DNA of 57,570 bases, taken from assembly GCA_017853715.1 (NCBI GenBank), contig JAFMIZ010000006.1, positions 1 to 57,570 on the forward strand, read 5' to 3'. The position numbers and the translations under genes are program-made. The DNA comes from Pedosphaera sp. (GTDB lineage: Bacteria; Verrucomicrobiota; Verrucomicrobiia; Limisphaerales; DSYF01). The notes beneath the pieces are model-generated. The model saw only the letters and a list, made by a program, of their open reading frames with translations. It did no database searches and had not been told where the DNA came from. Shown piece after piece: positions 1 to 57,570 of the stretch (position 1 is the stretch's first letter; every line of letters starts with the position of its first letter).

Positions 1-1784
1 TCGGGGGTGTTCTTGCCCATGTAGAAGGTCAGGATGTTCGAGACATCGTGCTTGGGGGCGTATTCCACCTTGCTCAACTTCATTCCCTTGCCGATGAATT
101 GCGCGAACTCCTTGGGGCTGATTTCACCCAGACCTTTGAAGCGCGTGATCTCGCAGCTCCTGCCCAGCTTGGCGCTCGCCGTGTCGCGCTCCGCTTCGCT
201 GTAGCAGTAAATCGTCTCCTGCTTATTGCGCACGCGGAACAGCGGCGTTTCCAGCACGTAGAGATGGCCGTTGTGGACCAGTTGCTCGAAGAACTTGAAG
301 AAATAGGTGATGAGCAGATTGCGGATGTGCAGGCCGTCCACGTCGGCGTCGGTGGCCAGAATCACCTTCTCGTAGCGCAGCTTCTCGATGTTGTCCTCGA
401 TGTCGAGGGCGCACATGAGGTTATACATCTCGTCGTTCTTGTAGACGATGTCACGTTTGAGGTCCCAAACGTTGAGCGGCTTGCCCTTGAGCGTGAACAC
501 CGCCTGTGAATTAACATCGCGGCAGCTCGTGATGGAGCCGGCGGCGGATTGACCTTCGCAGATGAAGATCATGGATTCCTTCTCACGACCCTTGGCGGTG
601 TTGTAGTGGTTCTTGCAATCCTTGAGCTGCGGGATGCGGAGCGTGACAGCCCTGGCGCGTTCGCGTGCGAGCTTCTTCACGTCCTGCAATTCCTTCCGCA
701 GCGCCTTGGTATCCTCGACCTTCGCCAGAATCTGGTCAGCCACCTGTTTGTTACGGCTGAAGAACAGGAGCAGTTCCTCGCGCACTTTGTTGACCAGTTC
801 GGTGCGGATTTCCGTGTTGCCCAGCTTGTTTTTGGTCTGGGATTCAAATAGCGGATCCTTCAGACGGATCGCCACCGCGCCCACCATGCATTCACGGACA
901 TCGTCGCCGTCGTAGCTTTTCTTAGCGTGCTCGTTGACCGCCTTCAGCAGGCCCTCGCGGAAGGCGCTCAGGTGGGTGCCGCCGTCGCTGGTGTACTGAC
1001 CGTTGACAAAGGAATAAAACGACTCGCCGTAACGGCTATTCGTATGCGTGAAGCAGAACTCCAACGTCTTGCCCGTGTAGTGCAGCGGGGGATAGATGGG
1101 GTCCGACCCGTCACTCTCCAAGTCTTCCATCACCAGATCCATCAGGCCGTGGCGCGAGACGAACTCCTTGCCGTTGAAGATCAGGCGCAGGCCGCTGTTC
1201 AGATAACTGTAATGTCGCAGGCGGCGTTCGATGAACTCCGGCTTGAACGCGCTGTCCTTGAAGATGGTCGGGTCCGGCTCGAAAGAGATGAACGTGCCGT
1301 TGGGCTCCTTGGTCTTGCCTTCGTCCTTCTTCTTCAGCTTGCCCTTGCTGAACTGGGCCTCGACGTATTCGCCATCACGATGACTGCGGACGATGAATTC
1401 CCTGGAGAGCGCGTTGACGGCCTTGGTGCCGACGCCGTTGAGGCCGACGCTGAACTGGAACACGTCGTCATTGTATTTCGCGCCGGTGTTGATCTGGCTG
1501 ACGCACTCGACGACCTTGCCCAGCGGGATGCCGCGGCCAAAATCGCGGACGCAGACGCAATTGTCCTCCACGCTGATCTCGACGTGCTTGCCGTGGCCCA
1601 TGATAAATTCATCGATGGCGTTATCGATGACCTCCTTGAGCAGGATATAGCAACCGTCGTCGTAATGCGCGCCGGTGCCGATGCGCCCGATATACATGCC
1701 GGTGCGCAGGCGGATGTGCTCGATGCTGGAGAGGGTCTTGACCTTGCTCTCGTCGTAATTGTGTTTCGTCTTTTCGTCAGCCAT
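1..1784 (-). CDS. parE: Type IIA topoisomerase B subunit (topoisomerase IV ParE / GyrB family), 3' end truncated by window edge
   Basis: Hand translation from ATG at 1784: MADEKTKHNYDESKVKTLSSIEHIRLRTGMYIG...EVIDNAIDE (GHKL ATPase), GLNGVG, TOPRIM EGQSA...LKGKPLNV, ATDADVDGLHI. Absent from the ORF track because no stop lies in the window; parE vs gyrB is an inference. Confidence 0.88.
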   Translation of the reverse strand, partial: MADEKTKHNYDESKVKTLSSIEHIRLRTGMYIGRIGTGAHYDDGCYILLKEVIDNAIDEFIMGHGKHVEISVEDNCVCVRDFGRGIPLGKVVECVSQINTGAKYNDDVFQFSVGLNGVGTKAVNALSREFIVRSHRDGEYVEAQFSKGKLKKKDEGKTKEPNGTFISFEPDPTIFKDSAFKPEFIERRLRHYSYLNSGLRLIFNGKEFVSRHGLMDLVMEDLESDGSDPIYPPLHYTGKTLEFCFTHTNSRYGESFYSFVNGQYTSDGGTHLSAFREGLLKAVNEHAKKSYDGDDVRECMVGAVAIRLKDPLFESQTKNKLGNTEIRTELVNKVREELLLFFSRNKQVADQILAKVEDTKALRKELQDVKKLARERARAVTLRIPQLKDCKNHYNTAKGREKESMIFICEGQSAAGSITSCRDVNSQAVFTLKGKPLNVWDLKRDIVYKNDEMYNLMCALDIEDNIEKLRYEKVILATDADVDGLHIRNLLITYFFKFFEQLVHNGHLYVLETPLFRVRNKQETIYCYSEAERDTASAKLGRSCEITRFKGLGEISPKEFAQFIGKGMKLSKVEYAPKHDVSNILTFYMGKNTP

Positions 1785-1873
1785 TTGCGTGCGGGGAAAA
1801 TGGGAGAAATGCGGCGCAATGCAAACTGGAAAAGTGAATCGCCATCGAGAGACCGCTTCGCCATGCTCGCCGG

Positions 1874-2245
1874 GTGAACTCCACCTTCCTCATCGCCTTC
1901 CTCATCGCGGATATAATCATCGTGTCCCTCATCCTGACACGGGTGTTTGGGCAGGTCTCCGAAGCGCGGGCGCGCGAGTTGGTGCAGCGCGGGGCGCTGC
2001 TGCTCGATGTGCGCACGCCGGAGGAATTCCGGTCCGGCCACCTGCGCGGCGCGGTCAATGTGCCGTATCAGGAAGTCGGGCAACGGATTGTATCGCTGGC
2101 ACCGGACAAGTCATCGCCGGTGCTGGTGTATTGCCTGAGCGGCGGACGCAGCGGCATCGCCAAGAGCAACCTCCGCCGACTGGGCTACGCGGAGGCGCAC
2201 AATTTGGGTTCACTCAAGCGCGCACGGAAGATTGTGGAGGGGTAA
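1874..2245 (+). CDS. Rhodanese-like domain protein with N-terminal membrane anchor (PspE-like)
   Basis: Hydrophobic N-terminus, LLDVRTPEEF, GHLRGAVNVP, active loop YCLSGGRS. Confidence 0.88.
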   Translation: MNSTFLIAFLIADIIIVSLILTRVFGQVSEARARELVQRGALLLDVRTPEEFRSGHLRGAVNVPYQEVGQRIVSLAPDKSSPVLVYCLSGGRSGIAKSNLRRLGYAEAHNLGSLKRARKIVEG

Positions 2246-2298
2246 CCAAAGCGGTCCCGTGCGCAGGGGGGCGAGGGGGCAAAGTATTCGCGGATCAG

Positions 2299-2427
2299 GT
2301 TTCCGGCGTCTCGCCGGAAGCTGTCAAGACAGCGCCCTCTCCCACCCCATCCCGTTTGGCAGGGACACAGGCTCGAACGCAATCCGGCGGGACGCCGAAT
2401 TGAACCGGCCAGAGGCCGGCGCCACCC
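2299..2427. repeat. REP-like palindromic element (family A)
   Basis: Hairpins TTCCGGCG-tct-CGCCGGAA (2301-2319), AATCCGGCG-gga-CGCCGAATT and CCGGCC-aga-GGCCGG ending GCCACCC; similar to 35277-35433. Confidence 0.75.
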
Positions 2428-3917
2428 TAAGCGAACTTCTCGCGCAGGCTGGCCAGATGCGCGGCACTATTCGTGGGTGCGCCGGTGGCCAGCTTCATCA
2501 ACGGCTGCGGATGATGGCGCATGCCGTGACGATGCACTTTCTCGCGCAACCAAGCCAGCAGTGTCGAATACTTTCCTTCGGCCAGTTCGGCATTCAGTGT
2601 CGGGTTATCTGATGCCGCCCTCCGCATGAGTTGAGCCGCGTTCAAATTGCCAAGCGTGTAAGTAGGGAAATAGCCGAGCAACCCGATGCTCCAATGGATG
2701 TCCTGCAAGCAGCCATCGGCATCCTTGGTGACTTTCAGGCCGAACATCCTCTCGAATTGCTCGTTCCAATAGGCGGGCACGTCGGCGACGTGGAGCTGGC
2801 GTTCAAGCAATTTCATCTCGACCTCGAAGCGCAGGATGATGTGCAGGTCATAGGTGACCTGGTCGGCCTCGACGCGGATGAAGGAGGGGGCAACGTGATT
2901 GACGGCCGCGTGAATCTGCCCGGGCGCGAGCCGGAGCAAACTGGGAAAATGGCGGCACGCGCGCGGATGCCAGTGGCGCCAGAAATCGAGGCTGCGGCCC
3001 ACGTGATTCTCCCAAAGGCGCGATTGGGATTCGTGAATACCCAGCGAGATGGCGTTGCCGAGTGGGGTGCCGTAATGCTCCGGCGGCAATCCCTGATCGT
3101 AGAGGCCGTGACCCGCCTCGTGCATGACACCGTAGAGCGACACGGTGAAGTCCTCCTCGCTGTAACGCGTCGTCAGGCGGCAATCGTTCGGCCCCAGCCC
3201 GGTGCAGAAGGGATGCGTGGTGGTGTCAATGCGGCCAGATTCAAAGTTGAAACCGATCGCCTCCGCAACCTCCCGATTGAAGGCCTGTTGCGCGGCGATG
3301 GGGTAATGTCCATTCAACAGCGAGCGAGGCGCCGCCTTGGAACGTTCCACCGCCGGCCCGAGGATGGAGGCGATCTCAGGTCGCAACGCGGCGAACAACA
3401 CACGCAAGTCCTCCGCGCGGGCGCCGGGTTCGTATTCATCGAGGTGGGCGTTGTAGGGCGAACCGGTGTGGCCCCAGAGGTCGGCGAACTGCAGTTGCAG
3501 GTCGAGCAGCTTTTGCCAATGCGGTTTGAACAGCTTGAACTTGGACTCCTGTCGAGCCTCGCCCCACGCCTCCCGGGCGTGTGAGCGGAGACGTTGAAAC
3601 TTCTCGACCAGGCGCGCGGGAATCCTGGTCTTGCGATCGTAACTGCGCCGCCACTCGCGCACGTTGGCGGCCTCGTCGGAGTCGGGCGCAAAGCCGTGCT
3701 GCTCACATTCCGAAATCAAGTCGCCCACCAGACCGGCGGTGAACAGCCGATGGGCGCGGCCGCTGAGGTAAGCCATCTGTTCCGCGCGATGTGCCAATGC
3801 CTTCGGCGGGAGATACGTTTCCTCATCCCAAGAGAGGATGCTGCCGGTGCTGTCGAGAAGGGCGATCTCGCGGGCGCGCTTCAGCAATTTGCGATAGGCA
3901 GGAAACGTCGCACTCAT
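2427..3917 (-). CDS. Carboxypeptidase M32 (Taq-like)
   Basis: HPF, HEAGH zinc motif, HESQSRLWEN, IRVEAD, QDIHW, GYFPTYTLG motifs. Confidence 0.95.
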   Translation of the reverse strand: MSATFPAYRKLLKRAREIALLDSTGSILSWDEETYLPPKALAHRAEQMAYLSGRAHRLFTAGLVGDLISECEQHGFAPDSDEAANVREWRRSYDRKTRIPARLVEKFQRLRSHAREAWGEARQESKFKLFKPHWQKLLDLQLQFADLWGHTGSPYNAHLDEYEPGARAEDLRVLFAALRPEIASILGPAVERSKAAPRSLLNGHYPIAAQQAFNREVAEAIGFNFESGRIDTTTHPFCTGLGPNDCRLTTRYSEEDFTVSLYGVMHEAGHGLYDQGLPPEHYGTPLGNAISLGIHESQSRLWENHVGRSLDFWRHWHPRACRHFPSLLRLAPGQIHAAVNHVAPSFIRVEADQVTYDLHIILRFEVEMKLLERQLHVADVPAYWNEQFERMFGLKVTKDADGCLQDIHWSIGLLGYFPTYTLGNLNAAQLMRRAASDNPTLNAELAEGKYSTLLAWLREKVHRHGMRHHPQPLMKLATGAPTNSAAHLASLREKFA

Positions 3918-4061
3918 GCGGGGAATGTGCGGGCCGGCGGCGGAGGTGTCGAACTCATTTGAGAACAGGGTTTCGGGACCCGTTCCGGGTCAAAGTCACT
4001 TCACACCTTCGTCACCACTTTTTAACTTTCGTCGCGGGGCGGTTTACGTCAGGCTTGGGCC

Positions 4062-4466
4062 ATGGCAGAAGTTGCAGAATTCGTCAACCACGGGGCAGCG
4101 ACCATCACGCCCTCGGTGGTCGAGCAAGTGGTGCGGCATTTGCCGCATTGGAAGCTGGAGTTTTCCCAGATCAACGCGCCCCAATTCCCCCATTTGGTGG
4201 ACCAGCTGGAGTTTCTGGCCAACGCGGTGGAAGACGCGGCGGATGGCACCTATAAGAACCTGCCTTTCTACGCCATGGCGCACGCGACCTTTGCGCTGAT
4301 CTACGCGCACAAGAAATTCGGCATCATCCCCGACAGCCTGATGGATTTCGGGAAGGCGGATGACTCGGTGGTGGTGAGGGCCGCTCTGATCCAGAACCAA
4401 AAAGCGTTCGAACTTTACGCGGCGGTTCAGGGCGAGGATTGGTCCAAGGTGACCAGCAGGCCCTGA
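4062..4466 (+). CDS. YkvA/DUF1232-like protein
   Basis: ALIY...IIPD...G.ADD pattern resembles DUF1232. Confidence 0.6.
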   Translation: MAEVAEFVNHGAATITPSVVEQVVRHLPHWKLEFSQINAPQFPHLVDQLEFLANAVEDAADGTYKNLPFYAMAHATFALIYAHKKFGIIPDSLMDFGKADDSVVVRAALIQNQKAFELYAAVQGEDWSKVTSRP

Positions 4467-4501
4467 CGGATACTGGGTGGCCCTGCAAGGGCGAGGCCAA
4501 C

Positions 4502-7500
4502 CTACTCTTCAGCAGGCTGGCCAGAATCTTCAGGTCCAGGCGGAAGCGCGGGGGCGTTGGTGGCTCCGGGGCCTGCCGACATCACTTCCGGCAGGGCATA
4601 CGGCACCAGCGGGTCAGGCAACATTTCGTAATCGGTCCCAGGCTTATCACCAAACATCCCCCCCACGGATTGCAATGGGGCGACCACCAGGCGCGGGACC
4701 AGGTAGACCGGCTCGGGCTTCGGATCCGCCAGCGTGCCGGTGACCTTGTACTTGAACAGCTTGCTGACCGGCCAGAGGGCAGTGCTCAGCAACCGGCCGA
4801 CGCCCCAAGTGTCCCGTAACAATTCCGCCTCCACGCGCGCGTTGACCCTCGTCTCAAAGTCCACCGACCCCTCGTAAAGCAACCGCATGCCGGAGGCGCG
4901 GATGTCCAAGTCGCCGGTCTGAATGACGCTGTTGGTGATGATGAACGTCCCTCCTGCCGCGCTGGCGCGGCTGTTGCCGATGCCCGGCACCACCGTATTC
5001 ATCACCGTGGACATCACCCCGAACACGGGCGTGTTCCAAATCAAACCATCCCGCAATTGTGCCTGCCCGCGCCCCTGCCAGGAGTTGAGGTCGTTGGCGT
5101 TGGCATCGGTGACCAAGAGCTGTCCGCTGAGGGAACCTTCAAGCTGATTGGTCGGGGAATGCAAATCGGACATCAACGCGTGCAGGTCCGCGTTGGTGAC
5201 GTTCATCAAGAAGCAAAACGGCGTCGAGCCGCGGTGACGGACATCGAACCAGGCAAAGCCGTTGGCCGCACCGCCGTAGAAGGACATTGCCATATTGGTC
5301 AGCGTGACGGTCTCGTGAGCCCAACTCACCTTGCCGGTGATTTCGGGCACGCGAAACCTCATCCAGTGAAACGGGCCGCCCTTCAACACTTCAAAGTGCA
5401 AATCCGCGCCCTGCTCGCCTTTCAAGGGAATCACTCCGTAAACGCGCGCCTCGGGCGGCTTCAAAAATTGATACGGGGCGACGGCCTCAGCGGTCTTCGG
5501 CCCGATGATGCGCGCGATCGCCATGGGGTCCGTCGTGGAATAGCCATTGGTCAGATAGGCGCGGTGGGCGCGAAAATCAAATGCCAGCGCCTCCGCCGTC
5601 GCAATGCCGTCCTCACGTTCCACCCGCGGGTTGAGGACACGCAGCAAATGATTGGAGTAAACCAGTGTGGCGTTGAGCGCGCTGACGGATTGCTCGCGAT
5701 AGGTGAAGTTTGTCCACGCCAAATCAGCGCGAACCGAAATGCGGTCCAGCTCATACCAGTTGCCCCGCAGCTGGGCGTCAAGCCACGGCGCGTTGCTGGC
5801 CTGCAAATGGTCCAAGCCGTGATGGCCTTCGCCTTTGAACTTGATGGGCAGCACACGCGGATCAAGCCGGCCACGCAGGTTGACGGAAAAATTGTGGCTG
5901 ATCTCGTCGGAGCGCAGGTTGGCGCGCACGGTTCCTTCGGGGCGACGCACAATCAGGTCCGGCAACCGCCAGACGCGGTTGGTGTAATTGAGAGGAGTCC
6001 CAAGCGACGTCATGCTGACACCGCGAAAGCTTAGATTCGTCACGGCGACGTTGCCCGCCAGCTTGATGCCGGGCTGGACTTCGTTGCGCCAGTCGGGTGC
6101 GCGGTTGGTCCACGCGGGCAAAACGAGCTCTCCCTGGACATCCACAGAGGGTGGACTCGCCCAATGAAAGTCCCGCAGCCACTTACGGCTCTTTTCCGTC
6201 AGCAACGGCTCAAAGCGATGGAAGTCCAACGCGGCGGCGAGATCGAATTGCAGGCGGCGCGACAACACGTCCAAGGCCGCCGTAGCAGCGGCTTGACCGC
6301 CAGCCAGGTGACCGCTCACATCATGCACTTGCAGCCAGGGCGCCTCCCAATCGGCACGGATCCGGAGATCTTCTGCCTGCAAGCCGCGCGCACTCACGTT
6401 TGTGGCGGCAGCAGACACGGTGAGGGCGCAGGGCGAAAGATGATTCCAGATGCCCAGCGCAGGATCATTCATGGCCAGCGGTTCGATGGGGGGGCGTTGC
6501 ATCACATCCAAATGCAGCCGGTCCGCACTGAGCCAGCGATTTGAGACGGCCCCAGCCTTGATGCTGGCCTCTGCCAGACGCGGGAGCCACCCATTCGTTC
6601 CGTGCGTCCACTTCAGTTCCACCGATACCTCCTGCGCGGCAGTCCACGGTCCGGTCACACTGGTCGCCGCCAGTGAGCCGCCACATTGGATTTCGTTGGT
6701 GGTGGTCCGCGTGCCGCCGAAGCGCAGCTGCAGTCCATCAACACACGCCCAACGGGTTTCAACGTGCGCGGCGTCGAGGTCAACCTCGGCAGACAGACCC
6801 TGCACGAACACCGCCTCATCCAAACGCGCGGTGAGTTTGGCTTGCTGAAAACTTCCCCACGGCGTCTCCGCATCCGGAGCCACCACCGTGAATACGCCTA
6901 CAAAACTCGTGGGGTCAGCCGCGTCGCCGCTGAACGTGAGTCGGAACCCGGGATGCTCATGAAAACGCACCCGACACAGTTGAGCATGCACCCGTTGCAA
7001 GCGGGCCGTTGCGGCATCCGGCGGACCTTTCGGGCCTTTGAACAAGTCACGCAAGCGGCTGGCATTGGTGACCTGACCTGTCACGGAAAACTTTGCGTCC
7101 CGATAACCCGCATCCAACCGGTCGAGCATCCACTGGTCACCCGGCAAAAAACGAACCGTCGCCATCAAATTGGTGATGGCCATCGTGGAGGACGGCAGGT
7201 GATTGGTGTCGAAACGCCAGACCAGAGCGCCGTCATGCAGGGTGACGGACCGCACGTCGGCAGTGAACCGGAGCAGCGAGGCGTAACTTATCTCCAGGTC
7301 CGCCGACTTGGCGGAGATGACCGGAGCGGCGGCATTGGCGGACCCGACGATACGCACATTGTCCGCCACAATTCCCCGGTGTCCGCGCAAGCGGAGGCGC
7401 GTGAATTCCAAATCCACGCCGCGCTTCTGCAGGCTCGCAAGCAAAGGCCGCTTCATGAAGTCGGGCAGCCCGATCTGGTTCAAGTAAGCGCACGCGAAAA

Positions 7501-7606
7501 CGGTGAGGAAGAGGACAACCCAAACCGCGAGCCGGCAGCGACGGGACCAGAGCCGCAGCTGCTGCCATTTTGAGGGATGCGTCTTGCGGGAAGGTTCAGC
7601 GCTCAC
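4502..7606 (-). CDS. AsmA/YhdP-like large periplasmic protein with N-terminal TM anchor
   Basis: 1034 aa, single N-terminal TM, beta-rich body, C-terminal 'KYKVTGTLADP' typical of the AsmA-like C-terminal region. Confidence 0.75.
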   Translation of the reverse strand: MSAEPSRKTHPSKWQQLRLWSRRCRLAVWVVLFLTVFACAYLNQIGLPDFMKRPLLASLQKRGVDLEFTRLRLRGHRGIVADNVRIVGSANAAAPVISAKSADLEISYASLLRFTADVRSVTLHDGALVWRFDTNHLPSSTMAITNLMATVRFLPGDQWMLDRLDAGYRDAKFSVTGQVTNASRLRDLFKGPKGPPDAATARLQRVHAQLCRVRFHEHPGFRLTFSGDAADPTSFVGVFTVVAPDAETPWGSFQQAKLTARLDEAVFVQGLSAEVDLDAAHVETRWACVDGLQLRFGGTRTTTNEIQCGGSLAATSVTGPWTAAQEVSVELKWTHGTNGWLPRLAEASIKAGAVSNRWLSADRLHLDVMQRPPIEPLAMNDPALGIWNHLSPCALTVSAAATNVSARGLQAEDLRIRADWEAPWLQVHDVSGHLAGGQAAATAALDVLSRRLQFDLAAALDFHRFEPLLTEKSRKWLRDFHWASPPSVDVQGELVLPAWTNRAPDWRNEVQPGIKLAGNVAVTNLSFRGVSMTSLGTPLNYTNRVWRLPDLIVRRPEGTVRANLRSDEISHNFSVNLRGRLDPRVLPIKFKGEGHHGLDHLQASNAPWLDAQLRGNWYELDRISVRADLAWTNFTYREQSVSALNATLVYSNHLLRVLNPRVEREDGIATAEALAFDFRAHRAYLTNGYSTTDPMAIARIIGPKTAEAVAPYQFLKPPEARVYGVIPLKGEQGADLHFEVLKGGPFHWMRFRVPEITGKVSWAHETVTLTNMAMSFYGGAANGFAWFDVRHRGSTPFCFLMNVTNADLHALMSDLHSPTNQLEGSLSGQLLVTDANANDLNSWQGRGQAQLRDGLIWNTPVFGVMSTVMNTVVPGIGNSRASAAGGTFIITNSVIQTGDLDIRASGMRLLYEGSVDFETRVNARVEAELLRDTWGVGRLLSTALWPVSKLFKYKVTGTLADPKPEPVYLVPRLVVAPLQSVGGMFGDKPGTDYEMLPDPLVPYALPEVMSAGPGATNAPALPPGPEDSGQPAEE

Positions 7607-9368
7607 GGGCGGGAAGGCTCAGATACGTTTCGAGGTATTGCCACGTGACCCAGGGGAACTCCATCACCCACGTCTCCCCGTCGCGGGTGGCCAGTGCGTA
7701 AGGATACTGCGACGGCGCAACCCCTCCGAACTCGATGACCTGTTGTGTCCCATCGGTGAGCGTGACGGTCAATCTATCCGGCGACTCCTTAAAGCCATAA
7801 CGGGCACGGTCCACCGCGCCGCGATCCACCCAGCGCGACACCGACAGATCGCCCAAGCGATGAATGGCCTCATCCACTCCGAACGTGTTGATGACGCCAA
7901 ACGAACCCTCGGCCAGCGCCCACGAGTTGGTGCCTTTGCGCACAATTTCGCGCGTCCGCTGGTTGGCCTCAATGCGCACCGAGGCGACCTGAGACTCGTT
8001 GAACGCCCATACACGACGATCGCTCAGTTCGATGACGGCCGCAGGCAGGAAGTCGTAATCGACCCTGCGCACCGAGGCGACCGAGGTTTCGTCTGCGCGT
8101 TTGGCGAAGACTGCGCCGTTGGTGTCGGCACCGAAGAGGACCGTGATGCTGGCCGCGTTCGAGCCACCCAAAGTCACGGTGCATTCGCTTAATGCTGGGG
8201 CCAGCCCAAACGTCGGCAAGTCCGGCCCCGTAACCACATCCTTCACAAACTCGGTCACCTGCATCTGCGCAAGCCCGAGGATGAGTTCGTTCACGTAATT
8301 GCTGTCGGCCACAAAATCACCCGGGCGCACCCGCCACGTGCCGACCGCTTCACGGGTCAGTGTGAATTCCTCCCTGGCGCGCACGCTGATTGCGTCCGGC
8401 AAGGAGCAGAAGGAAAACAGCCGGGAGTCACGGAACTTGGCGGCCGATTCGCGCCACGGTGCGACCGCCTCCGCCGCAACCGCGAAGATGTCATCCGACC
8501 TGCCCCGGCGGGCATAGACGTAATTGGTGGCGTTGGTCACACTGTTGCCGAACTGCAGGACTGCCTGGACGTTGCTGCCCGCCGAGAAGGTCAGTTCCAG
8601 CGCAGGCGATTCGAGGCCCGAGATGTCACCGCCGACCGTGCCTTCCGGAAAAAACTGGGCGACCTCCGCCTGGGCCAAGTGCGCGAGCGATTTCTCCACG
8701 AGCTGGCGGTCCGCACGAGCCTGCAACCGCGCAAGCCGCCACTGGCGATTGGTGGGGTTGACGACCAGTTCAATGGGGCGCCCGGCTTGGTTGACGAGCA
8801 GCCGGTCGAAGCCGAGGGACTTCCAATCGAGCAAGGCCGTGTCGCGCCAGTCGCCCGAGTTGCGCGGGATGTAGTTCAGAAGATTGGTGGAGGCCAGGTG
8901 GATGCCCGGCGTGCCCACCAGCTGGACGAACACTTGATCGCCGGGGGCGGTGCGCGACCCGATCAACACCTGCCGCCGCTGGTTGCCAGCGAAAAGCATG
9001 AGCGAAATCGAGGGGGCATCGAAACCGAACTCGGCGTCGGCATTGGGGTGATCCAGCATCTCGCGCGGCGACAGATAGCCGTCGGGCTTGAGTTGAGCAA
9101 GGTAACGCAGCAGCGATTCGATGACCTGCGGGCGAACTTTTGATTCGAGCGGTTTGGACATCAGCCAGCCGCCGTCCGTGCGGTCGGCAATCATCTCCGC
9201 CGCACCCGTCACCCGCACTTGAACACGACTGACCTTGCCCGGATCGAGGCCGGGCACCACAACCAGCGGCTGGCGCACCCCACCGGCCCCGTATTTTTCC
9301 CAAGCCACAATGAATGCGGCCATCGTCAGCGCGATGGCCAGCAGAATCCATGTGCTCCTGGAATTCAT
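7596..9368 (-). CDS. DUF4340 domain protein (repeated domains)
   Basis: N-terminal TM, repeated (F/S)G(L/F)..P motifs, located downstream of a GldG-like gene. Confidence 0.8.
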   Translation of the reverse strand: MNSRSTWILLAIALTMAAFIVAWEKYGAGGVRQPLVVVPGLDPGKVSRVQVRVTGAAEMIADRTDGGWLMSKPLESKVRPQVIESLLRYLAQLKPDGYLSPREMLDHPNADAEFGFDAPSISLMLFAGNQRRQVLIGSRTAPGDQVFVQLVGTPGIHLASTNLLNYIPRNSGDWRDTALLDWKSLGFDRLLVNQAGRPIELVVNPTNRQWRLARLQARADRQLVEKSLAHLAQAEVAQFFPEGTVGGDISGLESPALELTFSAGSNVQAVLQFGNSVTNATNYVYARRGRSDDIFAVAAEAVAPWRESAAKFRDSRLFSFCSLPDAISVRAREEFTLTREAVGTWRVRPGDFVADSNYVNELILGLAQMQVTEFVKDVVTGPDLPTFGLAPALSECTVTLGGSNAASITVLFGADTNGAVFAKRADETSVASVRRVDYDFLPAAVIELSDRRVWAFNESQVASVRIEANQRTREIVRKGTNSWALAEGSFGVINTFGVDEAIHRLGDLSVSRWVDRGAVDRARYGFKESPDRLTVTLTDGTQQVIEFGGVAPSQYPYALATRDGETWVMEFPWVTWQYLETYLSLPARER

Positions 9369-9402
9369 GTTTCAGAAACGAACAACCGTGCGCAAGCGCC
9401 CC

Positions 9403-10884
9403 TCAGTTGCGCCGCCGCAACCAGACCAAAGTGCCGAGCAACAAAACCGCCCCCGGCAAGCCGAGCAGCAAAATCCACTGGGCAGACTTGAGCTGGGATT
9501 CGGTCATCACCAGCCGCGTCTCGGTGATCGGTTTCGGCCCCAATCCCTTGATGAGTTCCAGCCGGTCAACCAACCAGTTCACGGCGTAAGCGGCCAAATC
9601 GCGGTTTGCAGCCTGATCCAGCAGGTCGTTTTCAAAAACCAATGAGTCGCCCAGAACAACGATGCGCGTGGTGCCACGCGCGCTGGACACGCCAGCCACC
9701 GCACCTTTTTCAACAGCTACGCCGATGGGATATTCTGCGGGCGGAGCGCTCAAGCCCTCTAAAACAGAATCTTTGCTTGTGAAAGCCAGCGGGACGACCT
9801 TGGGCGCGTCGGCAGCAGTGGAAGCTTGTTGCACCTCCGCAATCATGCGAGGCGAATAAACATAAATGGCAGATTGCTGTAGCGGATTGACGACCGGGTG
9901 GGCCGAGAATCTCCGGATGATCAAATCCTTGTCACGACTCGGCGAGTTGCCAGGATCCAACACCACGTTGGGGCTGACGTCCACGCCCCACTTTGCCAGC
10001 AACGACTCAAGGCCGGTGGGATTGTTGGTGGAAGCAAAGTTGAACATCACCAACAAGCGTCCACCCGTGTCAAGATAGCCGCCAATCGCATCCAACTCGA
10101 TCTGCGGAATGCGCGTGCTTGGGCCGGCAATCACCAACAAATTGCAATTGTCGGGCACGCCATTCGTCACCAGCGAGACCGGCTGGGCTTGCAGATAGTT
10201 CTTCATCAGCAACCCAATGAACTTGGAATAACCGAAGGGGTCATCGTCCTTGCCCACGGCATGTTCGCGGTGGCCCGTGAGGTAATACACGTTCATGGGG
10301 ACCGGATTCTTCACCGCGAGCAACATGGCGGTGAAAAGCATCTCACCGTTGAAGGCGATACGGCGCTTTTCATATTCACGCCCACTTTCGCTCGGGACCG
10401 CCTCCAGCTTCGTCTCCACCAGCGCATCGCCGTTCACCATCTTCACCCGGCCCTCACAATCGAAAATCACCAAATCCTTGGCACCCGGAGTGTCCATGCC
10501 GTTCTTTTCATACTTGGCCTTGATGCGTTGCGCTCCCGCTGTATCCCGGGTGTAGTCCACCTTCTCCACCTCGATGCGCGGACTGGCTTCGTGGTACTCC
10601 TTGGCCAGGGCCTCGATGGTGGTGAACATCGGGTCGGATTTGTCGTAATAGAGCGTGATGCGGACTTCGTTGGTCAGCGACTTGAGCAGCCCCAAGGTTT
10701 GCGCGGAAAGCTCGACGCGCGTGTGGCTGCCCACGGTCACGCGCCGGAAGAAGTAATTGTGCCCGATGAAATTCGCCATCATCACGATGGCCAGCAACGC
10801 AGCCATCCCGATGACGACAGATGAACCGGCGCGCCATTTGCGTCCGGGGGTAAAACTGGGGCGATCTTCAGGGTGCTCGGCCAT
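9403..10884 (-). CDS. GldG-family ABC transporter auxiliary component
   Basis: LSAQT...L, YYLTGHREH, LLVIAGP, GGRLLV, IVVLGDS...AN.D...NAVNWL-like motif, N- and C-terminal TMs. Confidence 0.85.
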   Translation of the reverse strand: MAEHPEDRPSFTPGRKWRAGSSVVIGMAALLAIVMMANFIGHNYFFRRVTVGSHTRVELSAQTLGLLKSLTNEVRITLYYDKSDPMFTTIEALAKEYHEASPRIEVEKVDYTRDTAGAQRIKAKYEKNGMDTPGAKDLVIFDCEGRVKMVNGDALVETKLEAVPSESGREYEKRRIAFNGEMLFTAMLLAVKNPVPMNVYYLTGHREHAVGKDDDPFGYSKFIGLLMKNYLQAQPVSLVTNGVPDNCNLLVIAGPSTRIPQIELDAIGGYLDTGGRLLVMFNFASTNNPTGLESLLAKWGVDVSPNVVLDPGNSPSRDKDLIIRRFSAHPVVNPLQQSAIYVYSPRMIAEVQQASTAADAPKVVPLAFTSKDSVLEGLSAPPAEYPIGVAVEKGAVAGVSSARGTTRIVVLGDSLVFENDLLDQAANRDLAAYAVNWLVDRLELIKGLGPKPITETRLVMTESQLKSAQWILLLGLPGAVLLLGTLVWLRRRN

Positions 10885-10885
10885 G

Positions 10886-11638
10886 TTATTTCCAGCGGCG
10901 GCTCTCCACGACCCGCAACGTGAGGACGAGGAAGAACACGGTGAAACTCACAAAGAATATCGCCGGCCGGGTGTCGATGACCCCCCGTGCGAAGTCGTGC
11001 ATGTGATCGAACAAGGCCACCCAAGCCAGCAGCTTGGCTGCCCGCGTCGCCGTGTCGGGCAACAGACTGGGCAGAAAGCCCAGCAGGAACAAACTCGTGC
11101 AAAGCGCCAGGCTCACCATCGCCGCCACCGTCTGCGACTTGGTCAACGCCGAGGCAAAGATGCCGAACGACAAAAACAAAGCGCCCACCAGCAGGATCCC
11201 CAGATAGGTGCTGCCGATGATCGACGGGTCAAGGGACTGCCGTTCGTTGCTGAAGTGTTGAATCACGGTCACCACGGCAATCATCGGCAGCCACATGACG
11301 AGGTAGAAAAACAACGCGGAGAAAAACTTGGCCAGCACCACGGTGCCCTCGCGCACGGGCGAGGTCATCAATGTCTCATACGTTCCGGTGGCCCGCTCCA
11401 ACGCGAAACTGCGCATGGTGATCACCGGCACCGCCAGCAACAGCACGATCCAGAAAATCGGCGTCACATAATACATCTCCGTGACGGGCATCGGCGAAGC
11501 GGACTGGCGCAATTGCATGAGCAACAGGACGAATCCAAAGCTGTTCAGGAACGTCGCAGCGGCGATGATGACATAGCCGGAGAGCGAGAGAAAATACGAC
11601 GCCATTTCGCGCCGCATGAGGGTGAGCAACACGCGCAT
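10886..11638 (-). CDS. ABC-2 type permease (GldF-like)
   Basis: Start MRVLLTLMRREMASYF; ITMRSFALERATGTYETLMTSPV; ATGA overlap with the upstream ATPase stop supports a start at 11638. Confidence 0.9.
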   Translation of the reverse strand: MRVLLTLMRREMASYFLSLSGYVIIAAATFLNSFGFVLLLMQLRQSASPMPVTEMYYVTPIFWIVLLLAVPVITMRSFALERATGTYETLMTSPVREGTVVLAKFFSALFFYLVMWLPMIAVVTVIQHFSNERQSLDPSIIGSTYLGILLVGALFLSFGIFASALTKSQTVAAMVSLALCTSLFLLGFLPSLLPDTATRAAKLLAWVALFDHMHDFARGVIDTRPAIFFVSFTVFFLVLTLRVVESRRWK

Positions 11639-12600
11639 CAGACCTCGTCCTCCTCGCCGGGTTGCGTGACCTGAATGTAGATGTCCTCCAACGAATGACG
11701 GCTGCGGGTCAACTCGCGCAGCGTCCAGCTGTTCAGCCGCGCCAATTCGTAAACCATAAGCCGCAGGTCCAGCCCATCCTTCGCCGTCAGCGCACAACGC
11801 TGGAACGAACCGTCGAGCGCCGAGATGTTGAAGCTTTCCAACTCGGGAATCTGGGAGAAACATTCGTGCAACTGCTGCGCGGGCGCGTCCACTTCCGCCA
11901 CGATCTGGCCGTTGACGTTCATGCGCCGCTGCAAATTGTCCGTGGAGTCCGCCGCGAGGATGCGCCCCTCATACATGATCAAGACGCGGCTGCAGGTCAT
12001 CTCCACCTCGGGCAAAATGTGCGTGGAAATGAGCACGGTGTGCTTCTCCGCCAGCCCCTTGATCAAGGCCCGGACGGCGCGAATCTGGTGCGGGTCCAGA
12101 CCGATGGTCGGCTCATCGAGGATGATCAGTTCGGGATCATGCAACAGCGCGTCCGCCAAGCCGACACGTTGCTTGTAACCCTTGGAAAGCTGGCCGATGA
12201 GCCGCTTGGAGACGTCGGTGATACCGCACTGATCCATCACCGTGTCGACGCGCTCGCGCGAGCGGCGAACGCCGAGGCCCTTCACCCGCGCCCGGAACTT
12301 GAGGTATTCGCGCACGCGCATGTCCATGTGCAACGGATTATTCTCGGGCATGAACCCAATGCGCCGCCGCACCTCCAACGAATCATGGAAGACATCCCAC
12401 CCCGCCACCTTCGCCGTGCCTGAGGTGGCGGGGAGGAAGCTGGAAAGAATGCGCATGGTCGTGCTTTTGCCGGCACCATTGGGCCCAAGCAGGCCGACGA
12501 TCTCACCGCGCTCGACCGTGAAGGAAATATTGTCCACGGCGGTATGCCCGGCATACCGCTTGGTCAAATCACTGACTTCAATCATCGGTTCTCGACTCAT
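11638..12600 (-). CDS. ABC transporter ATP-binding protein (GldA-like)
   Basis: Walker A GPNGAGKST, signature LSKGYKQR, Walker B IILDEP; start could be 12600 or 12585. Confidence 0.93.
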   Translation of the reverse strand: MSREPMIEVSDLTKRYAGHTAVDNISFTVERGEIVGLLGPNGAGKSTTMRILSSFLPATSGTAKVAGWDVFHDSLEVRRRIGFMPENNPLHMDMRVREYLKFRARVKGLGVRRSRERVDTVMDQCGITDVSKRLIGQLSKGYKQRVGLADALLHDPELIILDEPTIGLDPHQIRAVRALIKGLAEKHTVLISTHILPEVEMTCSRVLIMYEGRILAADSTDNLQRRMNVNGQIVAEVDAPAQQLHECFSQIPELESFNISALDGSFQRCALTAKDGLDLRLMVYELARLNSWTLRELTRSRHSLEDIYIQVTQPGEEDEV

Positions 12601-12670
12601 GCAAGCGGTGCGGAGAGTAGTCAATCCGTGGTGTTACGGGCGATGAAAAACTTTGCCGTGGGGTAGCCGC

Positions 12671-14113
12671 TCAAGGCTTGAGCAGGTTGACATCCACCTT
12701 GGCCTGTACTTGTTGCACGTAGGGCCCACCCAGCGACTTCAACGCGATGATGGTCAGCTTGGCAGTGAGGTCATGCGGGGCCTTGTTGACGAGAGCAAAA
12801 CCAAAATCGCGCAAGTCGTTGACGGCGGTGACATCGAATCCCGTGACCACCATACCGGCTTTCAACTCAGCTTGCGCCGCCGGGCTGCCGCGCTCTATGG
12901 ACCGGATGAGCAACCCCTGCCCGTCACGAAGACCGATGCGCAGGGCATCCGTAGAGGTCAGTTCCTGAAGCACCAACCCGGTGCGCTGTTTGATCATATC
13001 ATCAAAGGACTCAAGCTTCACCGTCACCGTCCGTGGCGCGGGACCGGCGATCACGAGCTGCAACTCGTCCAGGTCCGGACGATTCACCATTTCGAGAAAG
13101 CTGAACACACTACGCGTCGGCTGACCGTTGACCTGAGCGATCTCCATGCCGACCTTGAGCCCGGCTTTCTCCGCCGGACTTCCCGGCTGCACGGCGCGAA
13201 GCACCAACCCGGGCGCCCCCCCACGAAACCAAGCCCCGAACCACTTGTTCGCGGCGACTTCCGGCGAAACAAACTGTGACAGCGCCGTCGCCACCTCACG
13301 AACAGGGATGGCAAACCCAATCCCCTGCCCTTCCTTGTAAACAGCCACGTTGATCCCGATGAGTTCGCCGCGCAGGTTGACCAAAGGCCCACCACTGTTG
13401 CCCGGGTTGATCGCGGCGTCGGTTTGCAACCAGTCCGCGATGTTCAATGGCTCGTTGCCAGTCGGGGGACGGCGGTTCTTGGAACTCAGGATGCCGCGCG
13501 CCACTGAACCGCCCAAGCCGAAGGGGTTGCCCAGCGCCAAAACGGTTTCACCCAAGAGCAAATCATTGTCCGCCGCGAACCGGACGACCTTGAACTTCTC
13601 ACCGGGCTTCGCCTTGATCTTGAGCAACGCCACGTCGCTCTTTGAAGTGGCGACAATTTTTTCGGCGTCATATACCCGCCCATCGGCGAGCTTGATTTGA
13701 ACGCGACTGCCGCTGCGAACAACATGCCAGTTGGTAAGGATGTAGCCGTCCTCATCGATGATGACCCCCGAACCCAAATTGTCCAACTGCTCCTCCGTGC
13801 GCGGCTTGCTGATGGGCGGCAACCCGAAATACTGGCGCCGCAGTTCGTCATAGAAATCGTGATACTCCAGGATGCGGGAGGTGGCGATATTCACCACGCC
13901 GGGCATGACTTCCTCCACCGCCGCCACCGTGGCGTCCCGCCGGATATCGTTTGGCGGCACCGTCGGTGCCAGTTCCTGCGTGCCCGGCTGGTCAGCTGAA
14001 GCGGGCTTGGACGTATTCACGGGCAATTCCGCCTGGGTAAATCCCAGCCAGCCGGCCAAGCCGCCGCCGGCCAACAGGGCCGCCCAAAAACGACGATGTC
14101 CGATTTGTTTCAT
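12671..14113 (-). CDS. HtrA/DegP-family serine protease with two PDZ domains
   Basis: GSGVII, LTNWHVV, QTDAAINPGNSGGPL, two PDZ-like GSPA repeats, signal peptide. Confidence 0.93.
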   Translation of the reverse strand: MKQIGHRRFWAALLAGGGLAGWLGFTQAELPVNTSKPASADQPGTQELAPTVPPNDIRRDATVAAVEEVMPGVVNIATSRILEYHDFYDELRRQYFGLPPISKPRTEEQLDNLGSGVIIDEDGYILTNWHVVRSGSRVQIKLADGRVYDAEKIVATSKSDVALLKIKAKPGEKFKVVRFAADNDLLLGETVLALGNPFGLGGSVARGILSSKNRRPPTGNEPLNIADWLQTDAAINPGNSGGPLVNLRGELIGINVAVYKEGQGIGFAIPVREVATALSQFVSPEVAANKWFGAWFRGGAPGLVLRAVQPGSPAEKAGLKVGMEIAQVNGQPTRSVFSFLEMVNRPDLDELQLVIAGPAPRTVTVKLESFDDMIKQRTGLVLQELTSTDALRIGLRDGQGLLIRSIERGSPAAQAELKAGMVVTGFDVTAVNDLRDFGFALVNKAPHDLTAKLTIIALKSLGGPYVQQVQAKVDVNLLKP

Positions 14114-14215
14114 AGCTATAACAACAGTCAAAGCGCCGGGTGGTTGCGTTCAATCTTTCACCCAGGTCTCTCGCTGGCTTGACTTTGCGGGGACGCCATC
14201 GCAAAAGCAATTCGA

Positions 14216-15691
14216 GTGTCTTTCTCCCTCAACAACTTCTACGCCCGTTGGCGGCGACACAGCGGGGCCGTACCCACCTTGCGCGAAGGCGCGGACCCAC
14301 CGCCCGAGCAACTGCTGCAATCCATCTGGCAGCAACAACGCCTGCGCCGCGACCAGCTCACCACGTTCGACGGACAACCGGTACGAATCCTTCACCCCGG
14401 GTTCCTCAGCCGCGAGGGCGGACCGGACTTTCGGGCGGCGGTCATCCAGTTCGGCAACCATCCGCCCGTCAGCGGCGACGTGGAATTGGACATCGTCGCG
14501 GGCGGCTGGAAGGCGCACGGTCACGACCGCAATCCCAAGTTCAAGTCCGTGGTCCTCCACGCCGTCTGGCAGGCACCCACGCGACCCGCGGCGGGACCGC
14601 CCCTGGTGGCACTACACGGCAAACTCGATGCGCCGCTCGCTGAACTCGCTGAATGGCTCGGCGGCGAAGGGGTGCCCGGCCTGCCCGAAGAATTTCGTGG
14701 CCGCTGCGCCGCGCCATTATGCGAACTGGGTGACGACGCGTTGCAACAGTTGTTACAACAAGCTGCGCTCGTGCGTTTGCGTGGCAAGGCAAGCCAGTTC
14801 GCCGCCCGCGCACGCGAAGCGGGTTGGGAACAATCGCTCTGGGAAGGTTTGTTCCGGGCGCTCGGCTACAAACACAACCCCTGGCCCATGCAACGACTCG
14901 CGGAATTGCGTCCGCGCTGGCAGAGCAAATCCGCCGATGCCGTCAGCCTGCAATCGCGTTTGCTGGGCATCGCCAATTTGTTGCCGACGGAACTCACGCG
15001 CGCCCGGATCGAGGCCGATGCCCACCTGCGCCAACTTTGGGACGGCTGGTGGCGTGAGCGCGACGCCTACGAGGACTGCGTTCTGCCACGCTCACTTTGG
15101 CGACTGCATGGAATCCGCCCGGTCAACCATCCTCAACGCCGTCTTGCGCTTGCCGCACATTGGCTGGCGGATGGCAAACTCGTGACGAGCCTTGAACGCT
15201 GGGCGACCGCCCCCTGCGACGACCGGCGCAAGAGAACATCGCGGCGCCAAGTCAGCGAACTCGCCGCCGTGCTGCAACCCGCACCAGATGAATTCTGGTC
15301 GCGCCACCTGACGTTGCGCTCCCGGCGCTCGGCCAAACCGCAGTTGCTGCTCGGAGACGCCCGCGTCACCGATCTGGCGATGAACGCCGTTCTGCCCTGG
15401 CTATGGGCCCGGGCCGCTGAAGGCAACGAAGCCTCACTGACCGACAACCTGCAAACGGCTTATCTGATGTGGCCCGCAGGCGAGGACAACTCCGTGCTCA
15501 AACTGGCACGGCAACGTTTGCTGGGCGCAGCGAGCGAGAAAGACTTCAACACTGCATCCGCCCAGCAGGGGCTTCTTCAGATCGTCCGCGACTTCTGTGA
15601 TCGCTCAAACGCCATCTGCGATCACTGTCGCTTTCCGGAATTGGTGAAGGCGTGGGGCATGGAGCCGCATTCGGCTTCGCCCCAGCGATAG
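14216..15691 (+). CDS. DUF2851 family protein
   Basis: EQLLQSIW, HPG...GPDF, GDVE, W..HGH..NP.F..VVLH pattern; C-terminal C...C..C. Confidence 0.8.
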   Translation: MSFSLNNFYARWRRHSGAVPTLREGADPPPEQLLQSIWQQQRLRRDQLTTFDGQPVRILHPGFLSREGGPDFRAAVIQFGNHPPVSGDVELDIVAGGWKAHGHDRNPKFKSVVLHAVWQAPTRPAAGPPLVALHGKLDAPLAELAEWLGGEGVPGLPEEFRGRCAAPLCELGDDALQQLLQQAALVRLRGKASQFAARAREAGWEQSLWEGLFRALGYKHNPWPMQRLAELRPRWQSKSADAVSLQSRLLGIANLLPTELTRARIEADAHLRQLWDGWWRERDAYEDCVLPRSLWRLHGIRPVNHPQRRLALAAHWLADGKLVTSLERWATAPCDDRRKRTSRRQVSELAAVLQPAPDEFWSRHLTLRSRRSAKPQLLLGDARVTDLAMNAVLPWLWARAAEGNEASLTDNLQTAYLMWPAGEDNSVLKLARQRLLGAASEKDFNTASAQQGLLQIVRDFCDRSNAICDHCRFPELVKAWGMEPHSASPQR

Positions 15692-15777
15692 AAGCATGGG
15701 AGCGCGGACAGCTACAGGCTTCAATGGGTTGGACACCTCCCCTTCATAAGTTTATTGTAGCCAACAAATTCGTTGCC

Positions 15778-16143
15778 ATGAACGCCTTTCAAATCATCTT
15801 CACCCCAGCCAGCGCGGCTGAACTCGCGCGAATGCCCAAGGACCTGCAACTGGAGATTCTCGGCGATTTCCGCGGCGTGCCGCATCAGGTGCTGTCCACC
15901 GAACTGGAAGACTTCGGCAAGCTGGAGCGCGAGGGACGCGTCCTGCACCGGCTGCGCATTGGGGACTACCGAATTTACTTCGAGAAGCACGATCTGGGCG
16001 TGCTGGTGCATCGCATATTGAGCAAAAACACGCTCAAGGATTTCTACTACCGCCACGGCCTGAAAGTGCCGGAGGATGAAGCGCTGCAAAGCAGTCCCCG
16101 CTTCTGGGAACTCATCGAAAGCGCACGCACGCAAAAGGCGTAG
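15778..16143 (+). CDS. RelE/ParE-fold protein, no adjacent antitoxin
   Basis: FQIIFTPAS..EL and LHRLRIGDYRIYF match the RelE-superfamily pattern; start at ATG 15778. Confidence 0.7.
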   Translation: MNAFQIIFTPASAAELARMPKDLQLEILGDFRGVPHQVLSTELEDFGKLEREGRVLHRLRIGDYRIYFEKHDLGVLVHRILSKNTLKDFYYRHGLKVPEDEALQSSPRFWELIESARTQKA

Positions 16144-16239
16144 CCCCTGGTCCGTAAGAACCGACGTGAGTGACGCAAGCGCCTCTGGAAGTAGAGGCTG
16201 CGGTGACGGTGAGGAAGAATACCAAGCAAATATACCAAG

Positions 16240-16863
16240 CTAATCCGCACTCTCGCCGAGCTCCACGTTCCAGTAGGCAATATCCACGAAGTGTTTCCAA
16301 CTTTCATGCTGCTGGAAATGCAGGTTGACCTGCACGAACGGCCGCCACTTCGGCTTCTTCGGCTTGCGGATGAGATGCATGCCCGCCTCGTTGGGGGTGT
16401 GGTTGCTCTTGCGAGTATTGCAGCGGATGCAGGAGCACACGATGTTTTCCCACGTCGTCGGGCCGCCGCGATCACGCGGGATGACATGGTCCAGATTAAG
16501 GTCCTTACGGTCGAAAATTTTCCCGCAGTATTGGCAGGTGTTCTTGTCGCGCTCGAAGATGTTATGGCGGGTGAACTTCACCTCCTTCTTCGGCATGTGA
16601 TCGAACACCGCGAGCAAAATGACGCGTGGCACACGAATGCGAAATGAAATGGTGTGGATGCTTTCCGGGTGCGGTTCGGCCTGGGAGAAATCATGCCACT
16701 CGCCGAAGTCGAACGTCTGGAAGCTGCCATCGGGCCGGTTGAACACCACTTCCGCGTGGCCTTGAAAGAGAAGGGTAAGCGCGCGGCGGACGGAGCAGAC
16801 ATTGACTGCCTGCCAGAGCCGGTTCAGCACCAGCACCTGCGAGTTGAGAAACGCAGCGCTCAT
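16240..16863 (-). CDS. HNH endonuclease (McrA-like)
   Basis: VLVLN, RHNIFERDKNTCQYCG, LDHVIPRDRGG...WENIVCSCIRCNTRK. Confidence 0.92.
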   Translation of the reverse strand: MSAAFLNSQVLVLNRLWQAVNVCSVRRALTLLFQGHAEVVFNRPDGSFQTFDFGEWHDFSQAEPHPESIHTISFRIRVPRVILLAVFDHMPKKEVKFTRHNIFERDKNTCQYCGKIFDRKDLNLDHVIPRDRGGPTTWENIVCSCIRCNTRKSNHTPNEAGMHLIRKPKKPKWRPFVQVNLHFQQHESWKHFVDIAYWNVELGESAD

Positions 16864-16881
16864 AGCGTTAAAGGTGCGCGG

Positions 16882-16910
16882 ACGCTAGCAAGGGCGCAAC
16901 CTGCTGTCAA
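16882..16910 (-). promoter_or_regulatory. Sigma70-like promoter of the HNH gene
   Basis: TTGACA-17 nt-TAGCGT upstream of ATG 16863. Confidence 0.6.
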
Positions 16911-16948
16911 CGGGGCCAGCAGGTCGTTACTTGTTCGTCACGCCACCC

Positions 16949-17021
16949 ATCGTCCCCGTTCTCCTCCTCGTCCTCCAAATCGAGTCTGTAATTCGGGAAC
17001 GAGGGCGACGACGAGGATGAT
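16949..17021. repeat. REP-like imperfect inverted repeat built of (TCGTCC)n / (GGACGA)n-like units (family B)
   Basis: Left arm ATCGTCCCCGTTCTCCTCCTCGTCCTC, right arm GGGAACGAGGGCGACGACGAGGATGAT; a similar half copy lies at about 32575-32603. Confidence 0.55.
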
Positions 17022-17102
17022 TCCCAGCGCCAAATCCACCGCATCATCATGTGAGTTCATTCGGGTGGCATCGCGCGGCAATTCCATGCTAAAAAGTCTC
17101 TT

Positions 17103-19811
17103 GTGCAACTGACGCTGAAGCTCCGGTTCAAAACGAACTACGGCCAAAACCTTCTGGTCACCGGCAATCATCCCTTGCTCGGCAACGGCAACATCGAGCG
17201 CGCCGTGCCGTTGCAATATTTGAACGGGGAGTTCTGGCAGGTCACGCTGGCCGTGCCGCACGGAACGGCGTTCCCCAAGGACGGCGTGACTTACAACTAT
17301 CTGCTGCGCGAGGCTGACGGCACGGTGACGATGGATGGGGGCAGCGACCGAATCCTGTCAGCCGACCTGCTGAGCGCAAGCGACATGGTGATTGTAGATA
17401 CCTGGAATCCGCCCGGTGCCCCGGAGAATGCCTTTTACACCGAGCCATTTCAGAAGGTTCTGTTGCGGGCACATCAATCCACGTTCCGCGCCGCAACGCC
17501 CAGGCACCCGACGCATGTGTTTCGCGTCAAAGCGCCCCTGCTCGCCAAAGGCCAGACACTGTGCCTGCTGGGCAGCAGCACGGCGCTGGGCAACTGGGAC
17601 ACGCACAATCCCATCCTGCTCAACCGCTCGGCCGAAGATGTTTGCCTGTGGAATGCGGTGAATCTCAGCAACCAACCATTTCCACTCGAATACAAATACG
17701 GCGTTTATGACGTGGAACGGCGCTTCCTCGTGGCGTATGAGGAGGGGGAGAATCGTCGCTTGAATGAAGGCGTCCACACTGGTCGGCAAGTCATCCTCAA
17801 CGACGGCTTTGCGCGGCTGCCCGCCAAGGGCTGGCGTGGCGCGGGCGTGGCCATCCCCGTCTTCAGCTTGCGCAGCGAGAAAAGCTTCGGCGTGGGCGAG
17901 TTTTCGGATCTGAAACCACTGGCGGATTGGTGCCAGAAGGTTGGACTGAAGGTGATTCAGATCCTGCCGGTAAACGACACCACCTCCACCCACACCTGGA
18001 TGGATTCGTATCCGTATTCCGCCATCTCCGCGTTCGCGTTGAATCCGATCTATCTCAACCTGGCCGCTGTGGCTGCAGGCGCAACCAAAACGAAACTCAA
18101 AAAACTTGAGCCGGAGCGGAAGCGATTGAACGCATTGCCCGCACTGGACTACGCCGCGGTGATGAAAGCCAAGCTGGCGTTCTTGAAGGAAGCTTACGCC
18201 AGCCAAGGAAAGAAGACATTGCAGAGCAAGGCGTATGCAGAGTTCTACGCAGACAACCAGCACTGGCTCACCCCGTTCGCCGTGTTCAGCTTCCTGCGGG
18301 ATAAATTTGGCTCGGCCAATTCACGCGAATGGCCCGCAGGATATGAGTGCAACCCGGAGCTGATTGGGAAGCTGACCCGCGAGGATGCGCCCGAGTTCGC
18401 GGAGGTTTCATACCACTGCTTCGTGCAATTCCACCTGCACCAGCAGTTGCAGGACGCTGCTGCCTACGCGCATGAACGCGGCATCATCTTGAAGGGCGAC
18501 ATCGCCATCGGCGTCTCCCGCAACGGCGCGGACACTTGGCAACGACCCGGCCTTTACGACCTGAGCGTGCAAGCGGGCGCTCCGCCCGATCCGTTCTCGG
18601 ATAAAGGCCAGAACTGGGGATTCCCCACCTACAACTGGCCGCGCATGATGGAAGATGGTTTCACGTGGTGGAAACAACGCTTCGGCCAGATGGGTCATTA
18701 CTTCGACGCGTTCCGCGTAGATCATATCCTCGGCTTCTTCCGCATCTGGAGCATCCCCACGCACGCGGTCGAGGGCATTCTCGGCCACTTCGTCCCCGCC
18801 ATTCCCGTGCGGCTGGAGGAATTCGCCGAACGGGGCATCGCATTCGATCGCGCCCGATTACTGGAGCCATTCATCACGGATGCCGTGCTGGCAGAAATCT
18901 TCGGTCATGGCGCGGAGTCGGTGAAGCAAACATACCTGCAACCCACCCCGAGTGGCCACCATGCACTGCGCCCTGAGTTTGCCACACAGAGAAAAGTGGA
19001 AGCTCACTTCGCCATACTCGACGAGTCCGAAGCCAACCGGAAGTTGAAACAAGGGTTGTTCGATCTCATCAGCAACGTGCTTTTTGTCAAAGCCGAAGAC
19101 ACCAACGGAACCCATCTGCACTGCCGGTTCTTCATGGAAAAGACGGCTTCGTTCCGCGCGCTGGATTCCCAGACGCAAGGCAAGCTGCGTGAACTCTACG
19201 TGGATTATTTCTTCCGCCGCCAAGATGGATTCTGGATGAAGCAAGCGATGCAAAAACTCCCGGCGATGAAACGGGTGACCAACATGCTCATCTGCGGCGA
19301 GGACTTGGGTTTGGTCCCCGCCTGCGTGCCGGATGTGATGAAGGGATTGGGACTCCTCAGCCTTGAAATCCAACGCATGCCCAAGGGCCCCGGCCAGTCC
19401 TTCGCTCGACCGTCAGACGCGCCTTACCTCAGTGTGGTCACGCCCTCGACCCACGACATGAGCACGATTCGTGGCTGGTGGACCGAGGACGCGGCGCTGA
19501 CGCAGCGCTTCTACAACGAGGAACTCGGCCTGACTGGCCCCGCTCCATCGGATTGCTCCGGCGCGCTGAACGAAGCCGTGGTGCGACAGCATCTCGCATC
19601 GCCCGCGATGTGGAGCATCTTCCAGCTGCAGGATCTGCTCGGCTTGGACGAGTCATTGCGGAGCCCCGATCCGCACCGTGAACGCATCAACGTGCCGGCG
19701 AATCCGAAACACTATTGGCGCTACCGGATGCACTTGACGATGGAATCCCTCCAATCTTCAAATGTCTTCAACGACAAGCTGCTGACGCTGATCCGTCAAC
19801 ACGGCAGATAG
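17103..19811 (+). CDS. malQ: 4-alpha-glucanotransferase (GH77, DPE2-type with two CBM20 domains)
   Basis: Two CBM20-like N-terminal domains, QILPVNDT, SYPY, GAPPD.F...GQNWGFP, FRVDHILGFFR, CGEDLG, STHD. Confidence 0.93.
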   Translation: MQLTLKLRFKTNYGQNLLVTGNHPLLGNGNIERAVPLQYLNGEFWQVTLAVPHGTAFPKDGVTYNYLLREADGTVTMDGGSDRILSADLLSASDMVIVDTWNPPGAPENAFYTEPFQKVLLRAHQSTFRAATPRHPTHVFRVKAPLLAKGQTLCLLGSSTALGNWDTHNPILLNRSAEDVCLWNAVNLSNQPFPLEYKYGVYDVERRFLVAYEEGENRRLNEGVHTGRQVILNDGFARLPAKGWRGAGVAIPVFSLRSEKSFGVGEFSDLKPLADWCQKVGLKVIQILPVNDTTSTHTWMDSYPYSAISAFALNPIYLNLAAVAAGATKTKLKKLEPERKRLNALPALDYAAVMKAKLAFLKEAYASQGKKTLQSKAYAEFYADNQHWLTPFAVFSFLRDKFGSANSREWPAGYECNPELIGKLTREDAPEFAEVSYHCFVQFHLHQQLQDAAAYAHERGIILKGDIAIGVSRNGADTWQRPGLYDLSVQAGAPPDPFSDKGQNWGFPTYNWPRMMEDGFTWWKQRFGQMGHYFDAFRVDHILGFFRIWSIPTHAVEGILGHFVPAIPVRLEEFAERGIAFDRARLLEPFITDAVLAEIFGHGAESVKQTYLQPTPSGHHALRPEFATQRKVEAHFAILDESEANRKLKQGLFDLISNVLFVKAEDTNGTHLHCRFFMEKTASFRALDSQTQGKLRELYVDYFFRRQDGFWMKQAMQKLPAMKRVTNMLICGEDLGLVPACVPDVMKGLGLLSLEIQRMPKGPGQSFARPSDAPYLSVVTPSTHDMSTIRGWWTEDAALTQRFYNEELGLTGPAPSDCSGALNEAVVRQHLASPAMWSIFQLQDLLGLDESLRSPDPHRERINVPANPKHYWRYRMHLTMESLQSSNVFNDKLLTLIRQHGR

Positions 19812-19854
19812 GCGCCCAAAACGAATCCCTTTTGCTTTCAAGAGACACTCGTCC

Positions 19855-20910
19855 ATGAACCCCACTTCCATGAATGCCGACCCCAAGATTCACGCCCCGG
19901 TTGCCCTGCTCGCATTGACGTACATTTGCCAACTGCACGCCGCGCCGCCCAGTCCCACCAGCCATGATCGCAATACACCGCCGCCCCCGTTCGTCGATCC
20001 TGGATATCCGGGCACGCAAGAGAAAGCGGGTAAAGCGCCGTCTGATGCCGTCGTGCTGTTTGATGGCACCGGCCTCGCCCAGTGGGGTGACATGGATGGA
20101 AAACCCACCAAGTGGATTGTTCGCGATGGTGTGATGGAATGCGCCAAGGGCAGCGGTTACATCCGCACACTGCAGAACTTTGGCGACTGCCAGTTGCACG
20201 TGGAATGGGCGGCGCCCACGCCAGCAGAAGGCAAAGGACAAGGTCGCGGCAACAGTGGTGTGTTCCTCGGCGGCACGCGCTACGAAGTGCAGGTGCTCGA
20301 TTCCTACAACAACAAGACTTACGCCGACGGCTCGGCGGCATCCATCTACGGACAATACGCCCCGTTGGTAAATGCCACGCGCCCGCCCGGCCAATGGCAG
20401 ACCTATGACATTCTCTACACTGCCCCGCGTTTCGAGTTGGATGGCCAGTTACAGTCCCCCGCGCGCATGACCGTGTTTCACAACGGTGTGGTCGTGCAAA
20501 ACAATGTCGAACTCACCGGGCCAAGCGGCTGGATTGACCGGGCCCCTTACTTGCCGCATCCCGTGAAGCAACCCATCGCATTCCAGGACCATGGCAATCC
20601 GGTGCGCTTCCGCAATGTTTGGGTGCGCGAACTCGGCAACCCAGGCCGCAAGGAATATACCCTGGCCAAGGACTTGCTCGACAGTTACTGCGGCAAATAC
20701 GAAGGCGGCCCCGAAATCCGCCGCGATGGCAACAACCTCACCGCCGAGGTTGCCGGCGCAAAACTGACCTTCTTCGCCGAATCGCCGACCACGTTCTTTG
20801 CCAAGACCACGGACGTGCAGTTGGAATTCAAGACAGGTGCCGACGGCCAAGCTGCTGAAATGGTTTGGACTGTGGGCAATGAGGGCGAAAAGCGCGCGAG
20901 GCGGAAATAA
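19855..20910 (+). CDS. DUF1080 (3-keto-disaccharide hydrolase-like) exported protein with extra C-terminal domain
   Basis: PSDAVVLFDG, FGDCQLHVEW, GNSGVF, YEVQVLDS, QDHGNPVRFRNVW. Confidence 0.88.
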   Translation: MNPTSMNADPKIHAPVALLALTYICQLHAAPPSPTSHDRNTPPPPFVDPGYPGTQEKAGKAPSDAVVLFDGTGLAQWGDMDGKPTKWIVRDGVMECAKGSGYIRTLQNFGDCQLHVEWAAPTPAEGKGQGRGNSGVFLGGTRYEVQVLDSYNNKTYADGSAASIYGQYAPLVNATRPPGQWQTYDILYTAPRFELDGQLQSPARMTVFHNGVVVQNNVELTGPSGWIDRAPYLPHPVKQPIAFQDHGNPVRFRNVWVRELGNPGRKEYTLAKDLLDSYCGKYEGGPEIRRDGNNLTAEVAGAKLTFFAESPTTFFAKTTDVQLEFKTGADGQAAEMVWTVGNEGEKRARRK

Positions 20911-20956
20911 CCACCCCAGCATCCACGCAAGCTGCAGAGCACCGATTAGTCCCCGG

Positions 20957-20976
20957 CCCACGGCGTGAGCCGTGGG
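20957..20976. repeat. REP-like GC hairpin with GNRA-type loop
   Basis: CCCACGGC-GTGA-GCCGTGGG perfect 8-bp stem, no U tract. Confidence 0.5.
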
Positions 20977-21057
20977 GTGCTTTCCTCGGACCTGCGGTGT
21001 CAAAGCCCGTCAAAAATGGTTCGCCTGCCCGCGCGCGTTTAGCCACCTTATCACGGC

Positions 21058-21936
21058 ATGAATTCAATGACGGGCCATGGGCGCGGTGAGTGCTCCCAAG
21101 ACGGCTTCAAAATCACAGTCGAACTGAGCTCGGTAAACCGCAAGCAGGCCGAGGTGTCGGTCAACCTGCCACGCCAACTCGAACTCCTTGAGGGCCAGGT
21201 GCGCGATGCCGTCAACAAAGCTGTCGCCCGTGGACGGATCAACGCACGAGTGTCCATCCACGCCGCCGGTCGCAATGCCGCGAGCATGCATTTGAACAGC
21301 GACCTCGCCCGCGCCTACGCCAAGGAACTATCCGCCCTCGCCAAACAGCTAAAACTCAAGTGTGAAGTCACCCTTGATCAACTTGTCCGTGCCCCCGGCG
21401 TGTTCCAAACCGATGAGGAACTTGTCGGCGAAGAAGATTTCTGGCCGGCCGTGGAGTCCGCCCTGAACAAGGCGCTCGCCGCGCTCCTAAAAATGCGCGC
21501 GCGCGAAGGCGCTCACCTCGCCAAAGATCTCGCCAACCGCATCGCACTGATGCGCACCTCAGTTGATAGCGTGCGGGAACAGGCGCCGAAAGTTGCAGAG
21601 CGTTATCGGACCGCCCTGGTCGAGCGCATCAAGTCCGCCGGCTTAGAAGGCATCGCGCCTGATGACGAACGCCTGCTCAAGGAAGTCGCAATCTTTGCCG
21701 ACCGCTCCGATATTTCGGAGGAACTGACCCGCCTCGCCAGTCATTTCCATCAGTTTGAAGAATTGGCGAGGGCCAAGGAGCCTATCGGCCGCACGCTGGA
21801 TTTCCTGGCGCAGGAAATCAACCGCGAGATCAACACCATCGGCTCGAAGGCAAACGATGTGGAAATCTCCCGCGCCGTCGTGACGCTCAAGGCGGAGCTG
21901 GAAAAGTTCCGCGAACAATCCATGAACGTGGAGTAG
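21058..21936 (+). CDS. yicC: YicC/YloC family endoribonuclease
   Basis: MNSMTGHG, SVN.K, DISEEL.RL..H, GRTLDFLAQEINREINTIGSKAN, EQSMNVE. Confidence 0.95.
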   Translation: MNSMTGHGRGECSQDGFKITVELSSVNRKQAEVSVNLPRQLELLEGQVRDAVNKAVARGRINARVSIHAAGRNAASMHLNSDLARAYAKELSALAKQLKLKCEVTLDQLVRAPGVFQTDEELVGEEDFWPAVESALNKALAALLKMRAREGAHLAKDLANRIALMRTSVDSVREQAPKVAERYRTALVERIKSAGLEGIAPDDERLLKEVAIFADRSDISEELTRLASHFHQFEELARAKEPIGRTLDFLAQEINREINTIGSKANDVEISRAVVTLKAELEKFREQSMNVE

Positions 21937-21938
21937 GC

Positions 21939-22559
21939 ATGGCGAGAAAACGCATCCCCCTGTTACTGCTAATCTCGGCCCCCTCGGGCGCGGGCAAGAC
22001 CACGCTCGTGCATCAGTTGCTGGCCGCGCGGCCGGACATGAAGCGCGCCGTGACCTGCACCACGCGCGCGCCACGGACCGGCGAGAAAGATGGCGTGGAC
22101 TATTATTTTCTGACCGAGGACCGATTCGCCAAGCTGCTACGCGCCGGCAAATTCATCGAACACGCGAAGGTGTATGGCTTCAGCTACGGGCTGCTGCGTG
22201 CTGAGGTCATCAAGAAGCTGCGCGCGGGCACCGACGTGCTGGTGAACGTGGATGTCCAGGGAGCCGCGACGATCCGTACCAGGGCGGCGAAAGACCCGGA
22301 ACTCAAGCGCGCCCTGGCCACGTTGTTCCTCACGCCGCCCTCGATGGAAGTACTGCAGAAGCGTCTGCGGCACCGCGGGACAGATTCGGACAAGGTCATC
22401 GCGCGGCGGTTGCGGGCGGCGAAACGCGAGATCAGGCAGTGGGGACAGTTTGATTATCTGGTCATCAGCGATACGATAGAAGCGGACCTGCGAAGCGCGC
22501 TGGCCATCGTGGAAGCGGAAAAGCAGCGTAGCAGCCGCTGTCCGGCCCCGGCACAATAA
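21939..22559 (+). CDS. gmk: Guanylate kinase
   Basis: SAPSGAGKTT, TTRAPRTGEKDGVDYYF, DVQGA. Confidence 0.96.
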   Translation: MARKRIPLLLLISAPSGAGKTTLVHQLLAARPDMKRAVTCTTRAPRTGEKDGVDYYFLTEDRFAKLLRAGKFIEHAKVYGFSYGLLRAEVIKKLRAGTDVLVNVDVQGAATIRTRAAKDPELKRALATLFLTPPSMEVLQKRLRHRGTDSDKVIARRLRAAKREIRQWGQFDYLVISDTIEADLRSALAIVEAEKQRSSRCPAPAQ

Positions 22560-22565
22560 GGAACC

Positions 22566-23117
22566 ATGAGCACAGCGAAACGAATCGTTCTCGGCGTCAC
22601 CGGCAGCATCGCGGCGCACAAGGCGGCAGACCTGGCAAGCCAGCTGACCAAGGGCGGATTCTCCGTGCATGTCGTGATGACTTGCGACGCGCAGCGCTTC
22701 ATCACTTCCCTGCCCTTCAAAACTCTCTCGCGCAACCCGGTCATCACCGACCTCTACGACGAGGCAGACGGCTGGAAGCCGCAGCACATCGAACTTGCCG
22801 ACTCGGCGGACTTGCTGCTGATCGCGCCGGCCACGGCCAATTGCATCGCCAAGTTAGCTTTGGGCATCGCCGATGATGCGCTGAGTTGCATCGCGCTGGC
22901 GCTGAACCCAACGGCGCGAGTGCTGATCGCCCCTGCCATGAACGGCAAGATGTGGCTGCACCCGGCCACACAGTTGAACGCGAACACGCTCCGTGGTCGC
23001 GGCGTTGAATTCATTGGGCCGGAGGAAGGATTGTTATCCTGCGGTTACGAGGGCGTGGGCCGGTTGTGGTCGGTGGACCAGATCGCGCGACGCGTGGGCG
23101 AGTTGGTCACGAGGTAA
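22566..23117 (+). CDS. coaC: Phosphopantothenoylcysteine decarboxylase (stand-alone CoaC flavoprotein)
   Basis: GVTGSIAAHKA, HIELA, APATAN, APAMNGKM, LSCGYEGVGRL; no CoaB domain. Confidence 0.9.
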   Translation: MSTAKRIVLGVTGSIAAHKAADLASQLTKGGFSVHVVMTCDAQRFITSLPFKTLSRNPVITDLYDEADGWKPQHIELADSADLLLIAPATANCIAKLALGIADDALSCIALALNPTARVLIAPAMNGKMWLHPATQLNANTLRGRGVEFIGPEEGLLSCGYEGVGRLWSVDQIARRVGELVTR

Positions 23118-23141
23118 CCGGCCCAGTGCCGGCTTCTGGTC

Positions 23142-24620
23142 ATGACTGCGAACCTGACGACCCGGCTGAAACAACTGCTCCGCTCGTTGGAATTGCCCGC
23201 GCCTGAAGTCGCTCTACGGCTCGAACGGCTTCAGTCGATCGAGCGCAATCTGGTCCTGCCGCTCAAAGCCTTTGCCATCGGCATCATCCTTTACTCGCTG
23301 CATCTTACGCCGTGGTTCGGCATGCCGCTCGGGTCGTTGGAAATCACCGTCACCACGATCAACACGCTGTTCGCCGCGTATGTGGCAATCAACATCGTCG
23401 GCGCAATCATCCTGCTTTCGTCGAATCGTCTCCCTTTCACGCTGGTGCAGTGGGCCGTCTTTGCCATCAGTCTGGTGGATGCGATATTCATCGGGGCACT
23501 GACCTTGGTCAGTGGCGGCTATTATAGCCCGCTGTTCTGGCTGTTTGCAGTGATGATCGTGCGGAATTCGGCCAGCACGCCGCCACTTTGGTCGCAATTG
23601 ACGCTAAACCTCTGCGTGACCGCGTGCTTCGCCGCTGCGAGCCTGGTGGCAGCAGGATTGGATGCGCAGGTTCAAGAGGAACTTTACGGCCGTCCACCGC
23701 CGCAAAAGCGCCACACAACCAACGTGGTTGATCATGCGATTGATCCCGCAGGCAGCGGATCGGTTGTTGCAAGAACGACCACTCATCAAGACACGGTCGA
23801 GGAGGATCCGGCCGAAGCCATTTTTATCCGCTGGCTGACGCTGGCTCTGGCGGCCGTGTGGTTGTATGTCGTGCAAGTGTTGCTGGAGAAGCAGCGCCTG
23901 GCCCAGGAAGAAGCGCGCGAGTTCAGCTTGCGGGAGAATCAGCTCCGCTCCGCCGGCCGACTGGCCGCTGAATTCGCCCACCAAATCAAGAATCCACTCG
24001 CGATCGTCAACAACGCCGTCTTTTCACTTGGGCGATCACTTAAGTCGGGCAAGGGTGATCCGCAGGCGCACCTTCGAATCATTGGCGAGGAGGTGGAGCG
24101 TGCCGACCAGATCATCACCCAGGTCATGGGGTATGCCGAACTAACCGAGGGCCGGGTGGAGAAGTTGGACTTGGTGGAGGAGGTAGATCGCGCCACTGAG
24201 GCCGTTTTTCCCAAGGGGCTCAAGCCCGCGGTTCAAGTCACAGTAGACCTGAAGGGGCCGTTTCCGCCAATTTTGATGCAACGCCGCCACTTGTCCGAGG
24301 TGTTTGTGAACCTGTTCCAGAATGCCCGCGAGGCGATGAACAATGCTGGCAGTCTGCACGTCAAGGGAGTGGTGCGTTCTGACCTGGCCGTGCAACTCAT
24401 CGTGGCCGATACCGGGCCGGGCATTCCGCCGGACAAATTGCCCCGGATTTTCGAAGCCTATTTCACCACCAAGCAACGCGGGACCGGACTGGGGCTGGCC
24501 ATCGTGCGCAACAACATGGAGCTTTACGGGGGCACGGTCAGCGCCGAGTCGGAGCTTGGAAAGGGCACGCGCTTCACCCTAGTATTTCCGGCGAAAGCCG
24601 TGCCGCAACTGCGCCCATGA
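23142..24620 (+). CDS. Membrane-bound sensor histidine kinase
   Basis: Multiple TMs, H-box AHQIKNPL, N-box NLFQNA, DTGPGI, FTTK..GTGLGL. Confidence 0.92.
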   Translation: MTANLTTRLKQLLRSLELPAPEVALRLERLQSIERNLVLPLKAFAIGIILYSLHLTPWFGMPLGSLEITVTTINTLFAAYVAINIVGAIILLSSNRLPFTLVQWAVFAISLVDAIFIGALTLVSGGYYSPLFWLFAVMIVRNSASTPPLWSQLTLNLCVTACFAAASLVAAGLDAQVQEELYGRPPPQKRHTTNVVDHAIDPAGSGSVVARTTTHQDTVEEDPAEAIFIRWLTLALAAVWLYVVQVLLEKQRLAQEEAREFSLRENQLRSAGRLAAEFAHQIKNPLAIVNNAVFSLGRSLKSGKGDPQAHLRIIGEEVERADQIITQVMGYAELTEGRVEKLDLVEEVDRATEAVFPKGLKPAVQVTVDLKGPFPPILMQRRHLSEVFVNLFQNAREAMNNAGSLHVKGVVRSDLAVQLIVADTGPGIPPDKLPRIFEAYFTTKQRGTGLGLAIVRNNMELYGGTVSAESELGKGTRFTLVFPAKAVPQLRP

Positions 24621-26035
24621 ATTCGATTCTGCCACCCATCCTCGTCGTGGATGACGAGCGCAACATGCGCCAGACGCTTATGGATCTGTTGACGGCAGAC
24701 GATTACAAGGTGCGAACGGCGGAGTCGGCGGAGCAGGCGCTGCAACATCTCGCTCAGGGCGAGCACCTGATGGTCATCACCGACGCCCGGCTGGGCGGGA
24801 TGAATGGCTACGAATTGCTGGGCCGCATCAACAATCTCTGGCCCAACCTGCCAACACTGATGATCACGGCTTATGCCACGCCGAAGTTGGCGGTGGAGGC
24901 CATCAAAGCAGGTGCGATGGATTACCTGCCCAAACCATTTGGTCCGGAGGAGTTACTGCATGCCGTGGCCCGCTGCGCGGAGCGGCACCGGCTTCTGAAA
25001 GAAAACGCCTCACTGCGGGCGCGCGCCTCTGAGATCCACACCATCGACCACATCATCGGCGAATGTCCAAAAGTTCGTGAGCTGCGGCAGCTGATACAGA
25101 CGGTCGCAAAAACCGATGCTCGCGTACTGGTGTTGGGTGAAAGCGGCACGGGCAAGGAGCTTGTCGCGGGCGCCCTTCACAGCCTGAGCGCACGCCACAA
25201 GAAGCCCTACATCCGCATCAATTGTGCAGCCATCCCGGAAACGTTGTTGGAGAGTGAATTGTTCGGCCACGAAAAGGGCGCGTTCACTGGCGCACTGAAG
25301 CAAAAACATGGCCGCGTGGAGGAAGCCGATGGCGGCACCATCTTCCTGGACGAAATCGCCGACATGAGCCGCCCCCTGCAGGCGAAGCTGCTACGGTTCC
25401 TCGAAGACGGCAGCTTTACCCGCGTGGGCGGCACGCAGGAGCTGCGCGTCAATGTCCGTTTGATCGCTGCCACGAACCGCGACATCGTGGACGCCATCCG
25501 TAGAGAGGAGTTCCGCGAAGACCTATTTCACCGATTGAACGTGGTGCAATTCCGCCTGCCGCCACTCCGCGAGCGCGGCAACGACATCGCGCTGCTGGCG
25601 GAACATTTCCGGCAACACTTTGCGACGACGATGAACCGGCGGGTGAAAAGCATTTCCAGGCCGACGCTTAACAAGCTACTCACGCATGCATGGCCGGGCA
25701 ACGTGCGCGAGCTGCGGAATGTGATTGAGCGGGCGTTGATTCTCGAGACGAACAACGAGGTCCAGCCGCCCAGCCTGCCTGACTTCCAATTGGAGTCACG
25801 CCTGCAGCATAGCGAGACGCCCAAGCCGGCGGGCGATTCGCTGGACGAAATTCTCGCCAACTTTGAGCGTGAATTGATCTCCAACACGCTCGAGCGTAAC
25901 CAGCACAATGTGACGCGCGCGGCGGAGCAGTTGAAACTGAGCCGCCATGCCCTGCGGTATCGGATGCAACGGTTGAATCTTGCTGATGATTCCACCGACG
26001 AAGCCACAGCGCCCGCCGCACCCGCCTCCAGCTAA
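24617..26035 (+). CDS. Sigma54-dependent response regulator (NtrC family)
   Basis: REC (VVDDE, ITD, KPF), GESGTGKE, GAFTGA, WPGNVREL, Fis-type HTH; ATGA overlap with the kinase. Confidence 0.95.
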   Translation: MNSILPPILVVDDERNMRQTLMDLLTADDYKVRTAESAEQALQHLAQGEHLMVITDARLGGMNGYELLGRINNLWPNLPTLMITAYATPKLAVEAIKAGAMDYLPKPFGPEELLHAVARCAERHRLLKENASLRARASEIHTIDHIIGECPKVRELRQLIQTVAKTDARVLVLGESGTGKELVAGALHSLSARHKKPYIRINCAAIPETLLESELFGHEKGAFTGALKQKHGRVEEADGGTIFLDEIADMSRPLQAKLLRFLEDGSFTRVGGTQELRVNVRLIAATNRDIVDAIRREEFREDLFHRLNVVQFRLPPLRERGNDIALLAEHFRQHFATTMNRRVKSISRPTLNKLLTHAWPGNVRELRNVIERALILETNNEVQPPSLPDFQLESRLQHSETPKPAGDSLDEILANFERELISNTLERNQHNVTRAAEQLKLSRHALRYRMQRLNLADDSTDEATAPAAPASS

Positions 26036-26041
26036 CGAAAC

Positions 26042-26398
26042 ATGAACACCGCTCCGCTCCAGATTGGTTCCTGCGTCAGCTTCGCGATGACCGAGGAGGT
26101 CCAGGTCCGGCTGGTTTATGCGGGCACGTTAGTCGCCGTGGTGTTCGGATGCGCCTTGATTGCATGGCTGGTGGCACGCCGTAAAAGGAAGCGCAAAAAG
26201 AAACAGCCGCATCGCTGGGAGGGGAAATTCCAGCCTGAAGCACATCATTCGCACAAACACCGTCACAAGACGCGCACGGAGCGAACGCAGAATCCCACCC
26301 TCGCCGAAACCGGCGGTCTGCCACCGTGCAAAACCACCAGCGCACCTTCGTCCCAGCCAGACACAGGTGAACTCAGCAGCAAGGACGACTCTGCTTGA
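26042..26398 (+). CDS. Hypothetical single-pass membrane protein with basic/His-rich cytoplasmic tail
   Basis: TM helix followed by RRKRKRKKK; fills the operon gap and overlaps the hpnD start. Confidence 0.65.
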   Translation: MNTAPLQIGSCVSFAMTEEVQVRLVYAGTLVAVVFGCALIAWLVARRKRKRKKKQPHRWEGKFQPEAHHSHKHRHKTRTERTQNPTLAETGGLPPCKTTSAPSSQPDTGELSSKDDSA

Positions 26399-27270
26399 GC
26401 ATTGAGCACAGCCAGTCCATCACGGAGCGTAGCGCATCGAATCTGGCGCTGGCATTCATCATGTTGCCGCGCGCGAAGCGCGAGGCCATGTCTGCACTCT
26501 ACGCGTTCTGCCGTGAGGTGGACGATGTGGCCGATGAGGAAACACGCTCCATCGAGCAGCGTCGAATCTCCCTGGCCGCCTGGCGCGGGGACATCCGGCG
26601 CGCTTGCGAGGGCGACAACCCTGAATTCACCACCAACCGCGAGATCCAACCCATCATCCAACGCCACCAACTTTCGTTCGAGCTGTTCGATGAATTGATT
26701 CGCGGCTGTGAGATGGATCTCGATACCACTCGGTACGAGAGTTATGAGGCGCTGGAGCTGTATTGTTACCGGGTGGCTTCCGTAGTGGGACTGTTGAGCA
26801 TTGAAATCTTCGGTTACCGCGAACCAGCCACCCGCGCCTACGCCATCGCCCTCGGCAAAGCGCTTCAATTTACGAACATCCTCCGCGACGTGGGTAACGA
26901 TGCCGCGCGGGGGCGGATTTACCTGCCGCAAGCGGAGCTTGCGCGCTTCTCGGTGTCGCCGGAGGACATCCTTCAAGGGCGTTACTCGGAGAGCTTCGCC
27001 GCCATGGCGAAGGCATTTGCGCAGCGGGCGAAAGATTTCTACGAATCGGCACGCAATACCCTACCTGCCGCGGATCGTTCCAACATGGTGGCCGCGGAAT
27101 TGATGGGTTCGGTGTATTGGGAGCTGCTGCTGAAGCTGGAACGCGAGGAATTCCGCGTGCTCCGACGCGAACCAATCCGCCTGAGCAAACCCCACAAGCT
27201 TGCGCTCATCGCCCGTAGCTGGCTGAGATTTGTGATGCGGTCGAGGGCACCTGCTTACGGTGTCGCCTGA
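26395..27270 (+). CDS. hpnD: Presqualene diphosphate synthase HpnD / squalene-phytoene synthase family
   Basis: LYAFCREVDDVAD, YCYRVASVVG, QFTNILRDVGNDA.RGRIYLP. Confidence 0.82.
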   Translation: MSIEHSQSITERSASNLALAFIMLPRAKREAMSALYAFCREVDDVADEETRSIEQRRISLAAWRGDIRRACEGDNPEFTTNREIQPIIQRHQLSFELFDELIRGCEMDLDTTRYESYEALELYCYRVASVVGLLSIEIFGYREPATRAYAIALGKALQFTNILRDVGNDAARGRIYLPQAELARFSVSPEDILQGRYSESFAAMAKAFAQRAKDFYESARNTLPAADRSNMVAAELMGSVYWELLLKLEREEFRVLRREPIRLSKPHKLALIARSWLRFVMRSRAPAYGVA

Positions 27271-27938
27271 AGTGAGTCACGCACCAACTCGTCAAGCAAG
27301 CTTCCCAACCGCTTCGCACAAGCGTCCAGTTCACGCTGAAAGCGAACGAGCTTGGGAATTGTTGCCGGTGAACCAAGCAAGACCAATGACAGGCGCGAGT
27401 AGCTGATATTGCCATCCGTTTTGGCCAGCGCGTTGAAATCAATCGGCAGATCAGTCACGGCATCATCGGAGATGACCCGAAGGGTAGCCGCCGGAATCCC
27501 CTGCTCATGGCAGCGCAGACGAATGATGCCGGACTCCATCTCCACCACGTCAGCACCCGTCTGCAGGCGCAACTGTCGCTTGTCGTCAGCGGTAACGGCG
27601 ATGCGGTCAGAGCAATGAAACTTCGCCGGGCGAGCACCCAATCGTTGCAACGGAATCGTCAACCACTCTGCATCGGTCGCGTCGAATACAATATCGCCCC
27701 GGTGCAGTTCGGGGTTGAGACCGCCTGCGAACCCACAGGTCAACACGAGCGCTGGCCTTTGGCGGGCGAGCGCGGATTGAAGAGATTGCTCCGCGTTGCG
27801 CGAACCGATCCCCGTGATGAGCACCGGATTTGAAGTCGCTGGTTGAAAATACCCCGCCTCTTGGCGCACGGCAAAGCAGGTCAGGATTAGGGGGGCATAC
27901 CCCGGTCCCGCGTTCTGCGCTCCGCGTTCGACGTTCAT
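27255..27938 (-). CDS. Nucleoside phosphorylase-like protein (HpnG-like)
   Basis: TGIG, TCGFAGGL, VEMES, LRVISD; start 27938 overlaps the upstream stop (ATGA); adjacent to hpnD. Confidence 0.78.
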   Translation of the reverse strand: MNVERGAQNAGPGYAPLILTCFAVRQEAGYFQPATSNPVLITGIGSRNAEQSLQSALARQRPALVLTCGFAGGLNPELHRGDIVFDATDAEWLTIPLQRLGARPAKFHCSDRIAVTADDKRQLRLQTGADVVEMESGIIRLRCHEQGIPAATLRVISDDAVTDLPIDFNALAKTDGNISYSRLSLVLLGSPATIPKLVRFQRELDACAKRLGSLLDELVRDSLQATP

Positions 27939-28654
27939 TTGATGCCAGCCAGCCGTTCTTTCCAAATGCGGTGCAGTTCGACAGTGGCGCGCACATCACG
28001 CAGGCAATATTCGGCAATCTCCCGGAACCGTCCTTCAGCCATCAACTGGCTGACATCCATGCCAGTCACTCCGTGGCTCTTCGGCGACTCGATGCCAAAG
28101 GCTTTGCAGTAGAAATCCAGATTAAATCGCTTGGCCGCCCCTTCCCGCCCGCTAACGCCGTAGAACGTAAGTTGTTCTGCCAAATCACAGTGCGGCTCGG
28201 TAGCGAAGCGGTATCCGAGCCAATCCTTGCGGGTGATGGGCACGTCGAGCAGCGCAGAGCGCAGATAGAGGAATGGCACATCGAAACCCCGGCCATTGAA
28301 TGTGACGATGGATTGGTAATGCTTGGAAGCATCCCAAAATGCGCTCAATAATTCGGACTCGTCGGCGCAGGGAACAAATTCGACCGGTCCGCCCTCAACC
28401 GCATCCTCCTCATAGTCGTCCGCCAGGAAGACCACCTGCCCGCGTTGGCTTTCCGCATTCAGCATCGCGACACAAACCACTTGGGCAGTGAGGGGCCAGA
28501 GATTGAATTGCCGCGTGATTTCCACGCGCCGGTTCTCGCGCTCCACTTCGTCGGGAATTTTTTGCAGCTCGCGGTAGAGATATTCTTGCTGCGTCTCGTC
28601 AAACGTCTCCACGGGCAGCGCTGACGTTTCGATATCGAACACGAGTGTAGCCAT
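27935..28654 (-). CDS. PolB-like 3'-5' exonuclease (RNase H-like, DEDD)
   Basis: LVFDIET, TFNGRGFDVP, H.DL, YCLRDV. Confidence 0.88.
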   Translation of the reverse strand: MATLVFDIETSALPVETFDETQQEYLYRELQKIPDEVERENRRVEITRQFNLWPLTAQVVCVAMLNAESQRGQVVFLADDYEEDAVEGGPVEFVPCADESELLSAFWDASKHYQSIVTFNGRGFDVPFLYLRSALLDVPITRKDWLGYRFATEPHCDLAEQLTFYGVSGREGAAKRFNLDFYCKAFGIESPKSHGVTGMDVSQLMAEGRFREIAEYCLRDVRATVELHRIWKERLAGIK

Positions 28655-28687
28655 GTGATGTGATGATGCTCGGTCTATAAAAGACAA

Positions 28688-28730
28688 CCAGGATGGGAAA
28701 CTGATCGGAGGATCGAGTCTGCCATCCTGG
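28688..28730 (-). other. Long hairpin downstream of the Lys-rich mini-gene (terminator-like or regulatory)
   Basis: Minus strand CCAGGATGG-cagactc-GATC-CTCC-GATC-agtttc-CCATCCTGG; no clear U tract. Confidence 0.6.
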
Positions 28731-28747
28731 TGCCGTTACTTACCCTG

Positions 28748-28810
28748 TTACTTCTTCTTTGCTCCCTTTTTCTTCGCAACTTTCTTCGCAGCTTTCTTCT
28801 TTGCGGGCAT
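28748..28810 (-). CDS. 20-aa Lys/Ala-rich mini-protein MPAKKKAAKKVAKKKGAKKK
   Basis: ATG at 28810, TAA at 28748-28750, SD GGAGGTGA closely upstream; below the ORF-track length cutoff. Confidence 0.75.
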   Translation of the reverse strand: MPAKKKAAKKVAKKKGAKKK

Positions 28811-29035
28811 GGTCTACTTCACCTCCGATCCTATATGTTTGGGGTTGACGTCCATGAGTTACCGCAACTCACGTGATGTGGCTAGCTGATTTTTCAGAAA
28901 AGTTCAAAGTCTTTTTCGTGTTCATCTCACTGACTCTGCGACCGAACAGTCACACACGACGACGAGAGCAGCGCCTCATCAACACTTCAAACCAATCAAA
29001 TTGACCGCGTGACTTCATCGAATGATGATTCACCC

Positions 29036-30583
29036 ATGAACATTCAACGGCTCATCATACTCGTCTTCGTGGTCTTCGCAGCAGTGCACACGCTAGCCAA
29101 CGGCAAGGCTGAACACACCGTGTTGGTCGTGTGGGATGGCATGAGGCCTGATTTCGTTTCGCCGGAACTCACCCCCACGCTCTGGCAACTGCGCACCAAC
29201 GGAGTGTGGTTTGCCAATCATCATTCCGCGTATCCCACCTCCACCAAGGTCAACGGCGCCACACTCGCGACGGGTCTGTATCCACAACATCACAACATAC
29301 TCGGCAATTCCGAATACCGACCGCAGATTGATCCCTTTTCCTCGTTTGGAACCGACAATCTCAAACAGGTGCGCCTGGGTGATGCGTTGATGGGCAACAA
29401 GTATTTGGGCGGCCCCACCTTGGCCGAGTTGGTTGCCGCTCAACGACAGAGCACCGCCGTGGCGGGAACCAAGGAAGTTGCGTTGTTCCAGGACCGCCTG
29501 CCACGCGCTGACACCGGCTCGACCAATCCCGTGTTGTTCCGCGATGACACCTTGCCCCATTCGCTCTGGGATGAGTTGGTCAAAAGGCTCGGCAAACCTC
29601 CCGAATCCAAATCTCCGAATGAACAACGCGACCTCTGGACGACCCGGGCGTTGACCCGGGTGATATGGGAGAAACAAATACCCCGCTATTCACTGCTGTG
29701 GTTGAGCGAACCCGACCTGACCCAGCACAAACACGGTCCCGGTTCGCGGGAGGCGCTGGATGCCATTCGTGGTTCTGACCGCAATCTTGCCCATGTGCTG
29801 GACGCGCTGGCGAAGCACGGCAAACGCGACAAGACCGACCTGATTGTCATCTCAGACCATGGATTCTCCAGCATCACGGCCAATGCTGACGTTAAGAAGA
29901 TTCTTCAGCGGGCCGGATTGAAGGTCGAACAGAAGTTTGAACACCCACCCCGGCAAGGAGACATCCTGATGGTGGGCCTCGGCGGCTCCGCCCTGCTCTA
30001 CGTCATCGGCCATGGCACCAATGTGATCCAGCGCGCCGTCACCGCGCTCCAACAAGAGCCGACCACCGGCGTCATCTGCACACGGCTGGCGTTGCCCGGC
30101 ACCTTTCCGCTGTCGGAAGTGCGCCTGGATGCACCGCATGCGCCTGACATCATCATTTCGTTCAACTGGAATCGCAGTCCGGTTGGTCAAACCGCTGGGT
30201 CATTGGCGCACGAAGCGAACGCGGACGCCAAAATCACCGGCGGCACTCACACTTCCTTGTCACCCTTCGACACTCATAACCTCTGTGTAGCAGCGGGCCC
30301 GGATTTTCGCGTGGGCGTCACCAACACCACCCCAACTGGCAACATCGACATCATGCCTACCATCAGTTGGCTGCTGGGTATCACACCAAAACCAAAGACG
30401 GACGGACGCGTCATGATGGAGGTGCTGACCCGATCCACCGGCGACGCGCCCAAAACAACGACACGCACGCTGCAAACCAGCATCACAGTTCCCCGGGGCG
30501 AATGGTCGCAACACCTCACCATCACAGAGGTGGAAGGAGTCCGTTACCTTGATGAAGGGAACGGTGAGTTTAAAGCAAAGTAA
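29036..30583 (+). CDS. Alkaline phosphatase superfamily / nucleotide pyrophosphatase-phosphodiesterase
   Basis: Signal peptide, VWDGMRPD, YPTSTKVN (Thr nucleophile), EPDLTQH, SDHG. Confidence 0.87.
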   Translation: MNIQRLIILVFVVFAAVHTLANGKAEHTVLVVWDGMRPDFVSPELTPTLWQLRTNGVWFANHHSAYPTSTKVNGATLATGLYPQHHNILGNSEYRPQIDPFSSFGTDNLKQVRLGDALMGNKYLGGPTLAELVAAQRQSTAVAGTKEVALFQDRLPRADTGSTNPVLFRDDTLPHSLWDELVKRLGKPPESKSPNEQRDLWTTRALTRVIWEKQIPRYSLLWLSEPDLTQHKHGPGSREALDAIRGSDRNLAHVLDALAKHGKRDKTDLIVISDHGFSSITANADVKKILQRAGLKVEQKFEHPPRQGDILMVGLGGSALLYVIGHGTNVIQRAVTALQQEPTTGVICTRLALPGTFPLSEVRLDAPHAPDIIISFNWNRSPVGQTAGSLAHEANADAKITGGTHTSLSPFDTHNLCVAAGPDFRVGVTNTTPTGNIDIMPTISWLLGITPKPKTDGRVMMEVLTRSTGDAPKTTTRTLQTSITVPRGEWSQHLTITEVEGVRYLDEGNGEFKAK

Positions 30584-30644
30584 CGGCGCCGGCTGGACGG
30601 CTTTTTCCTTTTGCGGCATTTCGCGGGTTGGCAGTATCGCGTTG

Positions 30645-31247
30645 ATGGGCATATCGCTTCAGCAGTTCGAGCAGATGAAGGCGCGCGTCACCGCGCCACG
30701 CCGGAAGGTTGTCTCTGCCGAACTTGTTTCAACCCGTCGCACTGCCAATCAAATCATCCTCGGCATCGATCCATCATTGCGCGGCACGGGCTTTGGCGTC
30801 ATCAGCACGACTCGCCGAGAAATCCGCATGCTCACATGCGGAACCATCAAGTGCGCCGCCACGTTGGAGCGCTCACGTTGTCTCGCCAAGATTTCGCAGA
30901 CGTTGCACGAGGTCATCCAAACCCACAAACCGACCTTGTGCGCGATCGAAGGACTGTTCTTCGCCCAAAACCTGCAGACCGCGCTGATCATGGGTGAAGC
31001 ACGCGGCGCGGCGATGGCAGTCGTTGCCGAGGCGGGTTTGGAGATCTACGAAATCGCCCCGCGCAAAGTGAAGCAGGCCATCGTGGGTTACGGCGCAGCC
31101 CAAAAGCTGGCCGTGGCCAAGATGGTCCAGCGCATGATAAATCTCCCTGAACTCCCTGCCCCGGACGCCGCCGACGCACTCGCGCTGGCGCTGACTTACG
31201 CCCAAACGAACTCTGGGCGAGGCTTGGGCGCTCCGAAACGTATCTGA
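30645..31247 (+). CDS. ruvC: Holliday junction resolvase RuvC
   Basis: ILGIDPS..GTG, IEGLFF, GEARG, VKQAIVGYG.A.K, DAADALA. Confidence 0.93.
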   Translation: MGISLQQFEQMKARVTAPRRKVVSAELVSTRRTANQIILGIDPSLRGTGFGVISTTRREIRMLTCGTIKCAATLERSRCLAKISQTLHEVIQTHKPTLCAIEGLFFAQNLQTALIMGEARGAAMAVVAEAGLEIYEIAPRKVKQAIVGYGAAQKLAVAKMVQRMINLPELPAPDAADALALALTYAQTNSGRGLGAPKRI

Positions 31248-31249
31248 CC

Positions 31250-31852
31250 ATGATCACCTTCCTCCGCGGCAAACTCGTCGAATCCCTACCCACCCAAGCC
31301 ATCGTGGACGTGAACGGCGTGGGCTACGAAGTGCTGATCCCACTCTCGTCATTCGACAAACTGCCTTCACCCGGCGGCGACGTGACCATGCTCACCCACC
31401 TCGCCGTGCGCGAGGATGCCCACGTGCTTTACGGATTCATGACCTCTGCCGAGCGCGACTTGTTCCGCCTGCTCATCAACACTGTCAGTGGTATCGGACC
31501 CAAGATTGCATTGAACGTCCTGAGCGGCATGAATGTGCCCGCCTTTCGCGGTGCGGTGGCCAATGGCGACGTCAAATCGCTCTCCCAGATCTCCGGCGTC
31601 GGACGGAAAACCGCTGAGCGCATCGTCGTCGAACTCAAGGACAAGGTCGGTGCTGCGGGCGCTTGGGAGGCCGCCAGTGACCAGCGCAGTCTGAGTGCCG
31701 GCGATCAAAAGGTGAATGACGCCGTGCTGGCCCTCATGGCACTGGGCTTCAAGCAACCCGATGCCCACGAATCCGTGCGCGCCGCGCTCGCGGTCCTCGG
31801 CGAGACCGCCACGGTGGAACAACTCGTCCGCGCCTGTTTGAAGAAAGGTTAG
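31250..31852 (+). CDS. ruvA: Holliday junction branch migration protein RuvA
   Basis: MITFLRG, GVGYEV, VREDAHVLYGF, SGIGPK, GVGRKTAERIVVELK. Confidence 0.97.
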   Translation: MITFLRGKLVESLPTQAIVDVNGVGYEVLIPLSSFDKLPSPGGDVTMLTHLAVREDAHVLYGFMTSAERDLFRLLINTVSGIGPKIALNVLSGMNVPAFRGAVANGDVKSLSQISGVGRKTAERIVVELKDKVGAAGAWEAASDQRSLSAGDQKVNDAVLALMALGFKQPDAHESVRAALAVLGETATVEQLVRACLKKG

Positions 31853-31854
31853 CG

Positions 31855-32571
31855 ATGTCCGAAGCCACCGCCAGTTCAACGCCCGCGCCACGCAAACGTG
31901 TCAGCGGCGTGGTCGTGCCGAATGCACCTACGCGCCTTCAACGCGGCGTGGCATGGCTGATTGGCACTGCCCTTAGGCTGCTGGCGGCGACGCTCCGTTA
32001 TCGGGTGAACGGCAAGTCCGGCCCATTCGAGCTTCCATCCGAGCCCCTGATCTTCGCGCTATGGCATAATCGCCTCGCACTGTGCATGAAGTTATACCGC
32101 AGCTACGGGCGACCCGAGCGCCCCAATGACCGCCTTGCCGCACTCATCAGCGCCAGCAAAGACGGAGCGTTGCTCGCCGCGTTGCTGGAAAACTATCGGG
32201 TGCAACCCGTTCGCGGCTCCTCCAGTCGTCGTGGTGCGCAGGCACTGGTTGAACTGACCTCCTGGGCTGAACGCGGCTACGACATTGCCGTCACTCCCGA
32301 CGGCCCGCGTGGCCCCTGCTATGTGATGCAGCCCGGCGTGATGACGCTCGCGCAAGTCACCGGATTGGCTGTCCTTCCATGTTCCTACCACTTGAACTGG
32401 AAAATCCGTCTCAAAAGCTGGGACCGCTTTCAAATCCCCCTGCCCTTTGCACGCTGTGACATTCACACTGGCGACTTGATCCGCGTTCCGCGCGACGCCA
32501 GCGAACCCGACCGCGACCGCCTGCGTCAACAGCTCCAGGACGCCCTCATGGCCATCAGCCACGACGACTGA
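31855..32571 (+). CDS. DUF374 / lysophospholipid acyltransferase-like protein
   Basis: ALWH, LISASKDG, VRGSSSR.G, VTPDGPRGP, SWDRFQIPLPF. Confidence 0.88.
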   Translation: MSEATASSTPAPRKRVSGVVVPNAPTRLQRGVAWLIGTALRLLAATLRYRVNGKSGPFELPSEPLIFALWHNRLALCMKLYRSYGRPERPNDRLAALISASKDGALLAALLENYRVQPVRGSSSRRGAQALVELTSWAERGYDIAVTPDGPRGPCYVMQPGVMTLAQVTGLAVLPCSYHLNWKIRLKSWDRFQIPLPFARCDIHTGDLIRVPRDASEPDRDRLRQQLQDALMAISHDD

Positions 32572-32616
32572 CTTTCGTCCTCGCCCTCCTTCTCGTCCCT
32601 CTCTTGGACAATTCGG

Positions 32617-33492
32617 CTACCCCAGCCGCGCCAGCTCTGCTGCATACCCTTCCCGAAACGTGGGAAACCGAAACGAGTAACCCAGCGCGTCCTTCAGCTT
32701 CCGATTGCTCAGTCGCTTGTCGCTGGCCCCACGCTTGCGGTTTGCCTCCGCGCTTGCGGGTGCCTTTGGCGGCAGATCACGACTCAACTTTTCCGCCAGC
32801 CAGACAAAGAACTCGCGCTGCCTCAGCGGTTCATCATCCACGGCATTGTAAACCTCACCCGGGACGCCGCGTTCCAGCGCGGCCATGATGCACCCTGCCA
32901 CGTCATCACGGTGAATCATGTTCAAGTGTCGATTGCCCTCACCTTCGATGCGTGCCTCGCCCGCGAGAAATTGACGCAGATACCAGCTTCGCCCGGGGCC
33001 ATAGATCCCTGCCACGCGCAACACCACGGCCGGAAAGCCTTGCTCGCGCGCCGCAGCAAGAAAGACCTGCTCCGCCTCCAGCAGCACGCGACTCGTCTCC
33101 GCAGCTGGATCCGTCGCGGATGTTTCATCCACCCAAGAGCCATCGTTCTGCCCATAAACACCGGTGCTGCTGGTGTAAACCATCTTGGTCGGCGGAGATT
33201 CACGCAACCACTCGACGAGATTCTGCGCTCCCTGCCGATAGACCCGGCGATAATCGTCCGCCCCACCATGCGATGACGAGACACAGTTCACCACCCAGTC
33301 ATATTGTCGCGGCAGCGAGTTCAGTGTGGACGGCTCGGTGATGTCCCCTTTAAGCGCGTTGATTCCAGCCGCACGCAACTCACCCGAGCTGTCGCCGCTC
33401 CGACGCAACCCGAACACCTCGTGACCGTTGGCGACAAATTGCCGCCCAAGCTCGAGGCCGATATATCCGGGTCCGACGATCAAAACACGCAT
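32617..33492 (-). CDS. NAD-dependent epimerase/dehydratase (atypical SDR, YeeZ-like)
   Basis: VLIVGPGYIG, YTSSTGVYG, LRVAGIYGPGR, IHRDD, FPTFREG. Confidence 0.9.
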   Translation of the reverse strand: MRVLIVGPGYIGLELGRQFVANGHEVFGLRRSGDSSGELRAAGINALKGDITEPSTLNSLPRQYDWVVNCVSSSHGGADDYRRVYRQGAQNLVEWLRESPPTKMVYTSSTGVYGQNDGSWVDETSATDPAAETSRVLLEAEQVFLAAAREQGFPAVVLRVAGIYGPGRSWYLRQFLAGEARIEGEGNRHLNMIHRDDVAGCIMAALERGVPGEVYNAVDDEPLRQREFFVWLAEKLSRDLPPKAPASAEANRKRGASDKRLSNRKLKDALGYSFRFPTFREGYAAELARLG

Positions 33493-33567
33493 CAAAGGAG
33501 TTAAGCGCAAAGCTGCAGGCGCGCAAAGAGCCTTTGTTTCTGTAATGACAACGATTACTTTTCCGCA

Positions 33568-36300
33568 GTGGCCGGGACATCAACAACTCAAAATCAGTCG
33601 CAGGACGCGGAATCCGCTGCGCGTTCCGAGTTCCGCGCTCCACGCGTACCGGAGTTACTCGCGCCCGCCGGCGACTGGGAATGCGCCAAGGCAGCCGTCG
33701 AGAACGGTGCCGACGCCATTTACTTCGGTCTGGATCGCTTCAACGCGCGGATGCGGGCGCACAATTTCACCGAGGCCGATCTGCCCAGGCTGATGGAGTT
33801 CCTGCACCGCCGGGGCGTGCGCGGCTACGTGACCATGAACACGCTGGTGTTCGAGAACGAGCTGGCCGACGCGGAAAAATACCTGCGCAGCATCATCGCC
33901 GCTGGTGTGGATGCCGCCATCGTGCAGGATGTGGGCATCTGCCGCCTGATCCGCGACATCTCGCCCGACTTCCCGATTCATGCCTCAACGCAGATGACCA
34001 TCACCAGTCCTGCCGGGGTTGAATTCGCCCGGGAACTCGGCTGCAGCCTCGTTGTCCTCGCTCGCGAGCTTTCGATCAATGAAATTGGGAAGATCAATTC
34101 CGCGTTCCCCGTTCCGCACTCCGCATTGCCTTTGGAGGTTTTCGTCCACGGCGCATTATGCGTGGCTTACTCAGGTCAATGTCTCACCAGCGAGTCCCTC
34201 GGCGGACGCTCTGCCAATCGCGGAGAATGCGCCCAAGCCTGCCGCATGCCCTACGATTTGCACTCGGACGGCAAGCTCGTTCCCCTCGGTGACCGCCGTT
34301 ACCTGCTCAGTCCGCAAGACTTGGCGGGCATTGAAGTGCTCCCCGAGCTCGCCGCCGTGGGTGTGGCTTCACTGAAGATTGAGGGCCGCCTGAAAGCCCC
34401 GGAATACGTGGCCAACATCACCCGCGTCTATCGGAATGCACTCAACAAGCTTGGTGGTAGCCGACGTGAGGAGGCCCACTCTGAAAAGTCTGAAGTAAAA
34501 CTTGGAACTCCTCACGTCGTCCCCTACCAGCTCACAGAGGCCGATCAATACTCCCTTGAGATGGCTTTCAGCCGCGGCCTCTACACCGGCTGGTTCGGCG
34601 GCATCAACAATCAGGAACTCGTCCATGCGCGCTTTGGCAAGAAACGCGGCGTGTATCTCGGGGCCGTGACACGCGTTTACCGCGATGCAATCGAAGTCGT
34701 GCTTGAATCCGCACTCAAACCCGGCGACGGCGTGGTCTTCGACGCCGGTCGCCCGGAAGAAAAGGAGGAGGGCGGACGCGTCTATGAAGTGCGGGACTCG
34801 AAACCTCAAGCCAAAAACCCAAAACCCGTCCTGCTTGCTTTCGGTCACGGCCATATCAATTACGACCGGATCAACGAAGGAGACAAGCTCTGGAAAACCA
34901 GCGATCCCGAACTGGAGAAGCGTTGGCGGCAAAGCTTCGAGGGCGACACACCCAAATTCACGCGCCCGGTGTCCCTCGAAGTCCACGGACTCGCCGGCAA
35001 GCCGCTGACTCTGATTGCGCGCGATGAGTTTGGTCACGTGGCGCAGGCCGCCTCAACCATGCCGCTGGCCATCGCCGAGAAGCAGCCACTCTCGACCGAG
35101 CGCTTGCGCGATCAACTGGGACGACTCGGCGGCACGCCATTTCACTTGGGTGATTTGGATAATAAGTTGGAGGGTGCAGTGATGCTCCCCGTCAGCGAAC
35201 TGAACCGTCTCCGTCGCGAAGCAGCAGCGGAACTCGAGCGGCAACGAGCATTGCCAACGCGGTGGACGCTGAATCAGGGCGGCACCGGGCTCCGGCCGGT
35301 TGTTTCGGGCGTCCCGCCCGAAACCGGGGAGACGCCCACGCTGACTCGACACGCGCAACCCTCAACCAACGCCACGTCGCTGGCAGAATTCCGGCGGGAC
35401 GCCGGAATTAACCCGCGAGACGTGGGTGCCACCTTGATTGTATTGGTCCGCTCCCTGCCCCAGCTGGAAGCGGCGTTGAAGTGTGGGATCACGACCCTCT
35501 ACTGCGACTTCGAGAGCCCGAAGAAGTATCGCGAAGCCGTCACGCTCTACCACACCGCCCGCGGCTGCTCGGTCCATCAACCAACAACCAACCGCCATCA
35601 AGCCGGTATTTTCGTCGCCCCCCCACGGATCTTCAAACCCGGCGAGGAATGGACGCTCGAACAAGTCCGCTCCTGCAATGCCGATGGCTACCTCGTCCGC
35701 AACTACGAACACCTGCGCTACTTCGCCAATGACCGGCGCGTCGGTGATTTTTCGCTGAACGTCGCCAACCGTCTCTCCTCCGATTATTTCCGGAACAAGT
35801 TTGGACTGGAACGCGTCACCGCCAGCTACGACCTGAACTTCCAGCAGTTGGAGGCGCTGCTACAGGGTGCGCCGCCGGAGTGGTTCGAGATCACCATTCA
35901 CCAGCACATGCCGATGTTTCACATGGAGCACTGCGTGTTCTGCGCGTTCCTTTCCAGCGGCAAGGACTACCACGACTGCGGCCGCCCCTGCGACAAGCAC
36001 GACGTGCGCCTCCGCGACCGCGTGGGCATGGAACATCCGCTCAAGGCCGACGTCGGCTGCCGGAACACCGTCTTCAACTCTCAGGCCCAGACCGGCGCCG
36101 AATATGTGGAGCGCATGTTGATGCTGGGCGTCCGCCAGTTCCGCGCGGAGTTCTTGAACGAATCACCCACCGAGGTCGCAACGACCATCGCTAAATATCG
36201 CCAGCTGCTGCGCGGCGAAATCACCGGCACCCAGCTCTGGCGCGAACTCAAGCTGCACAACCAACTGGGTGTCACCCGCGGCCAGATGGGGAATGTGTAG
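33568..36300 (+). CDS. U32 family protein with DUF3656-like region (RlhA-like RNA hydroxylation protein), containing repeat-derived inserts
   Basis: PELLAPAG, GADAIY.G, HASTQ, LAREL, EVFVHGALCVAYSGQC, SANRGECAQACR, SLKIEGR. Confidence 0.9.
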   Translation: MAGTSTTQNQSQDAESAARSEFRAPRVPELLAPAGDWECAKAAVENGADAIYFGLDRFNARMRAHNFTEADLPRLMEFLHRRGVRGYVTMNTLVFENELADAEKYLRSIIAAGVDAAIVQDVGICRLIRDISPDFPIHASTQMTITSPAGVEFARELGCSLVVLARELSINEIGKINSAFPVPHSALPLEVFVHGALCVAYSGQCLTSESLGGRSANRGECAQACRMPYDLHSDGKLVPLGDRRYLLSPQDLAGIEVLPELAAVGVASLKIEGRLKAPEYVANITRVYRNALNKLGGSRREEAHSEKSEVKLGTPHVVPYQLTEADQYSLEMAFSRGLYTGWFGGINNQELVHARFGKKRGVYLGAVTRVYRDAIEVVLESALKPGDGVVFDAGRPEEKEEGGRVYEVRDSKPQAKNPKPVLLAFGHGHINYDRINEGDKLWKTSDPELEKRWRQSFEGDTPKFTRPVSLEVHGLAGKPLTLIARDEFGHVAQAASTMPLAIAEKQPLSTERLRDQLGRLGGTPFHLGDLDNKLEGAVMLPVSELNRLRREAAAELERQRALPTRWTLNQGGTGLRPVVSGVPPETGETPTLTRHAQPSTNATSLAEFRRDAGINPRDVGATLIVLVRSLPQLEAALKCGITTLYCDFESPKKYREAVTLYHTARGCSVHQPTTNRHQAGIFVAPPRIFKPGEEWTLEQVRSCNADGYLVRNYEHLRYFANDRRVGDFSLNVANRLSSDYFRNKFGLERVTASYDLNFQQLEALLQGAPPEWFEITIHQHMPMFHMEHCVFCAFLSSGKDYHDCGRPCDKHDVRLRDRVGMEHPLKADVGCRNTVFNSQAQTGAEYVERMLMLGVRQFRAEFLNESPTEVATTIAKYRQLLRGEITGTQLWRELKLHNQLGVTRGQMGNV
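34455..34529. repeat. GTAG-ended REP-like element inserted in frame in the U32 gene (family C)
   Basis: Perfect 12-bp IR CGACGTGAGGAG (34462-34473) / CTCCTCACGTCG (34508-34519), flanked by TGGTAG / CTACCA. Confidence 0.75.
35277..35433. repeat. Family A palindromic element inserted in frame in the U32 gene
   Basis: Ends GGCGGCACC / GGTGCCACC; perfect 10-bp hairpins at 35302-35324 (loop TCC) and 35387-35409 (loop GGA); resembles 2299-2427. Confidence 0.8.
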
Positions 36301-36317
36301 CGGCTGCATCACCCAGA

Positions 36318-36416
36318 AAAGCGGCAGAGGTCCGCCGCACTCCCGAACGCTGCACGACATTGCAAGGCGCACCTTTCGCGGCAACGTCGCAGACTCCGCC
36401 AGCCCTCTGGCGCTTT
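36318..36416. repeat. REP-like element between convergent U32 and pdxA genes (family D)
   Basis: Terminal IR AAAGCGGCAGAGG / CCTCTGGCGCTTT (12 of 13 match). Confidence 0.7.
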
Positions 36417-36417
36417 G

Positions 36418-37389
36418 CTACTTCGCATTTAATCCAGCCAGCTGCTTCGCCAACCGGATGGCCGCGATCATAGAGGAGGGATTCGCGATGCCCTTGCCGA
36501 CGAGGTCGTAGGCGGTGCCGTGGTCGGGGGAGGTGCGGATGAAGGGGAGGCCGAGTGTCCAGTTCACGCCATTGTCGAACGCAGCCAGCTTCAACGGCGC
36601 AAGGCCCTGATCATGATACATTGCCACGACGGCATCGTAGGAGCCGTGCAAAGCGTGATGAAACACGGTGTCGCCGCTGAGCGGGCCCACCACGTCTAGT
36701 CCGTCGGAACGGGCCTGGTGGATGGCGGGGTCGATGATGCGCGATTCCTCGTCGCCAAATTCACCACCCTCGCCTGCGTGCGGATTCAAGCCGCACACCG
36801 CCACGCGACGACGCAGCAGACCGAGAAGTTCGCAGGCTTCAGCCGCACGTTCGATGGCGAGCAACACTTTCTCGGGCGTCAGCTTCACCGGCACTTCACG
36901 CAAGGCGATGTGAACCGTGGCCAGTGCCACGCGCAGCCAACGAGCGCGCTCATCAGGCCCAAGCAGCATCATGACCGTGCGGTTCACGCCCGCGCGCTCA
37001 GTGTAGAATTCAGTCTGCCCGATGAAGGGGATACCTGCACGGTTGATGGCCTCCTTGTTCACCGGCGCGGTGACCACGCCTTGAACGGCACCGTTCAAGC
37101 AAAGTTCGGCGGACTTCTCCAGCCATGCGACCGCGGCGCGGGCAGCCTGAGTGGAGCCGGACTTAAGGTCATCTGCAGCCAAACCAACCGAGTCGCAAAA
37201 CTTGATTCGCGAGGAGGACCAATCCAATCCAAGTTGCAGCTCCCGGTTGAATCGCTCCATTTGGCAGCGATCGCCGATGAGAACATACTCCGTATCGTCA
37301 GTCGGAAGTTCCACCGCCAGTGCCTTGAGGGCCACTTCCGGCCCGATGCCTGAAGGATCGCCCAGCGTAATGGCGAGACGGGCTGGCAT
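36418..37389 (-). CDS. pdxA: 4-hydroxythreonine-4-phosphate dehydrogenase
   Basis: GDPSGIGPE, TAPVNK, GLNPHAGE.G..G.EE, AMYHDQGL, RTSPDHGTA. Confidence 0.95.
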   Translation of the reverse strand: MPARLAITLGDPSGIGPEVALKALAVELPTDDTEYVLIGDRCQMERFNRELQLGLDWSSSRIKFCDSVGLAADDLKSGSTQAARAAVAWLEKSAELCLNGAVQGVVTAPVNKEAINRAGIPFIGQTEFYTERAGVNRTVMMLLGPDERARWLRVALATVHIALREVPVKLTPEKVLLAIERAAEACELLGLLRRRVAVCGLNPHAGEGGEFGDEESRIIDPAIHQARSDGLDVVGPLSGDTVFHHALHGSYDAVVAMYHDQGLAPLKLAAFDNGVNWTLGLPFIRTSPDHGTAYDLVGKGIANPSSMIAAIRLAKQLAGLNAK

Positions 37390-37395
37390 GGACGG

Positions 37396-38349
37396 TCAGA
37401 AGTACCGCACGAACGTCTTCTTCTTGAGCTTGTTGATGTACTCGTCGGCGAGGCGAGATTGTTCTTCGAGGGCAAGGTTGCGCTCGATTTCGTCACGCAC
37501 TTCGGCGATCGGCCGCGCATGGGCGGGCTTGGCCTCTTCAACCAGCATGATGAAGCAGGCGCTGTCGGTCTGGATGACCGGGCTGACTTCCCCAGCCTTC
37601 AAGGTGAAGGCAACGTCTGCCAACTCCTTACGCAAGGATGAACGCGTGCCCCACCCCCAGTCCCCGCCTTCGCCTCGCTGTGAACCCGTGGAATAGACCG
37701 ATGCCATCTCGGCGAACTGCACCCCCTCCTTGAGTTTGGTGATGATTTCCTCGGCGAGCTGGACGGTGTTGGTGTCATCCGCCCCGGTCTTATTGAGCAC
37801 GATCATGCGTAACTTGACCTGGTCCTCCACTTGATAATCCGCCGCGTGAGCCTTGTAATACTCCTCGATCTTTGCCGGTGAAATGACGGGGTCGGAGGGG
37901 ATGTTTTGGGAACGCAGCGCACGCACGATGATCTGATCACGGATTTGCTGGCGATACTCCTCGATGGTTTGACCGCGCGCACGGAGCGTCTGGATCATCG
38001 TCTTGCGATCGTTGAACTCGCTCTTGATCTGGTCCTGAATGGCGTCCTCGAAGTAGGACTCGGGCAGGTTGTAACCGGAGGCCTTGAAGTCTTGGAGGAC
38101 TAATTGCCGTTGCACCAACTGCTCCAAACTGGCGGCGAGCAGTTCTCCGACCTTATCATTAAACTTCTGCGGCTCGCCGCGCAGCTGGCGTCGGGCGGTC
38201 TCGATCGCCGGGGCAGCGAACAGCTCCACCTCTTGGTAGGTAATGACCGAATCGTGCACGATGGCCTTCACGCCGCTGACCAACTCAGCACGGACCATTC
38301 CTGAGAGCAGCGACGTCAGGACCAAGAGGGCATATGTTTGCCGAAACAT
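37396..38349 (-). CDS. surA: SurA-like parvulin peptidyl-prolyl isomerase
   Basis: Signal peptide, SurA N-domain, F..MA..YS.G...GG.WGW parvulin motif; directly upstream of pdxA. Confidence 0.8.
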   Translation of the reverse strand: MFRQTYALLVLTSLLSGMVRAELVSGVKAIVHDSVITYQEVELFAAPAIETARRQLRGEPQKFNDKVGELLAASLEQLVQRQLVLQDFKASGYNLPESYFEDAIQDQIKSEFNDRKTMIQTLRARGQTIEEYRQQIRDQIIVRALRSQNIPSDPVISPAKIEEYYKAHAADYQVEDQVKLRMIVLNKTGADDTNTVQLAEEIITKLKEGVQFAEMASVYSTGSQRGEGGDWGWGTRSSLRKELADVAFTLKAGEVSPVIQTDSACFIMLVEEAKPAHARPIAEVRDEIERNLALEEQSRLADEYINKLKKKTFVRYF

Positions 38350-38355
38350 GAGCGC

Positions 38356-38383
38356 ATCCTAACAACCGGACCCCCGGGGTCAA
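38356..38383 (-). promoter_or_regulatory. Sigma70-like promoter of surA (predicted leaderless transcript)
   Basis: TTGACC-16 nt-(TGt)TAGGAT, then 6 nt to ATG; no SD. Confidence 0.6.
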
Positions 38384-38400
38384 GCGCGCCACCGGGCCGC

Positions 38401-38429
38401 TTGACGCTGGCTGGGGGGATCCGTAGGGT
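38401..38429 (+). promoter_or_regulatory. Sigma70-like promoter of the aro leader / aroF
   Basis: TTGACG-17 nt-TAGGGT, then 6 nt to ATG 38436. Confidence 0.65.
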
Positions 38430-38435
38430 TGCACC

Positions 38436-38516
38436 ATGAACCCTGTCACCCGCTTCAGCTTTGTATTTGGCTTCCGGTATTTTTGGACGGAATCCACGAA
38501 CTTGCGGCAGCACTAA
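38436..38516 (+). CDS. Aromatic-rich leader peptide MNPVTRFSFVFGFRYFWTESTNLRQH
   Basis: 5 Phe, 1 Tyr and 1 Trp within codons 7-17; upstream of DAHP synthase and of a terminator. Confidence 0.82.
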   Translation: MNPVTRFSFVFGFRYFWTESTNLRQH

Positions 38517-38540
38517 AGTAGAACCCAAATGAGACCAGAC

Positions 38541-38569
38541 GCCGCAGGTCGCCACGCCTGCGGTTTTTT
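38541..38569 (+). terminator. Attenuator terminator upstream of aroF
   Basis: CCGCAGG-TCGCCACG-CCTGCGG followed by TTTTTT, about 30 nt before the aroF ATG. Confidence 0.85.
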
Positions 38570-38600
38570 GTGAGGCTCCGGCCCAAATCAAAGGAACAAA

Positions 38601-39617
38601 ATGATCATCGTATTGAAACCCAAAACTCCACCTGCGCAGGAGAAGCGGGTGTTGGCTGAGATCCGCCGGCTGGGCTATACACCGCACGTCATGCGCGGCG
38701 TGGCGCGCGTGGTAATTGGGGCCATCGGCGACGAGCGCACCCACAAGTCCCTCGAAGTGTTGATGACCTGGCCGCAGGTCGAGAGCGTGATGCCAGTGCA
38801 GAAGCGCTTCAAACTGGTCAGTCGCGAAGCGCACCCGCAAAGTTCCACCATCAAGGTGGGCAAGAATGTCGTCATCGGCGGTGGTAACTTCCACGTCATG
38901 GCCGGTCCGTGCTCGGTTGAGGATGAAAAGCAACTGATGACCACTGCCGTAGCGGTGAAGAAGGCTGGCGCCACCATCCTGCGCGGCGGAGCATTCAAGC
39001 CACGCACGTCGCCCTACGAATTCCAAGGCCTGGGCGAAAAGGGATTGAAGCTGCTGGCCAATGCGCGCAAGGAAACGGGCTTGCCGGTCATCACCGAGCT
39101 GCTCTCGGAACAACAAGCCGAGATGGTGGCTGAATACGCAGACATCCTGCAGATCGGCACCCGCAACGCACAAAACTTCCAACTGCTCATCGCGGCCGCA
39201 AAAACGGGGCGGCCCGTCCTGCTCAAACGTGGCATGTGCATGCGTATCGAGGAATGGCTGCTGGCGGGTGAATACATCCTCGCCAACGAAAACCCCAACC
39301 TGATGTTCTGCGAGCGCGGCATTCGCACGTTCGAGACTTACACCCGTAACACGCTCGACCTCTCGACCATCCCAGTCATCAAGCGCGAGTCGCACTCACC
39401 TATTGTGATCGATCCCAGCCAGGGTGCGGGACGTGCAGACTTGGTGGCGGCGATGTGCAAAGGTGCCGTAGCCATGGGCGCTGATGCCTTGCTGATTGAA
39501 GTGCATCCGAATCCAACGACAGCTTGGAGTGATGCCGCGCAGCAATTGTCATTCGACGGGTTTGCCAAGCTGATGAGGGAACTCAAGCCGTTCATTGCTG
39601 CCGCCGGGATGAAGTGA
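38601..39617 (+). CDS. aroF: 3-deoxy-7-phosphoheptulonate (DAHP) synthase, type I-beta with N-terminal regulatory domain
   Basis: MAGPCSVE, RGGAFKPRTSPY.FQG, QIGTRN.QN, LKRG, CERGIRTFE, IEVHP. Confidence 0.95.
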   Translation: MIIVLKPKTPPAQEKRVLAEIRRLGYTPHVMRGVARVVIGAIGDERTHKSLEVLMTWPQVESVMPVQKRFKLVSREAHPQSSTIKVGKNVVIGGGNFHVMAGPCSVEDEKQLMTTAVAVKKAGATILRGGAFKPRTSPYEFQGLGEKGLKLLANARKETGLPVITELLSEQQAEMVAEYADILQIGTRNAQNFQLLIAAAKTGRPVLLKRGMCMRIEEWLLAGEYILANENPNLMFCERGIRTFETYTRNTLDLSTIPVIKRESHSPIVIDPSQGAGRADLVAAMCKGAVAMGADALLIEVHPNPTTAWSDAAQQLSFDGFAKLMRELKPFIAAAGMK

Positions 39618-39630
39618 CGCGAAGTGATCG

Positions 39631-43596
<3,966 letters not shown>

Positions 43597-43663
43597 TGGC
43601 GGGGGTTTCGCGGCTCCTCTGGTAACAATAATCACTCTCACTGGCAAGCCGCCTCTGGGATGC

Positions 43664-43698
43664 AAAAAGCCGGGGACGACACCAATCGCCCCCGGCTT
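43664..43698 (-). terminator. Rho-independent terminator of the DUF481 gene
   Basis: AAGCCGGGG...CCCCGGCTT stem followed by a T tract on the minus strand. Confidence 0.75.
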
Positions 43699-43714
43699 GG
43701 GTGAAAGTTTTGTC

Positions 43715-44455
43715 TTAGGAGAACTTGTAAGCCAGCTGCATCAGGAACTTGACGTCATTGTGCTTAAGTCCCGGTGCAGGAGTGGTATCGTAAGTGTCCT
43801 GGATGATAGCCCGCAGGCTCATCTTCTTGGTCAGGCTGGCATCCACACCCACTTCGCCATTGATGATACCGTCCTCGAAATCTTCGACTGACGGGAGCCA
43901 TTCGACGAACTGCCAGAGCTTCACGCGCTCATTGATCCGGGTCTCATAACGTTCAGCGACACGGAGGGTGACGTATTCATCATCCACACCGCCGACGCGT
44001 TCCCACACAAAACCGGGACCGGCTTCAAAGCGGAGGAAGGTGTTGGTCGTCTTGATGAAGTAATAACCGACGCCAGGGCTGAGCGTCCCGCGGTAGGAAA
44101 CGTCTGAGACGTCATCATGAAGACCGTCCAAACGCAGCAAGCCGTAAAAGCGCTCACTAAAAAGGCGGTTGTATTGCCCGAAGGCATGAGCGTTGGCGGT
44201 GTTGCGGGTTCCGTCGGATTCGCCGTAAGCACCGTCGGCTCCAAGATCGATCTCATTCATGTCCCACTTGCGAGAAGTGATGAGGTTGGCATTGAACAGG
44301 GTGTTTTCAGAGTTGCCGTCCGAGATGGATATGCCAAGCGCGCCGCTGGTGTTCCACTTGGGGCCTTCCGTGGTGGTCGGGGCGCTTTGCGCCAGGGCTG
44401 AGACAGCGCCCGCCAGCAACAGCGTCGCGCCTATGATCTGAGCATATGTTTTCAT
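43715..44455 (-). CDS. DUF481 / YdiY-like outer membrane beta-barrel
   Basis: Signal peptide, GNSEN, G.GY motif, YDTTPAPG...D, C-terminal AYKF. Confidence 0.85.
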
Positions 44456-44507
44456 GGTTGTTGTTTTGACTTCAGCTCACCCACGCACTTTGAAGGTGGC
44501 AATTGAA

Positions 44508-44996
44508 CTATTTGAAAAGGTTGTTGATGGCGCTCGCCGCATTAGTGCCGGACAAAGCGGTCATCGCCTTTTGAATTTGGGCCTTCAAATCGGCCACGAG
44601 CTTTTCCTGCTCAGGGGTGAGCTTCATATTGGAAAGCTGGTTCAGCAGGTTGGTCGCATCAGAATACTTCGTCTCACTAATTAGCTTCTTGGCTTGGGCA
44701 ATCAACTCGTTGGCCTTGATGGTGGTGTTGGCAACTGCTGTGCTGGCTGCTTCCTTCACTTCCTTGGCGGCCGCTTCGACCGCAGGCCTGGCAGCCTCGA
44801 CAGCTTTGTTGACTTCTTCAACCACGGGCTTGGCGGCTTCCTTGACGGATTGAGCAACCTTCTCGGTCGTGGTCTTTGATTCCGTGGTTGTGGCCGAACC
44901 GCCAGATTCTGGTGGAGTGGACTCTGTTGATTTGCCGCAGCCAGTCAGGTAGGCGAAGACCAGCAGGGCACTAACCGCAGTAAGGATCTGTTTCAT
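44508..44996 (-). CDS. Hypothetical lipoprotein, Ala/Lys/Glu-rich helical
   Basis: Lipobox LTGC after a hydrophobic stretch. Confidence 0.78.
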
Positions 44997-45173
44997 GTTT
45001 TGGTTTTTGAGCAGGGAAATATTCCCAAAATGTTTGCAACCGATTTAGCAACCCGACCTCGGGACGCACCTGCATCTAGCAGGCACTGGTTTTACAGGCC
45101 GACTTGCCTGGGTCATACTAACCCTACTTTTGGCAAAATCAAACGGCGTCCGAGAGAATATCAACCTCCCCAC

Positions 45174-45665
45174 TCAGGCGGAAGTTTCGTCAAGAAAGGT
45201 GATTTTTCCGCCGGAAGCCGCCAGGTTTGAAATACTGTCCAGCAGAGTCGGCGCGCTCTTGGGCGCACTCACTGGCGCCGGTGCAGTCTGGGGTGCCAAC
45301 GCTGACCGCAACGCACCCTCCACGAGTTGAGCGCAGTGAATCTTCATCGGCGGCAACGGCCCTAATTCACCCGCCAGTTCCTCCGTCTTGAGCGCCAGTG
45401 CTTCCTCCGCCGTTTTACCGCGAATCAACTCGGTGGCAAGACTGGCCACTGCAATCGCCGTCTCACAACCAAACGACTGAAAGCTGGCCTTGTCGATGAT
45501 TTTGCGTCCGCCGTCCTCGCGGAATTTCACCCACATACGCAGCATCTCGCCACAATCCGAGTTGCCGACGGTGCCCACCGAATCGGCGTCGGCCATCTCA
45601 CCCAAGTTCTTTGGGTCAGCCATGGCCTGTTGGATGCGTTTTTGTAAATCGTCGTTCATAGCCAT
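45174..45665 (-). CDS. IscU/NifU-N-like Fe-S scaffold protein
   Basis: PKNLG, GN.DCGE, FQSFGC, LPPMKIHC. Confidence 0.87.
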   Translation of the reverse strand: MAMNDDLQKRIQQAMADPKNLGEMADADSVGTVGNSDCGEMLRMWVKFREDGGRKIIDKASFQSFGCETAIAVASLATELIRGKTAEEALALKTEELAGELGPLPPMKIHCAQLVEGALRSALAPQTAPAPVSAPKSAPTLLDSISNLAASGGKITFLDETSA

Positions 45666-45741
45666 AAAAGTAGTTTGCCAAAAAAAGTAACAGATGGCGC
45701 AAAAAGGGGGGGCTTTTCGTGCCGCTTATGCCTTTTTGTCG

Positions 45742-46284
45742 CTAGCCAAGTTTATATCTCCTCACCGTGGCGTCGACTTCCTGCGACCAGGCATCAATGC
45801 CACCGCGCAGGCAGCGCACGTTCTGCAAGCCGTGCCCCATGAAATACGCCGCCGCATCAAGACCATGCTTGCCCTTATGGTCCACAACGACGAGCGGACG
45901 CGTGTTGGCACCTTCCGCCATGATTTGCTGCATCACTGGCTGAGAAAGCAGCACCGAGCCTTCAATGCGAACCGCCTCAAATTCCTCGCGCGAGCGCACG
46001 TCCACCAGGCGAACGCTGGCATCACTTTGACGCCACTGGGCGAGCTCTTTGGCTCCGATCAAAATCTTCTCATCCTGCTCGTGGCTCGATTGGATGTGCG
46101 CGAGCACCTCGGCCACGTTCAAGTTGCCGTTCCGCCCACACACGCCCGCCAGCGTCTCCGTCGGTTGAAATCCACAGCTCGCACAACCCCCGATGTGGTA
46201 TTTGCGAAACAACGCCCGCTGCGCTCCGGGATACGCGGCGAGAACCTCGCTCATCAGTGATTGGCCTGTGATGGTCACGCTCAT
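45742..46284 (-). CDS. CxxC small domain fused to a rhodanese-like domain lacking the catalytic Cys
   Basis: YHIGGCASCGF; LVDVRSREE; loop VVVDHKGKHG; LRGGIDAWS; overlaps the sufS stop. Confidence 0.82.
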   Translation of the reverse strand: MSVTITGQSLMSEVLAAYPGAQRALFRKYHIGGCASCGFQPTETLAGVCGRNGNLNVAEVLAHIQSSHEQDEKILIGAKELAQWRQSDASVRLVDVRSREEFEAVRIEGSVLLSQPVMQQIMAEGANTRPLVVVDHKGKHGLDAAAYFMGHGLQNVRCLRGGIDAWSQEVDATVRRYKLG

Positions 46285-47519
46285 GACCCAAAGAACTTCT
46301 GGATCTCCTTCAAGACGTCAAACAGGCGATCGATTTCGGCTGTGGTGTTGTAGAAGTAGAAACTTGCGCGACTGGTGGATTCGACGCCCAGCTTGCGCAT
46401 CAGCGGTTGCGTGCAGTGGTGACCACCTCGCAAAGCGATGCCTTTCTGATTGGCCAGTTCAGTCACATCATGCGCGTGGATGTCGTTCAACAGGAAGCTC
46501 ACCAGCCCGGCGCGGCCTACGTGCGGACCAAAGATGCGAATCTTGTCCAAGCCCATCAATTTTTCGTAGGCGTAAGCACCCAACTGCTGGTCATGCTCGG
46601 AAATCATATCCCGACCAATGGCATCCAAGTAGTCCATCGCAGCGTGCAGTCCGATGGGGCCGGAAATGTCGGGCGTGCCCGCTTCGAACCGATGGGGCGG
46701 CACTTTGTAGGTGCTCTTGTGGTAATCGGCCGTGAGAATCATTTCCCCCCCGCCATGATAGGGCGGCATCTGCTCCAGCAGTTCCATGCGTCCGTAAAGG
46801 AAACCAATCCCCGTCGGTCCGCACATCTTGTGGCCAGACACCGCGAGAAAATCGCAACCGATCTCCTGCACATCGAGCGGACGATGGCCCGCACTCTGAG
46901 CAGCGTCCACGAAGGTAGTGATGCCCTTGCGACGGGCACGTTCGCAAAGCTCGACCACCGGGTTGATGGTGCCCAGCGCATTGGAGATGTGAACGAACGA
47001 GAGCAATTTCACACGGTCGGTCAGAAACTCATCCAAGCGAGCCAGATCGAGCAGCCCGATATCACCGATGATGGGCAGGAAGGCGAGCTTGGCACCGGTG
47101 CGTTGCGCCAGCAACTGCCATGGAACGATGTTGCTGTGGTGCTCCATCTCAGTGAGGAGAATGACGTCGCCCGCTTTGATGAACTTGGTGCCCCATGCGG
47201 TGGCGACAAGGTTGATGGCTTCGGTAGTGCCACGCGTCCAGATGATCTCGTCGGACTGGCGGGCATTGATGAATTTCGCCGCACGCTCGCGGGCCGCTTC
47301 AAAAGCCTTCGTCGCGCGATTGCTCAGTTCGTGGAGCCCGCGATGCACATTGGCGTTGTCTCGTTCATAGTAGTTGACCAGCGCCTGCACTACCTGGCGT
47401 GGCTTTTGTGACGTGGCCGCGTTGTCGAAATATACCAATGGCTGTCCGTGGACTTGTTGATTCAGGATGGGGAAATCCTTCCGCAATGCCGACCAATCAA
47501 CTTTCTGTGAATCGTTCAT
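46281..47519 (-). CDS. sufS: Cysteine desulfurase SufS
   Basis: YFDNAATSQKP, NANVHRG, EHHSNIVPW, SGHKMCGPTG, RGGHHCTQPL. Confidence 0.96.
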   Translation of the reverse strand: MNDSQKVDWSALRKDFPILNQQVHGQPLVYFDNAATSQKPRQVVQALVNYYERDNANVHRGLHELSNRATKAFEAARERAAKFINARQSDEIIWTRGTTEAINLVATAWGTKFIKAGDVILLTEMEHHSNIVPWQLLAQRTGAKLAFLPIIGDIGLLDLARLDEFLTDRVKLLSFVHISNALGTINPVVELCERARRKGITTFVDAAQSAGHRPLDVQEIGCDFLAVSGHKMCGPTGIGFLYGRMELLEQMPPYHGGGEMILTADYHKSTYKVPPHRFEAGTPDISGPIGLHAAMDYLDAIGRDMISEHDQQLGAYAYEKLMGLDKIRIFGPHVGRAGLVSFLLNDIHAHDVTELANQKGIALRGGHHCTQPLMRKLGVESTSRASFYFYNTTAEIDRLFDVLKEIQKFFGS

Positions 47520-47530
47520 TGAAATTGAGC

Positions 47531-47586
47531 CGCGGAGATGCGGAAGCGCAGGGAGGGATTCAAGTCCGCGTCTGTGCGCCTCCGCG
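47531..47586. repeat. REP-like imperfect inverted repeat (family E) between sufT and sufS
   Basis: CGCGGAGATGCGG... / ...GTGCGCCTCCGCG arms. Confidence 0.55.
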
Positions 47587-47591
47587 ATAAA

Positions 47592-48140
47592 TCACATCAA
47601 CCCCAGTTGCAGCTTCGCCGCTTCGGTGAGCATGCCTTGGTTCCACGGCGGATCCCAGACCAGTTCTACTTGCACGTCTTGCACCGGATCAATGCAGAGC
47701 AGTTTGTTCTGCACGTCCTGCTGCAGGACCGGGCCCATGCCACAGCCGGGCGCAGTCAAAGTCATCTTCACGGCAACCTTGTATTCATTTGTGCCCATTG
47801 GCTCGATGTGGCAGTCATAGATCAATCCGAGGTCTACGATGTTGACGGGGATTTCCGGATCGTAGCAGGTCTTGAGTTGAGCCCAGATCTCCTTCTCCAC
47901 TTCTTCTTGGGACATGGGGCCAACCGGAGCGGTGGTCTTGGCGGCGACCTCGTACCCCAAGGCGTCAGCATCCTGACCGCCGATGCGGAACATGTTGCCA
48001 TTGACGATGACGGTGTAACTGCCGCCGAGCGATTGCGTGACGTGTGCTTGTTCACCCTTGAGCAACGTGACCTTTGTGCCTGCGGGAACAATCGAGGCTT
48101 CCACATCGCGCGTCAGTGTGACTGGTTCGTTTGCATTCAT
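47592..48140 (-). CDS. sufT: Fe-S cluster assembly protein SufT (DUF59)
   Basis: TQSLGGSYTV N-domain, CYDPEIPVNIVDLGLIY, MTLTAPGCGMG, WDPPW. Confidence 0.92.
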   Translation of the reverse strand: MNANEPVTLTRDVEASIVPAGTKVTLLKGEQAHVTQSLGGSYTVIVNGNMFRIGGQDADALGYEVAAKTTAPVGPMSQEEVEKEIWAQLKTCYDPEIPVNIVDLGLIYDCHIEPMGTNEYKVAVKMTLTAPGCGMGPVLQQDVQNKLLCIDPVQDVQVELVWDPPWNQGMLTEAAKLQLGLM

Positions 48141-48160
48141 GACTTGAGATTCCAAATTCT

Positions 48161-48616
48161 TTAATTGTGTTCGTTCTCGGTCGAAACCGGCTGACCCTCG
48201 CCTTTCAAGGCCGCCATCAATGCGTGCCAGGAGAGGATTGCGCATTTCACGCGCGCAGGAAACTTATGCACTCCGGCAAATACCGCCAGCTTGCCGACGT
48301 CGCCCTCGGCCTTGCCTTTCGTGACGAGTTCGCGCACCAGTTCAAACATGGCGCCAGCCTCGTTGCGCGTCTTGCCCTTCACCGCATCGGTCAGCAAAGA
48401 GGCTGAAGCCTTCGAGATGCAGCAACCGGAACCTACAAAGGCGGCTTCCGTAATCTTGTCGCCGTCCAAGTTAAGAAACAGCTTCAACTGATCGCCACAC
48501 AACGGGTTCCGGCCCTGCGCGGAACAGGTGCACGGCGTCAACTCACGGAAATTCCGCGGGTGCTTGCAGTGGTCCAGAATGACCTGCTGATATAAGTCGG
48601 CGACGTCGTCGAACAT
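48161..48616 (-). CDS. sufU: SUF system NifU-family protein SufU
   Basis: LYQQVILDH...P.N, NPLCGD, GCCISKASAS, FPARVKCA. Confidence 0.92.
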   Translation of the reverse strand: MFDDVADLYQQVILDHCKHPRNFRELTPCTCSAQGRNPLCGDQLKLFLNLDGDKITEAAFVGSGCCISKASASLLTDAVKGKTRNEAGAMFELVRELVTKGKAEGDVGKLAVFAGVHKFPARVKCAILSWHALMAALKGEGQPVSTENEHN

Positions 48617-48734
48617 GGGCTCAATCTACCAAAGAATCCGGGAAATACACCAAACAAAGTGGGCCTGACATATTCCGTGTTCTGTAATGCGTAAAACAGC
48701 CGGGAGGGGAAGCCCCTCCGGAACACCCGCCCCG

Positions 48735-50063
48735 TCAATGAGTCGCGACCAGCGGGTTCGCCTCCAGCCGGTCCCACACCACCTTGTCCAGCTCCTCGCG
48801 GGCGCCCTCATGCTTGATGCGCTCGATGATTTCACCAGCGAACGCATGAATGAGCATCCGGCGGGCAGTATCCGTGCCGATACCACGGGCGCGCAGGTAA
48901 AAAATGGATTCGTCATCGAGCTGTCCAATCGTTGCGCCGTGCGTGCACTTCACGTCGTCGGCATAGATCTCCAACTGCGGCTTGGTATCTGCGGTGGCGT
49001 CATCGCTGAGGAGCAGGTTCTTGTTGGTCTGCTTCGCGTCCGTCTTTTGCGCGATGGGATGCACGTAGATGCGACCATGAAAAACACCCTTCGATTTGTC
49101 ATCGAGGATACCGTTGAAATACTCGTGGCTGGCGCAGTTCGGTTGGGCGTGCTCCACAATCATATGGTGGTCGGCCAACTGGTCGCCTTTGGTCACGTAA
49201 AGTCCGTTGAGAATCGCCTCCAAACCTTCGCCCGCGAGGTTGGTGCGGAGGTTGTTGCGCGAGAGCTTTGCGCCCAGCGCGAACGAGTGCGAAGCGAAGT
49301 TGCTAGTGCGTCCCAGCTTTGCGTGCAACGCCGCGATGTGATAGGCCGCGAGACTTTCGTCCTGCACCTTGACGTGTTCAAACACGGCGTTGTCGGAGGC
49401 GACGATCTCCGTGACGACGTTGGTGAAGTAGGCCGCCTCAGTGGTGGCGACGTAGCTCTCCAGCACCGTCGCCTGTGAATTTGCCTCCGTGATGAACAGG
49501 TTGCGCGCCTGCACCGTGGCCCCGGATTCGTCCACCGTTGAGATGTAGAGCAGATGAACCGGTTGTTCGAGCACCTTACCCGCCGCAATGTAAACGAAGC
49601 CGCCATCGCGGAAGGTAGCGCTGTTGAGCGCCGCAAATCCATCGCCTTCACCTGTGGCCTGCTGCGCAAGGTACTTTTCGATCAACAGGGAGTTCTCGGT
49701 CATCGCGGCGGCCAGATTCTTGACGATCACGCCGGCAGGGAGCTGGCCGATAGTGGACAACGCAGTGGAGAAATGCCCGTTCACAAAGACCAATCGGTGG
49801 GCCGGGAGGGTTCCGAACAAAGCGGCGTTCACGGTTTCCGCCGTAGCTTTGCCACCGGTGGCTGGCTTGAAATTCAACTTGGTCAACGGGGCAACGTTGG
49901 TGAAACGCCAGTCCTCATGCTTGGTTGAGGGGAAGCCGAGAGCGGCAAAGTGCGCCGCACCCGCCTTGCGTACGGGTGAAAGCCACGCGGGTTGAGTGGC
50001 GGGTTCGGTTTGGGCGAGCTGCAGCAGCACCGCCGTGGTATCAAGGGTTTCCTGTTGTGCCAT
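48735..50063 (-). CDS. sufD: Fe-S cluster assembly protein SufD
   Basis: EDWRFT, LVFVNG, AQKTDAKQTNKNLLLS, KPQLEIYADDVKCTHGAT, FYLRARG; start may be 50063 or 50069. Confidence 0.95.
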   Translation of the reverse strand: MAQQETLDTTAVLLQLAQTEPATQPAWLSPVRKAGAAHFAALGFPSTKHEDWRFTNVAPLTKLNFKPATGGKATAETVNAALFGTLPAHRLVFVNGHFSTALSTIGQLPAGVIVKNLAAAMTENSLLIEKYLAQQATGEGDGFAALNSATFRDGGFVYIAAGKVLEQPVHLLYISTVDESGATVQARNLFITEANSQATVLESYVATTEAAYFTNVVTEIVASDNAVFEHVKVQDESLAAYHIAALHAKLGRTSNFASHSFALGAKLSRNNLRTNLAGEGLEAILNGLYVTKGDQLADHHMIVEHAQPNCASHEYFNGILDDKSKGVFHGRIYVHPIAQKTDAKQTNKNLLLSDDATADTKPQLEIYADDVKCTHGATIGQLDDESIFYLRARGIGTDTARRMLIHAFAGEIIERIKHEGAREELDKVVWDRLEANPLVATH

Positions 50064-50223
50064 TTTCAAAGTCTGGATTCACCGAAAAGTCCGACACTTT
50101 TCCATGAGACGGCCCCTGGCGCAAGCGCGCGGAGGGCCTCATTTTGACAGTCTGGACCGCTTAACCAAGCTTTTCCATCCATTTACGGCTTCACAGGTAG
50201 TTCATGCTGGCTACCTTTGACAC

Positions 50224-51216
50224 ATGAAGGCTGCCTACATCACCCGCACCGGCCCGCCTGAAGCCATCCAATACGGCGACCTGCCTGACCCCGTGCCTAA
50301 GGCGGGCGAATGCCTGATTCGCGTGAAAGCGGCGGATGTAAACCCCATCGACGTCTATTGGCGTGCCGGGATGGTGCCCGCGCCCATGACGTTCCCTTTC
50401 ATCCTGGGGCGCGACTTGGCAGGTGTAGTGACTGAATGTGGTGAGGGCGTGCGCCACTTCCAAGTCGGTGACCGGGTCTGGTGCTCCAATCTGGGGTTCC
50501 AAGGCCGCCAAGGCGGCTTCGCTGAATTGTGCGCCGTGCATGAGGACTGGTTGCATCCCATACCGGCGACTGTGAAAGAGGAAGACATCGTTGCCAGTTC
50601 CCTCACCGGCATCACTGCGCATCTGGGGTTGGTGGGCCGGGGCAAATTGCAATCCGGGGAAACGCTCTTCGTGAACGGCGGTTCCGGCGGTGTCGGTTCC
50701 TGCGTGGTGCAAATGGGCAAGCTGCTGGGCGCAAGGGTCATCACCACGGCAGGCAGTGACGCCAAAGCGGAGCTCTGCCGCCAGCTCGGCGCGGATCTGG
50801 CAATCAACTACCGCACGCAGGATGTGGACGCAGCCATCCGTGAATTCGCGCCCGACGGCGTCAACGTCTGGTGGGAGACACTGCGTGAACCCAATTTCGA
50901 ACGCACCGTTTCCCTGCTTGCGTTGCGCGGGCGGATGGTGGTGATGGCCGGTCGCGACGCCAAACCAGTTTTTCCTGTGGGTCCGTTCTACGTGAAAGAT
51001 TGCGCGCTCCACGGCTTCGCAATGTTCAACGCCACCGCCGAGGACCAACGTCCCGCTGGCGACGCCATCAATCGCTGGATGGCCGCTGGCCTGTTCAAGG
51101 CGCGGATTGACCGAGTGCTCCCGCTCTCCGAAGCAGCGCAGGCCCACCGCTTGCAGGAAGAAAGCACCATCGGCAAGACTGGCGCGATATCGGGTAAGAT
51201 TGTGCTAAAGCCCTGA
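50224..51216 (+). CDS. NADPH:quinone reductase (zeta-crystallin-like MDR)
   Basis: VNPID, FILGRDLAG.V, VNGGSGGVG, GKIVL. Confidence 0.9.
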   Translation: MKAAYITRTGPPEAIQYGDLPDPVPKAGECLIRVKAADVNPIDVYWRAGMVPAPMTFPFILGRDLAGVVTECGEGVRHFQVGDRVWCSNLGFQGRQGGFAELCAVHEDWLHPIPATVKEEDIVASSLTGITAHLGLVGRGKLQSGETLFVNGGSGGVGSCVVQMGKLLGARVITTAGSDAKAELCRQLGADLAINYRTQDVDAAIREFAPDGVNVWWETLREPNFERTVSLLALRGRMVVMAGRDAKPVFPVGPFYVKDCALHGFAMFNATAEDQRPAGDAINRWMAAGLFKARIDRVLPLSEAAQAHRLQEESTIGKTGAISGKIVLKP

Positions 51217-51349
51217 CTAGGTTGACGGGAAGCCCCTTGACCGGCGCAGCGAGCCCCTCAGCGCCCGGCCTCGGAGGGGTCCCGAAACCACTTTAACGAG
51301 CGTCGGACCGGTTAAGCCGGGACTAAGGATGGAGGTCGCGGAAGCACAA

Positions 51350-53320
51350 TTACTGCTTCCCTTGCACCAACGCAGTCACCACGCCTGGATCGGCCAGTGT
51401 CGTCACATCACCGATCTGGTCGGTCTGGTTTTCGGCGATCTTGCGCAGGATGCGGCGCATGATCTTGCCTGAGCGCGTCTTGGGCAATCCGGGTGCGAAC
51501 TGCAATTTATCTGGCGCAGCGATCGGCCCAATCTCCTTGCGCACATGCAGCACGAGTTCCTTCTTCAACTCGTCGGTTGGATGGATACCGTCCTTCAAGG
51601 TCACAAACGCATAGAGCGCCTGACCTTTCACATCATGCGGCATCGGCGCAACGGCTGCTTCGGCCACCTTGGGATGGCTCACCAGCGCGCTCTCCACTTC
51701 CGCCGTGCCGATGCGATGCCCAGACACGTTCACCACGTCATCAATACGACCCATCAGCCAGTAATCACCATCGGGATCAATGCGGCAGCCGTCGCCCGTG
51801 AAATACATGTTCGCAAACATCGTGAAGTAGGTGTCAATGAAACGGTCGTGGTCACCCCATGTGGTGCGCATCATGCCCGGCCACGGTTTCTTGATGCACA
51901 ACTTGCCGCCCTCGTTCGGTGCGCACGGCGTCCCGTCGTCTTTCAAAACCACCGGTTCGACGCCAAAGAACGGTCTGCCCGCGCTGCCCGGTTTGAGCGT
52001 GTGCGCGCCCGGCAAAGGCGTGATCAAGTGCCCGCCAGTCTCTGTTTGCCACCATGTGTCCACGATGGGGCAACGTTCCTTGCCGATGACGCGGTAATAC
52101 CACATCCATGCCTCGGGGTTTATCGGTTCGCCCACTGAACCCAGCACGCGCAGGGAACTGAGATTGTATTTGTTCGGCCATTCCTCGCCCAAACGAATCA
52201 ACGAACGAATCGCCGTCGGCGCAGTGTAGAACGAGGTGACTTTGTATTTCTCGCAGACCTGCCAGAACCGTCCTGCGTCCGGGAACGTCGGCACGCCCTC
52301 AAACATCAGGCTCGTGGCGCCAATGCACAGGGGACCGTAAACAATATAGGTGTGACCAGTCACCCAGCCGATGTCCGCCGTGCACCAATAGATGTCATCG
52401 TCGTGGAGGTCGAAGGTGTATTTGGTCGTGAGCGCTGCGTGCAACAAATACCCCGCCGTGCTGTGGACCACGCCCTTGGGTTTGCCCGTCGAGCCGGAGG
52501 TGTAGAGCATGAACAGGTAATCCTCCGCGTTCATCGCCTCCGCCGGACAGTCCGAGCTCGCCGTAGCCATCACATCATGCCACCAAATGTCGCGCTTATT
52601 ATCAAAGTGACAGGGCGCGTCGGTGCGCTTTACCACCACAACGCGTTCAATGCTCGGCGTATGCTGCAGGGCCTCGTCCGCAATATCCTTCAGCGGAATG
52701 TTCTTTCCCGCGCGCAAACCGACGTTCGCCGTGATGAGCAGTTTGCAGGTGGAATCGTTGATGCGCCCCGACAGCGCTTCCGCGCTGAAACCTCCGAAGA
52801 TAATGGAGTGAATCGCCCCGATGCGTGTGCAGGCCAGCATGGCCACGGCCAACTCGGTGATCATGGGCATGTAGATCGCCACACGGTCGCCCTTGTGCAC
52901 GCCTAGGGATTTCATCACGTTGGCAAACTTGCACACCTCCTTGTGCAACTGCGCGTAGGTCAGCGTGTGCGTTTCCTCGTCCGCCTCGCCCTGCCAGACG
53001 ATGGCGGGTTTGTTGGGAATGGTCGTGAGGTGCCGGTCCAGGCAGTTCACGGAGACATTAAGCTGACCGTCTTCAAACCACGTGTGCCGGATATTGCGGC
53101 CCGCAGTGTTCCAGTTGTAACGACGCGCCACGGTCGGCGGCTTGGACCATTGCAGCGTCGCCGCCTGTTCCAGCCAGAACGCATCCGGTTCCTTCACCGA
53201 GCGGTCATACATCTTCTGGTAGGTGTCGGCGCTGATCCACGCGCGCTTCGCCGCCTCGGGTGAGGGCGGGAAGGTGCGGCTTTCCTGCAACAACGAATCG
53301 GTCTTGATGGGTTCAGGCAT
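51350..53320 (-). CDS. acs: Acetyl-CoA synthetase
   Basis: [42 protein letters not shown]. Confidence 0.97.
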
Positions 53321-53448
53321 GGCAGTTGGTACTAGTATTTTGAATTGGAAATGGTGTAGCCCAGAATGAAGAGCAGGCCAATTCCCTTTTTAGAATTTCG
53401 CCCGGAACTTGAATCGCACCGCCCCGGCGGCTAAAACCACCGCAACGA

Positions 53449-54030
53449 ATGCATCCAGCCACGCGCTTAACCGGACTTTCACCCGCTGTGTTCCTCGACC
53501 GCGACGGCACGATGATTGAGGAGCGGGAATATCTCTGCCGGCCCGAGGGCGTAGCGCTGTATCCCGGCGCGGGCAAGGCCCTGCGGCAGCTGATGGACGC
53601 GGGCTTCAAGCTGGTAGTTGTCACCAACCAGTCCGGCATTGGCCGCGGGTATTACACCGAGGCCGACATGCATCGCGTGAATGACCGCATGTTGGAACTG
53701 CTCGCCATCGATGGCGTCCGCATCGAGAAAATTTACTTTGCCCCGGAAGCTCCGGACCAGCCCAGCCGCGGTCGCAAGCCGAGTCCGCAATTCCTTTTCG
53801 ACGCCCGGGAGGAACTCGGGCTCGACCTCGCCCAAAGCTGCATCATCGGTGACAAACTGATTGATCTCGAGTGCGGTTGGAACGCAGGCGTGCGCCAGGC
53901 CATCCTCGTGCGCACCGGCTACGGAAAGAAGCTCGAGCAGAGTCAGCCCGAGGCGGTAGCGCGGGCTTGGGTGGTGGATGACCTGACGGCGGCGGCTGCC
54001 CGAATCGCGGGCGTTGACCACGCTCGGTGA
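53449..54030 (+). CDS. gmhB: D-glycero-D-manno-heptose 1,7-bisphosphate phosphatase (HAD IIIA)
   Basis: FLDRDGT, VTNQSGIGRG, RKP, IGDK..D, LVRTGYG. Confidence 0.85.
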   Translation: MHPATRLTGLSPAVFLDRDGTMIEEREYLCRPEGVALYPGAGKALRQLMDAGFKLVVVTNQSGIGRGYYTEADMHRVNDRMLELLAIDGVRIEKIYFAPEAPDQPSRGRKPSPQFLFDAREELGLDLAQSCIIGDKLIDLECGWNAGVRQAILVRTGYGKKLEQSQPEAVARAWVVDDLTAAAARIAGVDHAR

Positions 54031-54094
54031 TTTCTTCACGCGACCGGAGACAAAGCGCATTGACTCATTTCGGAAATCCCCGATTGTGGCTGCG

Positions 54095-54505
54095 ATGAGC
54101 GATGCACGAAAGGGACGTTTGAATGAAATTCGCGCAGCGCTGCTCGATTTGCACAAGGCGCTCGTGGTTTCCGAACGCGCCAGCTACGAAAAAACCGTCG
54201 GTCCCATCCAGTCCTCCACCCACTTTCTCAACCTGCTCACGAGCGACCCGTGGTTCGCTTGGCTGCAGCCCGTGTCGCATCTGATTGTCACCATCGACGA
54301 ACGCATGGAATCCGACGAGCCACTGACGGATGCGATGGTGGAAAGCACAATTCAAGAGACTCGCACGCTACTGGCCCCATCGGAGGACGGCCAGGGATTC
54401 GCCCGACATTACTTTGAAGCCCTGCAAGCCGACGCCGACGTAGTGATCACCCATTCCGACCTGATGCAGGTGCTGGGCAAGCTCAAGCCTAACGGCCAGA
54501 TATAG
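54095..54505 (+). CDS. Hypothetical protein
   Basis: Plausible helical protein (LHKALV...YE...G, DPWFAWL) filling the gap on the coding strand. Confidence 0.75.
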   Translation: MSDARKGRLNEIRAALLDLHKALVVSERASYEKTVGPIQSSTHFLNLLTSDPWFAWLQPVSHLIVTIDERMESDEPLTDAMVESTIQETRTLLAPSEDGQGFARHYFEALQADADVVITHSDLMQVLGKLKPNGQI

Positions 54506-54539
54506 CGGTGCTTACCAGCATTCGCAGGCACAGCTCCCG

Positions 54540-55181
54540 ATGAATTCGAAACCCAAAGCTGCCGTTGCAAAGCTGGTGGGGTTGTTCGTAATGGTGGGCG
54601 CTTGGGTATGCCTGCCGTTGTTGGTTTTCGGACAGGGCTTCGCGCTTCCTTGGTTGGAGTCGCATCAGGAGAAAGCCGCCGTATTGATGCTCCTAGCCAT
54701 CGGTCTGCTCGCAGTGGATTCCGTCGCACCGATTCCCTCCACGCTGGTGATCATGTTTCTGGCTGCCAAAGCGGGTGTGCTGGCCAGCGTTGTGGGCAGC
54801 ACGATTGGACTTACGCTCGGCGTGTTGACTTCGGTTTGGTTCGGTCGTGCGGCGGTGGGGCGCGTCGCGCCAAAGTTCATTTCAGACGACGAGCTAAAAC
54901 GACTGGGTGTTGGCGTGCAAAACCGCCTGAGCCTGACGCTGGCTTGCTGGCGCGCTGTGCCGGTGATGGCGGAGGCCAGTGTCATCACTGCGGCGGCGGC
55001 GGGAGTACCGACCCGAAAAATCTTCACCGCCACCCTGCTGCCAAACGTCATCGTAGCCATAATCTACTCGGTAGCAGCCAAAGACTCCGTGCACATCGCC
55101 TGTGCCGCCTTCTCCGCCACACTGGCCGCGTCCGCCTTGCTCTGGTGGCTGTTGGCGAAGCGCAATCCCGCCGAGGCATAG
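54540..55181 (+). CDS. VTT/DedA-like membrane protein
   Basis: Multi-TM, D...PIPS, R.VPV.AE motifs. Confidence 0.75.
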   Translation: MNSKPKAAVAKLVGLFVMVGAWVCLPLLVFGQGFALPWLESHQEKAAVLMLLAIGLLAVDSVAPIPSTLVIMFLAAKAGVLASVVGSTIGLTLGVLTSVWFGRAAVGRVAPKFISDDELKRLGVGVQNRLSLTLACWRAVPVMAEASVITAAAAGVPTRKIFTATLLPNVIVAIIYSVAAKDSVHIACAAFSATLAASALLWWLLAKRNPAEA

Positions 55182-55245
55182 AATGACTGCTTCGCTTACG
55201 CCCTGCCTGGTTGAGGTGTTGAACTTAGAAGTAGGTGGAGAAAAT

Positions 55246-55322
55246 TGGAGCGAGCGAAGGGATTCGAACCCTCGACAATCACGTTGGCAACGTGATGCTC
55301 TACCAGGCTGAGCTACGCTCGC
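55246..55322 (-). tRNA. tRNA-Gly (GCC)
   Basis: Reverse complement GCGAGCG...TCACG-TTGCCAA-CGTGA...GGTTCGAATCC...CGCTCGC-T-CCA forms a cloverleaf with encoded CCA. Confidence 0.97.
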
Positions 55323-55339
55323 TTCCAAAAGCGTGCGCA

Positions 55340-55367
55340 AGAATACGGATGCCGCCCCTGATTGCAA
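55340..55367 (-). promoter_or_regulatory. Putative tRNA-Gly promoter
   Basis: TTGCAA-16 nt-TATTCT upstream of the tRNA. Confidence 0.5.
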
Positions 55368-55419
55368 GTCTGGATTTGGGCCATTTTCAGCCTGCCTCCC
55401 CCCCGCAACGGCAGCAAAG

Positions 55420-55445
55420 AGGCGGGCATCTGACGACGCCCGCCT
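55420..55445 (-). terminator. Possible mdh terminator
   Basis: AGGCGGGC...GCCCGCCT stem with a weak T tract. Confidence 0.45.
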
Positions 55446-55475
55446 GCCTGCCTGACAAACATTTTGAAATCCGAA

Positions 55476-56465
55476 TCAACCCAGCAGTTCGGCCACCAGC
55501 CCTTTTTCTTCCTTAAGCTCGTTCTCCGTGGCGGCGATCTTGGCGCGGCTGAATTCGTTCAACGGCACGTCCTGCACGATGCTCCAGTTCTTGCCGTCAC
55601 TGCGGATCGGGTAGCTGAACATGATGCCCTTCTCGATGCCGTAGTCGCCGGGCGAAGCAACTGCCACGCTGAACCAGTCGCCGGGTCTGGTGGGCGTGGT
55701 GAGATTGCGCACGGTGTCCACCACGGCGTTCGCGGCACTCGCTGCGCTGCTCAAGCCGCGAGCCTTGATGATTGCCGCGCCGCGCTGTTGCACAGTGGTG
55801 ATAAAATCACCCTTGAGCCACGCTTCGTCCTGGATAACCGAGGGAACCGGCTGTCCGTTGATCTTCGCGTTGGGAAAATCGGGATACATGGTGGCGCTGT
55901 GGTTGCCCCAGATCGCGAGGTTGGTGATGGCCGTGACGTCCACGGCCGCCTTCTTCGCCAGCTGCGTCTTCGCGCGATTCTCGTCGAGCATGGTCATGGC
56001 GAAGAATTGATTCTCCGGCACACCCTTCGCGTTGGCCTTGGCGATGAGCGCGTTGGTGTTGCAGGGGTTGCCCACCACGAGGGTGCGCACATCGCTGGCA
56101 GCATTCTTCGCGATGGCCTGACCCTGACTGGTGAAAATCTTGCCGTTGATGCCAAGCAGGTCCTTGCGTTCCATGCCTTGCTTGCGCGGCACGGCGCCAA
56201 CGAGCAACGCCCAGTTCACGCTTTTGAAGCCCTCATCCAAGCTGGAGGTTGGGACGATGCCTCTGAGCAGGGGAAACGCGCAGTCATCGAGCTCCATGCA
56301 AACCCCCTGCAACGCATTCATGGCTTTTTCATCGGGGATTTCGATGAGGTGGAGGATGACGGGCTGGTTGGGCCCGAACATCGCGCCGGAGGCGATGCGG
56401 AACAGGAGTGAGTAACCGATTTGACCGGCAGCACCGGTGACGGCGACGCGAATGGGATTGCTCAT
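55476..56465 (-). CDS. mdh: Malate dehydrogenase (type 2 family)
   Basis: [49 protein letters not shown]. Confidence 0.96.
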
Positions 56466-56588
56466 GATGATTTAGATTTTGATATCGTAACTGGGCACGC
56501 AGTATGAAAGGCGTGGCGACGACTCGCAAGCCCATGTCCTGATTGGTTGGAGGGTTTAGGTCGGCTGCTCCACACCGGAATAGAAGGG

Positions 56589-57570
56589 TTAATTGACCGA
56601 GCGTTTGCCGCGCATGGCGAGCAACCACACCATCAGCAATCCCCCAAACGCCACCCCGGCGGCCACGGGCATCAGCCGGAGCAGCGCGGGCAGTGACGTG
56701 CCGAACGTCAGGAGAATGAGCCAATAGGCCAGGCCCAGCACTCCGTAGAGCAGCGCCAGGCGCGACCATCGGCTGGCTAGCGACCAGAATGCCAGCGATT
56801 GAAGCAACCCCACGAACACCATGGTGACGGACAGCGGCACCAACATCGCGTGAACCTCCGGCGAGTAGCGGTTGAGAATCTTCAGGCAGAGGCCACCCAG
56901 GGCAATTAAACCTGCCGCGCCGCACGCCAGCCCGCCCGCATAAAGGGCGAGCAGTTTTAATTGCTCGCGCAAGTCATCCGCCTGTTGCCGCCCCGAGCGA
57001 TAGGTAAACAGCACGGTGAGCAGCGGTGCCACCGTCAATGGCAGCGCCCTCGCCAGCAGCCCGGCGGCGGTGTAGGCGTCCAGGTCTTCCTTGCCGAGAT
57101 AGCGTTTGGCCACCAGCTGGTCGCCTTGCATGAAACAGTAGCCTCCACCCACGCACGCGAGTGAGATGAAAATGAAGCTGATGAACTCGGGGGTCCAGGG
57201 CGATTCCGGGTGGTCACTGGGAAGAGCGAGTTGCTTGCGCCACCTGAGCAGGATGAGGTTGGCGAGCAATCCGGCGGCGGAGATGAGCACCACGACCTCC
57301 GCCATCATGTGCCAGTGCGAGGCCCCGAAGCCGAGCACCACGCGCACTGTCACCATACCCAGCCCAATGGCTGCCAGCCGCTTGAACCAGCCCAACCCCT
57401 GACATAACGCCGTGGCAAAAGCCCCCCACCACAAGGCGAGAACGTAAAAGACGATGGTGAGCACCAAACTGGAACGCGGGAAACCGAAGAACGCGCTGAT
57501 GGGTTTCACCAGCAACAGAGCGAGCAACGAACCGGTCCAGGTCAGATGGAACAGAAATTTGCGGCAGCCG
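56589..57570 (-). CDS. Polysaccharide flippase/MATE-like membrane protein, 5' end outside window
   Basis: Multi-TM ORF that appears to continue to the window edge; D.LVAK.YL...YTAA...R motif. Confidence 0.65.
   Translation of the reverse strand, partial: GCRKFLFHLTWTGSLLALLLVKPISAFFGFPRSSLVLTIVFYVLALWWGAFATALCQGLGWFKRLAAIGLGMVTVRVVLGFGASHWHMMAEVVVLISAAGLLANLILLRWRKQLALPSDHPESPWTPEFISFIFISLACVGGGYCFMQGDQLVAKRYLGKEDLDAYTAAGLLARALPLTVAPLLTVLFTYRSGRQQADDLREQLKLLALYAGGLACGAAGLIALGGLCLKILNRYSPEVHAMLVPLSVTMVFVGLLQSLAFWSLASRWSRLALLYGVLGLAYWLILLTFGTSLPALLRLMPVAAGVAFGGLLMVWLLAMRGKRSVN

Follow-up and report, generated by a model that had tools for sequence, protein, structure and literature searches.

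The only DAHP synthase gene detectable in the genome of a Limisphaerales bacterium is very probably controlled by a ribosome-mediated (leader-peptide) transcription attenuator, as judged from the sequence of the locus and of its relatives. In the window, the whole stretch of 57,570 nucleotides that was analysed, a short upstream open reading frame (uORF) rich in Phe, Tyr and Trp codons begins just after a promoter and is followed by an intrinsic terminator, and the 5′ arm of the terminator has a second, mutually exclusive pairing partner within the uORF. Segment 1 is predicted to pair with the antiterminator strand around the aromatic codons, which would make the leader a four-segment attenuator of the full trpL type with a predicted 1:2 hairpin. 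The elements are listed in Table 1; they are conserved in relatives, where the terminator and antiterminator strands co-vary.

Table 1. Elements of the aroF leader region and their positions in the window.
Feature	Position	Strand	Basis or remark
−35 hexamer TTGACG	38401–38406	+	direct reading; same position in relatives
−10 hexamer TAGGGT	38424–38429	+	17-nt spacer in the window; TAnnnT in relatives, mostly preceded by TGn
Leader peptide uORF, 26 codons and TAA: MNPVTRFSFVFGFRYFWTESTNLRQH	38436–38516	+	ORF listing; stop codon at 38514
Segment 1, 5′ strand of the predicted 1:2 hairpin, including CCGC 38450–38453	38444–38464	+	MFE fold
Regulatory codon cluster	38454–38486	+	Phe TTC TTT TTT TTC TTT, Tyr TAT, Trp TGG
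Apical stem-loop of the predicted 1:2 hairpin, UUCCG 38472–76 with CGGAA 38488–92	38469–38495	+	MFE fold
Segment 2, core CUUGCGGC at 38501–38508	38496–38512	+	alternative partner of segment 1 or of the terminator 5′ arm
Segment 3, terminator 5′ arm GCCGCAGGU	38541–38549	+	terminator scan, folding
Segment 4, terminator 3′ arm GCCUGCGGU and U-run	38556–38569	+	terminator scan, folding
aroF-type gene, type I-beta DAHP synthase with N-terminal ferredoxin-like domain	38601–39617	+	Pfam, NCBIfam

Downstream gene, promoter and putative leader peptide

The downstream gene product matches DAHP synthases in Pfam (PF00793 DAHP_synth_1, 4.9e-74; PF18152 DAHP_snth_FXD, 1.2e-18) and in NCBIfam (PRK08673/NF006421, 1e-136, 455.6 bits against a cut-off of 335). 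As the next gene lies on the opposite strand, aroF is monocistronic here. A type II DAHP synthase was not found in the source genome, which is 94% complete, and the only other match to the DAHP synthase protein in the genome is a single 275-aa frame of 32% identity.

The promoter is read directly as TTGACG, a 17-nt spacer, TAGGGT and six further nucleotides (tgcacc), after which the ATG follows at 38436. The TAGGGT promoter received no call in a consensus promoter scan of the window, because the hexamer agrees with TATAAT at only three of six positions; its support comes from conservation among relatives and not from the window sequence alone, and it is the relatives that show the arrangement to be beyond chance. 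Of the 79 relatives that have the complete arrangement, 78 carry TTGAC[GCAT] at the corresponding position (exactly TTGACG in 57), 16–18 nt before a (TGn)TAnnnT element; the spacer is 16 nt in 67 relatives, 17 nt in nine and 18 nt in three, the TGn is present in 57, and the distance from the −10 element to the start codon is 6–9 nt in 72. Since the uORF starts only 6 nt 3′ of the −10 element, it is probably leaderless or nearly so.

It is rather unlikely that the attenuator is the same but transcription starts further upstream, with the uORF being translated from a leadered, Shine-Dalgarno-independent mRNA. Such a start would fit with the weak and uncalled −10 element of the window. The RNA-library contigs (three metatranscriptome runs, 5–7% of words) match only pieces within 38868–39700, in the aroF coding region, and leave 38400–38600 uncovered, so that they are silent on the start, termination and expression of the leader. 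Next, a core Shine-Dalgarno motif is found at only 6 of the 79 aroF starts in relatives, and both the uORF and aroF are without one in 73 of the 79 loci. Its absence at the uORF is not diagnostic, given that aroF starts mostly do without it as well, and initiation in the lineage seems to dispense with Shine-Dalgarno motifs as a rule, so that a leadered uORF would need none. The close and conserved spacing of promoter and start codon, however, argues against a leadered mRNA, as does the identical geometry at the ilvB and leuA leaders described below, and the coding region of the divergent surA gene, ending at 38349, leaves only about 85 nt upstream of the leader. The preferred reading is a probably leaderless uORF, to which the conserved promoter geometry points.

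Seven of the 26 residues encoded by the uORF are aromatic, namely Phe 7, 9, 11, 13 and 16, Tyr 15 and Trp 17. Among relatives, the peptide ends are conserved (MN... at the start and ...LRxGLR at the end), the number of aromatic residues is 5–9, and both Phe codons and both Tyr codons are in use. All 79 peptides of the first statistics contain Phe, 76 contain Tyr, 71 contain Trp and 69 have the three together, but those statistics are circular in that at least three aromatic residues had been required. They were hence repeated with ORFs chosen by promoter position alone and with no aromatic-residue filter. The pattern TTGAC-16..18-TAnnnT with an ATG or GTG 3–12 nt further on was present in 80 of 101 loci, and of these 74 open an ORF of 10–45 aa, with at least three Phe, Tyr or Trp residues in 73 of the 74. 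The mean share of the three residues is 25% in these promoter-anchored ORFs, compared with 7.9% and 8.6% in the two alternative frames and 7.5% for long genomic ORFs, and the other two frames remain open for at least 20 codons in only 8 and 18 of 76 leaders. The sequence-only reading had named the promoter with its 6-nt distance to a 26-codon uORF, the cluster of five Phe, one Tyr and one Trp, and a DAHP synthase downstream, and all of these stand.

Distribution of the leader

A comparison of aroF upstream regions in relatives, which had been proposed along with the sequence-only reading, finds both the aromatic codon runs and the co-varying stems conserved. A search with the DAHP synthase protein gave 30 loci in 41 related genomes; a further 80 loci came from named MAGs, with titles mostly of Verrucomicrobiota, Limisphaerales or Pedosphaera, and the two sets combine to 101 distinct aroF upstream regions. 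The covariance model R1 detects the leader in 88 of these 101 Limisphaerales loci; two of the 13 loci missing it have at most 60 nt of upstream sequence. The window locus scores 64.9 bits and is the sole full match in its genome. The leader is also present in further orders of the class, where the peptides differ in sequence while keeping the aromatic cluster. Of 20 full-length matches retrieved there, 14 lie ahead of the same DAHP synthase type and two ahead of an AroFGH-type enzyme (TIGR00034, 1e-109 and 6e-104), and the linkage of leader and DAHP synthase thus outlasts a replacement of the enzyme type. Across the phylum (151 genomes), model R2 gave matches at E ≤ 1e-4 in 12 genomes; the four long ones comprise one true aromatic leader, from the same class, and three terminator or coding look-alikes. 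No leader was seen in the other sampled classes, a result that is not evidence of absence with a model tuned to one order.

Two parallel leaders are found in the same genome, a Val-rich one before ilvB and a Leu-rich one before leuA, both abutting a promoter with the promoter-to-start geometry of the aroF leader and both provided with terminators. Relatives keep the former at 19 of 25 loci and the latter at 10 of 17. The region upstream of trpE, inspected by eye, showed neither a leader nor a terminator.

The conserved nucleotides of the leader (UUUAGCAGC, CCUGCG and GGCUGCG) and its alternative hairpins could in principle depend on a ligand or a protein, and the terminator would then be run by an RNA-only switch (a riboswitch, a T-box-like or a protein-binding element) with the open frame being incidental. 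This is very unlikely in view of the aromatic enrichment, which is confined to the promoter-anchored frame (25% vs 8%) and is achieved with both Phe and both Tyr codons, of the divergent peptides of other orders that nevertheless keep the cluster, and of the Val or Leu runs in the ilvB and leuA leaders. Rfam likewise offers no candidate: there was no relevant match at E ≤ 10 in 37800–39200, nothing at E ≤ 0.1 for six related leaders, and one tRNA only at gathering score in the whole window.

Terminator and its alternative pairings

The terminator stem (38541–38564) consists of nine pairs, six of them G-C, with a loop of six nucleotides, and is followed by TTTTTTG. Folded alone it reaches −15.9 kcal/mol (z = −3.98), and in the family alignment 98.5% of the cells are paired with compensatory change at five pairs. 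The distance to aroF is 38 nt in the median across the family and about 30 nt in the window, and the aroF start lies outside any conserved pairing. Translational control, in which stalling on the uORF would alter access to the aroF start and not termination, has a precedent in some actinobacterial leader ORFs described as working without obvious terminators (PMC1262725), but the conserved, canonical G+C-rich hairpin with its run of six U, and an aroF start some 30 nt beyond it and free of conserved pairing, make this most unlikely.

The 5′ arm of the terminator has its second partner near the end of the uORF, where CUUGCGGC pairs with GCCGCAGG (38541–38548) over 8 bp including one G-U. The pairing is the minimum-free-energy (MFE) fold of 38498–38555, at −13.5 kcal/mol (z = −1.37) and with a 32-nt loop. 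Among relatives, the median position of the best partner for the terminator 5′ arm is −21 to −8 nt relative to the uORF stop codon, and the mean z of the antiterminator is −1.87, with z < −2 in 32 of 76 leaders. On alignment A3, fitted solely to the terminator and not to the antiterminator, 83.1% of the antiterminator cells are paired, vs 10–51% when the pairing is slid, and 27 cells are changed on both sides, a count matched by none of 500 shuffles. Each of the terminator types CCGCCGG, CCGCGGG, GCCGCCC and CCGUCCCGC comes with a matching segment 2, and the antiterminator co-varies with the terminator both within and between orders. In a stalled-ribosome simulation, 54 of 76 leaders have at least 70% of the terminator 5′ arm paired, and in the window the pairing reaches 100%. 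The distance between the last aromatic codon and segment 2 is 11.5 nt in the median, and a ribosome stalled at the very last aromatic codon may partly cover the segment. Since the antiterminator (−13.5 kcal/mol) is less stable than the terminator (−15.9 kcal/mol), it would win only kinetically; the antiterminator of trpL is likewise less stable than its terminator.

Segment 2 also appears to take part in a third pairing. In the MFE fold of 38436–38516, the CCGC of segment 1 pairs with GCGG 38504–38507 and AG/UUUGU pairs with ACGAA/CU, and the apical loop GUAUUUUUGGA holds the codons of Tyr15, Phe16 and Trp17. In the window this fold is weak (−16.8 kcal/mol, z = +0.17) and no stabler than shuffles; across the family, the uORF regions have a mean z of −2.87 when set against dinucleotide shuffles, and 53 of 76 fall below z = −2. 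The 3′ arm of the predicted hairpin overlaps segment 2 in 66 of the 76 leaders, 355 of 505 aromatic codons lie inside the hairpin, and the apical loop carries at least one aromatic codon in 70 of the 76, which together have 50 distinct apical stems. RNAalifold on MAFFT leader alignments (72 of the 76 leaders, and 43 selected ones in three MAFFT modes) recovered the terminator only; alignment A1 omitted L012, L059 and L061, whose terminators are atypical or doubtful, and L098, which is almost the same as L096. On the model-fitted A3, column-wise co-variation for the 1:2 hairpin was limited to spurious U-G columns, because the register of the hairpin shifts between loci, and the support for the hairpin is thus alignment-free. 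A third covariance model that included the 1:2 helix was dropped for the same difference in register.

The terminator at 38541–38569 and the antiterminator had both been read from the sequence alone and are borne out, the latter in the very fold described. The analogy to trpL and pheL drawn from them holds for the elements it named but is incomplete in its three-segment picture, which missed the predicted 1:2 hairpin with the aromatic codons.

It is hardly credible that the uORF encodes a hydrophobic micro-protein as a gene in its own right, with its own terminator and with aroF transcribed from a separate promoter: conserved peptide ends would suit such a gene, but they coincide with RNA segments 1 and 2, the terminator 5′ arm has its conserved alternative partner within the ORF, the gap from terminator to aroF is only 38 nt in the median, and the leader travels with the DAHP synthase gene even where this is of another enzyme type.

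Proposed mechanism and comparison with known systems

From the arrangement of these elements we infer the start of transcription, the translation of the leader, the termination and the response to starvation as follows. Transcription would start at or a few nucleotides from the ATG at 38436, and the 26-codon leader would be translated while RNA polymerase moves on. As long as the tRNAs for Phe, Tyr and Trp are charged, the ribosome would reach the stop codon and, to judge from the geometry, cover segment 2, which after ribosome release would re-pair with segment 1; segments 3 and 4 would then form the terminator, and transcription would stop ahead of aroF. With any of the aromatic tRNAs scarce, the ribosome would stall in the codon cluster, and since the cluster lies inside the predicted 1:2 hairpin, the stalled ribosome would keep the hairpin open. 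Segment 2, 15–17 nt beyond the stall, would stay free, and its core would pair with the terminator 5′ arm before the 3′ arm is made, allowing the polymerase to enter aroF.

A broader reading, which is tentative and has slightly less than an even chance of being right as a whole, is that a single leaderless attenuator senses how far each of the three aromatic tRNAs is charged and is the sole tRNA-sensing control of the aromatic pathway of the organism, the latter because of the single DAHP synthase and because no trp leader was seen. The leader would then be one of a class-wide verrucomicrobial leaderless set (aroF, ilvB and leuA), parallel to the actinobacterial one but of separate origin, and the aromatic leader would have been re-used before a non-orthologous DAHP synthase. 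The codon content suggests an integration of all three aromatic tRNA pools, although three kinds of codon do not prove three-way sensing, as Tyr limitation is described as leaving the Corynebacterium aroR attenuator unaffected.

Full-text literature searches found no description of leader-peptide attenuation in Verrucomicrobiota. The sequence-only reading knew of no description of the system in this lineage, and as to Rfam and to the phylum this agrees with the searches; as a claim of novelty it is overstated, since the kind is already known, from Corynebacterium aroR, Acholeplasma uORFC-13-1 and the actinobacterial leaderless leaders, and the aroF leader is a new family, absent from Rfam, in a new phylum. 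Verrucomicrobiota would thereby join the groups with leader-peptide attenuation of the classical sort, here with a leader that is probably leaderless, and the aroF, ilvB and leuA leaders offer three RNA/peptide families for the annotation of MAGs whose regulation is otherwise inaccessible to study. Placed at the committed step, the aroF leader is an obvious candidate for one sensor common to Phe, Tyr and Trp supply, which, if true, would depart from the Corynebacterium case, where Phe alone is reported to act. Leaderless mRNA translation in the lineage is also indirectly indicated by the conserved spacing of promoter and start codon.

A close likeness is to the aroR-aroF locus of Corynebacterium glutamicum, where a leader peptide is described as controlling DAHP synthase (Mentz et al. 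2013, PMC4046766; Neshat et al. 2014, as cited in the review PMC11802643). There too, a short aromatic-codon leader precedes the DAHP synthase gene and stalling raises read-through, and aroR forms one group together with the trp, ilvB and leuA leaders, of which the ilvB and leuA leaders have counterparts in the genome studied here. According to the review, AroR carries Phe-Tyr-Phe only, and Phe limitation alone is reported to act while Tyr is without effect (PMC11802643); in comparison by description and not by sequence, the verrucomicrobial leaders, from another phylum, have 5–9 aromatic residues, with Trp in 71 of the 79. Actinobacterial attenuator leaders are also described, in a discussion of ilvBNC, as being translated from leaderless mRNA.

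Two further systems share features as far as their published descriptions go. The Acholeplasma uORFC-13-1, a comparison-only prediction with 24 representatives from Mollicutes, is likewise a conserved Phe-codon uORF beside an intrinsic terminator and found exclusively upstream of aroF (Brewer et al. 2021, PMC8632094). It is described as having a ribosome-binding site and as drawing "at least one" Phe from a U-run, whereas the verrucomicrobial leader, compared by description, has a promoter-abutting start, all three aromatic residues, and an explicit antiterminator and predicted anti-antiterminator. The leaderless polycysteine uORF attenuators of mycobacteria (bioRxiv 10.1101/834739), which start with AUG or GUG and sense one amino acid by stalling, are similarly short ORFs upstream of biosynthetic genes, but they are cysteine-specific and, as described, act on operonic expression, not necessarily via an intrinsic terminator.

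Finally, the trpL and pheL leaders of Escherichia coli show the four segments with 1:2, 2:3 and 3:4 pairings that are predicted here, and they likewise have an intrinsic terminator, regulatory codons in or beside the 1:2 hairpin, and a stop codon that lets the terminating ribosome mask segment 2. In contrast to the verrucomicrobial leader, they carry a ribosome-binding site in a 5′ UTR and respond to a single amino acid, and they control terminal-branch operons, whereas the leader in the window precedes the common first step.

Organization and conservation of the aroF leader

The aroF gene of the window, which codes for a type I-beta DAHP synthase, is very likely controlled by a leader-peptide attenuator. 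Such a device, leaderless and responding to Phe, Tyr and Trp, had been proposed in an earlier sequence-only reading, whose promoter, leader ORF (uORF), terminator, aroF and antiterminator pairing match the sequence exactly and whose interpretation appears largely right, with the elements, their mutual exclusivity and their conservation all borne out. The gene stands alone, as the surA-like and pdxA genes upstream of the leader are in the opposite orientation and a large sensor kinase gene downstream converges on aroF. A promoter-like TTGACC-16-TAGGAT with a TG (38356-38383, minus strand) lies just upstream of the surA-like gene (37396-38349, minus strand), so that the 86-nt intergenic region would hold two back-to-back promoters. 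No Rfam (15) family matches the leader region at E ≤ 10, nor does any Rfam model match six related leaders at E ≤ 0.1; the sole match at gathering score within the window is a tRNA gene (55249-55322, minus strand).

Leader loci in the window and on contigs C185 and C176 of the same genome (L111 and L112, the loci carrying ilvB and leuA)
Feature	Coordinates	Strand	Description
-35 hexamer TTGACG	38401-38406	+	read in sequence
-10 hexamer TAGGGT	38424-38429	+	17 nt downstream of TTGACG
aroF leader uORF, 26 codons, MNPVTRFSFVFGFRYFWTESTNLRQH	ATG 38436, stop 38514-38516	+	ATG 6 nt past -10; ORF listing
Terminator hairpin	38541-38564	+	9 pairs (6 G-C), loop of 6, then six T; terminator scan
aroF (338-aa DAHP synthase)	ATG 38601	+	DAHP_synth_1 and ferredoxin-like DAHP_snth_FXD; NCBIfam PRK08673, 1e-136
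ilvB leader MFGLVRQVKSVLALVVVARAAAGACRS, Val-rich	C185, L111:2058-2141	-	TTGACC-17-TAGTTT, ATG 7 nt later
ilvB (acetolactate synthase large subunit)	L111:81-1964	-	TIGR00118, 2.4e-204; leader terminator 51 nt before
leuA leader MVTNLNLRLSLNGLLIGSTAVGV, Leu-rich	C176, L112:1871-1942	-	start 6 nt past TATGTT
leuA (2-isopropylmalate synthase)	L112:111-1781	-	NF002991, 7e-245; leader terminator 40 nt before

Among named public assemblies, those carrying relatives of the DAHP synthase are MAGs, most of them titled Verrucomicrobiota, Limisphaerales or Pedosphaera and a few with evidently wrong bin names; 30 aroF loci from 41 related genomes and 80 from the named collection gave 101 distinct upstream regions. 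A rule-based scan located the full promoter-uORF arrangement in 79 of these; it required TTGAC[N] and TAnnnT separated by 16-18 nt and, 3-11 nt further on, a start codon opening a short ORF that encodes three or more aromatic residues. In 76 of the 79, a terminator follows no more than 60 nt past the uORF stop. Since the aromatic filter is circular with respect to composition, the pick was repeated by promoter alone: a promoter with an ATG or GTG 3-12 nt later is present in 80 of the 101 loci and opens an ORF of 10-45 aa in 74, and all but one of the latter (73/74) encode at least three Phe, Tyr or Trp residues, with a mean of 25% aromatic. In the two remaining frames these residues make up 7.9% and 8.6%, and in the genome's long ORFs Phe, Tyr and Trp account for 4.0%, 2.1% and 1.4%, respectively. 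All 79 leader peptides contain Phe, 76 contain Tyr and 71 Trp, and 69 have the three together. The geometry is likewise tight, with peptides of 20-32 aa, stop-to-terminator distances of 15-40 nt (median 20) and a median of 38 nt between terminator and aroF. A covariance model (R1) built on 72 leaders (alignment A1) finds the leader in 88 of the 101 loci; the 13 without a full match include two with at most 60 nt of upstream sequence, one with the terminator only and one partial match. In the window's own genome only the aroF leader matches the model (64.9 bits), the next best hit scoring 19 bits. Phe codons in the 79 leader ORFs are TTT in 80% (229/286) against 31% in the genome's long ORFs, and Tyr codons TAT in 52% against 40%, an excess that might be due to selection favouring the slower, wobble-read codon or just to the loop being U-rich.

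The promoter reads TTGACG in 57 of the 79 loci, with a 16-nt spacer in 67 and a TGn before the -10 hexamer in 57. The -10 hexamer and the start codon are 6, 7, 8 or 9 nt apart in 24, 22, 11 and 15 loci, respectively, so a normal start site would coincide with the start codon or precede it by 1-3 nt, and the mRNA is likely leaderless or nearly so. Both ATG (41) and GTG (37) starts are used, as in the mycobacterial leaderless mRNAs described in bioRxiv 10.1101/834739. That the uORF has no Shine-Dalgarno motif is uninformative, as aroF itself is without one in 73 of the 79 relatives, a core motif lying within 18 nt in only six; initiation in Limisphaerales, these sequences suggest, may be largely Shine-Dalgarno-independent. 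The spacers before the relatives' aroF are A/C-rich, and the window's own aroF does carry AAGGA at 38591-38595.

Alternative pairings in the leader RNA

The proposed mechanism follows the four-segment logic of trpL, in which segments 1 and 2 form an anti-antiterminator hairpin (1:2), segments 3 and 4 are the 5′ and 3′ arms of the terminator, and pairing of segment 2 with segment 3 makes the antiterminator. A ribosome reaching the stop codon would cover segment 2, and upon its release 1:2 would re-form, letting 3:4 terminate transcription. A ribosome stalled at the Phe, Tyr or Trp codons would keep 1:2 open and segment 2, which in the window begins 15-17 nt past the Trp codon, free to capture the terminator 5′ arm, whereupon the polymerase would read through. 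When folding was simulated with a ribosome occupying the final aromatic codon and the RNA truncated at the terminator loop, pairing involved 70% or more of the 5′ arm in 54 of 76 leaders and all of it in the window. The start site, translation, termination and starvation response of the aroF leader are inferred.

In the window, CUUGCGGC (38501-38508) pairs with GCCGCAGG (38541-38548) in the minimum-free-energy fold of 38498-38555 (-13.5 kcal/mol, z = -1.37 against shuffles). As this is weaker than the terminator (-15.9 kcal/mol, z = -3.98), the choice between them must be kinetic. Across relatives, both pairings are maintained. In an alignment of 92 sequences (A3), fitted to the terminator only and with the antiterminator columns unused in fitting, 98.5% of terminator cells are paired, with both-side changes in five pairs, and 83.1% of antiterminator cells are paired versus 10-51% with the partner slid by 1-3 columns. 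The antiterminator has 27 cells changed on both sides and a co-variation score of 0.174 versus 0.135, and none of 500 shuffles reaches either value. Independently of any alignment, the best upstream partner of the 5′ arm has a median position of -21 to -8 nt relative to the stop codon (mean z = -1.87; z < -2 in 32 of 76). Variant terminators have matching partners, CCGCCGG with GCCGGCUGGCG in three loci (L062, L069, L076) and CCGCGGG with CUCGCGG in another (L014), and in other orders the segments pair as CCGUCCCGCAG with CUGCGGGC, GCCGCCC with GGGCGGCU (z = -4.5) and AAACCGC with GCGGUUU.

The sequence-only reading had the terminator and the antiterminator in place and missed the 1:2 hairpin overlapping segment 2. 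The most stable uORF hairpin is long: at its base, the codons for the conserved 'R-F-S-S' (UUUAGCAGC or GCGC) are paired with segment 2, the CCUGCG region, and at its apex a stem-loop carries the aromatic codons. The 3′ arm of the hairpin shares sequence with segment 2 in 66 of 76 leaders, the hairpin encloses 355 of the 505 aromatic codons, and the apical loop holds an aromatic codon in 70 of 76, the apical stems differing in sequence (50 distinct innermost strands among the 76). The uORF folds of the relatives are more stable than dinucleotide shuffles (mean z = -2.87; z < -2 in 53 of 76). The window's hairpin, in which CCGC (38450-53) pairs with GCGG (38504-07) and UUCCG (38472-76) with CGGAA (38488-92) around the loop UAU UUU UGG, is no more stable than chance (-16.8 kcal/mol, z = 0.17). 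Column-wise co-variation of the 1:2 helix is not demonstrable on the leader alignments, because the hairpin shifts register between loci.

Phylogenetic breadth and companion leaders

In a class sample of 151 genomes, 56 match the model at E ≤ 0.01, in many cases through the terminator alone. The 20 full-length matches retrieved from outside the order comprise 14 leaders preceding a I-beta type DAHP synthase (peptides such as MKSVHQYISAVRASYYWFYFSQPCLRAVC and MKFTRYAFQFAAASYYFSRPGLERLSG), two preceding an AroFGH-type enzyme (TIGR00034), a Leu-rich leader before leuA (L134), one before an unnamed gene and two false matches. The AroFGH-linked loci L120 and L137, from small genomes (G047 and G058, 1.3-1.8 Mb) of another family of the class, carry MTSSFYYWFYFTAAVSPGVGSL and MNSSFYFWYFTPAVSSRKGTC as aromatic leaders before the I-alpha enzyme, both having a terminator of their own and a matching segment 2 (GCGGUUU). 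On contig C7 of G047, the model also matches a leader-like ORF (L133, MNLLACSLHHLPSAVSPRENAL), with a terminator and the same GCGGUUUC/GAAACCGC pairing, ahead of a 236-aa protein for which NCBIfam gives no match at 1e-10. In a phylum sample, one more true leader came from the same class and none from the other classes sampled, the model being tuned to one order.

The window's assembly (3.02 Mb, 203 contigs, 59.8% G+C) is 94% complete, and neither a type II DAHP synthase nor a second close homologue was found in it, so the leader would gate entry into the aromatic pathway. By eye, no leader ORF or terminator is seen in the 300 nt upstream of the trpE-like anthranilate synthase gene (contig C3, L142), and the aroF leader may thus be the only tRNA-sensing control of the pathway. 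A scan of the whole genome for short ORFs that abut a promoter and are followed by a terminator and a long ORF yields four places only: aroF, ilvB, leuA and a weak match that is probably due to chance. Under a strict filter, a Val-rich leader recurs at 19 of 25 ilvB loci of relatives and a Leu-rich one at 10 of 17 leuA loci, the terminators being almost invariant, which argues strongly that the lineage employs leader-peptide attenuation.

Relation to known leader peptides

Attenuation of the E. coli aroF was reportedly hypothesised in 1980. A full-text search for leader peptides, attenuation or leaderless mRNAs in Verrucomicrobia, or for aromatic or DAHP synthase leaders, returned nothing for this lineage. 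In Corynebacterium glutamicum, trpE, leuA, ilvB and aroF are each preceded by a leader peptide, that of aroF containing Phe-Tyr-Phe (PMC4046766); read-through at this aroF leader, aroR, is reported to rise under Phe but not Tyr limitation (PMC11802643), and the ilvBNC leader lies on a leaderless mRNA. For Acholeplasma, a uORF containing Phe codons, together with a terminator, has been proposed upstream of aroF (PMC8632094). The aroF leader represents a well-known type of regulator, as a new family and in a phylum new to it. Notable features are the regular occurrence of Phe, Tyr and Trp together, the probable leaderless start, the re-use in front of an enzyme that is not orthologous, and the companion leaders at ilvB and leuA.
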